Source of the DNA: Clostridiales bacterium
GTDB taxonomy: Bacteria > Bacillota > Clostridia > Saccharofermentanales > Saccharofermentanaceae
Assembly: GCA_017513085.1 (NCBI GenBank)
Contig: JAFWDK010000009.1
Location: forward strand, 64,001-128,000
DNA: 64,000 bases
Reading direction: 5' to 3'
Positions 1 through 64,000 of this stretch are shown here, piece by piece; positions within the stretch are counted from its first letter, which is position 1, and each line of letters begins with the position of its first letter. Below the pieces are notes generated by a model. It was not told the DNA's origin and searched no databases. It worked only from the letters and a program-made list of their open reading frames with translations. The position numbers and the translations under genes were made by a program.

Positions 1-2
1 TC

Positions 3-284
3 GGTATCACATGTGACAAGCTTGGCGTATATGAGTGCGAGATGGTGGCTTCTTCAGAGTTGACACCGTTGGCACAGCTTCCGTTCACACTGTACTATAC
101 CAGTATTCCGATACGTGTCATTACTTTTACCGGTACGGAAGGTGAAGAAGTGAGCCAGAAAATGGAGTGGCCGATTCTGAACAAGCATTCTGTATTCCGG
201 ATGCATTTCGGGAAAAGAGGACTCGCTCTCAAGCGACTTTCTTTCCGTTACGTAAAGGATCTGGAAGGTTTCAAGTTCGAGTAA
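3..284 (+). CDS. 3' end of a gene starting before the window; possibly the C-terminus of a GH3 beta-glucosidase
   Basis: Frame is open from base 3 to TAA at 284; the 'ASSELTPLAQLPFTL...TFTGT' tail resembles C-termini of rumen-clostridial GH3 enzymes (from memory). Confidence 0.45.
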   Translation, partial: GITCDKLGVYECEMVASSELTPLAQLPFTLYYTSIPIRVITFTGTEGEEVSQKMEWPILNKHSVFRMHFGKRGLALKRLSFRYVKDLEGFKFE

Positions 285-296
285 CAGGAAACGGCA

Positions 297-1562
297 TTAT
301 ACGATCTGCAAAAGATAGAATTTCAGATAATCGGTCTCCGGAATCGTCATGGCGACAGGATGGTCCGGGGCGGCACGTCGCTCTTCGATGAGACGCAGGC
401 TGACTCCTGCGTCTCTTGCGGCCTCAAGGAGCATCTTGCGGAACAGTTCATTCGGCATAAAATGCGAGCAGGAACAAGTGGCCAGATAGCCGCCGCGAGG
501 AAGCATTTTCATGGCACGATAATTGATCTCTTTATATCCGCGCTTGGCATTCTCTGTCGTCTTGCGGCTTTTGGTAAAAGCCGGAGGATCCAGAATAATG
601 AAGTTATAGTCTGCATGTTTTTCTGTAAGTTTGGGCAAAAGATCGAAGACGTCGGCACAGAGAAAATCCATTCTGTCAGAAAGACCATTGATCCGTGCAT
701 TCTCCGCTGCCGTATCTACGGCGAGCTGGGAAATATCGACGGCGGTGACGTGTTCGGCACCGCCTTTGGCGGCATTCATGGCAAAAGAACCGGTGTGGGT
801 GAAACAGTCGAGGACTTTCATGCCACGGGCTAGTTTGCTGACGGCAAGCCGGTTATATTTCTGATCCAGAAAGAACCCTGTTTTCTGTCCGTTTTCCACA
901 TCCACGGTGTAGCGGATCCCGTTTTCACAGATCCCGACTTGCGGGGAAGAGGGGATGCCGACGAATCCGGCATGATACCAGCCTTTTTCGAGAGGAAGAC
1001 CTTCCAGTTCACGAATCTTTGCTTCGTTACGCTCAAAGATGCCACGGACAGTAACACCATCATTCTCCAGTTCTTTTACAAGCGCCTGATAAATAATGTC
1101 TTTGACCATTTCCGTGCCATATGACAACACTTCCGTGGAAAGAATATCCTCATAACGGTCGACAGTCAATCCGGGAATACCGTCCGCTTCGCCAAAGATC
1201 AGGCGGCAGCAAGCGTAATCTTCCTGCATGACGGTGCGGCGCATATCCAGTGCATATTTCACACGGCGCTGCCAGAAGGCGGGACCGAAAGTTTCGTTCG
1301 CATTGCTTGAGAGGACGCGGATACGGATCTTGCTGTTTTTACTTAAGAAACCGGTGCCGAGGTAACGGTCTTTTCTGGAAAAGACGTCGACCAACGAGCC
1401 GTTTTCTATAGATTCGGAAGCAATGCCTAAGATGCCGTCTTTGATCTTCTCTCCGGCAAATTCGGTGATTTCCGTGTCATAGACCCATGGATGGCCGCGC
1501 TTCAGAGCGGCTTCGGCTTTTTCCGTAACGGTTGCCCAAGGAAATTGTCTTTCTTGTTTCAT
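297..1562 (-). CDS. Class I SAM-dependent rRNA methyltransferase (RlmI/YwbD family)
   Basis: PUA-like GHPWVY, GQKTGFFLDQ, VLDCFTHTGSF, ILDPPAF and TCSCS motifs. Confidence 0.92.
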   Translation of the reverse strand: MKQERQFPWATVTEKAEAALKRGHPWVYDTEITEFAGEKIKDGILGIASESIENGSLVDVFSRKDRYLGTGFLSKNSKIRIRVLSSNANETFGPAFWQRRVKYALDMRRTVMQEDYACCRLIFGEADGIPGLTVDRYEDILSTEVLSYGTEMVKDIIYQALVKELENDGVTVRGIFERNEAKIRELEGLPLEKGWYHAGFVGIPSSPQVGICENGIRYTVDVENGQKTGFFLDQKYNRLAVSKLARGMKVLDCFTHTGSFAMNAAKGGAEHVTAVDISQLAVDTAAENARINGLSDRMDFLCADVFDLLPKLTEKHADYNFIILDPPAFTKSRKTTENAKRGYKEINYRAMKMLPRGGYLATCSCSHFMPNELFRKMLLEAARDAGVSLRLIEERRAAPDHPVAMTIPETDYLKFYLLQIV

Positions 1563-1598
1563 GCAGATCCTCTCCTGTTTTCCGATTCTTTCTGTCTT

Positions 1599-3524
1599 TT
1601 AGTCCAGTACGGTGGCCAGCTCGTCCAGGAAAACCTTGGATGCGGCATCGGACGGGAGTTTCAGATCGCCACGCGGGGAGAGGTCGACCGAACCGATCTT
1701 CGGGCCGTCCGGCATGCAGGAACGCTTGAACTGCTGAGCGATAAAACGACGAAGGAAATTCTCTTCCCACTTATAGATCGTCGTATCGTCATATTCGCCG
1801 GCAAAAGCTCTCTTGGCGAGGCGGTAGATCTTCGATGGTGCAAATCCGAGCCGTACGAAGTAATAGAGGAAGAAATCGTGGAGTTCATAGGGTCCGACGA
1901 GATCCTCGGTCTTTTGCGAGATGGTGCCATCTTCCGACGGGGGAAGAAGTTCCGGAGAGACCGGCGTGGCCAGAATATCTTTCAGGACGGAAGAGACATT
2001 CGGATCTTCCTTGGCTATGCGGTCTGCTTCGTAGGCGACGATGTGGCGGATCAATGTCTTCGGAACAGAACCGTTGACGGCATACATGGACATATGGTCG
2101 CCGTTGTATGTGGCCCAGCCCAGCGCGAGTTCGCTAAGATCGCCGGTTCCGACGACCAGTGAGCCTTCGTCATTGCCAAGATCCATCAGAAGCTGTGTGC
2201 GCTCTCTGGCCTGTGCATTTTCATAGGCAACATTATGATTGTCCATATCGTGTCCGATATCCTTAAAATGCTGCGTCACGGAATCTTTGATACTGATCTC
2301 GTCAATCCGCGCTCCATAAGCTTTGGCTAACTCGATCGAATTGTTCTTGGTCCGTGAAGTGGTTCCGAAACAAGGCATCGTAATGGCGTGAATATTGGTA
2401 CGTGGTACGCCCAGGATGTCACAGGCGCGTGCACTGACCAGGAAAGCCAATGTGGAATCAAGACCTCCGGAAAGTCCGATGATCATTTTCTCACAATGAA
2501 TATGACGCAATCTGGTAACGAGTGCCATAGCCTGCATATCGAGGATCTGGGCACAACGGATAGAGATCTCGTTTTCTTCTTCCGGGATGAAAGGATTCTT
2601 CGGAACTGCTCGGATCAGATCCAATTCTTCATTCAGATCCATTTCAAAACTGATCATATCCACATCGCCATCGGCAGTGCTGTTGGCAAAGTCTGTTCTC
2701 CAGGCATCGTCTCTCTGTCTTTCGGAAAACAGAAGCTTCAGGTCGATGTCGGTATATATGGTCCCGCTTTCGAAACGCTTGCTTTCAGAAAGTTTGCGTC
2801 CGTTCTCATAAATGAAGTCTTCACCGGAAAATACCAGGTCAGTGGTGGATTCACCTACGCCTGCATTGGCGTAGATATACGCGGCATGAAGTTTGCGGCT
2901 GGAAGCTTCCAGAATGGAAGATACTTTTCTGGTCGAACTGATGGTAACCGGCGCAGCAGAAGGCACTGCAAGAATGTGGCATCCGTAAAGCGCGGCATCC
3001 ACATCATCGGAGATCGGCGCCAGAAGGTCTTCATGGAAGATAACTGCAAAGGAGAATAGATCATTCTCGCAAAAATACAGAGGCTGTCCGAACGTGATCT
3101 CATCGTCGAAGAACTCATCGTAGAAAGAACCGCCGACTTCATATGGAGAGAAGTAACGGGATTCGGCTTCATTCAGGGTAAGTTTGACGTTGCAGCCCAG
3201 GATGCCGCCCTTATGCATGACAACAGCCATATTCAGAAGCTTTCCTTCGATATAAGCCGGAAGTCCGACGATGAACACGCAAGAGGTATCGGAGGTTTCT
3301 TCGGCGATCCGGTAAAGCGCCTGCCAGGCGGCTTCGACAAAAGCCTCCTGTCGGAAAAGGTCGCCACATGTCGCACCCGTAATACAAAGTTCCGGGAAGA
3401 CGAGAAGTGAACAATCCGGATCGGCATTTTTCACGGAAGTGATGATCTCGCCCGCGTTATAATCGATATCTGCTACACGAAGCTTCGGTGTAACCGCGCC
3501 AACTCGTAAAAATCCATCTTTCAT
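1599..3524 (-). CDS. nadE: Two-domain NAD+ synthetase (nitrilase-fold domain + synthetase); glutaminase site degenerate
   Basis: Start MKDGFLRV at 3524 with GGAGG RBS; VFPEL, SGGLDS, ENAQARER, TGDLSE, GWATYNGD and FKRSC motifs. Confidence 0.93.
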   Translation of the reverse strand: MKDGFLRVGAVTPKLRVADIDYNAGEIITSVKNADPDCSLLVFPELCITGATCGDLFRQEAFVEAAWQALYRIAEETSDTSCVFIVGLPAYIEGKLLNMAVVMHKGGILGCNVKLTLNEAESRYFSPYEVGGSFYDEFFDDEITFGQPLYFCENDLFSFAVIFHEDLLAPISDDVDAALYGCHILAVPSAAPVTISSTRKVSSILEASSRKLHAAYIYANAGVGESTTDLVFSGEDFIYENGRKLSESKRFESGTIYTDIDLKLLFSERQRDDAWRTDFANSTADGDVDMISFEMDLNEELDLIRAVPKNPFIPEEENEISIRCAQILDMQAMALVTRLRHIHCEKMIIGLSGGLDSTLAFLVSARACDILGVPRTNIHAITMPCFGTTSRTKNNSIELAKAYGARIDEISIKDSVTQHFKDIGHDMDNHNVAYENAQARERTQLLMDLGNDEGSLVVGTGDLSELALGWATYNGDHMSMYAVNGSVPKTLIRHIVAYEADRIAKEDPNVSSVLKDILATPVSPELLPPSEDGTISQKTEDLVGPYELHDFFLYYFVRLGFAPSKIYRLAKRAFAGEYDDTTIYKWEENFLRRFIAQQFKRSCMPDGPKIGSVDLSPRGDLKLPSDAASKVFLDELATVLD

Positions 3525-3618
3525 AAATCTGTCCTCCGTTTTTTGGTATCCGCTTTCTGCACGAAAAGAACTTGGCGGATCATTTCTTGGGTTCTGGTTA
3601 TTTGTTTGTTTTGACCGG

Positions 3619-4791
3619 TCAGATTCCCGGACGAAGAATGTCGTTGTTCGGGCTCTCCGGCTGGGACGGTACTTCGGATGGCGCCGCAGAAGGCGGAATG
3701 CCTGCCGCTGAACTTGCATCGTCAGCCTGTGCCGTTGCCTCCTGTTGCTGAGGCTGATTATAGACCCGATCGATGAGCTCATTGAAGTGACTGTAGTACA
3801 TCGTCGAATTCTCTATGACATATCCGTAGAGCGCACGTGGTTGTGCAGAAAGAATGGTTTTGCAGAGCTGCTCCGCCTCGTCCATGGAGTGGACAGGATA
3901 ACGCACGCATTCGTGGTTGCGGGTGTAGGAGATGACAGAATAAGTAACTGCATTTCCGTTGGTGTTTGTCTTTTGCGGATAGAGCCAGACCACGTCGGTC
4001 ATATTGCGTACGGTCGGTGTAAGTGAGGCTTCCACGATATATTTACGCCCGATGAAGAGACGGCTGATCTTGGAAGCACCTTCCATATCAGCATTGAGCT
4101 CGTCCAGTGTTATATTCTTATTCGCAAGATTATTCTTGAATTTCCGCATATAACCGCCGGTAAAAGCAGTGATCGCAACGATCAATGCACTGATAAGCGC
4201 GCCAAGGAGAAGTACGATGCCGAAGATCGCACCCGAACCACTGAAAAGCACTTTGGTCGGAGTGACCATGACAAACATGTAGTCGCTGACGTTTTCACGT
4301 ACTTCATTTGAAGCATTGACCGCTGTGAAGTACTGATCCAGGAAACGGTTTATCTGAGAAGTCGTTTTCGTTGTATATCCTCGACAAGAGAGTGTCTTGG
4401 TGGCGACATCGGGATCGCCGCTCATTTCGAATTCGTATGTCTGTTCTACGAGTTCGTCGGCACGGTCAATGTATTTGTTCGGAACATATACGACGATATA
4501 AGAAGCGTTGCCGTTCGCATCTTCCATCGGGGCAAGGTAGAATCGTCCCTCGCTGTTGTCGGCGAACCATACATACATAAACTGCGTCTCGCCCCGATAA
4601 AACTTTTCTTCGCCAAGGCTGGTGGAGGGTTCGGCAAAAACATTTTTGGTCGCCGTAAAATACTTCGTGGTCTTCGGAATCATAAAAAGAACGATGAAAA
4701 CGGCTGCAATGAGAAGAACAGCGGCGATGAGCAGGCGTGTCCTTATGTTATAGCCCCGTACGGTGGATAGCATTGAATTCTGTTTTGACAT
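3619..4791 (-). CDS. Hypothetical membrane protein (two hydrophobic segments, Pro/Ala/Gln-rich tail)
   Basis: 390-aa ORF, GGGGAAG-type RBS, two TM stretches. Confidence 0.75.
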   Translation of the reverse strand: MSKQNSMLSTVRGYNIRTRLLIAAVLLIAAVFIVLFMIPKTTKYFTATKNVFAEPSTSLGEEKFYRGETQFMYVWFADNSEGRFYLAPMEDANGNASYIVVYVPNKYIDRADELVEQTYEFEMSGDPDVATKTLSCRGYTTKTTSQINRFLDQYFTAVNASNEVRENVSDYMFVMVTPTKVLFSGSGAIFGIVLLLGALISALIVAITAFTGGYMRKFKNNLANKNITLDELNADMEGASKISRLFIGRKYIVEASLTPTVRNMTDVVWLYPQKTNTNGNAVTYSVISYTRNHECVRYPVHSMDEAEQLCKTILSAQPRALYGYVIENSTMYYSHFNELIDRVYNQPQQQEATAQADDASSAAGIPPSAAPSEVPSQPESPNNDILRPGI

Positions 4792-4931
4792 AGTGTTTCT
4801 TCTTCCCCTGAATATGCATAAAATACCGCATACAGTATATAAAGATATAAGTTATTTTTCAAGAATACGAAAGATTGAAGATACTCGAGCTTTGTGGTAA
4901 CTTTAATTCTTAAGAGGTGAGGTGAGAAACT

Positions 4932-5819
4932 ATGGAGACGGCTCCGTTTACAGAACAGGAAATACGTTCTTTCCGACACAAAGCAGAGATGCCGATGTAT
5001 ATCGCGATGGTGATCTTTAACGTCGTGATCGTTATCCTTATAGTAGTTTTCGGCATAATGGGCGTAATGGGTGAAGGTCCGCTGGCCGGTGAATTCGGAG
5101 AGCGTCTAACGGAACTACTGACCGGTGTATCCGATAGCGGCAATAATTCGATCACTTATTTGGTCCTGATCGTCACTCTCCCGTTTCTCCTGATGGCTGT
5201 CGTGTATTTCGCGTATGCTCAGTATCGGGCACGATCCATCCGTATTACCGAGAAGAATTTCCCGGAGGTCTATGCCTTCGTGGAAGAATACTCCCACCGC
5301 CTTGGCTTGAAGAAAGTCCCGAAGGTCTATCTGACACAGGAAAACGGTACACTTAATGCTTTCTCCACATTCATCCTGAGAAGACAATATGTGGTGCTTC
5401 TGGCGGATCTTTTCGAGGTCGCTTATCGTGAACACCACGACCTGGAGAGCATCAAGTTTATTGTAGCGCATGAACTCTCGCATATCCGTCTTCGTCATGC
5501 GACCTTTCTGTACCAGATCAGTATTCTTTTTGCCAACTATATACCGATCATGTCTACCGCTCTTTCCCGTGCCCGTGAATACAGCTGTGACCGGGTAGCC
5601 CAGCATCTCGTCGGTACGAGCGGTGTAGAGCCGATGATGGCACTTCTTGTCGGCAAGCATCTTTACAAGAGAGTCGATGTGGAGGACTACGTTCAGCATT
5701 GTCATGAGACACGCGGTTTTTTCGTGTTCCTTTATAACCTCATGAGCACCCATCCGATCATGCCGAAGCGCATCCAGGCGCTCCTGAAGGATCAGGGAAG
5801 CGGCAGACTGTTCTTCTGA
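4932..5819 (+). CDS. M48 family (HtpX-like) membrane zinc metallopeptidase
   Basis: N-terminal TMs, LNAF, HELSH (HExxH), SRAREYSCD, STHP; GAGG RBS. Confidence 0.9.
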   Translation: METAPFTEQEIRSFRHKAEMPMYIAMVIFNVVIVILIVVFGIMGVMGEGPLAGEFGERLTELLTGVSDSGNNSITYLVLIVTLPFLLMAVVYFAYAQYRARSIRITEKNFPEVYAFVEEYSHRLGLKKVPKVYLTQENGTLNAFSTFILRRQYVVLLADLFEVAYREHHDLESIKFIVAHELSHIRLRHATFLYQISILFANYIPIMSTALSRAREYSCDRVAQHLVGTSGVEPMMALLVGKHLYKRVDVEDYVQHCHETRGFFVFLYNLMSTHPIMPKRIQALLKDQGSGRLFF

Positions 5820-5836
5820 TCAACGACAATAACGGT

Positions 5837-5864
5837 AAGTGCTTTTTCTAAATGAAAAGCACTT
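5837..5864 (+). terminator. Hairpin downstream of the M48 peptidase gene
   Basis: AAGTGCTTTTTC-TAAAT-GAAAAGCACTT inverted repeat. Confidence 0.6.
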
Positions 5865-5940
5865 GTTCATGCAACTTGGCCAAATAAATCTTGCAAAATC
5901 TGCGGAACGAATTGAAAAAGTAGAAAAATCGTTTTTGGCG

Positions 5941-5971
5941 TTGACAAGCGGTTCTGAAACGATTTTACTAT
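5941..5971 (+). promoter_or_regulatory. Sigma-A promoter of the citrate synthase gene
   Basis: TTGACA at 5941-5946, 17-nt spacer, TTTACT/TACTAT -10; AGGAGG RBS at about 6000. Confidence 0.7.
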
Positions 5972-6013
5972 ATAGGTACAAATAGTGAATTTTGCAAGCA
6001 GGAGGAATATCAC

Positions 6014-7411
6014 ATGAAAAATATCACGTTAAGCGACAAGAGTAATCTTCTCGAGCAGGATCCGTATCAGTATGCACTGCAGGATGTGGAGAAGCCGGAG
6101 CTTTTCCGTGAGATGTTCCCGTACGCTGAAGTTCCGAAAATTGCGTACAACTACCGTAAAGTGCCGATGAATATGCCGGAGAATATCTATATCACGGATA
6201 CGACGTTCCGTGATGGACAGCAGTCCCGTGCGCCGTATACTACGGAGCAGATGGTGGAGATCTATAAGATGCTGCACCGCCTGGGCGGACCGAAGGGTAT
6301 TATCCGTCAGACAGAGTTTTTCGTTTATTCCGAGAAGGATCGTCAGGCACTGGAACAGTGTATGGCGCTTGGATATAAATTCCCGGAGATCACGACATGG
6401 ATCCGTGCAACCAAGTCTGACTTTGCGCTGGTCCGCAATATCGGTATCAAGGAAACCGGTATTCTGGTAAGCTGCTCGGATTATCACATTTTCAATAAGA
6501 TGGGTCTGACACGTAAACAGGCGCTGGATAAATATATCGGGATCGTAACCGATGCGATCGATGCCGGACTTCGTCCGCGTTGCCATTTTGAAGATATCAC
6601 ACGTGCGGATTTCTACGGATTCGTCGTTCCTTTTGCAAGCGCGCTGATGCGTCTTTCCGAGGAGAGCGGCATCCCGGTCAAGATCCGTGCCTGCGATACC
6701 ATGGGTTACGGCGTACCATTCCCGGGTGTTGCGCTTCCGCGTTCTGTATCCGGTATCATTTACGGCTTACAGCACTATGCCGGTGTTCCGTCAGAAATGC
6801 TCGAGTGGCATGGACATAATGATTTTTACAAGGGTGTCGTAAATGCTTCGACTGCCTGGCTTTATGGTGCACAGGCAGTAAACTGCTCGCTCCTCGGCAT
6901 CGGTGAGCGCACAGGTAATGTTCCGCTTGAGGCGATGGTATTTGAGTATGCTCAGCTTCGTGGCACGCTTGATGGCATGGATTCCCGTGTGATCACAGAG
7001 ATCGCGGATTATATTTCCCGCGAGACCAACTATGAACTGCCTCCGATGACACCTTTTGTCGGCAAGAACTTCAATGTAACCAAAGCCGGTATTCACGCGG
7101 ACGGACTTCTGAAAGATCCGGAGATCTACAATATCTTCGATACGGAAGCTTTGCTGGATCGTCCGCCGATGGTTGCCGTAAGTAATGTTTCCGGTCTGGC
7201 CGGTATTGCATGCTGGATCAATAATTACTATCGTCTGGCAGGCGAAAGCGTCGTCAGCAAGAAGGATCCGTTCATTGCCAAAATGAAGGAATGGATCGAT
7301 AAGCAGTATGACGAAGGCCGTATCACGGTGATCTCCGACGAAGAAATGGTGAAGCTTTTCGAGTCCTGCGGCGGAGATGTCTATAAGAGAGTCGCCAGAC
7401 CGAAGTCATAA
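6014..7411 (+). CDS. Re-citrate synthase (DRE-TIM metallolyase; often annotated as 2-isopropylmalate synthase)
   Basis: ITDTTFRDGQQ, RCHFEDITRADFYGFVVPF, EWHGHNDF, GERTGN and AGIHADG match the Clostridium kluyveri Re-citrate synthase type; no LeuA regulatory domain. Confidence 0.85.
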   Translation: MKNITLSDKSNLLEQDPYQYALQDVEKPELFREMFPYAEVPKIAYNYRKVPMNMPENIYITDTTFRDGQQSRAPYTTEQMVEIYKMLHRLGGPKGIIRQTEFFVYSEKDRQALEQCMALGYKFPEITTWIRATKSDFALVRNIGIKETGILVSCSDYHIFNKMGLTRKQALDKYIGIVTDAIDAGLRPRCHFEDITRADFYGFVVPFASALMRLSEESGIPVKIRACDTMGYGVPFPGVALPRSVSGIIYGLQHYAGVPSEMLEWHGHNDFYKGVVNASTAWLYGAQAVNCSLLGIGERTGNVPLEAMVFEYAQLRGTLDGMDSRVITEIADYISRETNYELPPMTPFVGKNFNVTKAGIHADGLLKDPEIYNIFDTEALLDRPPMVAVSNVSGLAGIACWINNYYRLAGESVVSKKDPFIAKMKEWIDKQYDEGRITVISDEEMVKLFESCGGDVYKRVARPKS

Positions 7412-7446
7412 TTCTTCGCGCCAAAGCTTTTACACTAAGAAATACA

Positions 7447-7501
7447 AAAGTCTCCCGTTCAGCGATCCGCGTCATCCGCGTGATAGTGTCCGGGAGACTT
7501 T
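7447..7501. terminator. Bidirectional long-loop hairpin between convergent genes
   Basis: AAAGTCTCCCG ... CGGGAGACTTT. Confidence 0.65.
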
Positions 7502-7502
7502 C

Positions 7503-8921
7503 TTATGTTGCGCTTGTGGCCAGGACTCCCGGCAGTACTTCGTCACCGACTTGTACCGGTGCATCGAGGATCGTGTGATGGATCTTTGCTGCCAGTTCGA
7601 AGAGTTTCTCTTTCGGGATCTCGCCTTTGGATTTTACACTGATACGTCCGATATGTCCGTCTTCATAACGGACACGGATCGTCGTGGTAAGCGTGCGCAT
7701 GGGGTGCGTAACTTCGGCAATCGCATATTCTTCACCACGCGGACAGGAGTTTCCGGAGACGACCGGCGGATCGCTTAAAACAACACTCAGCTGACAGCCG
7801 CGCGGACAGATGATACAGGTCATTCTTCGTACGCCGTAAGCGCCATCGTCGGAAGTTTCCGGTTTTGTTTCTTCGACAGGTTTAACGACTTTTCGAGGGA
7901 AAACCTTCGGGTTGTCGATCGCTTCTTTTGATGTTGTTTTTTTCTCTCCACCAACGAAAAGCGCTGCGGCTCTGCCGGCTTCAATCGCTTCTTTGGTAAC
8001 GTTGTCGGCGAGGTCATGCACATGGAGAACATTTCCGCAGGCAAAGATGCCGGGTACAGAAGTTTCCAGTGATCCGGAGGCGAAAGGACCGCCGGTTTTC
8101 GGATCGATCACAAGTCCGGCTTTTCTGGATAACTCGTTTTCCGGGATCAAACCACAGGAGAGAAGAAGTGTATCACATTCGATCTCGCGTTCTGTACCGG
8201 GGATCGGTGTATAGTTTTCATCCACTTCGGAAACAGTAATCCCGGTTAGCCGCTCCTTACCATGAATAGCCGTAACCGTCTGACGAAGATAAAGCGGAAT
8301 ACCATAGTCTTCCAGACACTGTGTGATATTACGGGCAAGACCGCCGGGCTGTGGAGCGATCTCAATACAAGCCAGAACTCTCGCACCTTCTAAGACCATA
8401 CGTCTTGCCATGATAAGTCCGATATCGCCGGACCCTAAGATCACGACTTTGCGGCCAACCATGTAGCCATCGATATTCACATAGTGCTGAGCCAGACCTG
8501 CAGTCATGACACCGGCGGGACGGGTACCCGGGATGGCCAGTGCGCCGCGTGCTTTTTCACGGCAGCCCATCGCGAGTATGATCGCCTTGGCAGAGATTTC
8601 AAAATAGCCATCTTTTTTGTTCATGGCGTAGATCGTCTTATCCGGCGTGATCTCCATGACAAATGTATCGAGAAGTATTTCGACGCCGGAAGCGGTCTCT
8701 TGCAGTTCAACCATGGCGCGGTATGCGTATTCCGGACCGGTCAGTTCTTCGCCGAAATGCGCCAGCCCGAATCCGTTGTGGATGCACTGATTGAGGATGC
8801 CTCCAAGTCTGGTTTCACGTTCGATAAGAAGTACGGAATGACAGCCGTTTTCGTAAGCACTCTTGGCAGCCGCGAGGCCGGCCGGGCCTCCGCCGATTAC
8901 AACGATATCGTAAGATCTCAT
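7503..8921 (-). CDS. FAD/NAD(P)-dependent oxidoreductase fused to a C-terminal DUF1667 (CxxCPxGC) domain
   Basis: GGGPAG, GGILNQCIH, GSGDIG, CGNVLHVHD; C-terminal CIICPRGC...GNSCPRG. Confidence 0.88.
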   Translation of the reverse strand: MRSYDIVVIGGGPAGLAAAKSAYENGCHSVLLIERETRLGGILNQCIHNGFGLAHFGEELTGPEYAYRAMVELQETASGVEILLDTFVMEITPDKTIYAMNKKDGYFEISAKAIILAMGCREKARGALAIPGTRPAGVMTAGLAQHYVNIDGYMVGRKVVILGSGDIGLIMARRMVLEGARVLACIEIAPQPGGLARNITQCLEDYGIPLYLRQTVTAIHGKERLTGITVSEVDENYTPIPGTEREIECDTLLLSCGLIPENELSRKAGLVIDPKTGGPFASGSLETSVPGIFACGNVLHVHDLADNVTKEAIEAGRAAALFVGGEKKTTSKEAIDNPKVFPRKVVKPVEETKPETSDDGAYGVRRMTCIICPRGCQLSVVLSDPPVVSGNSCPRGEEYAIAEVTHPMRTLTTTIRVRYEDGHIGRISVKSKGEIPKEKLFELAAKIHHTILDAPVQVGDEVLPGVLATSAT

Positions 8922-10402
8922 GATTCCACCTCCGTTTGGCGAGTGAAGAACAGGTTTGAACCCTCAGCATCCTGTAAGATGGACAGATATGTGGGGGGCA
9001 GCTTTTTGCTTCCGCAGGGGCAGGCGGATGACTCTGATTGAGCAATCATCATTTCCACGATCCTGGGTCCGCAGAAACCACCCTGACAGCGTCCCATGCC
9101 GGTGCCGGCACGACGTTTCACGGCGTCAAGAGAACAAGGCGGAATCGGACTTTCCAGCGCATCACGGATCTCGCCTTCGGTCACTCCCTCACAGCGGCAC
9201 ACGATACGGCCATATGCAGGATCGGATGCCACAAGTTTTGCTCGTTCTTCGTTGCTCATGTCACGGAAATGGATCTTCTTTCTGGTCATGTCATAGCCAA
9301 CTTTCTTTTCAGTAAGCACGACACCATTTGATTTAAGGAGTTCGACCATATACGGCCCGATCGCGGGACTGCTGGCAAGCCCCGGAGATTTGATTCCCGC
9401 TGCTTCGAAGATGCCTTTGTTTCCCGGGATCTCACGAATGATGAAATCATCGGCTGTGGAGTTGGCGCGTATGCCCGAGAAGTTTCGGACATTGTCCCGC
9501 CAGGAGATATTGCCGACCGAACGGGCAGCCTTGGATTTGATTTCAGCAAGCTTAGCCGAAGTGGTTGCCGTATCTTCAATGTCTTCTTTCAGCACCTCGG
9601 AAGTCGGACCGCAGATCATGTTTCCGTGAACAGTCGGTGCGACGAGTACGCCTTTTCCGAGTTCGTTCGGACACTGGAAAATGACATGACTGACTTTGCC
9701 GCCTTCAGACTTATCGAGGAGGAAATACTCGCCACGTGTCGGTACGATCTGAAAATCAGGCTTGGCGATAAGCCCGTGTACGGTGTCGGCCTGGATTCCG
9801 CAGGCGAGGATCACGATGGATGCTTCGAACGTACCTTTCGAAGTTTCGATGATGTAAGTATCCTTTTCTTGAACAATGCCGGTGACTTCGGCATTGCTTT
9901 CAAAAATTCCGCCGTTTCTCACAAAAACTTCCGCCTGGGCGAGACAGAGTTCCCAAGGGTTAACAATGCCGGCAGAAGGAGCGTACAGCGCAGCGACTGC
10001 TTCCTCGCCGATCTCTGGCTCTAGTTTGCGCAGTTCAGCCGCATCAAGAATACGAAGATCCGGCACGCCATTTTTCACGCCACGTTCAAAAAGCTCCTGA
10101 AGCGTCGACTTCTCCTCCTCGGAAAATGCAAGAACGAGGGATCCGCAGCGCTTGAAAGGTACGGAAAGATCTGAGCAAAGCTTTTCGCAAAGACGGTTGC
10201 CCTCGACGTTGAGTCTAGCCATGAGGGTGCCCGGCCTGGGATCATAGCCGGCGTGTATGATGGCGCTGTTGGCGCGTGTAGCGCCCATAGCCACATCGTT
10301 ATTCTTATCAAGCAAAAGAACAGAAACATCGTAGGGAATAAGGCTGTAGGCAATCGATGTGCCTACAACTCCGGCACCAACGATAACGATATCGTATTTC
10401 AT
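8918..10402 (-). CDS. GlpA/LhgO-like FAD oxidoreductase with C-terminal BFD-like [2Fe-2S] domain (putative glycerol-3-phosphate dehydrogenase subunit)
   Basis: Start MKYDIVIVGAG at 10402 with GAGG RBS; ANSAIIHAG, VCRCEGVTEGEI, GMGRCQGGFC; ATGA overlap with the next gene. Confidence 0.88.
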   Translation of the reverse strand: MKYDIVIVGAGVVGTSIAYSLIPYDVSVLLLDKNNDVAMGATRANSAIIHAGYDPRPGTLMARLNVEGNRLCEKLCSDLSVPFKRCGSLVLAFSEEEKSTLQELFERGVKNGVPDLRILDAAELRKLEPEIGEEAVAALYAPSAGIVNPWELCLAQAEVFVRNGGIFESNAEVTGIVQEKDTYIIETSKGTFEASIVILACGIQADTVHGLIAKPDFQIVPTRGEYFLLDKSEGGKVSHVIFQCPNELGKGVLVAPTVHGNMICGPTSEVLKEDIEDTATTSAKLAEIKSKAARSVGNISWRDNVRNFSGIRANSTADDFIIREIPGNKGIFEAAGIKSPGLASSPAIGPYMVELLKSNGVVLTEKKVGYDMTRKKIHFRDMSNEERAKLVASDPAYGRIVCRCEGVTEGEIRDALESPIPPCSLDAVKRRAGTGMGRCQGGFCGPRIVEMMIAQSESSACPCGSKKLPPTYLSILQDAEGSNLFFTRQTEVES

Positions 10403-10512
10403 AAGCCACCTCTTTCTCGAGCTATGGTACGGCTTGTGGTGGAAATCGTACGGCTCGGAATGTCTTAGTTCTATTTTACTATACATTTGCCGTCCCGTAT
10501 AAGACGGGGAAA

Positions 10513-10541
10513 TTGACATATCAGGGGCAATTCATTATACT
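10513..10541 (+). promoter_or_regulatory. Sigma-A promoter of proS (short leader, no T-box)
   Basis: TTGACA-17 nt-TATACT. Confidence 0.8.
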
Positions 10542-10597
10542 TTTGTGTGCTATATATTTATATTGCGCGCGTGTGCGTGCTGAGAGAGGAATCTATC

Positions 10598-12310
10598 ATG
10601 CGAGTATCTAAGCTTTTCATGTCAACACAAAGAGAAGTACCTTCTGATGCCGAGATCGTGAGCCATCAGCTCATGCTTCGTGCAGGCCTGATGCGTAAGG
10701 CCGCTGCCGGTATCTATTCATATATGCCGATGGGCTATCGTGCATACCGTAAAGTTGAGGCCATTGTCCGTGAGGAGATGGACCGTGCTGGTGCTCAGGA
10801 GCTTATCATGCCGGCGATTCTTCCGGCTGAGACCTACATGGCTTCCGGCCGCTGGGAAAAGTTCGGTCCGGAAATGTTCCGTCTGAAGGATCGCGGCGGA
10901 CGCCAGTTCTGCCTGGGTCCGACGCATGAAGAGCCTTTCACAGAAGCAGTCAGAGATACGATCCGTTCCTATCGTAACCTGCCGGTGACACTTTATCAGA
11001 TCCAGCACAAGTATCGTGACGAGAAACGCCCGAGATTCGGTGTTGTCCGTTCCCGTGAGTTTGTCATGAAGGATGCATACAGCTTCGATGTTGACGAGGC
11101 AGGTCTCGATAAGTCCTACCTCATCATGAAGGATGCATACTGCAAGATCTTTGACCGTTGTAACCTCGACTACATCCTCGTTGATGCCGATTCCGGCGCG
11201 ATGGGTGGTTCCGGTTCCCAGGAATTCATGGTAAAGTCCGCTGTCGGTGAAGATGCGATCGCATACTGCCCGGATTGTGATTATGCCGCAAACGAGGAGA
11301 AAGCACCGTGCCCGGAACTTCCGAAGGCCGAGGGATTTGAGATGCTTCCGATCGAGAAGATCGAGACACCTCATGTAAAGACCATCGAAGAACTCATGGA
11401 GTTCATGCACTCCGAGCCGACTGCTTTTGCCAAGACGATTCTTTACAATATCGATGGCAAGATCGTTGCCGTTATGGTCAGAGGTGACCGTGAGATCAAT
11501 GAGACCAAGCTGGGTAACCTCTTTGACGCCACCGAGATGAACCTCGCTTCTTTTGAAGAAGTTGAGCGTGTGACCGGTGCAGCGGTTGGCTTTGCCGGCC
11601 CTGTCGGTCTGAAAGAAAAGGTTGAAGTGATCGCAGACTATGAAGTTGCTGCAATGCAGAACTTTATTGTTGGTGCGAATGAGACAGACTACCACTTTAA
11701 GAATGTCAACTTCGGCCGTGACTTTACTCCGGATCGTGTTGTGGATGTCCGCTGTGCGGTAGAAGGTGATCCGTGTCCGAAGTGCGGAAAACCTTTGGCA
11801 ATGTGCAGAGGTATTGAAGTTGGTCATATCTTCAAGCTCGGCACCAAGTATTCCGACGCACTCCACTGTATCTATCTCGACAAGGACGGCAAAGAGAACT
11901 CCATGATCATGGGCTGCTATGGTATCGGTGTTTCCAGAACTCTGGCAGCAATTATCGAACAGCACTACGATGAGAATGGTATCATCTGGCCGATGTCGGT
12001 GGCTCCGTATCAGGTCATCATTGTTCCGACAACCTCGCAGGATGAGACTGTCGTGAAGATGGCGGAAGAGATCCACGATGCACTCGAAAAAGCCGGTGCA
12101 GAGGTGCTGATCGATGACAGAGAAGAGCGCGCCGGTGTCAAGTTTAAGGATGCGGACCTTATCGGAATTCCGGTCCGTATTACGGTTGGACGTAAGGCAG
12201 CAGAAGGCAAAGTCGAGTATAAACTCCGTGCCGGTTCTGAAGTCGTGGAGATGACTGCGGACGAAGCGATCGCCGCTGCACTCAAAGAGATTGAGACTGC
12301 AAAGGCTTGA
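10598..12310 (+). CDS. proS: Proline--tRNA ligase (bacterial type with editing domain)
   Basis: [57 protein letters not shown]. Confidence 0.97.
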
Positions 12311-12341
12311 TTTTATATCGTTTAACATATGAGTTCACAGG

Positions 12342-12374
12342 AGGGGGCGTCTTACAAAATAGGACGTCCCTTTC
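12342..12374 (+). terminator. proS terminator
   Basis: GGGGCGTCTTA-CAAAA-TAGGACGTCCC followed by TTTC. Confidence 0.65.
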
Positions 12375-12402
12375 TGATTCTTGAAATTTTTTTGGAAAAT
12401 CT

Positions 12403-12432
12403 TGTAACGAATCTGTTTTTTTCTGCATACAC
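12403..12432 (+). promoter_or_regulatory. Candidate ECF-type autoregulatory promoter
   Basis: TGTAAC -35 with a T-rich spacer directly upstream of the ECF sigma gene. Confidence 0.45.
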
Positions 12433-12458
12433 ATACGAGAAGCAAAGGAGGTGAGAAG

Positions 12459-12839
12459 TTGCAGTCTTTTGATGAAATCTATCAGCAATACGCACAGACC
12501 GTGTACAAATATCTTTTGTCACTGACCTATCAGAGCGATCTTTCTGAGGAACTAATACAGGAGACGTTCTATCAGGCGCTAAGAACAATTGACCGTTACG
12601 ACGGGAAATGCAGGATCTCTACATGGCTTTGCGGGATTGCCAAGAATGTGCTTCTTACCTACAGGCGCAAGCATCCGCAACACGAGGATATCGATGACCT
12701 GGCCATCCCCGTGGAATCTTCGGAACAGGATCTGGCTGATCACGGCAGGAGAGACAGGAAGGATCGTCTGGATGGAAGACGAGCCAATCTACGATCGTAC
12801 CTGGGATGTGTGGTCAACGAAGCACATGTACGTTGGTGA
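12459..12839 (+). pseudogene. ECF sigma factor, region 2 only (region 4 missing)
   Basis: GGAGG RBS + TTG; EELIQETFYQA, STWLCGIAKN; similarity ends near 12730 and no region-4 HTH follows. Confidence 0.75.
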
Positions 12840-13200
12840 TATGTCTGCGAATTCCCGTACGGCAAAAGCACTTCTGCTGTCTGAGAAGATAGGCCTTTTT
12901 ACAAATGAACTGCAAACAGAGGAAGAGCCCTATGGCTGGACGATCCTTTTCAGCGAGCCTTTGGATGCAAGTTACGAGAAGTATTATCTTTCCGAAATGA
13001 GAAAGGCGGGCTATGAAATGATTGCGCTGGTCCAAAATCTGGATCATGTGACTTTCCGATACACGATCGATGGCGAGGAATTAGAAGACACATACTTCGC
13101 AGAGGATGCATCGAAGGGATTCGGCCAGGATGTGAAGAACTGCTGGACTAGCGTGAAACTCTTCCAGAATTATGTGCACTGGCTCGATACATCAGATTAA
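12724..13200 (+). pseudogene. C-terminal fragment of a DUF4825-type anti-sigma/extracytoplasmic protein
   Basis: YVGD...NELQTEEEPYGW...IALVQNL motifs in a different frame; no N-terminal anti-sigma or TM part. Confidence 0.6.
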
Positions 13201-13323
13201 AGCGTTCCCTATTGGAGTCGGTTACAGATCTGTCATCCGATCCTGCCCGAGACGATATATAATGTTTATGGTGGATGAAGGGGAGGAGATGGCTGCCTTC
13301 CCGAATAAAGGGTGGAGTAGGAA

Positions 13324-14031
13324 ATGAATACGAGAAACAAATTGTTGTCGGTGTTTGTCGCCGTTATGGTATTGGGGAGCATGGCTTTGAGCGGATGCTC
13401 GATCTTTTCGAAGAAACCGTCATATTCCGTAAAAGACGCGATTGCATATATGGAAGACCGGTATGACGATAAGTTTACCTATTTTGAGGATTACGATGAT
13501 CACCAACCGACGGGAGCTTCGTACGATCTGTACCTGAAAAGCAGGAAGTACCCGGATGAGAAAGTCTATCTTCGTATCATAAGAAACGGGAACGGATTCC
13601 GCTATGTGGACAACTATATATCCGTAAAGTTTTATGACGAGACACGTGAAGCGATCGAAGACATCGCCGCTGCCGTCTATGGAAGCGAATTCAACCTGAT
13701 CTATGATCCGGGAATATCTTCTGCGATGAGTTCTACATGCGATCCGAATATGTCTTTGGAAGAATTCTGGCTGGAAAGAGAGGCAGATCTTTCTTGCTGT
13801 TTGAAGATTGATCCGGATCATGGTGAAGCAAACTCGGAAGCCGAACTCGACCGGATAGAAGAACTGATCAAAGAAAAGAAGATCAGTATCCGATTCTCGA
13901 TCTACTATACGGTAGATCAGGATTTCTATGAAGATACGAAAAACAGCACTGCGAAATGGAATGAATACAGCACGCACATGATTATCGGGATCGGCCCGGA
14001 TATGAAAACAGAAATAAAGAAGCGGAGTTGA
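13324..14031 (+). CDS. Hypothetical lipoprotein
   Basis: Signal peptide with LSGC lipobox; GGAG RBS; TATAAT upstream. Confidence 0.8.
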   Translation: MNTRNKLLSVFVAVMVLGSMALSGCSIFSKKPSYSVKDAIAYMEDRYDDKFTYFEDYDDHQPTGASYDLYLKSRKYPDEKVYLRIIRNGNGFRYVDNYISVKFYDETREAIEDIAAAVYGSEFNLIYDPGISSAMSSTCDPNMSLEEFWLEREADLSCCLKIDPDHGEANSEAELDRIEELIKEKKISIRFSIYYTVDQDFYEDTKNSTAKWNEYSTHMIIGIGPDMKTEIKKRS

Positions 14032-14046
14032 CTCCGCTTCTTTTTT
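14016..14046. terminator. Bidirectional intrinsic terminator
   Basis: AAAGAAGCGGAGT-TG-ACTCCGCTTCTTTTTT between convergent genes. Confidence 0.85.
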
Positions 14047-14072
14047 CTGGTGTTCGGTTGTAGAGGGAGCAC

Positions 14073-14951
14073 TCAGTTTTCTTCGTGCGGAAGACGTGTC
14101 GGGGAGGCAAGATTCTTGTTTTTGGCTTCCTCGAGAAGACGGGCGAGTTCTTCTTCAGTATGCTCGATAGGAAGAGAAGAGCCCTGCTTGGTCTTAACGT
14201 CCTTCGGAAATGCCTTGTGGAAGTTTTCTTTTCTGTATTCTTCCGGCGTTTGTCCGGTCTGCTTCTTGAATGCCTGGATGAAGTGGCTCTGTGTCGAGAA
14301 GGAAAGGAACTGGGAGATGCTCAGGCAGGAATAATCGGAATGCTTGAGCATGTGCTTGGCCGCATCGATCTTTTTGATTCGGATAAAATCACTGACGGAT
14401 ACGCCGGTCTCTTTTTTGAAAAGCTTGGAAAAGTAAGCATCGTTTAAGCCAAGATATTCGGACAGATCCGGTACGAGGATACGATCCTGCAAGTGGCTGT
14501 AAATGTACTCAATGGCGCGCACGACATGCTTACTGAAGATGTTATCGAGTCGAAGCGCACGCATGCGTGTGCAATAATCCTGGATGCACTGCTGCTGGAT
14601 CTCATCAAGCTGGTTGGTGTTGGTGGCAGCATCACACTTTTGGATGTAGATATCACTTAAAGAATATGAGGTTTCCACATCCATACCATAGTTGATGCAG
14701 TAACGTGAGATCATGGCAATGGATATGATCAAGTGATACCGCACGTTACGCAATCTGTCAGGAGAGAGTGTGCCGACACCGCGAAGTTCGGAGATATGGT
14801 ACTCGCGAACCTGTCTCATAACTTCTTCCACCTCGCCGGTAGCTACAAGATCGTAAAAGTCAAATTCGTGTTCATAGGAGGAGCGTACCATCAGGCGCTC
14901 ACGTTGCATAAAAAGCAGCCGCTGCAGTTCTTTGTTTACATCATTATCCAT
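14073..14951 (-). CDS. AraC family transcriptional regulator
   Basis: C-terminal AraC HTH (YFSKLFKKETG, FSTQSHFIQAFKKQTGQTPEEYR); probable start MDNDV with GAGGG RBS. Confidence 0.92.
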   Translation of the reverse strand: MDNDVNKELQRLLFMQRERLMVRSSYEHEFDFYDLVATGEVEEVMRQVREYHISELRGVGTLSPDRLRNVRYHLIISIAMISRYCINYGMDVETSYSLSDIYIQKCDAATNTNQLDEIQQQCIQDYCTRMRALRLDNIFSKHVVRAIEYIYSHLQDRILVPDLSEYLGLNDAYFSKLFKKETGVSVSDFIRIKKIDAAKHMLKHSDYSCLSISQFLSFSTQSHFIQAFKKQTGQTPEEYRKENFHKAFPKDVKTKQGSSLPIEHTEEELARLLEEAKNKNLASPTRLPHEEN

Positions 14952-15079
14952 GTTCAGACCCTCACTTTGACATAGATTCATCCCCGTAGTACGTTTTGAA
15001 ACAAACTTACGTCATTATTATGACATAAAGTGCAAAAATTTGGTATCGTTATTTCTGAAATAGTATAGAATATACTCAA

Positions 15080-15261
15080 GTGGGGGATGTGTGAATAGAC
15101 AACCCCAATGCCTCCGTTAGTGAAAGTTTGCCATCTTTCAGACGCACACTACCCTAACCCCCACGCTGACAACATCTTGCACTTCCACATGACACACAGA
15201 TTTAGTTGCAAGAACCTACTCGATGGAAACCCCGCTATCCTGATGGTGGGGTCCATTTTTT
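15080..15261 (+). ncRNA. Putative structured small RNA with C-rich loops
   Basis: TATACT -10 at 15071; nested stems GTGGGGG/CCCCCAC, TGTGTG/CGCACA, TGAAAG/CTTTCA, then TCTTGCA/TGCAAGA; + strand terminator with no + strand gene to terminate. Confidence 0.65.
15223..15261 (+). terminator. Intrinsic terminator of the putative sRNA
   Basis: ATGGA-AA-CCCCGCTATC-CT-GATGGTGGGG-TCCAT followed by a T run; U-tract on the + strand only. Confidence 0.8.
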
Positions 15262-15357
15262 GTCCGGAGCTTCTCAAATATTGTTTTGTTAAACAAAATT
15301 ATAAACTTGAATTAAGCAATTGATTAATAGCAGACAATAATTTCGACATGAAATCGA

Positions 15358-17754
15358 TTATTTGATACCAAATGCCATTCCGATCAGTTGTACGGCATAT
15401 GCAGCAACCCAAGCGATCACACACTGGAAGACGACCATAATAGTTGCCCATTTAGCACCCAGCTCACGCTTTACTGAGGCGACTGCTGCGACACATGGCG
15501 TGTAGAGCAGGCAGAATACCAGAAGAGAGAACGCTGACAAGGGTGACATAGAGGCCAGAACGGCTTCTGTATTTCCAATCAGGACTGTCAGAGTGGACAC
15601 GACGCTCTCTTTGGCAAGGAAACCGGAGATCAGCGCAGTCGAGAATCTCCAATCGCCAAAACCGAGAGGAGAGAAGACAGGTGCGACAAAGCCTGCTATT
15701 ACAGCCAGAATGCTGGCGGCAGAATCTTCAGTCAGAGACAGGCTGGTATCGAAGGATTGCAGGAACCAGATCACGATCGAGGCTATAAAGATGATCGTAA
15801 ATGCACGCTGCAGGAAATCTTTGGCTTTTTCCCAGAGAAGCTGGGTAACATTTTTAAGTCCCGGCATACGGTAATTCGGAAGCTCCATGACAAAAGGAAC
15901 CGCTTTGCCCCGGAATAGAGTGCTTTTGAAAAGGAAGGCAACGAGAATGCCCACAAAGATACCGATGAAATAGAGCGCTACCATGATCAGGCCGCTGTAC
16001 TTTGGGAAGAATGTCGAGCAGAAAAAGCCGTAGATCGGAAGTTTGGCAGAACAGCTCATGAACGGTGTGAGAAGGATCGTCATCTTACGGTCGCGCTCGG
16101 ATGGTAATGTGCGGCTGGCCATAACGCCCGGAACCGTGCAGCCGAAACCTATCAGCATCGGAACGATGCTTCGTCCGGAAAGGCCGATCTTACGAAGAAA
16201 TTTGTCCATGACAAAAGCAACTCTGGCCATATAGCCTGTATCTTCCAGAAGTGAGAGAAAGAAGAACAATGTCACGATGACAGGGAGAAAACTCAGCACG
16301 CTGCCGACACCCGTAAAGATACCGTCGACGACAAGCGAGTGGATGACTTCGTTGACATTCCAGGAAGTAAGCGCACGCGCAGTGACCGAGGTAAGCGAAG
16401 AAATGCCGGATTCCAGAAGTCCTTGGAAAAAAGCGCCGATGACGTTAAACGTCAGAAAGAATATGGAGGCCATGATCAGGATAAAGGCCGGGATTGCTGT
16501 GAATTTTCCGGTCAGTATGCGGTCGATCTTGCGGCTTCTGTGATGCTCTTTGCTTTCTTTCGGCTTGATGACGGTGCGGTCCACGAGCTTTTGGATGAAC
16601 GTGAAACGCATGTCGGCGATGGCGGCGCTCCGGTCCATCCCGGACTCGTCTTCCATCTGTGTGATGATGTGCTCCAAGGTTTCTTTTTCGTTTTGATCCA
16701 ACTCAAGTTTTTCAAGAATGCGCGGATCACCTTCGACAAGTTTGGTGGCGGCAAAGCGCACCGGAATACCTGCTGATTTTGCATGGTCATCGATCAGGAT
16801 CATGATACTGTGAAGACATCTGTGAATAGCGCCGCCTTTGTCGTTTTCGTCGCAGAAATCCAGACGTCCCGGACGTTCCTGATATTTCGCGATATGCAGA
16901 GCATGCGCGACAAGCTCTTCGGTACCTTCGTTCTTAGCTGCTGAGATCGGAACGACAGGAATTCCCAGTTCGTACTCCATCTGATTTACGAGGATCGAAC
17001 CGCCGTTTCCGCGGACTTCGTCCATCATGTTGAGTGCCACGACCATCGGTACATCCAGCTCCATAAGCTGCATGGTGAGGTAAAGATTACGCTCGATGTT
17101 GGTGGCATCCACGATGTTGATGATGCCGCAAGGCTTCTCGTCAAGAATAAACTGACGGGATACGATCTCTTCCGCTGTATACGGAGACATGGAATAAATG
17201 CCGGGAAGATCAGTGATCTCCGTGTTCGGATTGCCTTTGATAACGCCGCTCTTGCGGTCGACCGTAACGCCGGGAAAATTACCGACGTGCTGGTTGGAGC
17301 CGGTAAGCTGGTTAAAAAGTGTTGTTTTACCGGAGTTCTGATTTCCGGCAAGAGCGAAGGTCAGCTTGGTGCCTTCGGGAAGGGGATTCTCATCGGCTTT
17401 GACATGGTAACGTCCGCCTTCGCCGAGACCAGGATGTGCGATGATGATACGGCGGGCTTTCTTTTCTTTCTTTTCTGCCTTCGGGTCAGCAGGTTGAGAA
17501 GACGAATCGGATTTTTGGGAAACGGTTTCTTCGGCCTTTTCCACATCGATCAGTCTGGCATCTTCAAGACGAAGAGTCAATTCGTATCCATGAATACGAA
17601 GTTCCATCGGATCGCCGAGTGGTGCGAGCTGCACCAGTGTTATGGAGGCACCGGGTATAACGCCCATGTCCAAAAAGTGTTGTCTGAGTGCGCCTTCACC
17701 GCCTACATGAAGGATACGGGCGCTTTCGCCTATCTTTAAATCTGCTAATGTCAT
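15358..17754 (-). CDS. feoB: Ferrous iron transporter, FeoA-FeoB fusion
   Basis: N-terminal FeoA (LDMG...APLGDP), G-domain GNQNSGKT / NFPGVT / DLPG / NMMD, gate motifs GFGCTVP and LYTPC. Confidence 0.95.
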   Translation of the reverse strand: MTLADLKIGESARILHVGGEGALRQHFLDMGVIPGASITLVQLAPLGDPMELRIHGYELTLRLEDARLIDVEKAEETVSQKSDSSSQPADPKAEKKEKKARRIIIAHPGLGEGGRYHVKADENPLPEGTKLTFALAGNQNSGKTTLFNQLTGSNQHVGNFPGVTVDRKSGVIKGNPNTEITDLPGIYSMSPYTAEEIVSRQFILDEKPCGIINIVDATNIERNLYLTMQLMELDVPMVVALNMMDEVRGNGGSILVNQMEYELGIPVVPISAAKNEGTEELVAHALHIAKYQERPGRLDFCDENDKGGAIHRCLHSIMILIDDHAKSAGIPVRFAATKLVEGDPRILEKLELDQNEKETLEHIITQMEDESGMDRSAAIADMRFTFIQKLVDRTVIKPKESKEHHRSRKIDRILTGKFTAIPAFILIMASIFFLTFNVIGAFFQGLLESGISSLTSVTARALTSWNVNEVIHSLVVDGIFTGVGSVLSFLPVIVTLFFFLSLLEDTGYMARVAFVMDKFLRKIGLSGRSIVPMLIGFGCTVPGVMASRTLPSERDRKMTILLTPFMSCSAKLPIYGFFCSTFFPKYSGLIMVALYFIGIFVGILVAFLFKSTLFRGKAVPFVMELPNYRMPGLKNVTQLLWEKAKDFLQRAFTIIFIASIVIWFLQSFDTSLSLTEDSAASILAVIAGFVAPVFSPLGFGDWRFSTALISGFLAKESVVSTLTVLIGNTEAVLASMSPLSAFSLLVFCLLYTPCVAAVASVKRELGAKWATIMVVFQCVIAWVAAYAVQLIGMAFGIK

Positions 17755-17849
17755 TCAGAATATCCCCTATTTATCTGAAAAGCAGTCTTATGACCAAGAA
17801 CCTGCTTGTATTGGTTTTTGAAATTGCCGGTATACCGGGTTTTGCGGAA

Positions 17850-18518
17850 TCAGTCGATTACACGTACTTCCTTAATGCGCGGCTGATCGTCTGTCGCAAT
17901 GGAACCGTTATCGTCGTAGGCAGGAACTTCTGCGATCTTGTCTACTACGTCGATACCGGACGTTACATGTCCGAAAGCTGCATACTGTCCGTCCAGACTC
18001 GGATAATCCACCTGGCAGATGAAGAACTGGCTTGTGGCAGAGTTCATGTCAGGGGTTCTGGCCATGGAGATAACGCCGCGCGTGTGCTTGAGAGGGTTCT
18101 CCACACCGTTTGCAGAGAATTCTCCTTTGATCGGAGTCAGCGACGAGCCATCATAAGACTTGGAAGCGGTTCCGCCCTGGATCATGAAGTTCTTGATGAT
18201 ACGATGGAATGTCGAGCCGTTATACACACCTGCCTTGGCACAGTTGATAAAATTCTCGACGGTGATCGGTGCGATGGAACTGTCAAGTTCAACAGCAATG
18301 ACACCATAGTTCTCGACTTCGATCTCAACGTGATGCAGGGAAGCATTGTCTGAGTTTTCTCCGGCCGGTGTGGTCGGTACCGGCGGTCTTGTGGTCGTGG
18401 CCTTGGTACCGTTCTGGTATCTGGTGCTGCTACAACCGCAAATGCCGAAGAGCAAGCCGAATGCAAGCACCAGGCAGAGAAGAGTTTTCTTGATCGATTT
18501 GTTTTGTTCCTTGTTCAT
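17850..18518 (-). CDS. Cyclophilin-type peptidyl-prolyl isomerase lipoprotein
   Basis: ICGC lipobox; APITVENF, FHRIIKNFMIQGG, SMAR, SQFFI, LDGQYAAFG. Confidence 0.93.
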   Translation of the reverse strand: MNKEQNKSIKKTLLCLVLAFGLLFGICGCSSTRYQNGTKATTTRPPVPTTPAGENSDNASLHHVEIEVENYGVIAVELDSSIAPITVENFINCAKAGVYNGSTFHRIIKNFMIQGGTASKSYDGSSLTPIKGEFSANGVENPLKHTRGVISMARTPDMNSATSQFFICQVDYPSLDGQYAAFGHVTSGIDVVDKIAEVPAYDDNGSIATDDQPRIKEVRVID

Positions 18519-18593
18519 GTTCCTGATTCCTCTTTGTTCATTATTTGTTCCGTCTCCGGCTACCTTCGGGGACGGATGGTTTCCTTGTAAAAA

Positions 18594-19574
18594 CTACCTG
18601 CCCAATTGTACATCATAAAGCGGCTCTATGGAGAACTTTCTTCCGCTTAATTTGTGATGAACATTCTCTTTCGGGATCTTTCCGAAAAGTAGAGTGGTGG
18701 CGAATAACTGCTGGTAGCGGACTTTTCCGCCACGCAGATTCGAAAAATGCAGGTTATACTGGTTTCTGCCGTAATTACCGTCTCCCAGTATCGGATGCCC
18801 CAGATGCGCAAACTGGGCGCGGATCTGATGAGTCCTTCCGGTCACCAGTTCCACTTCCACGTCGGAAACATCTTCGCCGTCCGGACCAATGCCTTTATAG
18901 ACCTCTAACACACGGTAGCGGGAAGTGATCGGCAGATCGCCCGGCTTCTCTATGTCGTGAATGAAGACGTTGCCTTTGACCGGTTTTTCGAGAAAAGCAC
19001 TGACTTCTTTCATGATCGCTTCGTCCTGGCAGATCACCGTGGTCCCCACAGATGGCACGCCGCGTAGAAGACAGCGGTACCGCTTCGTGATCAGATCATT
19101 TTTGAACAGAAAGATCGCATCTTCGAGACTTTTCTTATCTTTGGCAGTCAGGACCAGCCCGCCGGTATTCATGTCGATACGATGGCACAGGTCAAGATTC
19201 TTGTTATGGTAATCGCGACGCAGGATGTCGATCAGACAGTTGCCTGTTGTACCACGTCCGGAATGCACGGCGATGCCCTGGCGCTTGTTGACCAGCAGGA
19301 GTTCATCGGACTCAAAAACGACCTTGTAGTTATCCAGGGGATCCGAAGAAGCCTTGGATGCAGTCCCTTCAAAAAGAGCGTCCGGGATCCAGATCTCGAC
19401 AACGTCACCTTCGCTGACGAGGGTGTCGGAAGAGATACGCTTGCCGTTGATACGGATATCTTTATGCTTCAGTGCTCTTTGCAAAACAGCGGGCGTCAGA
19501 TTCGGGAACTCCAGGATCGCCGCGCGGATCACTTTTTTGCCTGCACTTTTGGCAGAAACGGTAAAGTCTTTCAT
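18594..19574 (-). CDS. RluA family pseudouridine synthase
   Basis: S4-like N-terminus, HRIDMNTGG, TGRTHQIR, GHPILGD; AGGAG RBS before MKDF. Confidence 0.93.
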   Translation of the reverse strand: MKDFTVSAKSAGKKVIRAAILEFPNLTPAVLQRALKHKDIRINGKRISSDTLVSEGDVVEIWIPDALFEGTASKASSDPLDNYKVVFESDELLLVNKRQGIAVHSGRGTTGNCLIDILRRDYHNKNLDLCHRIDMNTGGLVLTAKDKKSLEDAIFLFKNDLITKRYRCLLRGVPSVGTTVICQDEAIMKEVSAFLEKPVKGNVFIHDIEKPGDLPITSRYRVLEVYKGIGPDGEDVSDVEVELVTGRTHQIRAQFAHLGHPILGDGNYGRNQYNLHFSNLRGGKVRYQQLFATTLLFGKIPKENVHHKLSGRKFSIEPLYDVQLGR

Positions 19575-19760
19575 GGTGTTTCTCCTCAAATAATATAAGA
19601 ACATGCTTATTATTCTATATATCCTATTAAATCTCAATAGACAAAATAACGAAATCAAAAAACGCATGAAGGAAACGTCAGATTGCCGCGGGTGTGGTAA
19701 GCATTCACAGGATTTCAAGAATCTCCGGGCATCGTTTGGTCTGTAATTTCGACGGGAAGG

Positions 19761-19789
19761 TTGAGAATCCACGTGCTTTTTCCTATAAT
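19761..19789 (+). promoter_or_regulatory. Sigma-A promoter
   Basis: TTGAGA-17 nt-TATAAT. Confidence 0.7.
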
Positions 19790-19822
19790 AGTGCTTATCC
19801 GAAAAGAGCAAGGGAGTACGAA

Positions 19823-20287
19823 ATGGAGAAAACGCCGTGTCTGGTAAGTGTGGTGAGTGCTTTTGCAGAGGCAAAAGCACTTTACGAGGGGACGTTCGAG
19901 GAGGACGGGGAGCGCGTGCGTGTTTCCTGGGTCCAGCCTGAGGAAGAAAAAGGCGAGGGCGACAGCCGGTTCCTTCTGAGTTACCGGGTGCGCGAGAAAG
20001 TCCTGCGTATGACCAGAAGAGGCGCAACCGAATCGGAGATGACTTTCCAGGCGGGGGAGAAGACCGAGGGGATCATGCGGACGGCACATGGCGATTTCGA
20101 TCTTCAGATGGAAACATCCTTGATCTCGTTCTTTGAAGAAGAGGAGAAAACTATTGAGGAGAATGGAGAAAGCTATCTTCTTAGAAGGGCTTTTTTGAAC
20201 TACGAGATGTGTTTTCCGAACCAGGATCCGATGCCAAATAATATGATTTTTGAAATACGTATTGCCAAAAACAAGAATTATGTATAA
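19823..20287 (+). CDS. DUF1934 (YwiB-like) beta-barrel protein
   Basis: MTRRG..SEMTF..GEKT...TAHG pattern; GGGAG RBS. Confidence 0.75.
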   Translation: MEKTPCLVSVVSAFAEAKALYEGTFEEDGERVRVSWVQPEEEKGEGDSRFLLSYRVREKVLRMTRRGATESEMTFQAGEKTEGIMRTAHGDFDLQMETSLISFFEEEEKTIEENGESYLLRRAFLNYEMCFPNQDPMPNNMIFEIRIAKNKNYV

Positions 20288-20314
20288 AATCTATCGGTAA
20301 ACCACGAAAGTTGC

Positions 20315-20343
20315 TTGACAAAGCACTTTCATTAGTGCATAAT
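20315..20343 (+). promoter_or_regulatory. Sigma-A promoter of rpmF
   Basis: TTGACA-17 nt-CATAAT. Confidence 0.8.
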
Positions 20344-20421
20344 ATCATTCGCGCCTCAAGGTATTAGTGTGGCTGCGAAGAGAATTAGAGAGATCTAAGA
20401 TAAGTATTGGAGGTGGATGCG

Positions 20422-20610
20422 ATGGCTCATCCGAAGCGTAAATGGTCGAAAGCTAGAACTTCTCGTCATAGAAGTGCCTGGAAGCTTGTTTTGCCAGGAT
20501 TGGTAGAGTGCCCCAATTGCCACACTAAGATGTTGCGCCATAAGGTTTGTAAGACCTGCGGTTATCTTGATGGCAAGGAGATCATCAACAAAGCTGACGA
20601 GATTGCTTGA
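20422..20610 (+). CDS. rpmF: 50S ribosomal protein L32 (Zn-binding C+ form)
   Basis: MAHPKRKWSKAR, CPNC...HKVCKTCGY; GGAGG RBS. Confidence 0.96.
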   Translation: MAHPKRKWSKARTSRHRSAWKLVLPGLVECPNCHTKMLRHKVCKTCGYLDGKEIINKADEIA

Positions 20611-20771
20611 TAGCTGATCTAAGTACGACTACGAATAATTGGCAGTGTTTCGAATAAAATTGAATCACTGCTTTTTTTCTGCCTGTTTCGCATTTTGCCG
20701 TGGATGATGAAGAGCGGTCGGATCGATGACCGGATGCCCACGGAAATGGTTCGTGATAAGGAGTTTTGCCG

Positions 20772-22160
20772 GTGGCAAATAAAAGAGAAGAGTTCCGACG
20801 TATCAAGGAAGTAGTACCGGGAAGCATCGCCGAAGAGATCGGCGTGGAGCCGGGTTATATCCTTGTGTCCATTGACGGAGTCGAGGTGAGGGATGTTTTT
20901 GATTACCGTATCCGTGAGAGAGCCTCGGAGATGCTCCTGGCTTTCCGTCTTCCCGATGGGCAGATCGCAGAGGTCGATCTCGAGAAAGATGAGGATGAGG
21001 AGCTTGGTCTGGTCTTTGAAGATCCGATCATGTGCAACTGCACTTCCTGCGCCAACCGGTGTATCTTCTGTTTCATCGATCAGAATCCGAAGGGTATGCG
21101 TGAGACCTTGTATTTTAAGGATGACGATATGCGAATGTCCTTTTTGACAGGTAACTACGTCACGCTGACGAATCTTTCGGACAAAGAATTCGAGCGCATC
21201 ATCGGATACCATCTTTCGCCGATCAACGTTTCCGTCCATGCGACCGATCCGGTGGTCCGTGAGAAGATGATCAACAACAAATTCGCTTATAAGCTGATGC
21301 CCCGACTGAAAAAGATGATCGAAAACGGCATTTCGATCAATTGTCAGATCGTCTGCTGCCCCGGATATAACAACGGAGCGGTTCTGGATCAGACGATCCA
21401 TGATCTGGCGCAGCTTGGAGAGGGTGTTCTTTCCATAGCGGTGGTTCCGGTCGGTGTAACGAAATTCCGTGAAGAGAACGGACTTGTGAAACTGGAGCTT
21501 TTCAATAAGAAAACAGCAGGTGAGCTTCTCGACCAGGTAGCTTATTGGCAGGATTATTTCATGAAGACACGAGGACAGAGGATCTTCTTTGCGGCCGATG
21601 AGTTCTATGTCCGGGCAGAACGCCCGATCCCGAGTGCCGAGGAGTATGAAGGATATCCGCAGCTGGAAAACGGTGTCGGCATGCTTTCAGAAAGAGACGC
21701 GGCTATGACCAAGGGAATCGCGCTCCGCAAGAAACATCTTCCGAAGAATATCTCCCATCCTTACGCAGGAAAGCGTTTTACCATGATCTCCGGTACTGAT
21801 GCAGCGCCTTATACGGAAAAGTTTGCTAAAGACATTTCCTTATTATATAATATCGATTTGGTCGTTTTGGCTGTGCTCAATGAGTTCTTCGGGCACACGA
21901 TCACGGTGTCGGGTCTTTTGACCGGCGGAGACATCTCGAACGCCGTGCTTGCGGAAAGAGAAGCAGGCCGCGGTCCGGATGTAGTGATACTGACGGCTAA
22001 CATGATGAAAGCGGATGAGGATATCTTCCTGGATGATATGACCTTGACGCAATTTAAAGAGAAAGTAGGCATTCCGGTCATAGTGGCCGAGTGCGAAGGT
22101 TCCGGTGCGCTCAAAGCACTGGATACGTTCCTTGATATGTACAAGGGCGTGGAAGATTGA
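20772..22160 (+). CDS. PDZ + radical SAM-like + DUF512 Fe-S protein
   Basis: CANRCIFCFIDQ, LYFKDDD, QLENGVG, ITVSGLLTG; typical gene upstream of der. Confidence 0.9.
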   Translation: MANKREEFRRIKEVVPGSIAEEIGVEPGYILVSIDGVEVRDVFDYRIRERASEMLLAFRLPDGQIAEVDLEKDEDEELGLVFEDPIMCNCTSCANRCIFCFIDQNPKGMRETLYFKDDDMRMSFLTGNYVTLTNLSDKEFERIIGYHLSPINVSVHATDPVVREKMINNKFAYKLMPRLKKMIENGISINCQIVCCPGYNNGAVLDQTIHDLAQLGEGVLSIAVVPVGVTKFREENGLVKLELFNKKTAGELLDQVAYWQDYFMKTRGQRIFFAADEFYVRAERPIPSAEEYEGYPQLENGVGMLSERDAAMTKGIALRKKHLPKNISHPYAGKRFTMISGTDAAPYTEKFAKDISLLYNIDLVVLAVLNEFFGHTITVSGLLTGGDISNAVLAEREAGRGPDVVILTANMMKADEDIFLDDMTLTQFKEKVGIPVIVAECEGSGALKALDTFLDMYKGVED

Positions 22161-22185
22161 TAACGAAGGAAAGGATGACAAAAGC

Positions 22186-23553
22186 ATGAGCAAACCGGTT
22201 GTAGCCATCGTAGGACGCCCGAACGTGGGAAAATCCTCGCTTTTCAATGCGCTTTACGGCGAACGGATCTCGATCGTGCACGATGAGCCGGGTGTTACCC
22301 GTGACCGTATCTATGCCGAGACGGTCTGGCGTGAGCGTGAGTTCGTCATGATCGATACCGGTGGTATTGAGCCGGAATCCGATGACGTGATCAACAAGGG
22401 CATGCGTCTTCAGGCAGAGATCGCTATCGAGACTGCGGATGTTATTCTTTTCATGTGTGATATCCAATCCGGATTAACATCCGCGGATGAAGAAATCGCT
22501 ACGATGCTTCGGAAGGCGAACCGTCCGGTAGTTCTGGTCGTCAACAAAGTGGACCATGTCGGTGAGCCGCCGGCGGAGCTTTATGAGTTCTATAATCTCG
22601 GACTGGGTGATGTGTATCCGATCTCTTCTTCCCATAGACTGGGTATCGGTGAGATGCTGGATGCTATCTATGAGCATTTCCCGGAACAGAAGAGTGAAGA
22701 GGAGGAGAATGAGACGATCCGCGTTGCTCTGATCGGTAAACCGAATGCCGGAAAGTCTTCTCTTTCTAACTATATGACAGGTCAGGAGCGTTCCATTGTT
22801 TCCGATATTCCCGGAACGACGCGTGACGCGATCGACTCTCTGGTTGAAAACAAGCACGGAAAATTCACGATCGTTGATACAGCCGGTCTTCGGAAGAAAG
22901 GCCGTATTGAAGATGCAGTCGAAAAATACAGCATGATCCGTTCTCTCTCGGCAATCGAGAAAGCAAATGTTTGTGTTATCCTGATCGATGCTGTCGAAGG
23001 CGTGACCGAACAGGATACGAAAGTGGCCGGCTATGCCCACAATGCCGGTAAGGCCTGTATTTTTGCGGTGAATAAGTGGGATCTGATCGAAAAAGAGACC
23101 GGCACGCTGGAGGCGATGGAGAAACAGCTCAAAGACCGTTTCGCATTCATGAGCTATGCGCCGGTCGTCTTTATTTCCGCCAAGACCGGACAACGTGTGG
23201 ATAAGCTTTTCGAGCAGATCAAGCGAGTCTATGAGAATGCGGGCAAGCGCTTAAAGACAGGTGTTTTGAACGACCTTCTTACCGAGTGCGTGGCGATGGT
23301 TCCGACTCCGCAGGACAAGGGCAAGCATCTCAAGATCTACTACGGCACACAGGTGGCAGTCTATCCGCCGCAGTTTGTGCTTTTTGTGAATGACAGTAAT
23401 CTTATGCATTTTTCTTATGAACGGTATCTGGAGAACCAGTTCCGTAAGAACTTCGATTTCGTCGGTACGCCGATACGAATATATATGAGAGAAAAAGACA
23501 AGAAAAAGGATCTAAAACCAGAAGGGAATGACAATAAGTATGACAAAGATTGA
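22186..23553 (+). CDS. der: Ribosome biogenesis GTPase Der
   Basis: Two G-domains (GRPNVGKS, GKPNAGKS), KH-like tail FDFVGTPI. Confidence 0.97.
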   Translation: MSKPVVAIVGRPNVGKSSLFNALYGERISIVHDEPGVTRDRIYAETVWREREFVMIDTGGIEPESDDVINKGMRLQAEIAIETADVILFMCDIQSGLTSADEEIATMLRKANRPVVLVVNKVDHVGEPPAELYEFYNLGLGDVYPISSSHRLGIGEMLDAIYEHFPEQKSEEEENETIRVALIGKPNAGKSSLSNYMTGQERSIVSDIPGTTRDAIDSLVENKHGKFTIVDTAGLRKKGRIEDAVEKYSMIRSLSAIEKANVCVILIDAVEGVTEQDTKVAGYAHNAGKACIFAVNKWDLIEKETGTLEAMEKQLKDRFAFMSYAPVVFISAKTGQRVDKLFEQIKRVYENAGKRLKTGVLNDLLTECVAMVPTPQDKGKHLKIYYGTQVAVYPPQFVLFVNDSNLMHFSYERYLENQFRKNFDFVGTPIRIYMREKDKKKDLKPEGNDNKYDKD

Positions 23554-25381
23554 GAACTTGAGAAACATCGCTATTATTGCTCACGTTGACCATGGTAAGA
23601 CGACGATCGTTGACTCCATGCTCAAGCAGGCGGGCATTTACCGTGAGAACGAGCAGATCGTCGAGCAGGTCATGGACAGTAACGACCTCGAACGAGAGCG
23701 TGGTATCACGATCCTGGCGAAAAATACGGCGATTTCTTATAAGAATTACAGGATCAACGTTGTGGATACTCCCGGCCATGCGGATTTCGGTGGTGAGGTG
23801 GAACGTGTCCTGAAGATGGTGGATGGTGTTCTTCTTGTTGTCGATGCATATGACGGACCGATGCCGCAGACACGTTTTGTTTTGCGCAAAGCACTGGAGA
23901 TGGGCCTGAAGCCGATCGTCTGCATCAATAAGATCGACCGTCCGGACGAGCGTGCGATCGAGGTCGTGGATATGGTTCTCGAACTGTTCATTGAGCTGGG
24001 CGCGGATGATGACCAGATCGATTTCCCGATCATTTATACATCCGGTAAGGTTGGTATTGCCACTACGGATCTTCAGGAATACATCGATGGCAAGAAACTG
24101 GATTTCTGCCCGCTCCTGGATGCGATCATTGAAAATATTCCTTGCCCGGAAGGCGATACAGAAGGACCTTTGCAGCTTCTGGTAAGTAATATCGACTCCG
24201 ACCCGTACATCGGCCGTATTGCGATCGGCCGTATCGAGCGTGGTTCCATCAAGCAGAACCAGCCGGTCGTTGTCTGCACCTATGACGACAATGCCACCAA
24301 GAACGCACGTATCGTAAAACTTCTCCGTTTCCAGGGATTGGGACGTCAGGAAATTCAGGAGGCGAGCGTAGGTGAGATCGTCTGCGTAGCCGGTATTCCG
24401 GAGATCAACATCGGTGATACCATTTGTGCGCAGGATTGTCCGGAACCGATGCCTTTTGTGGACATCGATGAGCCGACCATCGCCATGACGTTCTCCGTCA
24501 ACGATAGTCCTTTTGCCGGACAAGACGGTAAATTCGTTACTTCACGTCACTTGCGTGACCGTCTTTTCAAGGAAATGGAGACCAATGTTTCCATGCGACT
24601 CGAAGAAACAGATACGACAGAAGCTTTTGTAGTCAAGGGAAGAGGTGAACTCCATCTTTCCATCCTGATCGAGACCATGCGTCGTGAAGGCTATGAATTC
24701 CAGGTTTCCCGTCCGCAGGTCATCCTTAAGGAAGTCGACGGTGTTCTCTGTGAACCTGTCGAGATGCTTCTGATCGATGTCCCGGAGGATTATGTGGGTG
24801 CTGTCATTGAGAAGCTTGGCGCCAGAAAAGCAGAGATGGTCAACATGTTCCCACCGGAGAAAGGTTATACCCGTCTTGAGTTCAAAGTTCCTTCGCGTGG
24901 TATCCTCGGCTACCGTACCGAGTTTTTGACCGACACTAAGGGCAATGGTATAATGAACAGCGTAATCAGCGGATTTGAGCCATTTGCCGGCGAGATCGAG
25001 ACGCGTTCCCACGGTGTGCTGGTAGCGTTCGAGAGCGGCGAGGCAATGACTTATGGTCTTTATAACGCACAGGAAAGAGGACAGCTTTTCATTGGTGCCG
25101 GAACACCGGTCTATGAGGGCATGATCGTAGGTATCAACCCGAAGAATGAGGATATCACGGTCAATGTCTGCAAGAAGAAGCACGTTACCAATATGCGTGC
25201 GGCAGGTTCTGACGATGCGCTTCGTCTGACACCGCCTCTGAACTACAGTCTGGAGCAGTGCCTCGAGTTTGTAGGAGACGATGAGCTTTGTGAGGTGACA
25301 CCGAAGAACATCCGTCTTCGTAAGAAGATCCTTTCTACCGAATTGCGTGCCAAGGACCGCGCTGCGAAGAAAAACAGCTGA
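23540..25381 (+). CDS. typA: Translational GTPase TypA/BipA
   Basis: [43 protein letters not shown]. Confidence 0.97.
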
Positions 25382-25446
25382 CAGGCAAGTGCTTTTGCCA
25401 TATGTGAAAGTGGCACGCTACTTGCGAAAAAGGAGATACAAGCGTC

Positions 25447-26637
25447 ATGTTTTCGAGAAAGGTATCGATAGCATTACGAATTCTGATCATATTCGCCTGC
25501 GTTGTCGTAAGTGCATTTCTAGGCGTCTTTCTGGGATATAACTATGTCATTTCCCAGAATGCGCGCTTCACGAAGCTGGAAAGACAGATCAAGAACGGAG
25601 AACTGGTGATCAACCAGAATACTCCGGGCGCGGTCATGATCGTTATCCGTTCCGGTGATACGACCGGCGATATTGCCGAGCAGTTGAAAAAAGAAGGTCT
25701 GATCAAGAATACTTCGACTTTTTCTCTCATGAGCAAGTTTAACGGTTTCGATGGCGGATATCTGGCCGGTACCCATTTTCTGACGCCGGATCTGACATAC
25801 GATGAGATGATGTATCTTCTTTGCCAGGAGCCGGAAGTGGTTCGTATTACGTTCCCGGAAGGTTTTACTTATAAGCAGATCAAAGACAGATTGAAGGATA
25901 AAGGCCTGGCTTTCAGCGAGGCACGTCTGGACGAGTGCATGAACAGTCCGGACCTTTTCGTAAACTATCCTTTCGTTTCTTCCATCAAGCAGAACGATGA
26001 CCGTGATTTTATCCTGAGCGGGTATCTGTTCCCGGATACTTACGATTTCGACATGAACGCCAGTGAAGAGGAGATCATCTCCACATTCCTGCGTAATATG
26101 AATGTGAAACTTTATGACGAGTTCTATGAGCGTGCCGATAAACTCGGAATGTCCATGGATGAGGTATTGACGCTGGCTTCTCTTATTCAGATGGAGACGA
26201 CAGATAAGACGGACATGCTCTATGTTTCCGCTGTTTTCCATAACCGTCTGAATTCAGAGGATCCGGATATGCACTTCCTGGGTTCCTGTGCTTCGATCAA
26301 CTATCTTCGTGAGAAAGCCGGCATGCAGCATGTCTGGGCAGCTACTGCTTCGGATCTGGAGTGGGATAGCCCGTATAACACCTATAAGTTCCCTGGACTT
26401 CCGCCGGGACCGATCTGTATGCCGAGTCTGGATGCGATCCAGGCGGCTTTGTATCCGGAACCGAACTGCAATTTCTTCTATTTCTGCGCGAAGGGAAATG
26501 GCAGAACTGCTTTTGCCGTGACTAAAGAAGAGCATGAAGCTAACGTAGCGAAGTATAAAGATAACTGGACCGATGATCCGTCTGATTCCGGATCGGATGT
26601 ATACGATGTGGACACGGAGGGCTACGATGAGGGCTGA
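25447..26637 (+). CDS. mltG: Endolytic transglycosylase MltG
   Basis: N-terminal TM, TFPEG, GYLFPDTY, ASLIQME, SPYNTY, GLPPGPI. Confidence 0.92.
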   Translation: MFSRKVSIALRILIIFACVVVSAFLGVFLGYNYVISQNARFTKLERQIKNGELVINQNTPGAVMIVIRSGDTTGDIAEQLKKEGLIKNTSTFSLMSKFNGFDGGYLAGTHFLTPDLTYDEMMYLLCQEPEVVRITFPEGFTYKQIKDRLKDKGLAFSEARLDECMNSPDLFVNYPFVSSIKQNDDRDFILSGYLFPDTYDFDMNASEEEIISTFLRNMNVKLYDEFYERADKLGMSMDEVLTLASLIQMETTDKTDMLYVSAVFHNRLNSEDPDMHFLGSCASINYLREKAGMQHVWAATASDLEWDSPYNTYKFPGLPPGPICMPSLDAIQAALYPEPNCNFFYFCAKGNGRTAFAVTKEEHEANVAKYKDNWTDDPSDSGSDVYDVDTEGYDEG

Positions 26638-27916
26638 TGCTTTTTCTAAGCCGGAAGTACTTGCTCCTGCCGGGAATCTGGAAAAACTGAAGACTGCAAT
26701 CGCTTATGGCGCGGATGCGGTCTACATGTCCGGCAAACAATTCGGTCTTCGTACTTTCAGTGACAATTTTACGCATGAAGAGATGGAAGAGGGAGTGCGC
26801 TATGCGCATGATCGTGGTGTAAAGTGCTATTGCACGGTCAATGTTATGGCTCATGAGGATGATATTTCCCGTCTTGACGAGGAGATATTGTTCCTTCAGA
26901 AGATCGGGATGGATGCCTTGATCGTTTCGGATGCCGGCATCTTCCGCAAAGTCCGTCGTCTTACTCCTGATATGGAGATCCATATCAGTACCCAGGCCAG
27001 CGTGACCAACAGTGAAGGTTGCATGTTCTGGTATGAACAGGGCGCCAGACGTGTTGTGCTTGCCCGCGAACTGACACTTGATGAGATCCGGAAGATCCGT
27101 CAGTCGATCCCTGCTGATCTTGAACTTGAATGCTTCGTGCATGGCGCTATGTGTGTATCCTACTCCGGCCGTTGTCTGCTGTCGAATTACTTCACCGGCC
27201 GTTCTGCGAATAGTGGAAGCTGTGCGCAACCGTGCCGCTGGGGGTACTATGTCGTAGAGGAGAAGCGGTTGGAAGCGCCGCTGCCGATCCAGGAAGATGA
27301 ACGGGGCACTTACATTTTTAATTCTAAAGATATCTGCATGATCGGACATATTCCGGAACTGATCGCTGCCGGGATCACCAGTTTCAAGATCGAAGGCCGC
27401 ATCAAGGGTGCTTTTTACGCGGCTTCGGTAACCAAGGCATATCGCGAAGCCGTGGATCTTTATATGACAGATCCCGCGCATTACGAAGAGGATCCGAGAT
27501 GGCAGGCAATGTTGGACCGTACGGTACATCGTGATTTTGCAACAGGCTTTTTCTACGATAAGCCCGGCGAGAATGCCCAGATCTTCCCGGATAAGACTTA
27601 TAACCGTCCGGCATTTGTCGTGGGAGTGGTAACGGGGTATGACGAAGAGAGAGGCTGTGCTATCGTAAGCCAGAGAAATAAGATCTTTAAAGGCGATACT
27701 CTCCATCTTCTGATGCCGCAAGGATATAGCGAGCCGATCGTTGCTTCGGAGATCTTTGATGAGGATATGAATCCGATCGAATCCACGCCGCATGCGGAAA
27801 TGAAGTATTATCTGAAAGTGGACCAAAAAATCCCTGAGTATTCCTTCTTGAGCAGAGACGGAGATAAAGATGAGGGCATCTTCCGTAACGACGCATCGAC
27901 GAAGGAGAAGAAGTGA
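26627..27916 (+). CDS. U32 family protein (TrhP-like tRNA hydroxylation protein)
   Basis: PEVLAPAG, HISTQ, LARE, HGAMCVSYSGRC, CAQPCR, KIEGR. Confidence 0.9.
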   Translation: MRADAFSKPEVLAPAGNLEKLKTAIAYGADAVYMSGKQFGLRTFSDNFTHEEMEEGVRYAHDRGVKCYCTVNVMAHEDDISRLDEEILFLQKIGMDALIVSDAGIFRKVRRLTPDMEIHISTQASVTNSEGCMFWYEQGARRVVLARELTLDEIRKIRQSIPADLELECFVHGAMCVSYSGRCLLSNYFTGRSANSGSCAQPCRWGYYVVEEKRLEAPLPIQEDERGTYIFNSKDICMIGHIPELIAAGITSFKIEGRIKGAFYAASVTKAYREAVDLYMTDPAHYEEDPRWQAMLDRTVHRDFATGFFYDKPGENAQIFPDKTYNRPAFVVGVVTGYDEERGCAIVSQRNKIFKGDTLHLLMPQGYSEPIVASEIFDEDMNPIESTPHAEMKYYLKVDQKIPEYSFLSRDGDKDEGIFRNDASTKEKK

Positions 27917-29637
27917 GCATGATCCTCTATCTTGTTTCCATTGTATTGGGAATCCTGATGCTTGGCATGGTCATGCATCTTGGATATAAAAACCGAAAAG
28001 AAGCCGCGCTTGGCCCGGGAGATCTGAAGCTTTCTTCCTGTATGTCCTTTATAGAGAAGCATTATGCTGTGTTCGGGCTTGCTCTTTTCGGATTATTTCT
28101 GCTGACCAGACTGGCCTATCTTGGCTTTATTCCGAAAGGCATGCATATCGATGAGATCGGTATGTCTTACGATGCATACTCGCTTTCACACTATGGCATG
28201 GATCGGCATCAGGTGCACTATCCGGTCTATCTTGAGAATTTCGGCGGCGGACAGTCGGCACTTTATGCCTATGCAACCTCTTTGCTTTTGAAGTTTTTTC
28301 CATATTCGACTACCTTGATCCGGCTTCCGGCCGTGATCTTTGGCATGTTCTGCTTCCTTGCGTCATTTTTTCTGATCAAAGATATAGCAGAAGACCTTTA
28401 CGAAAAGTCGGAAAAGAAATGTGAATATCTTCATGCGGTTGCTCTGTCCGGCCCTTTGTTCGTTACGGTAACACCGTATTTTCTGATGTCGGAAAGATGG
28501 GCGTTGGACTGCAATCTTTTCTTGAGTATGGGTACCGTAAGCCTGTGTTTTATTGTGAAAGCCATTCGTTCCAGGAAGAAAACGATGTGCCTGATTGCCG
28601 GTATTTCCTGCGGCGTGACTCTATATACCTATGCCATTTCGTATCTGGTATTGCCGTTATTCTTTCTCATGCTCTTTTTCTATCTTGTGTATTTGCGGAA
28701 AAAGAAACTGTCCATCCCGTGCCTGCTTGTTTTTTGCATTCCGGTAGGCATACTCGGGCTTCCTCTCGTTGTCTTTCAATTGGTCAACATGGGGAAAATA
28801 CCGGAATTCACGCTTTTCGGGATCCAATTCAAAAGACTGTACAGCTATCGGATCAGTGAATTGAGCTTCAGTAGAGCCATACCGAAACTTCTTTATGTCG
28901 TAAAAGGCATGATCGGCGCGGATGAGCTCTCATATAACGCTTTCCATGAATTCGGCCCGTTCTATCTTTGCACGGTGCCACTGGTCATATACGGAGCTTT
29001 CATGGCTATACGGGATATGGTGATCTCCATAAAGAGAAGAGCTTCTCAAGCGGTGGCGGTAGTTGTTTTCTACTTTTTTTCATGCTGGGCGGTCATGCTT
29101 CTCCATGGATTCTGCTATAACGCGATCAATCACATCTATATCACGTTCCTGGTCTTTGCCGTTTACGGATTGATCTATCTGGGAAGATTCTCCGGTAGAA
29201 GCATTCTTATCAGTATGAGCTGCATCGGATTGTCATTTGTGCTGTTTTCCTATGTCTATTTTATCAAGCAGAATGACATGATCCCGAAACATGATTTCTT
29301 CTACGATATGACACAGGGTGAAGTAGTGGAATATGCCGAAAAGCACTATGATCCGGAGGAAGATAAAACGGTTTACATCTCATATGATCCGGAAGAGCAG
29401 GATCAGCAGAATCTGATCGCGTCACTCTATGGTAAGGTACCGGCACCAATCTGGGGGCAGATCACCAAAAACCTGGGAAGGTTCCACATGACTGTTCCGG
29501 AAACGATCGATCCTTCTGAAAATGCCATCTATATTATCGGCCGTTCGCAACAAGATGTGATCGACCTTCTCCTGTCGCAGGGGTACAAAAAAGATGATAC
29601 CTATGAAAAAGATATCATCCTCTATAAAGACGCCTGA
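27913..29637 (+). CDS. GT-C fold glycosyltransferase (ArnT/PMT, GT39-like)
   Basis: Multi-TM; HIDE motif after the first TMs, GQSALY, RLPA; GTGA overlap with the upstream gene. Confidence 0.8.
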   Translation: MSMILYLVSIVLGILMLGMVMHLGYKNRKEAALGPGDLKLSSCMSFIEKHYAVFGLALFGLFLLTRLAYLGFIPKGMHIDEIGMSYDAYSLSHYGMDRHQVHYPVYLENFGGGQSALYAYATSLLLKFFPYSTTLIRLPAVIFGMFCFLASFFLIKDIAEDLYEKSEKKCEYLHAVALSGPLFVTVTPYFLMSERWALDCNLFLSMGTVSLCFIVKAIRSRKKTMCLIAGISCGVTLYTYAISYLVLPLFFLMLFFYLVYLRKKKLSIPCLLVFCIPVGILGLPLVVFQLVNMGKIPEFTLFGIQFKRLYSYRISELSFSRAIPKLLYVVKGMIGADELSYNAFHEFGPFYLCTVPLVIYGAFMAIRDMVISIKRRASQAVAVVVFYFFSCWAVMLLHGFCYNAINHIYITFLVFAVYGLIYLGRFSGRSILISMSCIGLSFVLFSYVYFIKQNDMIPKHDFFYDMTQGEVVEYAEKHYDPEEDKTVYISYDPEEQDQQNLIASLYGKVPAPIWGQITKNLGRFHMTVPETIDPSENAIYIIGRSQQDVIDLLLSQGYKKDDTYEKDIILYKDA

Positions 29638-29649
29638 TCTTTTGCACAC

Positions 29650-30660
29650 TTACGCACGAAGCCAGCAAAGAACAATAAATGCAATGCCGAAAAAGAAGCC
29701 GATCCGAAAATGCTCGGAGACCGGGATCGATAGTGGTCTGGCTTCTTCCGTATTGCAGTGAAGATCCTCGTTTCTTTGTAAATATCTGTAGAAGCGGAGC
29801 TGACGGAAAAGCACCAGCATCATGACGATTCCGATCACCAAAGAGATGTAGGAAGCATAAAGCACGGTACGGCTGTAATCAATGGAATTCTGAACTGTTG
29901 CCGGATCCTGGACAGAAATGACACGCTCGAGAAGTGTCGAAGCACAGGCAATGCCAAGACGCATCGCACAGGAACATAGAACATTTCCCGTGAAATAGCG
30001 GATCGAAGAAGCAAATAGACCGATCACCAGGAACATCAGAAACTCCAGACGATTGGTGGCGAAAAGCGTGCTGAGGAGCGCGGGAACAGGGATCCTGATC
30101 CACCACTTGTCCGGTAATGATGCAAAGAGAAGACCGCGGAAAAAGAGTTCTTCTACGATGGCCGGCAGAAGTATGGTGATGATGAAGATCAAGGCTAAGC
30201 CGAAGATCGAGGATTCAGTCGTCACATAGTAATAGAGCCTGCCGGGGATCGGGTTTTCAAGCTGCAGTTCCAGAAAGATGAACAGGTTGTGGATGCTGGT
30301 CGAGATCAGCATTGCCGGAACGCCGGCCATAATGCTCATAAAGAAAGCGCCCAGGCCAGGATTTCTGCCCCAGAGATGGTGTTCTTTGATCTTGAAATGC
30401 TCGGATGTGAAAACGAAAATGGCAAGAAGCGCCATCAGCCGGATCAGCGTAATGATCGAATAGCCGATCAGAGAGGTCTTGGAGAAGAACAGTTTCTCAT
30501 CGGGGATGTCCTGCCATATGACTTGAATGAGAAATGAAAAGCCAAATGCCGTCATCAAAAGAAGTCCCAGATCAGGATACTTCGGGAGACGGATAAAAGG
30601 ATAGATGTAGTTTTTCCAGATGGATTTGATTACGGATAAAAAGTCTCTTTGCTGTGCCAT
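29650..30660 (-). CDS. CPBP/Abi family intramembrane protein with degenerate His motifs
   Basis: PAIVEELFFRG present; multi-TM. Confidence 0.75.
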   Translation of the reverse strand: MAQQRDFLSVIKSIWKNYIYPFIRLPKYPDLGLLLMTAFGFSFLIQVIWQDIPDEKLFFSKTSLIGYSIITLIRLMALLAIFVFTSEHFKIKEHHLWGRNPGLGAFFMSIMAGVPAMLISTSIHNLFIFLELQLENPIPGRLYYYVTTESSIFGLALIFIITILLPAIVEELFFRGLLFASLPDKWWIRIPVPALLSTLFATNRLEFLMFLVIGLFASSIRYFTGNVLCSCAMRLGIACASTLLERVISVQDPATVQNSIDYSRTVLYASYISLVIGIVMMLVLFRQLRFYRYLQRNEDLHCNTEEARPLSIPVSEHFRIGFFFGIAFIVLCWLRA

Positions 30661-30669
30661 TCATATCTC

Positions 30670-31551
30670 CTACAGCAAGTCCGCGAGCGGCGCCACATGA
30701 CGTGTGAACAGCTCCAGGAAATATGGTTCGTAAAGAAGAAACAAGACTGTTCCCAATACGATAAAAGGTCCGAAGGCCAGGTAATCCGGATCATCTGCGA
30801 AATGCATCTCACGCTTTTTCTTCATCAGGATCTTGCGTGCTTTGGCCGGATCGGGACTCTCACGGATCTCTTTTTCTTCCTTGGCAATACGCATGCGCTT
30901 GCGGACAAGAAGAGGAATCGCTACGATTGCAGCTGAGATAAAAGCAATGAAGATCACGAACAGAAGTCCGCGCACTCCGCTTAAAAGACCACACATAAAC
31001 AGGAGCTTGACGTCGCCCATGCCCATGGCTTCAGTCTTGGCGATCATGCTCGAAATAAATCCGATGAGAAAGAGGATGCCGGAACCGATAAGCGCGGCCA
31101 GAACTCTGTTGCCGATAAAGTGATACCAAGGTTTTGAGGCTTCGATCCAGATGTTTCCGTCCACAAAATCGGAAACGAAGTAAAAAACGGAAAGCGCAAT
31201 ACTCAGGACGATGATGTGGTCAGGAATAATGCGGTTCAATATGTCGGACATGACGATCACGGTAAATCCCGGAAGAAGTACGAACAGAGCGATGACACGC
31301 AGGATATTCGAGAAATTCAGAAAATCCGGGTAAAGATATGCGGAAATGAATACGACTACCGCGTAGATCACTGCAAATACGGCGATATGGTAAGGTTTTA
31401 ACCTCTTCGATAAACGGACGTTTTCCGCATTCGGGTCAAAACCATAGTCTTGCAGCCACGCTTCAGGCATCTTATTGAAAATAAAAAATGCCGGTACGGC
31501 CATGACTGCCGCAATCAGCGCGAGAACAAGGGCTTTTGTGATAAGGGTCAT
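30670..31551 (-). CDS. A24 family prepilin peptidase-like aspartic protease
   Basis: SDILNRIIPD, MGMGDVKL, AFGPFI; GGAGG RBS. Confidence 0.85.
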   Translation of the reverse strand: MTLITKALVLALIAAVMAVPAFFIFNKMPEAWLQDYGFDPNAENVRLSKRLKPYHIAVFAVIYAVVVFISAYLYPDFLNFSNILRVIALFVLLPGFTVIVMSDILNRIIPDHIIVLSIALSVFYFVSDFVDGNIWIEASKPWYHFIGNRVLAALIGSGILFLIGFISSMIAKTEAMGMGDVKLLFMCGLLSGVRGLLFVIFIAFISAAIVAIPLLVRKRMRIAKEEKEIRESPDPAKARKILMKKKREMHFADDPDYLAFGPFIVLGTVLFLLYEPYFLELFTRHVAPLADLL

Positions 31552-31594
31552 GCTTTCGCCTCCAAAGAAATCATATATATAAGAATACATTGAT

Positions 31595-31622
31595 TTGCAG
31601 AAATTGTGAAGTCTGCTACAAT
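31595..31622 (+). promoter_or_regulatory. glgP promoter
   Basis: TTGCAG-16 nt-(TGC)TACAAT, extended -10. Confidence 0.6.
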
Positions 31623-31663
31623 AACAAATGGTTTATACCATGGGGAAAAGGAGGTGCTACGTT

Positions 31664-34327
31664 ATGAGTGAACGTGCACAAAAGAAAGAATCTACTAAGA
31701 AGGTAGTAAAGAAATCCACAGCAAAGACTACTGCAAAGACAGCTGCTGCAAAGACTTCGGCCAAAACGGTTGTGAAGAAGGCTCCTGCAAAAGCTTCTCC
31801 GAAAGCAGAAGTGAAGACTGCTAAAGCTTCTTCCAAGGCTTCTGTAAAGAAGAGCGTAGCGAAGAGACCGGCGGTAAAGAAGACGGAAAGCGTGAAAAAA
31901 CCTGCCGTTTCCGGAAAGACTCTGACTGTGGATCCGGCTAAAGTACATAACATTTCTGCCCAGGAACTTCATGATATGGTTGCTTTCCAGGTGAAGGCAT
32001 GCTCCGGTAAGAGTGCGGATAAGGGAACCGCAAGAGATTACTGGCTGGCTTTATCCAGAACGATCGTGGAGATCATGGCTGATGATTGGGAGAAAACACG
32101 TGAGAAGTACGCAAAAGTACGTCAGGCTCACTATTTCTCCGCGGAATTCCTGGTTGGCCGTTCGATGCTGAACAATCTTGTTAACCTGGGTATTTACGAG
32201 CAGGCAGTAGAAGCCATGAAGGGCTTCGGCATCAACCTGACTGACCTCCTCGAAGAAGAGACTGACGCGGCGCTGGGTAACGGCGGACTCGGTCGTTTGG
32301 CTGCATGTTTCCTGGATTCCTGCGCGACTTTGGATCTTCCGGTTACCGGATACGGCATCCTGTACCGCTATGGTCTGTTCCGCCAGACATTTGAGAACGG
32401 TTTCCAGAGAGAACATCCGGATTCCTGGATGGAAAACGGCTATCCGTTTGTTATTCCGAGATATGAGGATAAGGTCCGCGTACATTTTAACGACTTTGAC
32501 GTATGGGCGATCCCGTGCGACATGCCGATTACCGGCTATAACACACATAATGTGAACCGTCTGCGCCTTTGGAAGTGCGAACCGGCTCAGGAGTTTGACT
32601 TCAATCTTTTCAATTCCCAGCGTTTCGATGACGCGGTAATTGAGAGAAACCGCGTAAACGATATCTATAGAGTGCTTTATCCGAACGACACATCTTACGA
32701 TGGTAAGGTGCTTCGTGTCCGTCAGCAGTATTTCTTCGTATCTGCTTCACTTCAGGATATCGTTAGAAGTTATAAGGCAGTGCATGGAAATGATTTCAGC
32801 AAGTTTGCCGAGCTTAACAGCATCCAGTTGAATGATACCCACCCGGTTATCGGTATTCCGGAACTGATGCGTATCCTCGTCGATGAGAATGGCGTGAAGT
32901 GGGAAGATGCATGGGAAATCGTCAGACATACATTTGCATATACGAACCATACTATTATGGCAGAAGCTCTGGAAAAGTGGGATTGCAATATCTTCCGTTT
33001 CCTGTTCCCGAGAATCTTCGAGATCGTCGAGGGCATCAACAACCAGCAGAGAGCCCAGTTCTTCGAGAAAGGCATGTATTCCGAACTCGTTGACCGTCTG
33101 TCGATCCTTTCCGATGGTAAGGTGCAGATGGCTTGGATGGCCATTTATGGTTCTTACTCCGTAAACGGCGTTGCGGCGCTGCATACCGAGATCCTTAAGA
33201 GAGATACTCTCAAAGAATGGTATGAGATCTATCCGGAGAAGTTCTCTAACAAGACCAATGGTGTTACTCCGAGAAGATGGCTCCGTGTCTGCGACCAGGA
33301 TCTGGCTGCATTGATCACTGACCTTCTTGGCAACGAGGACTGGGTCACCGATCTCGATCAGCTCAAGAAACTCGAGAAGTATGCGAACGATAAGAAGGTT
33401 ATGGAGCGTTTCCTGAAGGTAAAGCGTGCAAACAAGGTAGCGCTTTGCAATCACCTGGAGAAGACGAAGGGTATCAAGGTCAATCCGGATTCCATCTTCG
33501 ACGTACAGATCAAGCGTCTGCATGAGTACAAAAGACAGCTTCTGAATGCAATCTATGCACTGAACCTCTACGATCGTATTAAGGAGAACCCGAAGCTTGA
33601 TATGCCGCCGGTAACGGTATTCTTCGGTGCAAAGGCTGCTCCCGGATACTTCCGCGCGAAGGCAATCATCAAGTTCATCAACGAGATTGCAAAGATGATC
33701 GACAACGATCCGGATATGAAGGGCCGTCTGAAGGTCGTATTCATCGAGAACTACAACGTAAGTAACGGTGAGAAGCTCTTCCCGGCTGCAGATATCTCCG
33801 AGCAGATCTCAACAGCAGGTCTGGAAGCTTCTGGTACAGGTAACATGAAGTTCATGATGAACGGTGCGGTTACCCTGGGTACATGGGACGGCGCAAACGT
33901 AGAAATCGCACAGTCTGTCGGTGATGACAATGTCTACATCTTCGGCTGCCGTGTTGAGGATATGGAAGCCACCCGTGCTTACTACAACCCGAAGTGGCAG
34001 TATGAGAATATCCCGGGTCTGAAGAAGGTCCTCGACCGTCTTGTCGATGGTACATTCAACGATGAGGGAACAGGCATGTTCCAGGATCTGTTCAATGGTT
34101 TGATCTACGGCAGCAACTGGCAGCCGGGCGATACCTACTATGTACTCGGTGATTTCGACGATTACAGAAAGACCAGAGACCAGGCCTATAAGGACTATGC
34201 GAACCGTATGGAATGGGCAAAGAAGTGCTGGATCAATATTTGCAATTCCGGTAAGTTCTCTTCCGATAGAACCATCAGCGAATACGCAAAGGGAATCTGG
34301 AAGATTAAGGCTGCGAAAATTAAATAA
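31664..34327 (+). CDS. glgP: Glycogen/alpha-glucan phosphorylase with basic N-terminal extension
   Basis: LGNGGLGRLAAC, LNDTHP, YTNHT, NGVA, KRLHEYKRQ, EASGTGNMKFM; AGGAGG RBS. Confidence 0.96.
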   Translation: MSERAQKKESTKKVVKKSTAKTTAKTAAAKTSAKTVVKKAPAKASPKAEVKTAKASSKASVKKSVAKRPAVKKTESVKKPAVSGKTLTVDPAKVHNISAQELHDMVAFQVKACSGKSADKGTARDYWLALSRTIVEIMADDWEKTREKYAKVRQAHYFSAEFLVGRSMLNNLVNLGIYEQAVEAMKGFGINLTDLLEEETDAALGNGGLGRLAACFLDSCATLDLPVTGYGILYRYGLFRQTFENGFQREHPDSWMENGYPFVIPRYEDKVRVHFNDFDVWAIPCDMPITGYNTHNVNRLRLWKCEPAQEFDFNLFNSQRFDDAVIERNRVNDIYRVLYPNDTSYDGKVLRVRQQYFFVSASLQDIVRSYKAVHGNDFSKFAELNSIQLNDTHPVIGIPELMRILVDENGVKWEDAWEIVRHTFAYTNHTIMAEALEKWDCNIFRFLFPRIFEIVEGINNQQRAQFFEKGMYSELVDRLSILSDGKVQMAWMAIYGSYSVNGVAALHTEILKRDTLKEWYEIYPEKFSNKTNGVTPRRWLRVCDQDLAALITDLLGNEDWVTDLDQLKKLEKYANDKKVMERFLKVKRANKVALCNHLEKTKGIKVNPDSIFDVQIKRLHEYKRQLLNAIYALNLYDRIKENPKLDMPPVTVFFGAKAAPGYFRAKAIIKFINEIAKMIDNDPDMKGRLKVVFIENYNVSNGEKLFPAADISEQISTAGLEASGTGNMKFMMNGAVTLGTWDGANVEIAQSVGDDNVYIFGCRVEDMEATRAYYNPKWQYENIPGLKKVLDRLVDGTFNDEGTGMFQDLFNGLIYGSNWQPGDTYYVLGDFDDYRKTRDQAYKDYANRMEWAKKCWINICNSGKFSSDRTISEYAKGIWKIKAAKIK

Positions 34328-34355
34328 TCTTTTCGCGCAAGTTAGATAACGAATA

Positions 34356-34420
34356 AAAAGAGAGTTTTCTCGATCTGTCCTCGGGGCAAGCCCTGCGGAG
34401 GCTCGGAAAACTCTTTTTTA
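34356..34420 (+). terminator. Long branched terminator after glgP
   Basis: AAAAGAGAGTTTTC...GGGCAAGCCC...GAAAACTCTTTTTT. Confidence 0.7.
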
Positions 34421-34527
34421 TTCGTGTTTTAATGCGCGGAAAGATTATTTTTCTCTTGCGTGGAGACGGTGTGTGATAAAATTATATGCAAAAGCACTTG
34501 TTTAAGTGTGTTTCGGAGAAACGTAAT

Positions 34528-36684
34528 ATGGGCAGGATGGCAAGTACAGCAGATACGATCGTTTTTGATGCGCCGGCGAAGGTGTGGGAAGAGGCGCTCC
34601 CGGTTGGAAACGGAAAGCTGGGCGGCATGGTGTTCGGTTTGCCGTATACCGAGCGGATCCAGCTGAACGAGGATAGTGTCTGGTATGGCGGCCCGCAGGA
34701 CCGGAATAATCCTTCCGCGCTCGAGAAACTTCCGGAGATCCGCAGGCTGATCTTTGAAGGCAAGATCCGGGAAGCCGAGGAACTCTGCAGCTTCGCGCTT
34801 TGCGGAATCCCGGAGGAGCAGCGCCACTATGAGCCTCTCGGAAATCTCTATATTGAATTTGAAGAAGAATCGTTAGATTATTCTAACTACCGCCGTGAAC
34901 TCAATCTTTCCAATGCGGTCGTGACGACGGAACTGACCCGTGACGGCGTGCACTTTACACGGGAAGTGATCACCAGTTTCCCACAGAACATTATGGCGAT
35001 TCATCTAACGGCGGATCAGCCCGGAAAACTGAACTTTCATGCCCAGCTGGGTAGAAGCGGCGGCAAGCCTTGGGAAGAGCTTCCGTATAAGCATCAGGTC
35101 GTGAGAAGACAGTGCTATAACGCCTGCTCTGACAGCATTGCCGCGAAGCCGGGAAATATTCAGCTCATGCTAGCGACGGCCGGCGGAAACGGCGGAGTGA
35201 AGATTGCCTGCGGTGTAAAAGTTATTCCTTTTGGCGGAAAAACGGAAGTGATCGGTAATACGACGCGCATTTTCGGCGCCGATGAAGCGCTTCTGCTTCT
35301 TGCGGCCGATACGACATTCCGCGAAAAAGACCCGGAATCATCTGTACTGGCCCGCATTGAGGCCGCCTCGGCCTATTCCTGGGAAGAACTGAAAAACGAG
35401 CACATCGCCGATTACAGAAATCTTTTTGATCGGGTTTCCCTGAAAATCGACGGGCAGGAGGAGATCGAGCGTTTCTTCCAATATGGCCGTTACCTGCTGA
35501 TCGCCTCTTCGCGACCGGGTTCGCTTCCTTCGAATCTCCAAGGCATCTGGAATCAGGATCTTCTGCCGATGTGGGGAAGCAAATTCACGATCAACATCAA
35601 CACGGAGATGAACTACTGGCCGGCGCTGGTAACGAATCTCACCGAATGCCAGAAACCCTTGATCACCCATCTTGACCGTATCCGCGAAAACGGCCGCGTG
35701 ACAGCGAAGAAAATGTACGGCTGCGGCGGATTCATGGCGCATCACAACACCGATATCTGGGGTGACACGGCCCCGCAGGACATCTGCATGAGCGCGACCT
35801 TCTGGGTCATGGGCGGCGCATGGCTGTCCCTGCACATCTGGGAACAATATCTTTTCACGCAGGACCTTTCCTTCCTTCGCGAGAAGTACCCGATCATGCG
35901 TGATGCCGCCATCTTTATCATGGACTACCTCGTTCCGGACGGTGAATATCTGGTGACCTGCCCGACGCTGTCCCCGGAAAACACCTACATCCTCCCGAAC
36001 GGGGAGAAGGGTGTGATCTGTAAAGGCGCATCCATGGATAACCAGATCATCACAGAGCTCCTTTCTGCCTGCATTTCCGCGGAAAAAGCACTTGCCACCG
36101 GTCCTTCGGATGGTATTTCGGAGCGTGCGGAACAGGTCCTTTCCAAAATCGCGCCGATCCGTATCGGCAAATACGGACAGATCATGGAGTGGAATGAGGA
36201 CTACGAAGAACTGGAGCCGGGACACCGCCATATCTCCCAGCTGTTTGCACTCTATCCGGGATCCCAGATCACGGAAGAAAAAACACCGGAACTGATGGAA
36301 GCGGCGAGAGCTACGCTGAAGCGGCGCCTATCGTCCGGAGGCGGCCATTCAGGCTGGAGCCGTGCCTGGATCATTAACATGTATGCGAGATTAGGAGAAG
36401 GGAATAAAGCGTATGAAAACCTTTGTACGCTGATTGAGAAACAAACTCTTCCGAATCTTTTCGATAACCATCCGCCGTTCCAGATCGATGGAAACTTCGG
36501 TGCCACATCCGGTATTGCCGAGATGCTGGTACAAAGCCATGAAGAGGAGGTCCGCCTTCTTCCTGCACTTCCGGATGCCTGGAAAGCACACGGCGTCGTG
36601 AAGGGCTTGCGGCTTCGCGGCGGGAAAACACTGGAATGTCTGGAATGGAAAGACGGTAAGGTTCTTCGCGCGGAGATCCGATAG
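34528..36684 (+). CDS. GH95 family alpha-L-fucosidase/alpha-L-galactosidase
   Basis: [49 protein letters not shown]. Confidence 0.93.
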
Positions 36685-36715
36685 AGGGGAACAGACGAGT
36701 CAGTATGAACAAGAA

Positions 36716-36752
36716 AAGTGCGTTGCCTCAAAGAAAATGAGACAACGCACTT
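36716..36752. terminator. Bidirectional hairpin between convergent genes
   Basis: AAGTGCGTTGCCTCA-AAGAAAA-TGAGACAACGCACTT. Confidence 0.75.
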
Positions 36753-36782
36753 ATTATATGTGTCACGCGTTTCGGAATGTGA

Positions 36783-39083
36783 TCAGCGGTTAATGCCGTA
36801 ACGTGCACAGATTTCGGTAAATTCCGTCGACTGGGCAAACGACATAAGTACATCGTGACGGGACTTTCCGTTCTTCATTTGGCCAAGCCAGAAGCTCATT
36901 CCATCCTCATCCGGCTGTCTGTCCATGAAGGTGGTGTACAGTCTTGTGAGATAATCCTCATCTGTAGTGTTAAACCCGATGAATTCTGCTGACTCGAAGA
37001 AATACAACGCCGCGCTTGTACCTGTCTGTTCCAGATTGGTAAGAGCAAGACCCCAGAAACCTAATCCGTCTGTGTCAGGCTCTCTTTTCATACAGCAGGT
37101 GAAGAGACGGGTCGCAAACTTGACCGCATTGTTGGATGCAATCTCGGATTTCGCTGTAGGTGCTCCGGATTTTACCCCGTAGCCGGCGCAGATATTGCAC
37201 CACTCTGTCGAATCGATAAAACTACGGATGACTTGTTCTCTGGAAACTCCCTTATTCAGTTGGCTAAGCCAGAATGTTCTTCCTTCATCGTCAGGCTCGC
37301 GGTTAAAGAAGACGGGATAAAGTATATCGAGAAGTGCACCGTCACTCATTTTCTTGTTGGTAAATTCTTCTCCTAGAAGGAAGAATAGTCCACAGTCTGC
37401 ACCGGTCTTTTGTCCGCTTTTGATTGCGTCGACCCAGTATTTCTTTCCGGCTTCCTCGGAAAGACGTCCCAGCGCGTCATTATAAAGACGCTCGATGAAA
37501 TCCGCGATATCACCGGAAGCGGTGCCTACGATCTTTGTTTTTTCATCATAGATGAACGTGCCTGATACTTCTATGCCGGGTTTGTAAGGAACCCAGCCGA
37601 TATATATATATTTTTTCTCGTCAGGATCATATTCCGGATCATATCTTCTGATGAGTTCCTGTATACACGTAAGCTGGCTGATATCCAGTTTGTCTATATT
37701 GGTTCTCTCGCATTCCAAAGTATGAATATACGGATTTCTGCCCAGCTTCAGAGAGGAAATCGCGTTGCCTTTCACTCGCAGTATTTCAAGAAGCGGGCAA
37801 GAGGATACGTCCAAAGAAGAAAGCTTGTTATCGGAAAAATCGATGCAGTCCAGCTTCGTATTTTTCGTTACATCTGCTTTCGTGATCTGGTTATCGTAAG
37901 CGATGATTGCTTTCAATTCCGGGCAGTTCGAGGTATCCAGTTTAGAAAGTAAATTGTTGTCACAATAAAACTCTTCTAGGGCAGTACAAGAAGAAAGATC
38001 AAGTTCCAAAATATGATTGGATGAGCAGTCAAAATGCTGAAGCATGGATGTTTTGTTAAGTTTCAGTACGGACAGTGAATTGCTCTCGCAGGAAAGCTTT
38101 TCCAGTTTCGGAGCATCACCGATCGTTAATGTTACCAAACTGTTATTTTCACAGTGGAGTTCACGCAGATTCGGAGCATCCACCTCCAGTTCCGAAAGAC
38201 CGTTATAGAGAACGGAAACAATTTCCAGATCCGGACAATGGCTCAGATCGATTTTGGTTAGTTCGTTCATGTAGGCCACCACATTCTTCAGTTTGTGCAG
38301 ATCGCTTGTCTCGAGTATCTTGATTTCATTCTTGCCGCAGTACAGTTCAACAAGATTTGTGTTTTTACTGATATCAAGTGTTTGCATACTGCTGCCGGTG
38401 CAATCCAGGATTTCCAGATCCGGGCAGTTAGAAAGATCCAGAGAGGTGATCTGGTTTTTGCAAGGGTTCTCCGGTCCGAATTTCGGTTCTATTTCGTGAT
38501 CGTAGTCATAATCACTGCAGGTGAGTGTACGAAGCTTAGTATTGTTCGAAACATCGAGAGAACGAAGATCGTCCGCACAGCATGTTAATACCTCTAGATC
38601 GGAAAGATTACCGGTATTTATGGATTTGATCAGATTACAGTCAAACCGAAGTGTCTTGAGAGCCGGGCAGGAGGAAACGTCCAGCTTGGTAAGGCGGTTA
38701 TACGAGCAGTCCAGAACCTCGAGCTTTGTATTTCCCGAAAGGTCGATTTTTGTCAAAAGGTTGTCGAGACAATCTAATTCTTTGAGTGAAGTAAAAAACT
38801 CGATTCCTTTTAGATCCTCTACACCTACAGAACGGATCTTGATCGACTTGACTGCATCGATCTCAGCTTGTGAAAACTCTCTGTTTTGATCTGTGTCGAA
38901 TTGGGCTACGAATTTCCGGAAGATCTTGTCCGGGAAATTGTTCTCGTTAATGGCGATCGTCTGTTCCTGCTCCGATACGGTTTCTTCGCTTGCTGCCAGC
39001 ACGTCACCCGAAAATAGTTTTCCGGCTACAGGCGTGGTGAAACAGGCGGCCGCAATCAAACACGCGATAATTGCTTTTTTCAT
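36783..39083 (-). CDS. Secreted leucine-rich-repeat surface protein with C-terminal DUF4214 repeats
   Basis: Signal peptide, NFPD cap, many LxxLxCxxNxLxxLD repeats, repeated LY..F..R.PD..G..FW modules. Confidence 0.9.
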   Translation of the reverse strand: MKKAIIACLIAAACFTTPVAGKLFSGDVLAASEETVSEQEQTIAINENNFPDKIFRKFVAQFDTDQNREFSQAEIDAVKSIKIRSVGVEDLKGIEFFTSLKELDCLDNLLTKIDLSGNTKLEVLDCSYNRLTKLDVSSCPALKTLRFDCNLIKSINTGNLSDLEVLTCCADDLRSLDVSNNTKLRTLTCSDYDYDHEIEPKFGPENPCKNQITSLDLSNCPDLEILDCTGSSMQTLDISKNTNLVELYCGKNEIKILETSDLHKLKNVVAYMNELTKIDLSHCPDLEIVSVLYNGLSELEVDAPNLRELHCENNSLVTLTIGDAPKLEKLSCESNSLSVLKLNKTSMLQHFDCSSNHILELDLSSCTALEEFYCDNNLLSKLDTSNCPELKAIIAYDNQITKADVTKNTKLDCIDFSDNKLSSLDVSSCPLLEILRVKGNAISSLKLGRNPYIHTLECERTNIDKLDISQLTCIQELIRRYDPEYDPDEKKYIYIGWVPYKPGIEVSGTFIYDEKTKIVGTASGDIADFIERLYNDALGRLSEEAGKKYWVDAIKSGQKTGADCGLFFLLGEEFTNKKMSDGALLDILYPVFFNREPDDEGRTFWLSQLNKGVSREQVIRSFIDSTEWCNICAGYGVKSGAPTAKSEIASNNAVKFATRLFTCCMKREPDTDGLGFWGLALTNLEQTGTSAALYFFESAEFIGFNTTDEDYLTRLYTTFMDRQPDEDGMSFWLGQMKNGKSRHDVLMSFAQSTEFTEICARYGINR

Positions 39084-39377
39084 AATATCTGTCTCCTTTT
39101 ATTTCTGTCCTCCACTATATGTCGATAAAATAATAATTAATTGATTATTCCCGAAAGTGACAAAATAGTTATATTTTTATGTTTCTCAAAAAAGAAGACC
39201 ATTAAATAAGTATAGAAGTAATGATTGTGTTATGCCGCGCTTGGCGAACGGAAGGATATGGCATTTCGTTTGTATCTTTGATACTATAAAGATGTTGTGG
39301 GCAACTGCAATAATATGAGGTGATCCGGATAGAAAGAGCAGGGGAGTTTCTTCATTTCCGGAAGTTAGGGGTATTAT

Positions 39378-40925
39378 ATGTCAGGAACAACTATTGTGAT
39401 CCTGATTGCGATCGTCATCTATCTTTGTATGATGGTTGTGATCGGTGCGGTTTTCAGCAAGAAAAACAAGAACACGGACGATTTCTACCTTGGCGGCAGA
39501 AAGCTCGGACCAATCGTTACGGCAATGAGTGCCGAGGCGTCGGATATGAGCTCCTGGCTCCTGATGGGTCTTCCTGCAGTCGCCCTGATGACGGGTGTTG
39601 CGGAAGCGTTCTGGACAGCACTGGGACTTGCGGTCGGTACGTATCTGAACTGGCTTTTCGTAGCCAAACGCCTCCGTGTGTATACCAGCAAGATCGATGC
39701 AGTGACGCTTCCGGACTTTTTCGCAAAGCGTTTCGGAGACGACAAGCATATCATTACCTTGATTGCCGCACTCTTTATTGTGGTGTTCTTCATCCCGTAT
39801 ACTGCTTCTGGTTTTGCCGCCTGCGGCAAACTTTTCTCTTCGCTTTTTAATGTGCAGTATGAAGTGGCCATGATCCTTTCGGCCATCGTTATCGTAGTGT
39901 ATTGCACGCTCGGCGGATTCCTTGCCGCTTCCACGACAGACTTCATCCAGGCAATCATCATGACGATCGCACTCTTCGTTGTTGTCTTCGCCGGAGTCGG
40001 TGTCATGAACGGATTCGGCACTATCTTCGATAACGTCAGCAATTTCGACGGCTACATGGATGTATTTAAAGGCTATGACGTCGCGTCAAAGACGACGGGA
40101 AGCTATGGTGCGCTGCCGGTTGCTTCGACACTGGCCTGGGGTCTCGGTTACTTCGGAATGCCGCACATTCTCCTTCGTTTCATGGCCATCGAGGATAAGA
40201 AGAAACTGAAAACTTCGCGCCGTGTGGCTTCCGTCTGGGTTGTGATCTCTATGGGCGTTGCGATCCTGATCGGTATCATCGGCTACTCTCTCATGAAAGA
40301 AGCGATCGTTCCGACCTATGCCAATGCATCTGCTGCCGAAACGATCATTGTAGATGTGGCGAAGTGGATCGCTTCCCACGGATATGTTCCTGCCTTTATT
40401 GGCGGCGTGATCCTGGCCGGTATCCTCGCTTCCACCATGTCTACCGCGGACTCGCAGCTCCTTGCCGCGGCATCTTCCGTTTCCCAGAATCTTGTCCAGG
40501 AAACATTCAAGAAGAAGCTCTCCGAAAAGAAGGGCATGATCCTGGCGCGTGTCTGTGTATTTGTGATCTCCGTGATTGCGGTATTCCTGGCTCTCGACCC
40601 GAGCAGCTCCGTATTCCGTATCGTATCCTTCGCATGGGCAGGCTTCGGCGCCGTCTTCGGACCGATGGTGCTTTTCGGACTGTTCTGGAAGAGAATGACC
40701 AAGTGGGGTGCAATCGCCGGCATGATCACCGGTGGTGCCACGATCTTTATCTGGAAATTCGTCGTACGTGAAGTCTTCGCAGATACGATCCTGAATATCT
40801 ATGAGCTTTTGCCGGCATTCATCGTCGCCAGCATTTTCATTGTGATCATAAGTCTCGTTACAAAAGCACCGGATGAGAAGGTCACGAAAGCCTTTGATGA
40901 AGTGAAAGCAGAATGTAAGGGCTGA
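39378..40925 (+). CDS. putP: Sodium/proline symporter
   Basis: DFYLGGR, SAEASDMSSWLLMGLP, WGLGYFGMPH, MSTADSQLL, AWAGFGA. Confidence 0.93.
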   Translation: MSGTTIVILIAIVIYLCMMVVIGAVFSKKNKNTDDFYLGGRKLGPIVTAMSAEASDMSSWLLMGLPAVALMTGVAEAFWTALGLAVGTYLNWLFVAKRLRVYTSKIDAVTLPDFFAKRFGDDKHIITLIAALFIVVFFIPYTASGFAACGKLFSSLFNVQYEVAMILSAIVIVVYCTLGGFLAASTTDFIQAIIMTIALFVVVFAGVGVMNGFGTIFDNVSNFDGYMDVFKGYDVASKTTGSYGALPVASTLAWGLGYFGMPHILLRFMAIEDKKKLKTSRRVASVWVVISMGVAILIGIIGYSLMKEAIVPTYANASAAETIIVDVAKWIASHGYVPAFIGGVILAGILASTMSTADSQLLAAASSVSQNLVQETFKKKLSEKKGMILARVCVFVISVIAVFLALDPSSSVFRIVSFAWAGFGAVFGPMVLFGLFWKRMTKWGAIAGMITGGATIFIWKFVVREVFADTILNIYELLPAFIVASIFIVIISLVTKAPDEKVTKAFDEVKAECKG

Positions 40926-40939
40926 TCTTGAAAAAATAC

Positions 40940-40975
40940 CGGGACGGTTTCAGACGAAGCCGTCCCGTTTTTTTT
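40940..40975. terminator. Intrinsic terminator (bidirectional)
   Basis: CGGGACGGTTTC-AGAC-GAAGCCGTCCCG followed by a T-tract, with an A-tract upstream. Confidence 0.85.
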
Positions 40976-40980
40976 GTGTC

Positions 40981-42585
40981 TTAAGTCTCTTCGGAATCGG
41001 GGATTTCTTGCGCGAGCCGGAAATTCCCGGTCAGCGGGTCTCTGTATTTCATGTCAAAAAGCTCTTTGGCCGGTACTTGTTTGACAAAATCCGGTTTGCT
41101 TTTCGGGTTTTCTCTGAGATAGTAGTCCATCGTCAGCGCTTCTAAGATCTCTTCGCAGTCCAAAGTGGTCTTTTCGTTGGCAAAGGCAATGAGGATCTCG
41201 TACTTCTTGGAACGGGCCGGGGGAGCCACGAAATAGTTTTTCTCCACGTAATAATCGGCCAGTGCAGAAAAGAGATCGTACGGCGAGTCAAATGCCGAGA
41301 TCAGGTAAGGCAAAGCTTTGGTGAACTGGTTACTGTTATAGTAGATCTCTACCATTTCCGCGACTTGCTTCAGATGCTGCAGTTCTTCAAACTTGAGCCA
41401 TCGGGTGGCCAGCACTTCATAAGGCGCAGTATCGGAGTAGAGGATTCCGTACTTTTCGCAATCTTTTTCGATAGGAGACCCCTTCAGAACTTTCAGAAAG
41501 CCTAGCTGCAGCTGGGTCGGTTCCATGGCATACACGTCATTAAAGGAGTTGCGGAAACTGCGCAGCCCTTCGTAAGGAAGACCGGCGATCAGGTCAAGAT
41601 GAATATGCACATTATGCGCTTTGGTCAGTTCTTTGACCACTTCGGTAAGTTTGTGAAGTGAAAGGGACCGGTTCACAGCGATCAGAGCATCCTGATTAGT
41701 GGTCTGCACTCCGATTTCGAGCTGGATCAGACCGGGACGCATCTTCCGGAGAAGATCGATCTCATCTTTATCCATTAATTCTCCGGCAATCTCAAAATGG
41801 AAGTTTGTCTTGCCGTTATCGTGTTCGAGAATATAGTTCCAGATCGCTTTGGTACGATTCTTATCGGCATTGAACGTACGGTCGATGAACTTGACTTGCG
41901 GCACTTCCTGATCCAGGAAGAACTGAAGTTCCCGGAATACAAAAGGAAGACTCCGGAACCGGGTAGTCTTATCAAGTGAAGACAGGCAGTAACTGCAACG
42001 GAAAGGACATCCGCGGGAGGATTCATAGTAGACGATCCGGTTTTCAAAAGAAGACATGCCGTCTTCGTAAATAAACGGCAGAGCATCCATATCCACAAGT
42101 GAATGGTCGATCACTTCTTTGCGCTCACGAAGTGCCAGATTCGGAATGTCGGAAAAATCAGGTTCGATCTTTTCGTCGCCGGATCGGCTTTGGGCACTTA
42201 CATAAGATCCGATGATACGGGTAAAGGAGGTTTCGCCTTCGCCGACGATGATCCCTCGCACTTTCGGGCAAAGATCGAAATACTCTTCATAGTTATACGA
42301 AACTTCCGGCCCACCCAGCCAGATATCTGTATCCGGCAGGATCTTCGGTAATTCCCGCAAAAGTTTTTTCACTTCTTCGATATTCCAGATATAGGTCGAG
42401 ATGCCGATTGCATCCGGATGCTGGGAAAAGATGCCGGAAAGGATATGGTCAAAATGGTGGTTGATCGTGTATTCGGAAACACTCACGACGCCCGGATAGA
42501 CTCGATCGGCAAATCCCTGAAGAGAGTATACCGCCGGGTTAGAGTGGATGTATTTTGCATTTATGGCAACCAGTAGGAAATTCAT
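40981..42585 (-). CDS. B12-binding radical SAM protein
   Basis: N-terminal B12-binding fold (STYIWN, GGPEV), SRGCPFRCSYC, DRTFN, DLIAGLP. Confidence 0.9.
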   Translation of the reverse strand: MNFLLVAINAKYIHSNPAVYSLQGFADRVYPGVVSVSEYTINHHFDHILSGIFSQHPDAIGISTYIWNIEEVKKLLRELPKILPDTDIWLGGPEVSYNYEEYFDLCPKVRGIIVGEGETSFTRIIGSYVSAQSRSGDEKIEPDFSDIPNLALRERKEVIDHSLVDMDALPFIYEDGMSSFENRIVYYESSRGCPFRCSYCLSSLDKTTRFRSLPFVFRELQFFLDQEVPQVKFIDRTFNADKNRTKAIWNYILEHDNGKTNFHFEIAGELMDKDEIDLLRKMRPGLIQLEIGVQTTNQDALIAVNRSLSLHKLTEVVKELTKAHNVHIHLDLIAGLPYEGLRSFRNSFNDVYAMEPTQLQLGFLKVLKGSPIEKDCEKYGILYSDTAPYEVLATRWLKFEELQHLKQVAEMVEIYYNSNQFTKALPYLISAFDSPYDLFSALADYYVEKNYFVAPPARSKKYEILIAFANEKTTLDCEEILEALTMDYYLRENPKSKPDFVKQVPAKELFDMKYRDPLTGNFRLAQEIPDSEET

Positions 42586-42832
42586 AGTCTCACCTCCTGC
42601 TTAACATACTTCTATTATACGACGTACAGGCAACTGCGGATGAAGCGAAAAGTGAACATATCATAAATTCTACGGTAATTTTGCTATTTGCGCGTTTTAG
42701 GTGACGGCAGGAGGTAAGATTCATTGCTTTGAAACGCAAAAAAGTATGATACAATTAAAACGTGCTTGGGAAGGGGAAAAGTATTTGCCGTTGTCTTTTC
42801 GCACGAATACTTTTTGAGGGGGAGTATGAATC

Positions 42833-43636
42833 ATGCCTGATGTCAATGTTGCACCTGCATCTTTGAAGTGCAAGATCTGCGGTGGTGATCTCGTGAATCA
42901 TTATCTCACCGGTGCATGCGTATGTGCACATTGTGGCAACAAGTGGTCTTTGCAGGACCTCATCCCGGACTATGGAAAATATACCCGTGTTATCGACAAA
43001 ATGAATCAAGCCCAGGAACTCCTGAATGGGAAAGCGGATGTAGCGATAGCCGGTCAGGCTCAGCTCATGTTTAAGAGCGCTGCGCTTGAATGCTCGGCCC
43101 ACCCTGACGCCGTTTCTTCTGATCTGATGCGTATGTGCCAGGAAGGAGAGGAGCAGGCGGAGAAAGTGAAGCATTACGCCAAGGGCCAGATGTATATGGA
43201 GAAGAAGGTGTTCAGCAGAGCCCTTTCTGAATTGGAAAAGATCCCCGGATTTAGAGATACCGATGAGTTAATAGTAACGTGCAAAGAACAGGTTGTCATA
43301 GAGCGGAAAAAGCGTATCCCGTACGCTATCGTTGTATCCTTGATACTGCCGACGATCTTCTGCCTTTTTACGAAAGAGAAACTGGGGCTTCCGTTGACCA
43401 TTGGAATTCCATCGGCTTTGATCCTGGCTTTGGGGATCGCTTATGCGATCTATCTTAATGGAACTTTAGCTATCCTGTTACAGATACTCTCTTTCGCATC
43501 CGCCATACCTCTGACCATATTCCTTATATTGGCGTATGGTTTTCATATGGAAACGGGACCTGCCGCAACGACAGCTATCGTTGCACCTATAGCAGTAATA
43601 GTAGTTTTGGCTTTGAAGCCGGAAAGGAAGGAATAG
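42833..43636 (+). CDS. Zn-ribbon + helical (TPR-like) + C-terminal multi-TM protein
   Basis: CKICGG...CAHCG at the N-terminus; about four hydrophobic segments at the C-terminus; GGGAG RBS. Confidence 0.75.
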   Translation: MPDVNVAPASLKCKICGGDLVNHYLTGACVCAHCGNKWSLQDLIPDYGKYTRVIDKMNQAQELLNGKADVAIAGQAQLMFKSAALECSAHPDAVSSDLMRMCQEGEEQAEKVKHYAKGQMYMEKKVFSRALSELEKIPGFRDTDELIVTCKEQVVIERKKRIPYAIVVSLILPTIFCLFTKEKLGLPLTIGIPSALILALGIAYAIYLNGTLAILLQILSFASAIPLTIFLILAYGFHMETGPAATTAIVAPIAVIVVLALKPERKE

Positions 43637-43637
43637 T

Positions 43638-45038
43638 ATGGAAATAATCAGTGTCATTAAGTACGAAGGCAGTAATGAGGTATTTGCGTACAAACATCCG
43701 AAAGAAGACTTTACTATTGGTTCTCAGCTGGTCGTCCATGAATCCCAGGAAGCATTGTTCTTCCGTGACGGTAAAGCGATGGATCTCTTTACCGCAGGAC
43801 GGCACACTTTGACGACTTATAATATCCCGCTCCTTCGGGATCTGATGAAGCTCGGTACGGGTGGTGAGAATGTCTTCCATGCGGAAATTTACTTCATCAA
43901 CATGGTCACTCAGATGGGTATCAAGTGGGGGACCGACAGCAAGGTAAGATTATTCGATCCTGCGTCAGGTCTGCACATTGAACTCGGTGCGAGCGGAAGC
44001 TTCAACCTGAAAGTTGTGGATTCCAAGAAGTTGATCGTAAAACTGGTCGGTACTACCGACAGCCTGCTGCAGAGTGATATTACCGGTGGCGAGGGTGTTG
44101 CTTATGGTACAGGCAAGTTCAGAGCTCTTGTTATCAACAAAGTTAAGGCCAATCTTGCACGTGTGATCAAAGAGCAGAATATCGATATTCTTGAGATCGA
44201 TGCGTATCTGGATCTTATCTCCGAGCACATGAGAAATGTGATCAACGAGACATTCGAAGAATACGGTCTCTTTATGCCGGAGTTTTATGTTACCAGCATC
44301 ATGACACCGGACGATGATCCGAACTTCCAGCGCCTGAAGCAGCAGTTTGCCGACAAGACCTTGAAGGTCCGTGAAGAAGAAGTCAGACGTGCTGAGGCAG
44401 AAGCCGCGCAGGGAAGAAAGATCGTTGAGGCTCAGACAGCGGCCCAGTTGAAGATGGTCAATGCCCAGGGTGAAGCAGATGCTCTGCGCATCAAGGCACA
44501 GGCGGAAGCCGAAGCTTACATGATGCAGGCACAGGCGGAAGCTACGGAAATGAAGATGAAGGGCTACACTTACCAGGACGAGACGGCGAGAAAAGTCGGC
44601 ATGGAGGCCATGCAGAACGGTATTACCGGTGGCGGTTCAGGTGGTGGAAGCGGAATCGGAGATATTGCCGGATTGGGAGTTACGCTTGGCGCAATGGGCG
44701 GCGTGATCAATATGACCAGAGATGCGCTTAACCCGATCATGGGTGATTCCCAGAAGATGGGTCAGGGATTCGGAAATGTGGTTTCCGGAAATACCGGAAA
44801 TCCGGCAGCACAGCCGAATCCGACAGCTCCGGTAGTTCCTGCGGTCCCGGTTTCCCCGTTTGATCCTGCAGCCCCGGCCAATGCAGCTCCTGCAGCTCCT
44901 GCGGCTCCAGTGGCACCAGTAGCTCCAGCGGCTCCGGTAGCACCAGCAGCTCCGGCAGGCGTATGGAATTGCCCGAACTGCGGTAAGACAGGCATCGACT
45001 CTCGGTTCTGTCCGGATTGCGGAACACCGCATATTTGA
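43638..45038 (+). CDS. SPFH/band-7 domain protein (YdjI-like) with coiled coil and C-terminal Zn ribbon
   Basis: SQLVVHESQEALFFRDG, GRHTL, KWGT, EAEA/QAEA repeats, WNCPNCG...FCPDCG. Confidence 0.88.
   Translation: MEIISVIKYEGSNEVFAYKHPKEDFTIGSQLVVHESQEALFFRDGKAMDLFTAGRHTLTTYNIPLLRDLMKLGTGGENVFHAEIYFINMVTQMGIKWGTDSKVRLFDPASGLHIELGASGSFNLKVVDSKKLIVKLVGTTDSLLQSDITGGEGVAYGTGKFRALVINKVKANLARVIKEQNIDILEIDAYLDLISEHMRNVINETFEEYGLFMPEFYVTSIMTPDDDPNFQRLKQQFADKTLKVREEEVRRAEAEAAQGRKIVEAQTAAQLKMVNAQGEADALRIKAQAEAEAYMMQAQAEATEMKMKGYTYQDETARKVGMEAMQNGITGGGSGGGSGIGDIAGLGVTLGAMGGVINMTRDALNPIMGDSQKMGQGFGNVVSGNTGNPAAQPNPTAPVVPAVPVSPFDPAAPANAAPAAPAAPVAPVAPAAPVAPAAPAGVWNCPNCGKTGIDSRFCPDCGTPHI
44868..44957 (+). 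repeat. Degenerate 9-bp coding repeat (A/V-A-P)n, Pro/Ala linker
   Basis: GCAGCTCCT / GCGGCTCCA / GTAGCACCA units. Confidence 0.8.
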
Positions 45039-45060
45039 TCTGATAATAGAAAAGAAAACA

Positions 45061-45097
45061 AGGGGACTGCCATATATGATGGCAGTTCTCTTTTTTT
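45061..45097 (+). terminator. Terminator of the Zn-ribbon/SPFH operon
   Basis: GGGGACTGCCAT-ATATG-ATGGCAGTTCTC followed by T7. Confidence 0.85.
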
Positions 45098-45139
45098 GCG
45101 TGCATAGATTGACCTGCGTCTTTCACGCAAGCAAATACT

Positions 45140-45200
45140 AAGAGGCTGCCTCGTTTTGCAGCGCCCTTTCGGGGGTCGATGCATTATGAGACAACCTCTT
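45140..45200. repeat. Long imperfect hairpin (REP/MITE-like, or terminator of the SDR gene)
   Basis: AAGAGGCTGCCTCGT...ATGAGACAACCTCTT with an inner stem. Confidence 0.55.
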
Positions 45201-45254
45201 CCTTAATTATCAGATGGTTCCTTTAATTCCTTGGAAGCGAGACGAAAGGAAAGG

Positions 45255-46028
45255 TTACATTGCTGTGTAACCACCATCAACGGCGAGGTTTACACCTGTT
45301 ACGTAAGAAGAAGCCGGAGCTGCGAGGAAGATTGCGGCTGTATCCAGTTCGCCCTCTTCGCCATAGCGCTCTTCCGGAATCATGGTCTTCGCATTCTGCT
45401 GGAAGAAGTCACTGTTCAATGTGTCACGGGTAAGATCTGTGTAGAAGTAACCCGGGCAGATCGCATTGACTGTGATGTTGTACTTACCCCACTCTGCAGC
45501 CAGTGCACGTGTCATGTTGACGACACCGCCCTTTGCAGCGTGATAAGGAGCAGAACCGCAGATCTTGTTTCCAACCAGACCATACATGGAAGCGATGTTG
45601 ATGATACGACCATACTTTGCGCCGATCATGTACTTCTTCGCTACGGCTCTGGCTACGCGGAAAGAACCGAAGAGGTCGATGTTCATTTCATTCTGGAACT
45701 GCTCATCTGTAATATCTTCTGCAGGAGCAACGGCACCGGTTCCGGCGTTGTTGATCAGAATATCGATACGTCCGAACTTTTCAAGGACCTGATCGACCAT
45801 GGCATTTACAGCTGCTGTATCAGTGATGTCACAACGGATCGCAAGGGTATCTACGCCATATTCTTTCTCGACGCTGGATGTGAATTCATCGATCAATTCC
45901 TGACGACGTGCAACCGCCACAATGGAGCAACCCTGATTTGCCAGAGCACGGGCCATCTGTACGCCCAGACCTGTAGAGCAGCCTGTGATAATAGCAACTT
46001 GTCCTTTGAAATCAAAATAATTCTTCAT
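45255..46028 (-). CDS. SDR family oxidoreductase (gluconate 5-dehydrogenase-like)
   Basis: ITGCSTGLG, NNAG, YHAAK, VNAICPG, VDGG; AGGAG RBS. Confidence 0.92.
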   Translation of the reverse strand: MKNYFDFKGQVAIITGCSTGLGVQMARALANQGCSIVAVARRQELIDEFTSSVEKEYGVDTLAIRCDITDTAAVNAMVDQVLEKFGRIDILINNAGTGAVAPAEDITDEQFQNEMNIDLFGSFRVARAVAKKYMIGAKYGRIINIASMYGLVGNKICGSAPYHAAKGGVVNMTRALAAEWGKYNITVNAICPGYFYTDLTRDTLNSDFFQQNAKTMIPEERYGEEGELDTAAIFLAAPASSYVTGVNLAVDGGYTAM

Positions 46029-46266
46029 AATGTCGTTTTCTCCTGTCTTTTGTGTTTTTACCGTACAAGAGTATATCATTTCAGGCATTAAAAACGCTGT
46101 GCATTTTCATTCGTTATTTATACAAGAATAAAGTGTGCTATCCTATATTTACTAAACAACAAGACGACGAAAATCTTTATATGATTTTCGAATGAAAGAT
46201 ACACTGCTTTAAATGTTAGTATTTCAGTTGTGGTAAACGTGGAAAACGAAAGAGAGTAAAAGCGTC

Positions 46267-46749
46267 ATGATAAACAGATACGAAACGACATTATGTTACC
46301 TGTATGGCCCCGACGGTGTTTTGATGATGCACCGTACGAAGAAAGAGAAAGATATCAATAAAGACAAGTATATTGGTGTGGGTGGTCATATTGAACAAGG
46401 CGAATCTCCGGATGAATGCGTGATTCGGGAAGTGAAGGAAGAAACAGGATTGACGCTTTGTTCTTTTCGCCTTCGTGCCGTAATTACATTTGTGATCGAC
46501 GACATAGATGAAGTCACATTCCTATACACTAGCGATGATTATCAGGGCGAGATGAAGACCTGCAATGAGGGCGATCTGGTATGGGTGAAAGAGGAGAAGA
46601 TCGAAGAGTTACCGATCTGGCCGGGGGATAAGATCTTTTTCCGCCTGCTAAAAGAGCGTTCGGATGTCTTTTCATTGAAACTGCATTACATACACGATGA
46701 ACTGGTTTCTGCCGCGGTAGATGGAAAAACGATAGATTTTGTAGTATAA
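46267..46749 (+). CDS. NUDIX hydrolase (8-oxo-dGTP diphosphatase, MutX-like)
   Basis: GGHIEQGESPDECVIREVKEETGL Nudix box. Confidence 0.92.
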   Translation: MINRYETTLCYLYGPDGVLMMHRTKKEKDINKDKYIGVGGHIEQGESPDECVIREVKEETGLTLCSFRLRAVITFVIDDIDEVTFLYTSDDYQGEMKTCNEGDLVWVKEEKIEELPIWPGDKIFFRLLKERSDVFSLKLHYIHDELVSAAVDGKTIDFVV

Positions 46750-46800
46750 CTAATAAGTCTGCGACAAGGACGAATGATCGGGAAGTTGAGAAGAAGAGAC

Positions 46801-47841
46801 ATGGAAGAAAAGAAAGAGATAATTACAGCCAAAGGCGGGAAAAACGACCGCGAGCATGCAAGAAAGATGGCAGAACGCCGCCTTCGGCTTCATCGTATCC
46901 GCATATTGTCTTCCGTTATTGGTGTGATCTTACTGCTGGCAGCGATCTTCCTGGTTTTTGTAGCGCATTATGATTTCGGAAAAAAAGCATGGATCGTGAA
47001 ATGGGATCCGATCCACGGATATGCATATACCATGTATTCAAAACAGGAATACAGCCATGCACGCATTGTGATCACGGCATCGTCGAAGAAAAGCGAAGAT
47101 CTGACGATCCCGGATACGATCTGGGGCGTACGTGTGGAGGAACTGGCCGACAATAGCATTTCGGACAGTGTGAAGAATATAAAACTCGGAAAGTATGTCT
47201 ATCTGGTTGGAGAAGGTTTCTCCGACAGGACGATTTCTGCTTCGGATGGATATTCGGACACTTCAACATACCTTGCGATCAAGGATAAAGACGCAAGCGG
47301 TTTTTACTATAAACTCCAGAAGGACCAGACTCTTGTAGCATATGCCTATTTTGGCACACAGGAGGCTTATGTGGCGCCATCTACGGCATTCGGTTTCAAG
47401 GTTTCCCGGTGTACGCAATACTATGTGAACGACGACTATCTGGTATTACTGGCTGAAACATTCGCAACACATGAGAGTACAGTTCCATTCAATATGGTTA
47501 AGGTTAAGCAGATCCAGCAGAACGGAATCAACCCTTATATGCGCTATCTTACGAGCAAAGACAGTAAAGATAAGACAAGGAAGCGTATCTACGCTCTTCC
47601 TGAGAATTTTAATTTCCTTCCGGACGGTTCTCCGGCAGATGGAGAGACGGCGATCAAGATGGCATTCCTCCATAACGGAGACGGCAAGGGGAATAATACT
47701 GCACTGGTCATGGCCAAGTATTCGCCTCTGGATTTTATATCTGCGGTCGAGTATATCACGAAATACACAGACGATTGTCACGAACCGGACGAACTCAACT
47801 TTGGTGATTGGACCCGGGATGGCATGGATGTTATCAATTGA
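46801..47841 (+). CDS. Hypothetical membrane-anchored protein with degenerate BspA-LRR cap motifs
   Basis: Basic N-terminus, single TM, LTIPDTIWGVRVEEL motif. Confidence 0.7.
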   Translation: MEEKKEIITAKGGKNDREHARKMAERRLRLHRIRILSSVIGVILLLAAIFLVFVAHYDFGKKAWIVKWDPIHGYAYTMYSKQEYSHARIVITASSKKSEDLTIPDTIWGVRVEELADNSISDSVKNIKLGKYVYLVGEGFSDRTISASDGYSDTSTYLAIKDKDASGFYYKLQKDQTLVAYAYFGTQEAYVAPSTAFGFKVSRCTQYYVNDDYLVLLAETFATHESTVPFNMVKVKQIQQNGINPYMRYLTSKDSKDKTRKRIYALPENFNFLPDGSPADGETAIKMAFLHNGDGKGNNTALVMAKYSPLDFISAVEYITKYTDDCHEPDELNFGDWTRDGMDVIN

Positions 47842-47851
47842 TATGTGAACC

Positions 47852-48511
47852 TTAGCCGATACCGATCGAGGTAGTGGCTGTGGATATAGTATCTTCCGGC
47901 GGATCATCCGGATCGATGAATTCAAAGAGACTTCCGCCTACAACTTCGATAAGAATATATTTGTATCCTTTTTGATAAAAGATCACGCTGCCTTCGTTGA
48001 TGCCTTTGCTGGCAAGTTCTTCGGTAGGGATCTTAGAGTCATCGCGGGAGACGATCTTCGCACGGGATTCAAGATCTTCCCATTCCGGAGGAAGGCCGTA
48101 GATGATGGTCTTACCCTCCCAGGTATAAAGCTTTCCATTGAACATGACATACATTTCAGACTCGGTATATGGCTTTTCCATATCTTTGACACGGGTCAGG
48201 ATCCGGCAACTGACATAAGCGGCTATGCAGTAAGTGGACCATAGAAGCACGACAATGATGGAAAGTAACTGGATGGCGAACCATTTTTTGAAATAGGCAA
48301 TGGTCAGGATGATGATCAAGATCGCCCCGGCAATCGCGTAGCCATAGTAGATCTTATAGTACGGATCGTAGGATACCAGACCATTGACACCGACGATGTT
48401 TAATATGGAAAGACCTGCGATCAGAACGATTTCTATTATCGTCATGATCAGGATCGCTTTCTTTGTTTTGTTCTTTTCGCTCGAAATAGTTTTGTTTTCT
48501 GGTCTGGACAT
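47852..48511 (-). CDS. Hypothetical membrane protein (3 TM + soluble domain)
   Basis: 219-aa ORF, AGGAG RBS. Confidence 0.75.
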   Translation of the reverse strand: MSRPENKTISSEKNKTKKAILIMTIIEIVLIAGLSILNIVGVNGLVSYDPYYKIYYGYAIAGAILIIILTIAYFKKWFAIQLLSIIVVLLWSTYCIAAYVSCRILTRVKDMEKPYTESEMYVMFNGKLYTWEGKTIIYGLPPEWEDLESRAKIVSRDDSKIPTEELASKGINEGSVIFYQKGYKYILIEVVGGSLFEFIDPDDPPEDTISTATTSIGIG

Positions 48512-48639
48512 TTTTGCGGCTCCTAAAATATGTTACGGCAATGATTATAATCCAAAGCTTGAAAAAAGAAAAACAACTTTCATTTTTCCTTGTTTTCGAG
48601 TATAGTCAAAGTAGAAATCCATGACAGGAGGAGATGCAT

Positions 48640-48840
48640 ATGGCAGTATCATTGAACCCGGATGCGAAGATCGTGGAAACGATTCGTGAAGGCTTAAAGA
48701 AGAAGGGCGGCTATTGTCCGTGCCGGATGGAAGAAACAGAAGAGACGAAGTGCATGTGTAAGGAATTCCGTGACCAGATCGCAGATCCGGAATTTGAAGG
48801 ATTCTGTCACTGCATGCTTTACTATAAATCCAAAGATTGA
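48640..48840 (+). CDS. Ferredoxin:thioredoxin reductase catalytic-subunit-like protein
   Basis: GYCPCR, CMC and CHC motifs; AGGAGG RBS; adjacent to trxA. Confidence 0.85.
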   Translation: MAVSLNPDAKIVETIREGLKKKGGYCPCRMEETEETKCMCKEFRDQIADPEFEGFCHCMLYYKSKD

Positions 48841-48852
48841 AAGGAGAAGAAA

Positions 48853-49167
48853 ATGGCAGAGATTACATTAAACGCTGAGAATTTCCAGCAGGAAGTTATG
48901 GAATCCGATATCCCGGTCGTAGTCGATTTCTGGGCAACATGGTGCGGACCATGTCAGATGGTTGCTCCGATCCTTGAAGAGATTGCGGTGGAGAACGAAG
49001 GAAAGATCAAAGTCGGAAAGGTCAATGTTGATGAGAACCGTGACCTGGCTATGGAATACAAGATCTCCAGCATTCCAACCATGATCCTGTTTAAGAATGG
49101 TGAACCGGTAGATATGTCGTTGGGATACAAGACCAAGGATCAGCTTCTGAAGTTCCTTTTCGGCTGA
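48853..49167 (+). CDS. trxA: Thioredoxin
   Basis: DFWATWCGPC, SIPT. Confidence 0.96.
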   Translation: MAEITLNAENFQQEVMESDIPVVVDFWATWCGPCQMVAPILEEIAVENEGKIKVGKVNVDENRDLAMEYKISSIPTMILFKNGEPVDMSLGYKTKDQLLKFLFG

Positions 49168-49229
49168 AAGAAGCAGGGAAGACTTCTTCGGAAGAGCCTG
49201 ATCCCTGAAGATCTACAATAACTGCAAAA

Positions 49230-49259
49230 AAAGAGCCGCTACATATGTAGCGGCTCTTT
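49230..49259. terminator. Perfect 30-bp palindrome, bidirectional terminator
   Basis: AAAGAGCCGCTACAT|ATGTAGCGGCTCTTT between convergent genes. Confidence 0.8.
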
Positions 49260-49276
49260 CATGCCATCTTATACAC

Positions 49277-49618
49277 TCACACTACTGGAGTTTTCATCTT
49301 ATCATAAGCTTCTCTTGCGATTGCACGAACACTCGGATCAGAATCCGCAAATGCGAGTTTCTTGAGATATTCTTCGCAATGCTTAGCGTTAATGTTGCCG
49401 GCAGACTCAGCTGCAGCTGCACGTACCAACGGTGAAGGATCTCTAAAAAGGGGAATCAAATGCATACCTGATTCATAAGTACTAATCTGCCCCATTGCCT
49501 TCGCTACTGCTACACGGATCTCATCTTCGGGATCCTCAGCCATTTTCAACAGCGCGCCCAGATTCTGTTTCTTGCCAAGCTTCTCGATCTTTTCTGTCAG
49601 TCTATCAATTTTTGCCAT
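49277..49618 (-). CDS. HEAT-repeat protein
   Basis: Repeated DP...(I/V)R..A...(M/A)G units; AGGGG RBS. Confidence 0.85.
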   Translation of the reverse strand: MAKIDRLTEKIEKLGKKQNLGALLKMAEDPEDEIRVAVAKAMGQISTYESGMHLIPLFRDPSPLVRAAAAESAGNINAKHCEEYLKKLAFADSDPSVRAIAREAYDKMKTPVV

Positions 49619-49914
49619 CCGGATCGCCCCTTTCTTTTTAGTTTGTAGTTTCTATTTAGATTATGCACTTATTTTACATTTTGCGCTAGTAGGTAATTGA
49701 TAATAAGTTCTAAAGAAAATGTTTCTAAATTGTTAACAGCGGCGTGAATGGCGAAAAAGCCTTGTTTTTCAGCGTTTAAAAAGTTTTTACATGCTTTTGA
49801 AACCGATTCAGAGACAAGAATCGTACAAAAATGTGAAATTGTAATGTTACTGTTGTTTTGTATTAAAATAGGTTTGGTACACTTATTAAAATGCGACGAA
49901 AGGAGGAAGAGTAC

Positions 49915-51018
49915 GTGAGACGTGGAAGTATCGTTACTTTTTTGATAGGCTGCCTGTTACTAACATCCTGTCAGATCGCGGATCCGTCCTCCACGACATC
50001 TTCCTTGCCGACAACGTCCGAAACAGAGCTGGTGACGACCACCACCATTTTGGACACGCCGACTCCTTCTCCGATACCGACTGATACACCGACTCCGACA
50101 CCATCTCCGACTCCAACGCCGACGCAGATCCTGGTGAGTTTTATAGGTGATACGACTTTGGGCGAACAAAGTATCCATGCCGGCGAGTCGTATTGTTTCA
50201 CCAACGTGGTCGGAACCAATTACTTCTATCCTTTTTCAAAAGCACTTCCTTATCTGGAGAAAGATGATATGACGCTTTGCAATCTTGAAGGACCTCTGAC
50301 TACGTCGAATTCGAAGCGGCCGGAGCGAGAGATCTATCTCAAGGGCGCGCCTCGTTTTGTTGAGGTACTGACCAATGGTAGTGTCGAGTGCGTCAATCTG
50401 GCTAATAATCACACACATGATTATCAGGAAGAGGGATTGAATGAAACCAGGAGAACACTGGAACAGGCGGGGATCAAGTGGAGTGATTCGACATCTTTTG
50501 CCACATATGAAGTAAAAGGCGTGAAGATCGGGATGGCCGGGTTCAACTTTACTTATGAAAGAAAACCATATTATAACGCGATCGATTATCTGCGCGAACA
50601 GGGATGTGAGATCGTGATCATCTCCAGCCATATCGGCGTCGAGCGTATGTATGAGCCCGAAAACTCTGCCATTGAGCTTGCGCATGACATTATAGATTAT
50701 GGCGCGGATATTTATGTTGGATCCCATCCGCATCGTCTGCAGCCGGTCGAGTTCTATAAAGATAAATACATTATATATAGCGAATCGAATTTCTGTTTCG
50801 GAGGCCAGCCGTTTCTCAGTGATCCGGATACGGCTATCTTCCAGTGTACTTTCTCTGTTGACGACGGCCGGGTGGTGGAGTCCCGAATGGAATGCATCCC
50901 GTTTTCCATGCGCTCGAGCGATTCCGGAAATGACTATTGTCCAATGCCTTACGAAAAGGGCAGTGAAGGCTATGAGCGGGTATATAAGAAGCTTCGCTGG
51001 TCGGACGAAAACGAGTAA
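49915..51018 (+). CDS. CapA family metallophosphatase-fold lipoprotein
   Basis: AGGAGG + GTG start, LTSC lipobox, GD, NLEG, NLANNH, GSHPH. Confidence 0.88.
   Translation: MRRGSIVTFLIGCLLLTSCQIADPSSTTSSLPTTSETELVTTTTILDTPTPSPIPTDTPTPTPSPTPTPTQILVSFIGDTTLGEQSIHAGESYCFTNVVGTNYFYPFSKALPYLEKDDMTLCNLEGPLTTSNSKRPEREIYLKGAPRFVEVLTNGSVECVNLANNHTHDYQEEGLNETRRTLEQAGIKWSDSTSFATYEVKGVKIGMAGFNFTYERKPYYNAIDYLREQGCEIVIISSHIGVERMYEPENSAIELAHDIIDYGADIYVGSHPHRLQPVEFYKDKYIIYSESNFCFGGQPFLSDPDTAIFQCTFSVDDGRVVESRMECIPFSMRSSDSGNDYCPMPYEKGSEGYERVYKKLRWSDENE
50053..50124 (+). repeat. Coding (PT)n linker repeat
   Basis: DTPTPSPIPTDTPTPTPSPTPTPT. Confidence 0.8.
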
Positions 51019-51208
51019 TATCAACGAGTATTCATAGTATAAACATAAATAATATGGTGTTTTGCCCAAATCAGAAAAAAACGATGGTGCAGAACACCAT
51101 TTTTGTTTTATAATAGGTCTGTTCTTTTCTTTTGGGGAGAAATCTATTCAGATCATTCCTTCCGGGGAAGAATTCAACATTTTCAATGTTGGCAGGAGGG
51201 CACAATAC

Positions 51209-51718
51209 ATGGCACAAGCTAAGGTCCTGGTCGTTATGGGCAGTGATTCCGATTTCCCCGTTATGGAGGGGTGTTTCAAGTTACTTAAGAAGTTTGATAT
51301 TCCTTTCGATGCAAGAGTATGCTCGGCACATAGAACGCCGGAACTGGCAGCTCAGATCGCGTCTTCCGCTAAAGCGGATGGTTATAGCGTGATCATTGCG
51401 GCAGCCGGACTTGCGGCACATCTGGCAGGTGTGATCGCTGCACACACGGTTCTTCCGGTCATTGGCGTTCCCTGCAAGGGCGGCGCACTTCACGGTGTGG
51501 ATGCCCTTTATGCTGTCGTACAGATGCCGACCGGTATTCCGGTTGCAACAGTAGCCATCGATGGTGGAAGTAATGCTGCGATCCTTGCCGCACAGATGCT
51601 GGCACTTTCGGATGAAGTGCTTTCCGGAAAGCTTTCGGAATATAAAGCCGGTCTTGCGGCTTCGGTAGCGGAACGCGATGCTCGACTACAAGAAAAAATA
51701 GCAAATATGGGAGAGTAA
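51209..51718 (+). CDS. purE: N5-CAIR mutase
   Basis: MGSDSD, SAHRTP, AGLAAHL, QMPTGIPVATV. Confidence 0.96.
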   Translation: MAQAKVLVVMGSDSDFPVMEGCFKLLKKFDIPFDARVCSAHRTPELAAQIASSAKADGYSVIIAAAGLAAHLAGVIAAHTVLPVIGVPCKGGALHGVDALYAVVQMPTGIPVATVAIDGGSNAAILAAQMLALSDEVLSGKLSEYKAGLAASVAERDARLQEKIANMGE

Positions 51719-51722
51719 CACT

Positions 51723-53147
51723 ATGAGCAGAAAGTTACAAGAAGAATGCGGAGTTTTCGGCGTTTTCGATACTGCGAAGACAAGTCCCGATATCTCCAAA
51801 CTGACGTACTACGGCATTTTCTCGCTTCAGCACAGAGGCCAGGCTTCCGCAGGTATCGTTGTCAACCATGACGGGCAGTTTCTCTGCCACAAGGCCCACG
51901 GTCTGGTAGCCGATGTTTTCGATGACTTGCATCTGGGAACGCTTACCGGCCATGCTGCAATCGGACATGTCAGAACTCCGGCCCCGAATGAGAGCGGCTA
52001 TGACGTGGTTCAGCCGATGCAGATCAAGTCACATTCCGGTCAGATCGCTATTTCGATCAATGGTTCGATCCTAAATGCGGAAAAACTTCGTGAGTCTCTG
52101 AAAGAGATCGGCGCGATCTTCCAGACAACGGCTGATTTTGAAGTCTTGCTTTCCCTGATCGCAAGAAACCGCGTATCAACCAATTCCCTTGAGGAAGCGA
52201 TCCAGAAGATGATGAGCGAACTTAAGGGTGCTTATGCATTCCTCGTGATGAGCGAAGACCGTATCATCGGTGCACGTGACCCGCTCGGACTTCGTCCGCT
52301 GGTCCTTGGCAAAAAGGGTGATATGTACATGCTGGCATCTGAGAATTGTGCTTTTGATGCAATCGGCGCGGAAACGATCCGCGATGTGCTCCCTGGTGAG
52401 ATCATTACGATCAAAGAAGATGGTTATTCATCGATCTATACAGTTCCGAAGGAGTGTGCGCATAAGGACGGAAAACTTTGTATCTTCGAATTTGTTTATC
52501 TGGCCAGACCGGATAGTTTTATCGATGGTACAAGCGTTTATGAATCCCGTGTAAATACAGGACGCGCACTGGCTCGTGAGTGCCCGTGCGATGCAGACCT
52601 TGTTGTTGCGGCACCGGACTCCGGTATTGCAGCAGCGATCGGATATGCGCAGGAAAGCGGTATTACATACGGACAGGCGCTTCTGAAAAACCGTTATGTC
52701 GGCCGTACATTTATCGAGGGAACACAGGCTGCACGTGAAATGGCGGTTCGTTTGAAGTTCTCTGTTCTGAAGACTGCGGTGAAAGGTAAGAAGATCGTTA
52801 TCATCGACGACTCTGTCGTACGTGGTACTACTACTAAACATATTATTTCCTTCCTTCGTGAGGAAGGTGCGAAAGAAGTGCATCTCCGTGTTGCATCTCC
52901 GCCGGTTAAATATCCTTGCTATTACGGTGTTTCGGCTTCCGAGGCAGATATGCTTCCTGCCCGCTCGATGAGTGTGGAAGAGATCCGTGATATGCTCGGC
53001 GCTGATTCCCTCGGTTATGTAAGTCTGGAAGGGCTGAAAGCTTCTACAGAAGGCGCGCTTTGCGGCCACTGCAGTGCTTGCTTTGACGGTATCTTCCCGG
53101 CCGGTGTTCCGGAAGAGTGCGGTGAAGATTCTCCGCATCGTATCTGA
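51723..53147 (+). CDS. purF: Amidophosphoribosyltransferase (Fe-S type)
   Basis: EECGVFG, QHRGQ, RDPLGLRPL, CIFEFVY, DDSVVRGTT, CSAC. Confidence 0.95.
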   Translation: MSRKLQEECGVFGVFDTAKTSPDISKLTYYGIFSLQHRGQASAGIVVNHDGQFLCHKAHGLVADVFDDLHLGTLTGHAAIGHVRTPAPNESGYDVVQPMQIKSHSGQIAISINGSILNAEKLRESLKEIGAIFQTTADFEVLLSLIARNRVSTNSLEEAIQKMMSELKGAYAFLVMSEDRIIGARDPLGLRPLVLGKKGDMYMLASENCAFDAIGAETIRDVLPGEIITIKEDGYSSIYTVPKECAHKDGKLCIFEFVYLARPDSFIDGTSVYESRVNTGRALARECPCDADLVVAAPDSGIAAAIGYAQESGITYGQALLKNRYVGRTFIEGTQAAREMAVRLKFSVLKTAVKGKKIVIIDDSVVRGTTTKHIISFLREEGAKEVHLRVASPPVKYPCYYGVSASEADMLPARSMSVEEIRDMLGADSLGYVSLEGLKASTEGALCGHCSACFDGIFPAGVPEECGEDSPHRI

Positions 53148-53155
53148 GGTGCCAC

Positions 53156-53773
53156 ATGAAGATAGCGGTATTTGTCAGCGGCGGTGGTACGAACCTGCAG
53201 GCGATCATCGATAAGATCCAAAGCGGGGAGATCAAAAATGTGGAGATCTCGGAAGTCATCGCCAGCAACGATAAAGCCTATGCCATTGAGCGTGCGAAGA
53301 ATGCAGGCATCCCGAGCAAGGTGATTTCGAAGAGAGAACTTGGTGATGCGTATGACGATACGACGCTTCAGGAACTGGATCATCTGGGTGTGGATCTTGT
53401 TGTTCTGGCCGGATTCCTTTCCATGCTGGGACCGAAGACTGTGGCGGCATATGCAAATCGTATTATCAATATCCACCCGGCCCTGATCCCTGCTTTTTGC
53501 GGCAAGGGCATGTACGGCATCCGCCCGCATGAAGCGGCGCTTGCAAAAGGAGTTAAAGTGTCCGGCGCGACTGTACATTTTGTCAATGAGAATTATGACG
53601 AGGGACCGATCATTCTTCAGAAGACAGTCGAAGTGCAACAGGACGATACTCCGGAGACTTTGCAGAAGAGGATCATGGTGGAGTGTGAACAGGTGATCCT
53701 GCCGAAGGCGATCCAGCTGATTGCTGACGGAAAGATAGAAGTAGTTAATAATTTGGTTAGAGTCAAGCCTTAA
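53156..53773 (+). CDS. purN: Phosphoribosylglycinamide formyltransferase
   Basis: SGGGTNLQA, LAGF, NIHPAL, GATVHFV, DEGPII. Confidence 0.96.
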   Translation: MKIAVFVSGGGTNLQAIIDKIQSGEIKNVEISEVIASNDKAYAIERAKNAGIPSKVISKRELGDAYDDTTLQELDHLGVDLVVLAGFLSMLGPKTVAAYANRIINIHPALIPAFCGKGMYGIRPHEAALAKGVKVSGATVHFVNENYDEGPIILQKTVEVQQDDTPETLQKRIMVECEQVILPKAIQLIADGKIEVVNNLVRVKP

Positions 53774-53793
53774 GACTCGGAAAGGAAAACATT

Positions 53794-55338
53794 ATGATTA
53801 GAAGAGCGATTATTAGTGTATCCGACAAGACGGGCATTGCCGATTTTGCCAGAAAACTTGTTGAACTGAATGTGGAGATCCTCTCAACCGGCGGAACAGC
53901 AAAGCTTCTGGAGAAGGAAGGCATCCCTTGTAAGGAAGTTTCCGAGATCACAGGCTTCCCGGAGTGCCTCGACGGACGTGTAAAGACACTTCATCCGTTG
54001 ATCCATGGCGGTATCCTGGCTATGCGTGGAAACCCGGAGCACATGAAGAGAGTAGAAGAACTGGGCATTGGCCTGATCGATATGATCGTTGTAAATCTCT
54101 ATCCTTTCAAGGCAACTATCCAAAAGCCGGGCGTTGCTTTTGAAGAGTGCGTCGAGAACATCGACATCGGCGGACCGTCTATGCTCCGTGCAGCGGCTAA
54201 GAACCATAAGGACGTTACAGTTATTACTGATCCGGACGACTATGAGCAGGTCCTTTCCGAAATGAAGGCGACAGGCGACACAACATATGAGACACGCTTT
54301 AAGCTCGCGAAGAAAGTATTCGAGCACACGGCAGCTTACGATGCTCTTATCGCCAACTACTTCCTGTCTGTTTCCGAAGATAAGACTCTGCCGAAGCAGT
54401 ACACAGTTACTTTTGATAAGGTTGCTGAGATGCGTTACGGCGAGAACCCGCACCAGAAGGCGACTTTCTTCCAGAATGCATTGCCGGTCAAGGGTTCCCT
54501 TGCTGAAGCGAAGCAGCTCAATGGTAAGGAATTGTCCTACAACAATATTTCCGATACAGACGCGACCATCAACTGTCTGAAGGAATTTGACGAGCCGACA
54601 GTTGTTGCGGTTAAGCACGCAAATCCGTGTGGTGTCGGTTCTGCTGACAATATCTACGATGCATGGGTAAAGGCTTACGAGGCTGACTCCGTTTCCATCT
54701 TCGGCGGTATCGTTGCTGCAAACCGTGAGATCGATGGTAAGACTGCTGCTGAAATGGCGAAGATCTTCCTGGAGGTCATCGTGGCTCCTTCCTATACACA
54801 GGAAGCTCTGGATATCCTCTGCGCGAAGAAGAACCTGCGTGTTCTCGTTCTTCCGGATATCTCTGCTCCGATCCCGGAAGGTGAATACAACTATAAGCGC
54901 GTAAACGGTGGCCTGCTCGTTCAGGATCACGACCGTGGAATCTACGATGAGGCAGAGCTTAAGACGGTTACCAAGACGGAGATCGATCCGGCTCTTAAGG
55001 ACGATATGCTCTTTGCGATGAAGGTCGTTAAGCATGTTAAGTCTAATGGTATCGTAGTCGTCAAGAATAAGCAGACACTGGGTGTTGGCCCTGGCCAGAC
55101 AAACCGTGTCGGCGCTGCGAAGATCGCTTTGGATTTTGCAGGTGAAAAGGCGAAGGGTGCGATCCTTGGTTCCGATGCTTTCTTCCCGTTCTCTGACTGC
55201 GTAGAGACAGCTCACGAGTACGGCATCACAGCAATCGTTCAGCCTGGCGGATCCATCCGTGACCAGGAGAGTATCGATGCTTGCGATAAGTACGGTATTG
55301 CGATGCTCTTCACAGGTGTACGTCATTTCAGACACTAA
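53794..55338 (+). CDS. purH: Bifunctional AICAR transformylase/IMP cyclohydrolase
   Basis: SVSDKTG, GRVKTLHP, RYGENPHQ, KHANPCG, SDAFFPF, RHFRH. Confidence 0.97.
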   Translation: MIRRAIISVSDKTGIADFARKLVELNVEILSTGGTAKLLEKEGIPCKEVSEITGFPECLDGRVKTLHPLIHGGILAMRGNPEHMKRVEELGIGLIDMIVVNLYPFKATIQKPGVAFEECVENIDIGGPSMLRAAAKNHKDVTVITDPDDYEQVLSEMKATGDTTYETRFKLAKKVFEHTAAYDALIANYFLSVSEDKTLPKQYTVTFDKVAEMRYGENPHQKATFFQNALPVKGSLAEAKQLNGKELSYNNISDTDATINCLKEFDEPTVVAVKHANPCGVGSADNIYDAWVKAYEADSVSIFGGIVAANREIDGKTAAEMAKIFLEVIVAPSYTQEALDILCAKKNLRVLVLPDISAPIPEGEYNYKRVNGGLLVQDHDRGIYDEAELKTVTKTEIDPALKDDMLFAMKVVKHVKSNGIVVVKNKQTLGVGPGQTNRVGAAKIALDFAGEKAKGAILGSDAFFPFSDCVETAHEYGITAIVQPGGSIRDQESIDACDKYGIAMLFTGVRHFRH

Positions 55339-55357
55339 TACTTCATTCTAGTAACTA

Positions 55358-55448
55358 AGAGCCCCGACTGTGGGATGATTTCTTGCGATTCAGACAGTTC
55401 GCTTGCGCGAAACGCGTCGCCAGAGATATTCCCACAGCCGGGGCTTCT
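55358..55448. repeat. ~90-nt extended hairpin (REP/MITE-like) after purH
   Basis: AGCCCCG-A-CTGTGGGA...TTCGC-TTGC-GCGAA...TCCCACAG-C-CGGGGCT. Confidence 0.65.
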
Positions 55449-55624
55449 GTATTTGCCGGGGAATGAATTCGTTAGTGCCAAATTCGCTCTATAGGCAATT
55501 ATGAGTCTTCATTTGCAGACCAAAATGGAATTGCATTCCGTTCAGGGTGCTTTTTTATGGGGAAAGAAACGGGAATGAAGTGGTATAATAGCAATGTTTG
55601 AAAAATGGTTTTGGGGGGAAGACT

Positions 55625-56920
55625 ATGGATTATTCAAGTATCAGAAAACAGTACACGGCTGAACTGACGAATTTCTACCAGGGAGGTGCTTTCCCGCAGA
55701 GAGCTTCTGCGGATCTGCGCTTCGCCTTGGATTGTCAGAGAAAGAGGGTCGCAAAGTTTGGCCTGACGATGCAGAAGAAATTCGAAAAGGACGGCGCAGA
55801 AAACGAGAAGATCTTCGAGCATGTCCAGTATCCGTATACTTATACGCTTACGAAAAATAACTGTGATTATGAGACAGATTTTTATAAGAACGGACAACAA
55901 GTAGGCCGTTCGGATATAACGGAAGAGACCCTATATACTGGAATACTGAATAAACAGAACAACGCTCAGGAACAGTATACATGTAAAAACTGCGGACATA
56001 CGGATCTTCTTTCTAAGTTTGCTTCCGGCTGTCCGATGTGTGGTACGACATATGAGATGCCACAAGTCTATCCTTGTATTTCCGGCTACTACACAAGACC
56101 GACGGTGATAAGCAAGAAGCTCTATAAAGGGATGATGAAGGGCGGTTTCTGGTATTTCGGCCTTCTTGGCGCCATTTTCGGTACATTGGCAGGCCTTGCG
56201 ATTGCTGAAGAACAAGGACTGGAAGGCGGACAAGCTTTTGCAATGGTCCTCTTTACGATCTTGGTTTTCGGAGGAGGTCTGCTGCTTTTCGGCTTCGTCT
56301 TTTTCCATCTGCTGCTGGGACCACTTCTGGCAGCAAAAAAAGCAACGCAGGTTAGTAAAGAAGTAAAAGAGAACCGTGCAGGTGCGGAGACAAAATCGAG
56401 AATGGAAGCGGATCTGAAGAAGTACGATGAAGGTTTTTCTTATGAATACTTTGAAGAAAAAGTGCTTTCACTTCTTCGAGGCATCGTTTTTTCGGAGAAT
56501 CGAAACGCATTGACGATCTATGACGGTCAGGATCCGCTTCAGTATATGAATAATATCGTAGATGTAGAGTATTGTGGCACTCTCGAATATGTAGGAAGCA
56601 GTGTTGTCGATAATGTTCTTCGCGTAAGTGCCAAAGCCTATGTTGTCAGCGCATGTTATGACAATTCGACCGGGAGAGTAGATTTTAATAAGCAGGTCTA
56701 TCAAATGATCCTTGCAAAAAAGGTGAAGAAAGAAGACTATGGTTTCTCGATCCACGCGGTTAATTGCAAGAAGTGCGCCGGTTCTTTTGACGCGATCCAT
56801 GTCAGCACATGTCCGTACTGCGGCGCGACCTATTCCTTGATTGAAGATAACTGGGTCGTAAACCAGATCACTTGTGTCAAGACAACTCCGCAATATTTGA
56901 TTCCGCAGAATACAATCTAA
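55625..56920 (+). CDS. Membrane protein with two Zn ribbons and Tim44-like domains
   Basis: CKNC..CPMC, two TMs, YDEGFS..F, CKKC..CPYC, DNW; own TATAAT promoter and GGGGGGA RBS. Confidence 0.78.
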   Translation: MDYSSIRKQYTAELTNFYQGGAFPQRASADLRFALDCQRKRVAKFGLTMQKKFEKDGAENEKIFEHVQYPYTYTLTKNNCDYETDFYKNGQQVGRSDITEETLYTGILNKQNNAQEQYTCKNCGHTDLLSKFASGCPMCGTTYEMPQVYPCISGYYTRPTVISKKLYKGMMKGGFWYFGLLGAIFGTLAGLAIAEEQGLEGGQAFAMVLFTILVFGGGLLLFGFVFFHLLLGPLLAAKKATQVSKEVKENRAGAETKSRMEADLKKYDEGFSYEYFEEKVLSLLRGIVFSENRNALTIYDGQDPLQYMNNIVDVEYCGTLEYVGSSVVDNVLRVSAKAYVVSACYDNSTGRVDFNKQVYQMILAKKVKKEDYGFSIHAVNCKKCAGSFDAIHVSTCPYCGATYSLIEDNWVVNQITCVKTTPQYLIPQNTI

Positions 56921-57029
56921 AAGCACTTGGTGGTGGTATTTTCCGATGGGTTTGTTATAATGAATTGTCAGGTCCGTGGAGGTGCGTTTCTGCGAACCGG
57001 AAGACAAACAAGATACCCGGAGGTAATTC

Positions 57030-58283
57030 ATGAAGGTTTTAGTAGTAGGCGGCGGTGGCCGTGAACATGCAATCTGTTGGAAACTGAAGCAGAGTCCGAG
57101 AGTTACGGAGCTTTATTGCGCACCGGGTAACGGTGGTATCGCGGAGATCGCAACATGTGTGCCGATCAAGGCAACAGACGTGGAAGCCATGGTGGAATAT
57201 GCGAAGAAAGAACAGTTCGATCTCGTATTTGTAGCTCCGGACGATCCGCTGGCTCTGGGTATGGTAGATAAGATGGAAGAAGCCGGACTTCGTGCTTTCG
57301 GTCCGCATGCAAATGCTGCGATCATAGAAGCGTCCAAGGCTTTTTCAAAAGAACTGATGAAGAAATACAACATCCCGACGGCGAAGTACCAGACATTCAC
57401 CAATCAGGACGAGGCGCTCGCATATCTTGAGACGCAGGATATGCCGATCGTTATTAAGGCCGATGGTCTGGCGCTCGGTAAGGGCGTTATCATTGCCCAG
57501 ACTCTTGATGAAGCCAAGAAGGCGGTCATCTCCATGATGAGCGATGGTGTATTCGGTAAATCCGGAAGTACAGTCGTAATCGAAGAATGCATGGTTGGTC
57601 CGGAAATGACACTTCTGGCTTTTGCTGACGGAAAGACCGTTATCCCGATGATTACATCCCGTGACCACAAGCGTGCTTATGACCATGACGAGGGTCTCAA
57701 TACCGGTGGTATGGGTGCAGTGACTCCGGGTGCGGATCTGACAGCAGAAGACGAGAAGAAAATCTACGATACGATCGTGGAGCCTACGATAAAAGCACTG
57801 GCTGCAGAGGGACGTCCGTTCAAGGGTGTCATCTACTATGGTCTCATGCTGACCAAAGACGGTGCGAAGGTCGTCGAATATAATGCACGTTTCGGCGATC
57901 CGGAGTGCCAGGCGATCCTGCCGCGTATGGAAAATGATCTGATGGAACTGGTGGATGCCTGCATCGATGGCACACTGGATCAGGTAGATCTGAAGTGGAA
58001 GCCGGGCTGCTCCTGTGTCGTTGTTATGGCCAGTGGCGGATATCCGGAGAAGTACGATAAGGGTTATGAGATCACAGGCATTAAGGAATGTGGACACCTT
58101 GTGTTCCAGGCCGGTACCGCCCTTAAGGATGGAAAACTAGTGACATCCGGCGGTCGTGTGCTCTGCGTCTATGCAGACGGCGCGACAATGGATGAAGCGA
58201 TCGATTCCGCATACGAAGGTGTGAAGAAGATCTCTTTCGAGAAAGCTCACTTTAGAACAGATATCGGCAGAACACTGGGATAA
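57030..58283 (+). CDS. purD: Phosphoribosylamine--glycine ligase
   Basis: GGGGREHA, APGNGG, KADGLALGKGV, NTGGMG, EYNARFGDPE, SGGRV. Confidence 0.97.
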   Translation: MKVLVVGGGGREHAICWKLKQSPRVTELYCAPGNGGIAEIATCVPIKATDVEAMVEYAKKEQFDLVFVAPDDPLALGMVDKMEEAGLRAFGPHANAAIIEASKAFSKELMKKYNIPTAKYQTFTNQDEALAYLETQDMPIVIKADGLALGKGVIIAQTLDEAKKAVISMMSDGVFGKSGSTVVIEECMVGPEMTLLAFADGKTVIPMITSRDHKRAYDHDEGLNTGGMGAVTPGADLTAEDEKKIYDTIVEPTIKALAAEGRPFKGVIYYGLMLTKDGAKVVEYNARFGDPECQAILPRMENDLMELVDACIDGTLDQVDLKWKPGCSCVVVMASGGYPEKYDKGYEITGIKECGHLVFQAGTALKDGKLVTSGGRVLCVYADGATMDEAIDSAYEGVKKISFEKAHFRTDIGRTLG

Positions 58284-58416
58284 GTGAAGCGCCGATTCGT
58301 ATCACCGCGCCGGGCAAGTGGAACGATGCTTCGTTTCGCACCGGGGCTTCCGGGATAAGTGCTTTTCGTGTATGGGCGGTATGACCGGGATCTAAACGGG
58401 GAAGAGGAGGTTCTCG

Positions 58417-60027
58417 ATGATTAAGAAGATTGCTTTTATCGCACTGGGAGTTTTCCTGTTTTTCGTCGGACTCGGTCTGATCGATGTGTACCTGTCGGAT
58501 CCGGAGATCCGATCGGATACGTCGTCTCTGGTGATCGGTATGATCCTCGGGATCGGTGTGGGCATCACGGGTATCGTTCTTACTGTGATCCATTCTTTAG
58601 ATCTTCGTGATATGCTCCGGGAGAAGCGTGGCTTGAAAAACCAGATTGCCAAGGAGCTTCGTTCGGAGTTGTGCCCGGATTTCTATAAGATCACGGAAGA
58701 TAAGACTGAATTTGAGCATCTGCTGCGGTCGTTCCGTAAGGATTATGCGGACTTCTTTTCCCATACAGGCGTGCAGGAAAACGACGCGATCCAGAAGGAT
58801 GCGACACAGCTTTACTGGCATATCCTTTCTCTTCAGAAGAACCGGCTCGACAGTAAGGAGATCGGGATGAAGTTTACTTCGGAACGGCTGGGTTACGGAA
58901 GTACGCCGCCGGTCCGGAAGAAGTCTTTCTTCGACGGGAAGTATAAGATCTCGGAAGTGTCGGAGACGGTGGAGGCGAAGGCGGAATTTCTAAAGCCTGA
59001 CGGGAAGAAGATCCATGTCCGTAAGTGTGTGGAGACTGCGACTTACCGGATCTTAGGTGCATCCATTAATACTTCTGCGGAAGTGATCTGCCCGAACTGT
59101 GGAAGCCCGTCGACGAGGGAAGACCTCATCGATGGTTGCGATTACTGCGGGACGAAGTTTACGGTGGAGGATCTGGATAACCGTGTGGCCGAGTTCGGGC
59201 TGCAGCATGACAGTGATGTCGAGTATGCAAAATACCAGGAGCGACGGGCGAAGCTGATCCCGATGGTGGCGCTGATCGTAGCCATTCCGACTTTTCTGAT
59301 CACGCTGACCATGAGTATCATCAATACGATCTCCAAGGATTACGGGATCCTGATCAACATCCCGGCGGTGCTTCTGGCGGCCGGTCTGGTGACGTTTATG
59401 GTCGTGATCCTGGCCGAGCTCATTTTTATCGTTTACGGGCTTCCGCTGATTCAGGGAATCGCCTCTTTCCGGTTCATGAGCGCCCGGATGATCAAGAAGA
59501 TGAAGGCCCGGAATAAGAAAAACGAGGAGTTCGCCAATTCAATCCGTCAGCATGATCCGCTGTTTTCGGTGAACGGATTCTATTCGAACCTGATCAATAA
59601 GCTGTCTGTGATCCATTATTCCCGGGGAACAGAAGATGCATCTGCTTTTGTCGAGAGTAAGACGGCGGAAGAACAGGTGGCTTCGGTGATCACGTCATAT
59701 CAGGATGTGATCGACATGCAGGTCGACTCGATCAAGATCCAGGGATATAAGGTGGGAGACCCCCTGCAGGAACTGAATGTGAAAGTTCAGCTTCTGCTTC
59801 TGAATAATAAAGGTAATAGTGTTTCTACCAAAAAAGAAACGGTGTACCTTACACTTGTTAAGGATGCGGCTTGTAAGACTCAGGCAGTCTGTGCGCCGTC
59901 CTTTACGAACTGTAAGCAATGTGGAGCACCGATGTCGCTTATGGCGGGCAGGGTCTGTAACTATTGCGGTCATGCAAGAAGACTCGCCGAGTATGACTGG
60001 GCGATCCGGAACTATAAGATCCTGTAA
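58417..60027 (+). CDS. Paralogous membrane protein with two Zn ribbons and Tim44-like domains (extra N-terminal 2 TM)
   Basis: CPNC..CDYC, two TMs, HDPLFS..F, CKQC..CNYC, YDW; AGGAGG RBS. Confidence 0.78.
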   Translation: MIKKIAFIALGVFLFFVGLGLIDVYLSDPEIRSDTSSLVIGMILGIGVGITGIVLTVIHSLDLRDMLREKRGLKNQIAKELRSELCPDFYKITEDKTEFEHLLRSFRKDYADFFSHTGVQENDAIQKDATQLYWHILSLQKNRLDSKEIGMKFTSERLGYGSTPPVRKKSFFDGKYKISEVSETVEAKAEFLKPDGKKIHVRKCVETATYRILGASINTSAEVICPNCGSPSTREDLIDGCDYCGTKFTVEDLDNRVAEFGLQHDSDVEYAKYQERRAKLIPMVALIVAIPTFLITLTMSIINTISKDYGILINIPAVLLAAGLVTFMVVILAELIFIVYGLPLIQGIASFRFMSARMIKKMKARNKKNEEFANSIRQHDPLFSVNGFYSNLINKLSVIHYSRGTEDASAFVESKTAEEQVASVITSYQDVIDMQVDSIKIQGYKVGDPLQELNVKVQLLLLNNKGNSVSTKKETVYLTLVKDAACKTQAVCAPSFTNCKQCGAPMSLMAGRVCNYCGHARRLAEYDWAIRNYKIL

Positions 60028-60115
60028 GATTTCACGGCGTGTTCTCCGTTCGGAAAGAAAAGTAGTATAATATTTCTGGATTTCAGAAACGACCCAAAGA
60101 AGGGAGAAATAGATT

Positions 60116-61303
60116 TTGAAGATCGGAATCTACGGCGGGGCATTTGACCCTTTCCACAACGGACATCTTTCCATGATCAGAGGTGCGATTGCCAGCAAGA
60201 AGGTAGATCGCGTGATCGTGATCCCTACGGGGATGCCGTGTTTTAAACCGGCACGAAAGGTGACTTTATCTCCATATCGTTACTATATGGTCAAATCTGC
60301 ACTCAAGGATGAACCCAAGTGTGAGGTTTGCGATATTGAGCAAGTGTTCGGCGAACCCAGCTATACGGTTACGACATTGCAAAAACTCCGACAGCAGAAG
60401 GTGGTTTCGGAGAAAGACGAACTGTTCCTGATGTGCGGTTCGGATATTCTTTTCGAATTTGAGTCGTGGTATAAGCCTGATGAGATACTGAAACAAGCAA
60501 ATCTGCTATGCGCGGTACGCCCCGGTATGGACGAGGGAGCAGTCCGCAATGAGGCATCCCATCTGGAAGAGCATTTTAAGACGAAGATCAGGTTTTTCAA
60601 GATCGATGGAGTTAAGGTGGCTTCAAGTGTTCTGCGAAAGGATGGAAACTACGAGAATGTTCCTGCCGTGGTGAGTGCTTTTATCAAGACAAACGGCCTC
60701 TACTGTGAGGATGCGCCGTTGATGCATGTTTCCGATGAGATGTATAAGACGCTGATGGCGCATAGTTTTACGCTTTTCCGAGAAATGAGCGGGAAGAGGC
60801 TTCTCCATAGCATGAATGTATGTATCCTGGCTACACGTTATGCTCTCCGATTTGGAGCGGATCCGGATAAGTGCGCACTGGCGGCGCTTCTCCATGATTG
60901 TGCAAAAGAACTTCCTGAACAACAGCAGATCGATCTTGCATCGGAGATCATCCACGGATATATTCCGGGCAAACAGATCCTGCATTCACCGGCCGGCGCC
61001 GTCTATGCACGGCATCACTATGGCGTGGAAGATCAGGAGGTGCTCGATGCGATCCAGTTCCATACTGTCGGCCGTGAGATCATGACGATAACGGACAAGA
61101 TCGTCTATCTGGCCGATAAGCTAGAGCCGGCCAGGGATTATGATGATCTTTCCTTGATCCGTGAACTGGCCGAACATGACTTAAATGCGGCTTTGATCGA
61201 GTGCTACTGCGCGATCAAAGAGAGCTTCGCGAGAAAAGGACAAGTGATCCATGAGGATACACAGAGATCGCTGGCGTATCTTCTTGCTAACCGTTCCCAG
61301 TGA
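60116..61303 (+). CDS. nadD: Nicotinate-nucleotide adenylyltransferase fused to a YqeK-type HD-domain Ap4A hydrolase
   Basis: GGAFDPFHNGH, SYT, GSD, ASS.LR; then RLLHS, LLHDCAK, HSPAG, FHTVG, YLADKLEP. Confidence 0.9.
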   Translation: MKIGIYGGAFDPFHNGHLSMIRGAIASKKVDRVIVIPTGMPCFKPARKVTLSPYRYYMVKSALKDEPKCEVCDIEQVFGEPSYTVTTLQKLRQQKVVSEKDELFLMCGSDILFEFESWYKPDEILKQANLLCAVRPGMDEGAVRNEASHLEEHFKTKIRFFKIDGVKVASSVLRKDGNYENVPAVVSAFIKTNGLYCEDAPLMHVSDEMYKTLMAHSFTLFREMSGKRLLHSMNVCILATRYALRFGADPDKCALAALLHDCAKELPEQQQIDLASEIIHGYIPGKQILHSPAGAVYARHHYGVEDQEVLDAIQFHTVGREIMTITDKIVYLADKLEPARDYDDLSLIRELAEHDLNAALIECYCAIKESFARKGQVIHEDTQRSLAYLLANRSQ

Positions 61304-61354
61304 AGGGGGCGGCACCATCAGCTCTAGCCGGGAAATGAAAACGGATAAGTGCTT

Positions 61355-61382
61355 TTGAAGAAGAACGATTTACGTGTATAAT
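61355..61382 (+). promoter_or_regulatory. rsfS promoter
   Basis: TTGAAG-16 nt-TATAAT. Confidence 0.55.
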
Positions 61383-61437
61383 AGAAACAAGATAAATATT
61401 CGTAGTAGAGAGCTACGTAGGGTCTGGGAGGAAGTAA

Positions 61438-61776
61438 ATGGAAATAAAAGAAATGGCAAATGCGATCGTGACGATCCTGGAGAACAAGAAAGCGATTGAC
61501 GTGGAGTTGATCCCTGTTGCTGAGAAGACTGTGTTGGCTGATTATTTTGTTATCTGCTCGGGTACTTCTTCGACACATATCAAGGCTCTCGCGGATGAAG
61601 TCGAGTTCATGATGAAGCGTGATCATGATATTGTTCCGGATCATATTGAAGGTCGTGATACAGCCAGATGGATCCTTCTGGACTATAAAGATGTAGTCGT
61701 ACATATTTTCCATCCGGAGGAGCGTCAGAATTATAGTCTGGAGAAACTCTGGGAGATGAAGAAATCTGCAGAATAA
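61438..61776 (+). CDS. rsfS: Ribosome silencing factor
   Basis: KKAID, ADYFVICSG, WILLDY.DVVVHIF, RQNYSLEKLW. Confidence 0.96.
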   Translation: MEIKEMANAIVTILENKKAIDVELIPVAEKTVLADYFVICSGTSSTHIKALADEVEFMMKRDHDIVPDHIEGRDTARWILLDYKDVVVHIFHPEERQNYSLEKLWEMKKSAE

Positions 61777-61803
61777 GTCTGCTGAATAAGTGCTGTGAAA
61801 AAG
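61765..61803 (+). repeat. Tandem 13-bp duplication spanning the rsfS stop codon
   Basis: TCTGCAGAATAAG TCTGCTGAATAAG TGCTGTGAAAAAG. Confidence 0.7.
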
Positions 61804-62598
61804 AAAGCATCGAATGTAATTATTCTCCTTGTTTTCTGTGTCTGGATCACAGTTATTATCGTTTGCCTTGTTAAGATCGTTCGTGCAGAACGTTACAGTA
61901 TTTCGTATGGGAATTTCCCCCGAATAACTATTACAGATGATAGTTTTAATGCATTTTCCGTAGAGGGAAGCGGTAGGAGCGACTTTGCGCCTGGACCGGA
62001 TGAGGAGATTCGTTTCCATCGTTTCGGAGCAGGTGACATATTCGGTGATTTTGGTTACAGGATCGAGGATGGGTGCATTTTTACCGGGGATGGTACCCAT
62101 AACAGATATATCGACATCGAAAATTCGCATGTTTTTCGAGTTAGTGAAGGGAAGAAGATTGAGTTAAATAAATATGAAATCTCTGCCTTGTTGCTTCGGG
62201 TGACCGAGGGAACTTCTGAAAATGTTAAGTTTACAGCTATCCTTAGTGGCGAACAATATAAAAACTTCAAAGGTGTCGAGTGTGCCGGTGAATATGAAGG
62301 TGTGCTTGCCATCAATAAATCCGTGATATCTATTCCTTGTGAGTCTACTGACTTTGAGAAAGTCCGGGCAAAAGTGATCAAAGAACAGCTTCCCCACCTC
62401 ATATTCTGTGTTTTCATATCGCTTCTGGCATTCGCCGTGGTTTCGATTCCGTTGATCGCATTGGCAAAAAATAGGGCTATGATAGGTTTGCTGATCTATT
62501 TTATAACCATGCTTGTTGCCGTGATCATAGTCGTCCATTTCTTTTGCGATATTTGTTATTCAGCAATCGGGGTGAACTATTCGGAATACTTTTGGTGA
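61795..62598 (+). CDS. Hypothetical membrane protein (1 N-terminal TM, 2 C-terminal TM), AT-rich
   Basis: 267-aa ORF with GTG start; weak RBS. Confidence 0.65.
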   Translation: MKKKASNVIILLVFCVWITVIIVCLVKIVRAERYSISYGNFPRITITDDSFNAFSVEGSGRSDFAPGPDEEIRFHRFGAGDIFGDFGYRIEDGCIFTGDGTHNRYIDIENSHVFRVSEGKKIELNKYEISALLLRVTEGTSENVKFTAILSGEQYKNFKGVECAGEYEGVLAINKSVISIPCESTDFEKVRAKVIKEQLPHLIFCVFISLLAFAVVSIPLIALAKNRAMIGLLIYFITMLVAVIIVVHFFCDICYSAIGVNYSEYFW

Positions 62599-62671
62599 CA
62601 AATGCTCATCCGACTTGTGAGACTCCGGGAGACGGAGAAGCCCGATGAGTACACTTTCTTATTAAATGTAT

Positions 62672-62723
62672 TCAAGTTTAACTTGAGTTCGTTCTTGAAA
62701 CTTCTATTCCCACTCGCTACAAT
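62672..62723 (+). promoter_or_regulatory. Palindromic operator plus sigma-A promoter
   Basis: TCAAGTT-T-AACTTGA (62672-62686) just upstream of TTGAAA-17 nt-TACAAT. Confidence 0.7.
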
Positions 62724-62767
62724 GAAAACGTAAGATCCTCTATTCTATAGATGAAGGAGGTGATTAC

Positions 62768-63283
62768 ATGAAAACAACAGATATCAAGTACTATTTGATT
62801 CGAGGCAAGACACTCGCCAAGAGGGAAGAAGGTTACAACTGCTTCTTGTTCAATGATGGTAAGTGGGATTGGGATGAGAAGAATGTGCTCTTAGATCGTC
62901 TTGTTGGTTACGATCCTGACGAGCCTGATGATTCCCCGTACAAGACCGGCAGCTCTTGCGTAATGAATGAGATAGAAGAACTGACATTCGAAGAAGCCAT
63001 GAGGATCCTCAATGAGAAGACGATCGGGTTTCTCATCAGAAAGTGGAAAGACGATCTGGCAGCGGTGAAGACGGAATGGGATGAGAAGCCCGGTTGGCCG
63101 GCCAAATTGGTGACGACGTCTTTTATTCTGAATGGAATGAAGTACACCCTTGTTCCGGAAGACCTCGGTCTGACAGATGATTGCTGGGACCAGGGCTTGA
63201 TGGAAAAGTTCCAAGGCGAGATTTGTAAAGTCTTGAAAAAATACGGCGCAACGAGTGTAGTAAACAGCGGGTTTATTGATTAG
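62768..63283 (+). CDS. Hypothetical protein (N-terminal half resembles toxSAS immunity-type proteins)
   Basis: AAGGAGG RBS; KYY...GKWDWD...DRLVGYD...EELTFEEA pattern. Confidence 0.7.
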   Translation: MKTTDIKYYLIRGKTLAKREEGYNCFLFNDGKWDWDEKNVLLDRLVGYDPDEPDDSPYKTGSSCVMNEIEELTFEEAMRILNEKTIGFLIRKWKDDLAAVKTEWDEKPGWPAKLVTTSFILNGMKYTLVPEDLGLTDDCWDQGLMEKFQGEICKVLKKYGATSVVNSGFID

Positions 63284-63292
63284 GAGAGTACC

Positions 63293-64000
63293 ATGAGCAT
63301 CGGAAGTAACATCAGAAGAATGCGAGAAGAGCGCAAGCTCACTCAAGAACAGGTTGCAGATCAGTTGGACGTTACTTTTCAGGCGGTATCGTCATGGGAG
63401 AGGGACGAATACAGACCGGATACCGAAAAACTGATCAGACTGGCAAAACTCTTCGATGTCTCCGTCTCCGCGCTGGTGGAAGAACGAAGGAGCTTTTTCA
63501 GGACGAAAGAAACTATCTACGACTGGCAGCACATGAAGACATATGTAAAAGCAACGGCGAAGACGCTTGCTTTGAAAGATACTCTCAAGGCGGTCGACTA
63601 TGCGGTTGAAGCGCATAAGGACCAGAAGAGAAAGAAATCGGATGTGCCGTATATCTATCACCCGCTTAATATGGCCTGCCATGTTTTATCGATGAGTATT
63701 ACGGATGATCAGGTGATTGCGGCATGTCTTCTCCACGATGTGATCGAAGACTGTGGCAAGAGCCTTGATGACCTTCCTGTAAGGAATGAGACGCGCGAGA
63801 TCGTTCGGCTTCTCAGTCATGTGAAAACGACAGATGAGAACCGTGATGAAATCATGACGGCTTATTACGAAGGGATTGCCTCCGATCCCAAAGCGGCCCT
63901 GGTCAAATGTGTTGACAGGTGCAATAACATTACGACGATGTGCTGGGGATTGCGCCGGGAACGGATCTATCGCATGATCAAAGAAACCGAGCAATACTTC
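63293..64000 (+). CDS. XRE-family HTH fused to a RelA/SpoT-type HD hydrolase (SAH/Mesh1-like); runs off the window
   Basis: Absent from the ORF track because it has no stop in the window. Hand translation: MSIGSNIRRMREERKLTQEQVADQLDVTFQAVSSWE...AHKDQKRK..PYIYHP...LLHDVIED...VKCVDRCNN; AGGAG RBS. Confidence 0.9.
   Translation, partial: MSIGSNIRRMREERKLTQEQVADQLDVTFQAVSSWERDEYRPDTEKLIRLAKLFDVSVSALVEERRSFFRTKETIYDWQHMKTYVKATAKTLALKDTLKAVDYAVEAHKDQKRKKSDVPYIYHPLNMACHVLSMSITDDQVIAACLLHDVIEDCGKSLDDLPVRNETREIVRLLSHVKTTDENRDEIMTAYYEGIASDPKAALVKCVDRCNNITTMCWGLRRERIYRMIKETEQYF

Follow-up and report, generated by a model that had tools for sequence, protein, structure and literature searches.

A predicted small RNA encoded divergently from an AraC-family gene in gut Saccharofermentanaceae

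We report here a small RNA gene that lies divergent from an araC gene throughout one genus of Saccharofermentanaceae; it is a real element and apparently represents an undescribed sRNA family, narrow in range. The genus is known from herbivore gut samples and comprises bacteria of plant-fibre-eating animals; hardly anything has been described about small RNAs in uncultured Clostridia of the rumen and hindgut. The function that we favour, with fairly modest confidence, is that of a dedicated two-gene module, in which AraC activates a trans-acting sRNA of about 185 nt that blocks mRNAs by anti-Shine-Dalgarno (anti-SD) pairing, probably as a form of carbohydrate control. Transcription of the RNA, the binding and activating role of AraC, the base-pairing and the signal are all things that we infer.

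Results

A conserved structured RNA opposite araC

The RNA gene is single-copy in the host genome. In the window (the whole stretch of DNA analysed, 64,000 nt, to which all coordinates refer unless a contig or locus is named), the AraC gene flanks it on one side and a feoA-feoB fusion, whose 3′ end faces it, on the other. All of the motifs named in a preliminary description of this DNA are present where it had placed them. The features discussed below are these.

14073–14951, − strand: AraC-family regulator gene (Pfam HTH_18/HTH_AraC, with a C-terminal HTH_18); likely start 14951
15013–15026, + strand: predicted operator half-site 1 (CATTATTATGACAT), from sequence conservation
15033–15046, + strand: predicted operator half-site 2 (CAAAAATTTGGTAT), which follows half-site 1 at a distance of 20 bp and occupies the −35 position of the promoter for the RNA
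15066–15071, + strand: conserved −10 hexamer, TAGAAT at 16 of 24 loci and TAAAAT at 8
15077–15262, + strand: predicted small RNA, about 185 nt, with its 5′ end inferred from the −10
15080–15164, + strand: domain 1, with stems P1 (15080–86/15158–64, covarying), P2 (15089–93/15145–49) and P3 (15115–26/15135–44)
15094–15114, + strand: single-stranded 21-nt bulge with the conserved seed ACCCCAAUGCCUC(CG), anti-SD-like; 15 of 22 columns invariant
15127–15134, + strand: P3 loop UUUGCCAU, open, 7 of 8 columns invariant, complementary to AUGGCAA(A)
15175–15213, + strand: domain 2, the P4 hairpin, covarying and with a conserved GAC(A)CAC in its loop
15229–15261, + strand: intrinsic terminator with a U-tract; 6 of 10 pairs covary
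15333–15349, + strand: motif like a third operator half-site, of the form GACAATGAATTTGATA, between the terminator and the feoB stop; 17 of 24 loci
15358–17754, − strand: feoA-feoB fusion (Pfam), convergent neighbour of the RNA gene

The + strand of the host sequence folds into P1, an inner hairpin, P4 and the terminator at −53.4 kcal/mol (z −2.44), a value that 2 of 200 shuffles equalled. An alignment of 22 sequences (the 24 genus loci minus one near-duplicate and one truncated sequence) gave a consensus of P1, P2, the 21-nt bulge, P3, P4 and the terminator, in which 14 of 37 pairs show two-sided changes and 98.3% of cells are paired. When partners were slid by 1–3 columns as a control, 40–54% of cells paired; the kinship of the aligned sequences inflates the shuffle control. 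By element, two-sided changes occur in 5/5 pairs of P1, 6/10 of the terminator, 1/10 of P3 and 2/7 of P4, all of whose cells (100%) are paired, while P2 is invariant. Conservation among relatives, together with covariation in P1, P4 and the terminator, lifts the element well above chance and supports the unannotated, structured, non-coding + strand RNA that the preliminary description had proposed opposite the AraC gene. Most of the stems that it drew, namely P1, the inner hairpin and the domain 2 stem, were recovered; its TGTGTG/CGCACA register in domain 1 was not, the consensus pairing being GUGUG (15089–93) with CACAC (15145–49).

Folding energy gives no choice of strand, the alignment folding at −82.5 (+) and −84.9 (−). 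The sole terminator-like site in 14500–15800 lies on the + strand (15229–15252), but this is not significant by itself because shuffles give 0.9. The + strand is nevertheless favoured, because at least 6 Ts stand within 10 nt after the terminator stem in 16/22 homologs on the + strand and in 0/22 on the −, as the U-tract on the + strand only had led the earlier description to expect, and because the −10, TAGAAT or TAAAAT, is kept at 24/24 loci. These two observations also count against the idea of a DNA-level or cis element (a minus-strand araC leader or the end of the feoB transcript) with no independent RNA. Minus-strand folds are indeed about equally stable in many homologs, but a possible extended −10 for araC is situated between that gene and the element, and we regard this idea as extremely unlikely.

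Equally unlikely is a small-peptide mRNA or dual-function RNA translated from an invariant AUG at 15107 (MPPL...). The frame is open in 22/22 homologs, yet its length is inconstant (21 to >54 codons), most of the few changes in the core are non-synonymous, and no SD stands at a usable distance. Judged by its sequence, then, the frame is not a conserved peptide; the preliminary description had named a translated small ORF as one finding that would count against its reading, and no conserved reading frame was found.

Rfam 15 produced 0 matches at the gathering threshold in the window, with best E values of 1.9–9.8 in 14900–15400, far below gathering, in agreement with the preliminary description, which did not recognise it as a named RNA family. 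6S RNA (RF00013, a rod with a central bubble) was rejected: the 6S-like match of this genome lies elsewhere (contig C14, E 1.6e-7, just under the cut-off), and the fold differs.

Of the 62 columns in the core of the RNA (15089–15149), 50 are invariant; for third codon positions of araC at the same loci the figure is 14 of 230. The core contains CCCCAAUGCCUCC and the P3 loop, and P2/P3 are sequence-invariant on both strands. Seed pairing alone does not account for the invariance of P2/P3, which together with that of the P3 loop keeps two rival explanations alive, one based on protein binding and the other on start-codon pairing. According to the first, which we hold to be rather unlikely, the AraC-controlled RNA is a scaffold or sponge for a protein (Hfq, KhpA/B, an ANTAR protein or other), with GAC(A/G)(A/C) repeats and the invariant P2/P3 as its surface. 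Of 5 homologs checked, 4 have between three and five copies of the repeat, and our searches found no mRNA target, both of which suit a scaffold as the double-stranded invariance does. Against it, there are no paired six-base hairpins of the ANTAR type, and, besides CACACUUU, the only part clearly common to the shorter RNA of a sister genus (below) is the C-rich anti-SD-like stretch. A protein sponge had also been offered as an alternative in the preliminary description. While scaffold and sponge in general stay as rivals, the failure to find CsrA in the 99% complete genome makes a CsrA sponge unlikely. CsrB/RsmZ-type sponges were accordingly rejected: PF02599 was not found in the host genome, a search that as a control detected it in 3 of 14 genomes, and the loops are C/A-rich rather than repeated GGA.

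Distribution of the RNA

The RNA is present in 24/24 genomes of the genus, always divergent from the same AraC gene. BLAST located it in 23/23 other genus genomes and in 0/12 other genomes of the family; two more distant matches cover only short AT-rich flanks and were set aside. A covariance model recovered all 24 genus genomes, with one false terminator match among 118 other family genomes; its match in G024 (L155) is the tsf-pyrH terminator and not an RNA homolog. Applied to 52 of 80 AraC loci and 3 others, the model matched only the 7 genus loci. With the model, no homolog was found in 100 genomes of the sister genus g2, where 17 candidates were scored per genome and sensitivity was therefore low, or with the seed pattern in 41 genomes of g2, where matches stood at the control level. 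A 16-mer scan of metagenomes yielded 2 true genus-type homologs among the matches listed (80 loci), and viral pattern matches (L030 and L031) fall inside coding sequence, implying chance.

Of the genera searched, the RNA was found in only two. The second is another sister genus, represented by G028, in which a 125-nt three-hairpin RNA (z −6.5) that contains AACCCCUCUCCUCC faces AraC; Rfam gave no match for it. The covariance model scored this RNA at E 5.5e-4 with filters off and missed it with default filters on, and because of this discrepancy we treat it as a likely but not proven shorter homolog at the same place. It has in common with the genus RNA the GUAGG start, AACCCC...CCUCC, CACACUUU, the UUUCAU linker and the terminator, and is without P2/P3 and the P3 loop.

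At the G028 locus the next gene encodes a cyclophilin, and there is no feoB; the RNA therefore travels with araC and not with feoB. Although feoB adjoins the RNA gene at 23/24 genus loci, the feoA-feoB fusion is probably outside the AraC-RNA module. The preliminary description had read the proximity of feoAB as a hint, short of proof, of a role in iron or carbon metabolism. The corresponding explanation would be an iron-sparing sRNA like FsrA or IsrR, linked to feoAB and under Fur control; besides the adjacency, it could appeal to the two Fur-family genes present and to IsrR, which, in the available part of its description (PMC11257911), uses C-rich regions against ribosome-binding sites. The link is weakened because feoB is not the neighbour at the sister-genus locus and because no Fur-like box was seen in the RNA promoter, where nothing comes closer than 5 mismatches to a 7-1-7 Fur consensus, which may not be the host's. 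The promoter carries an AraC-type box, and we consider an iron-sparing role very unlikely.

Three smaller observations concern these loci. In genus g2 (G035, L036:2379-3823), a related AraC gene stands directly behind the cyclophilin gene, likewise in the proS-rluA neighbourhood; the two genes leave no intergenic space, and the RNA is absent. The motif at 15333–15349, counted at the 24 loci by a hand-written pattern, is absent where feoB ends right after the terminator. Among four public contig sets, one RNA-library contig (depth 2) spans 15129–15279, and two others, at low overall depth, do not cover the RNA; because the first runs beyond the terminator, it may be DNA.

AraC and its predicted operator

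The AraC protein is 87–99% identical in 23/23 genus genomes, above FeoB (mostly 80–85%). Its best NCBIfam match, TIGR04094, is under the cut-off of that family. The N-terminal domain is all-helical and about 135 aa long (predicted model, pLDDT 83); it has no Pfam match and no clear fold match (best Z about 8–9, to helical bundles, for the whole-protein model), and a structure-atlas search with it returned only hypothetical clusters. ToxT, an AraC-family protein, is among the fold matches of the host AraC. The AraC of G028 is 53% identical and groups with the RNA-linked AraC clade (support 94/92).

Upstream of the RNA there is a conserved element, ATTATGACAY-N12-WWTGGTAT, consisting of two half-sites with a 20-bp period. 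It occurs exactly, once per genome, in 24/24 genus genomes and in G028, whereas among the 275 remaining genomes of the order five 1-mismatch matches are equalled by five control matches. In the host genome its matrix score is 53.8, and the next-best site reaches 10.4. AraC-activated promoters have tandem direct half-sites about 20–21 bp apart, the second of them at −35; the layout here is the same, with tandem direct half-sites 20 bp apart and the second at −35.

Paralogous AraCs (40–45% identical) lie head-to-head with GH5 or GH16 genes (from Pfam for 5 loci), and their loci offer an independent view of the box. Searched in the same orientation, the RNA-box matrix scores at ≤1/100 shuffles at 4 of 7 GH5-first loci and at 3–4/100 at 2 more; at GH16-first loci, 0/7 are significant at ≤1/100. 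The unique tandem box, its co-occurrence with this AraC clade and the similar box at paralogous AraC/GH5 loci support the prediction that the adjacent AraC binds the box and activates the RNA. This comparative evidence also speaks for the activator-dependent, AraC-activated promoter suggested in the preliminary description. With no second copy of the box in the genome, the RNA is apparently AraC's sole direct output. Because the genes that sister AraC clades face divergently are GH5/GH16 glucanase genes, a carbohydrate cue is the most likely signal; we only infer this, since the glucanase-linked AraCs form a clade separate from the RNA-linked AraC.

The details of the promoter differ somewhat from those first described. 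TATACT (15071–76), the −10 originally named, is itself found at 5/24 loci, and TAGAAT/TAAAAT at 15066–71 (24/24) is the better choice; TATACT may still serve, because its position reads TAnnnT in 17/24. A GTCAT/ATGAC palindrome was not borne out, its arms being complementary at only 2/24 loci. On the − strand, araC may have an extended −10, which half-site 1 would overlap.

The seed and its potential targets

By computation the RNA has several features of a C-rich anti-SD sRNA: its own −10 and terminator, no conserved reading frame, and a conserved single-stranded C-rich/CCUCC seed. The preliminary description spoke of several exposed, C-rich, anti-SD-like loops. Two of its segments, AACCCCAA and GCCTCCG, hold, and form one 21-nt bulge; the other three are not conserved, with invariant columns numbering 2/8 in ACCCTAA, 1/7 in CTTCCAC and 0/8 in AACCTAC. 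What is conserved and exposed is thus one C-rich bulge and an invariant hairpin loop, the latter not C-rich. Opening the bulge seed costs 1.0 kcal/mol in the host (median 3.2 across 22 homologs), and opening the P3 loop about 0.35 kcal/mol. Because the seed is predicted to be open, the host has Hfq and KhpA/B genes, and CsrA was not found, anti-SD pairing is the most likely mode of action, by analogy with the available accounts of AbcR1/2, RsaE/RoxS and IsrR.

We looked for targets in the start regions of 2528 host genes, called by a simple script that may have misplaced some starts. With seeds shuffled but CCUCC left intact as the control, no region stood out: the best pairing is −25.8 kcal/mol, compared with −24.5 to −30.1 for 12 such shuffles. 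Across the 24 genomes, complements of the seed are no commoner than the control, and no long complement is conserved. Three individual candidates gained no support. The two genes ranked best by accessibility have a patchy distribution: an OPT transporter occurs in 6/24 genomes only and its site is not kept, and a flavodoxin-like gene has close orthologs in 3/10 genomes, again without the site. The third, araC's own leader, ranks at the 84th percentile in the host genome, with a median at the 10th in the genus. As a separate matter, the OPT-family transporter (L276; contig C17 of the host, 47484–49466) is 98–99% identical among the six genus genomes that have it, which suggests recent transfer.

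Some sites are well kept. GGAGGCA is retained at a GH94 phosphorylase gene (24/24 loci in 23 genomes) and at hup (24/24 loci), and GGAGGC(A/G) at a sugar ABC permease gene (16/20 loci); GGAGG is followed by C in only 106 of 828 host genes. In the control, 4 of 7 ribosomal-cluster genes are as invariant as the GH94 and hup sites, and of the GH94 genes in a genus where no such RNA was found, 25/28 retain GGAGGC. The GH94 leader of G028 has no compensatory change to the G028 seed. The GH94 phosphorylase, hup and sugar ABC permease genes are target candidates only, at a level of conservation not beyond controls. Because no target beat its controls, pairing with multiple targets is put forward here as a proposal.

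The P3 loop underlies the second rival explanation, that of a general decoy of translation-initiation regions, in which the bulge pairs with SD sequences and the loop with AUG-GCA-A starts, and many mRNAs are damped. The loop is nearly invariant and open, and ATGGCAA is the 7th commonest start 7-mer (45/2528 genes, some of them with EF-Tu-, DnaK- and ribosomal-protein-like N-termini, named by eye). However, the order of the segments demands a pseudoknot-like double helix, both sites of the sole gene in which the two are strong (the flavodoxin-like one) are missing from 4 close orthologs, finding CAU in a loop amounts to a modest coincidence, and the G028 RNA is without the P3 loop; a general decoy is quite unlikely. 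The loop also has UUGCCA in common with the anticodon loop of the host tRNA-Gly(GCC), which we take as coincidence because no other tRNA feature is present.

Three further observations were made at glycoside hydrolase genes. CGGAGGC at the GH94 ribosome-binding site is kept in most g2 genomes (L345–L377) despite a diverging leader, and occurs at 16 of 828 genes in the host; at these g2 leaders it may mark control by another RNA or protein. In the genus (L321–L344), a conserved CGAAACGTTCCG-like box stands upstream of the GH94 promoter, which we take to be, probably, a LacI/CcpA-type operator. Finally, in the region L037:3020-4252, where a GH5 gene faces an AraC paralog, 12 nt of the seed recur (CCCCAATGCCTC) in what is either a long leader or an N-terminal extension of the GH5 gene, probably by chance.

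Discussion

In the two-gene module that we favour, AraC, responding most likely to a carbohydrate cue, would bind two direct half-sites 20 bp apart (15013–46), the second at the −35 of a promoter that has a good −10 and no −35. Binding would switch on an RNA of about 185 nt, AraC's only direct output, that ends at its own terminator, and would probably also affect the overlapping araC promoter. The P1/P2/P3 scaffold would keep the 21-nt bulge CAACCCCAAUGCCUCC open, and its seed could then pair with ribosome-binding sites of the GGAGG(CA) or GGGG type in several mRNAs, probably with the help of Hfq, such that translation of the bound mRNAs would be blocked. By analogy, the RNA probably silences mRNAs by covering their ribosome-binding sites, and most likely works like other regulator-coupled anti-SD sRNAs.

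Regulator-adjacent anti-SD sRNAs are a known design, as the available parts of two reports describe (PMC8844928, PMC6158497). The closest likeness is to AbcR1/AbcR2 with LsrB in Sinorhizobium meliloti (PMC8844928, in part): there too the sRNA adjoins the gene of its activating transcription factor, anti-SD motifs are exposed, and the host has Hfq. Targets in metabolism and transport, which we propose here, were validated there. The differences are that the activator is of the LysR family there and of the AraC family here, that AbcR1/AbcR2 are alphaproteobacterial, and that there is no sequence or Rfam similarity. RsaE/RoxS and IsrR of Bacillales (PMC6158497, PMC11257911, both in part) are, like the RNA proposed here, trans-acting sRNAs of Firmicutes with C-rich segments directed against SD sequences, although the pairing is predicted in our case. 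In those sRNAs there is more than one C-rich region, and control is exerted by SrrAB/ResDE/Rex or Fur; in the genus RNA a single C-rich bulge is conserved, the promoter is of the AraC type, and Rfam gives no match.

Activation by an AraC-family protein, predicted here, has a parallel in TarA/TarB of Vibrio cholerae, which ToxT activates; TarA represses a sugar transporter (PMC10335731, in the part available). ToxT, however, has a wide protein-coding regulon, whereas in our case the genome holds a single box and the RNA gene lies divergently beside araC. The AraC-GH5/GH16 units of Saccharofermentanaceae resemble the RNA locus in their homologous AraC, head-to-head layout and related tandem box, but their output is a glycoside hydrolase gene instead of a non-coding RNA, and the AraC groups are separate clades. 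Our search of literature listings and the openings of abstracts on small or noncoding RNA in Saccharofermentanaceae and on the AraC-RNA architecture found no description; supplementary motif tables of large RNA-discovery studies could hold the motif.

The RNA family has so far shown no new mechanism. It suggests, though, how a glucanase-type AraC switch can turn to post-transcriptional control, and its defined operator, candidate activator, covariance model and single seed make activator, signal and targets each directly testable. A bolder version, which we regard as a long shot, is that an AraC lineage that senses carbohydrates, and has relatives that activate glucanase genes, was rewired to a sole output, an RNA whose invariant scaffold would display an anti-SD bulge together with an anti-start-codon loop. 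Such an RNA would be a broad clamp on translation initiation and an RNA-level catabolite switch in uncultured herbivore-gut Clostridia.

One last observation concerns another part of the window. At 12459–13200, an ECF-sigma-like frame (Sigma70_r2, 12459–12839) overlaps a DUF4825 frame (12589–13200), which suggests a frameshift or deletion that joined a truncated sigma gene to its anti-sigma partner.
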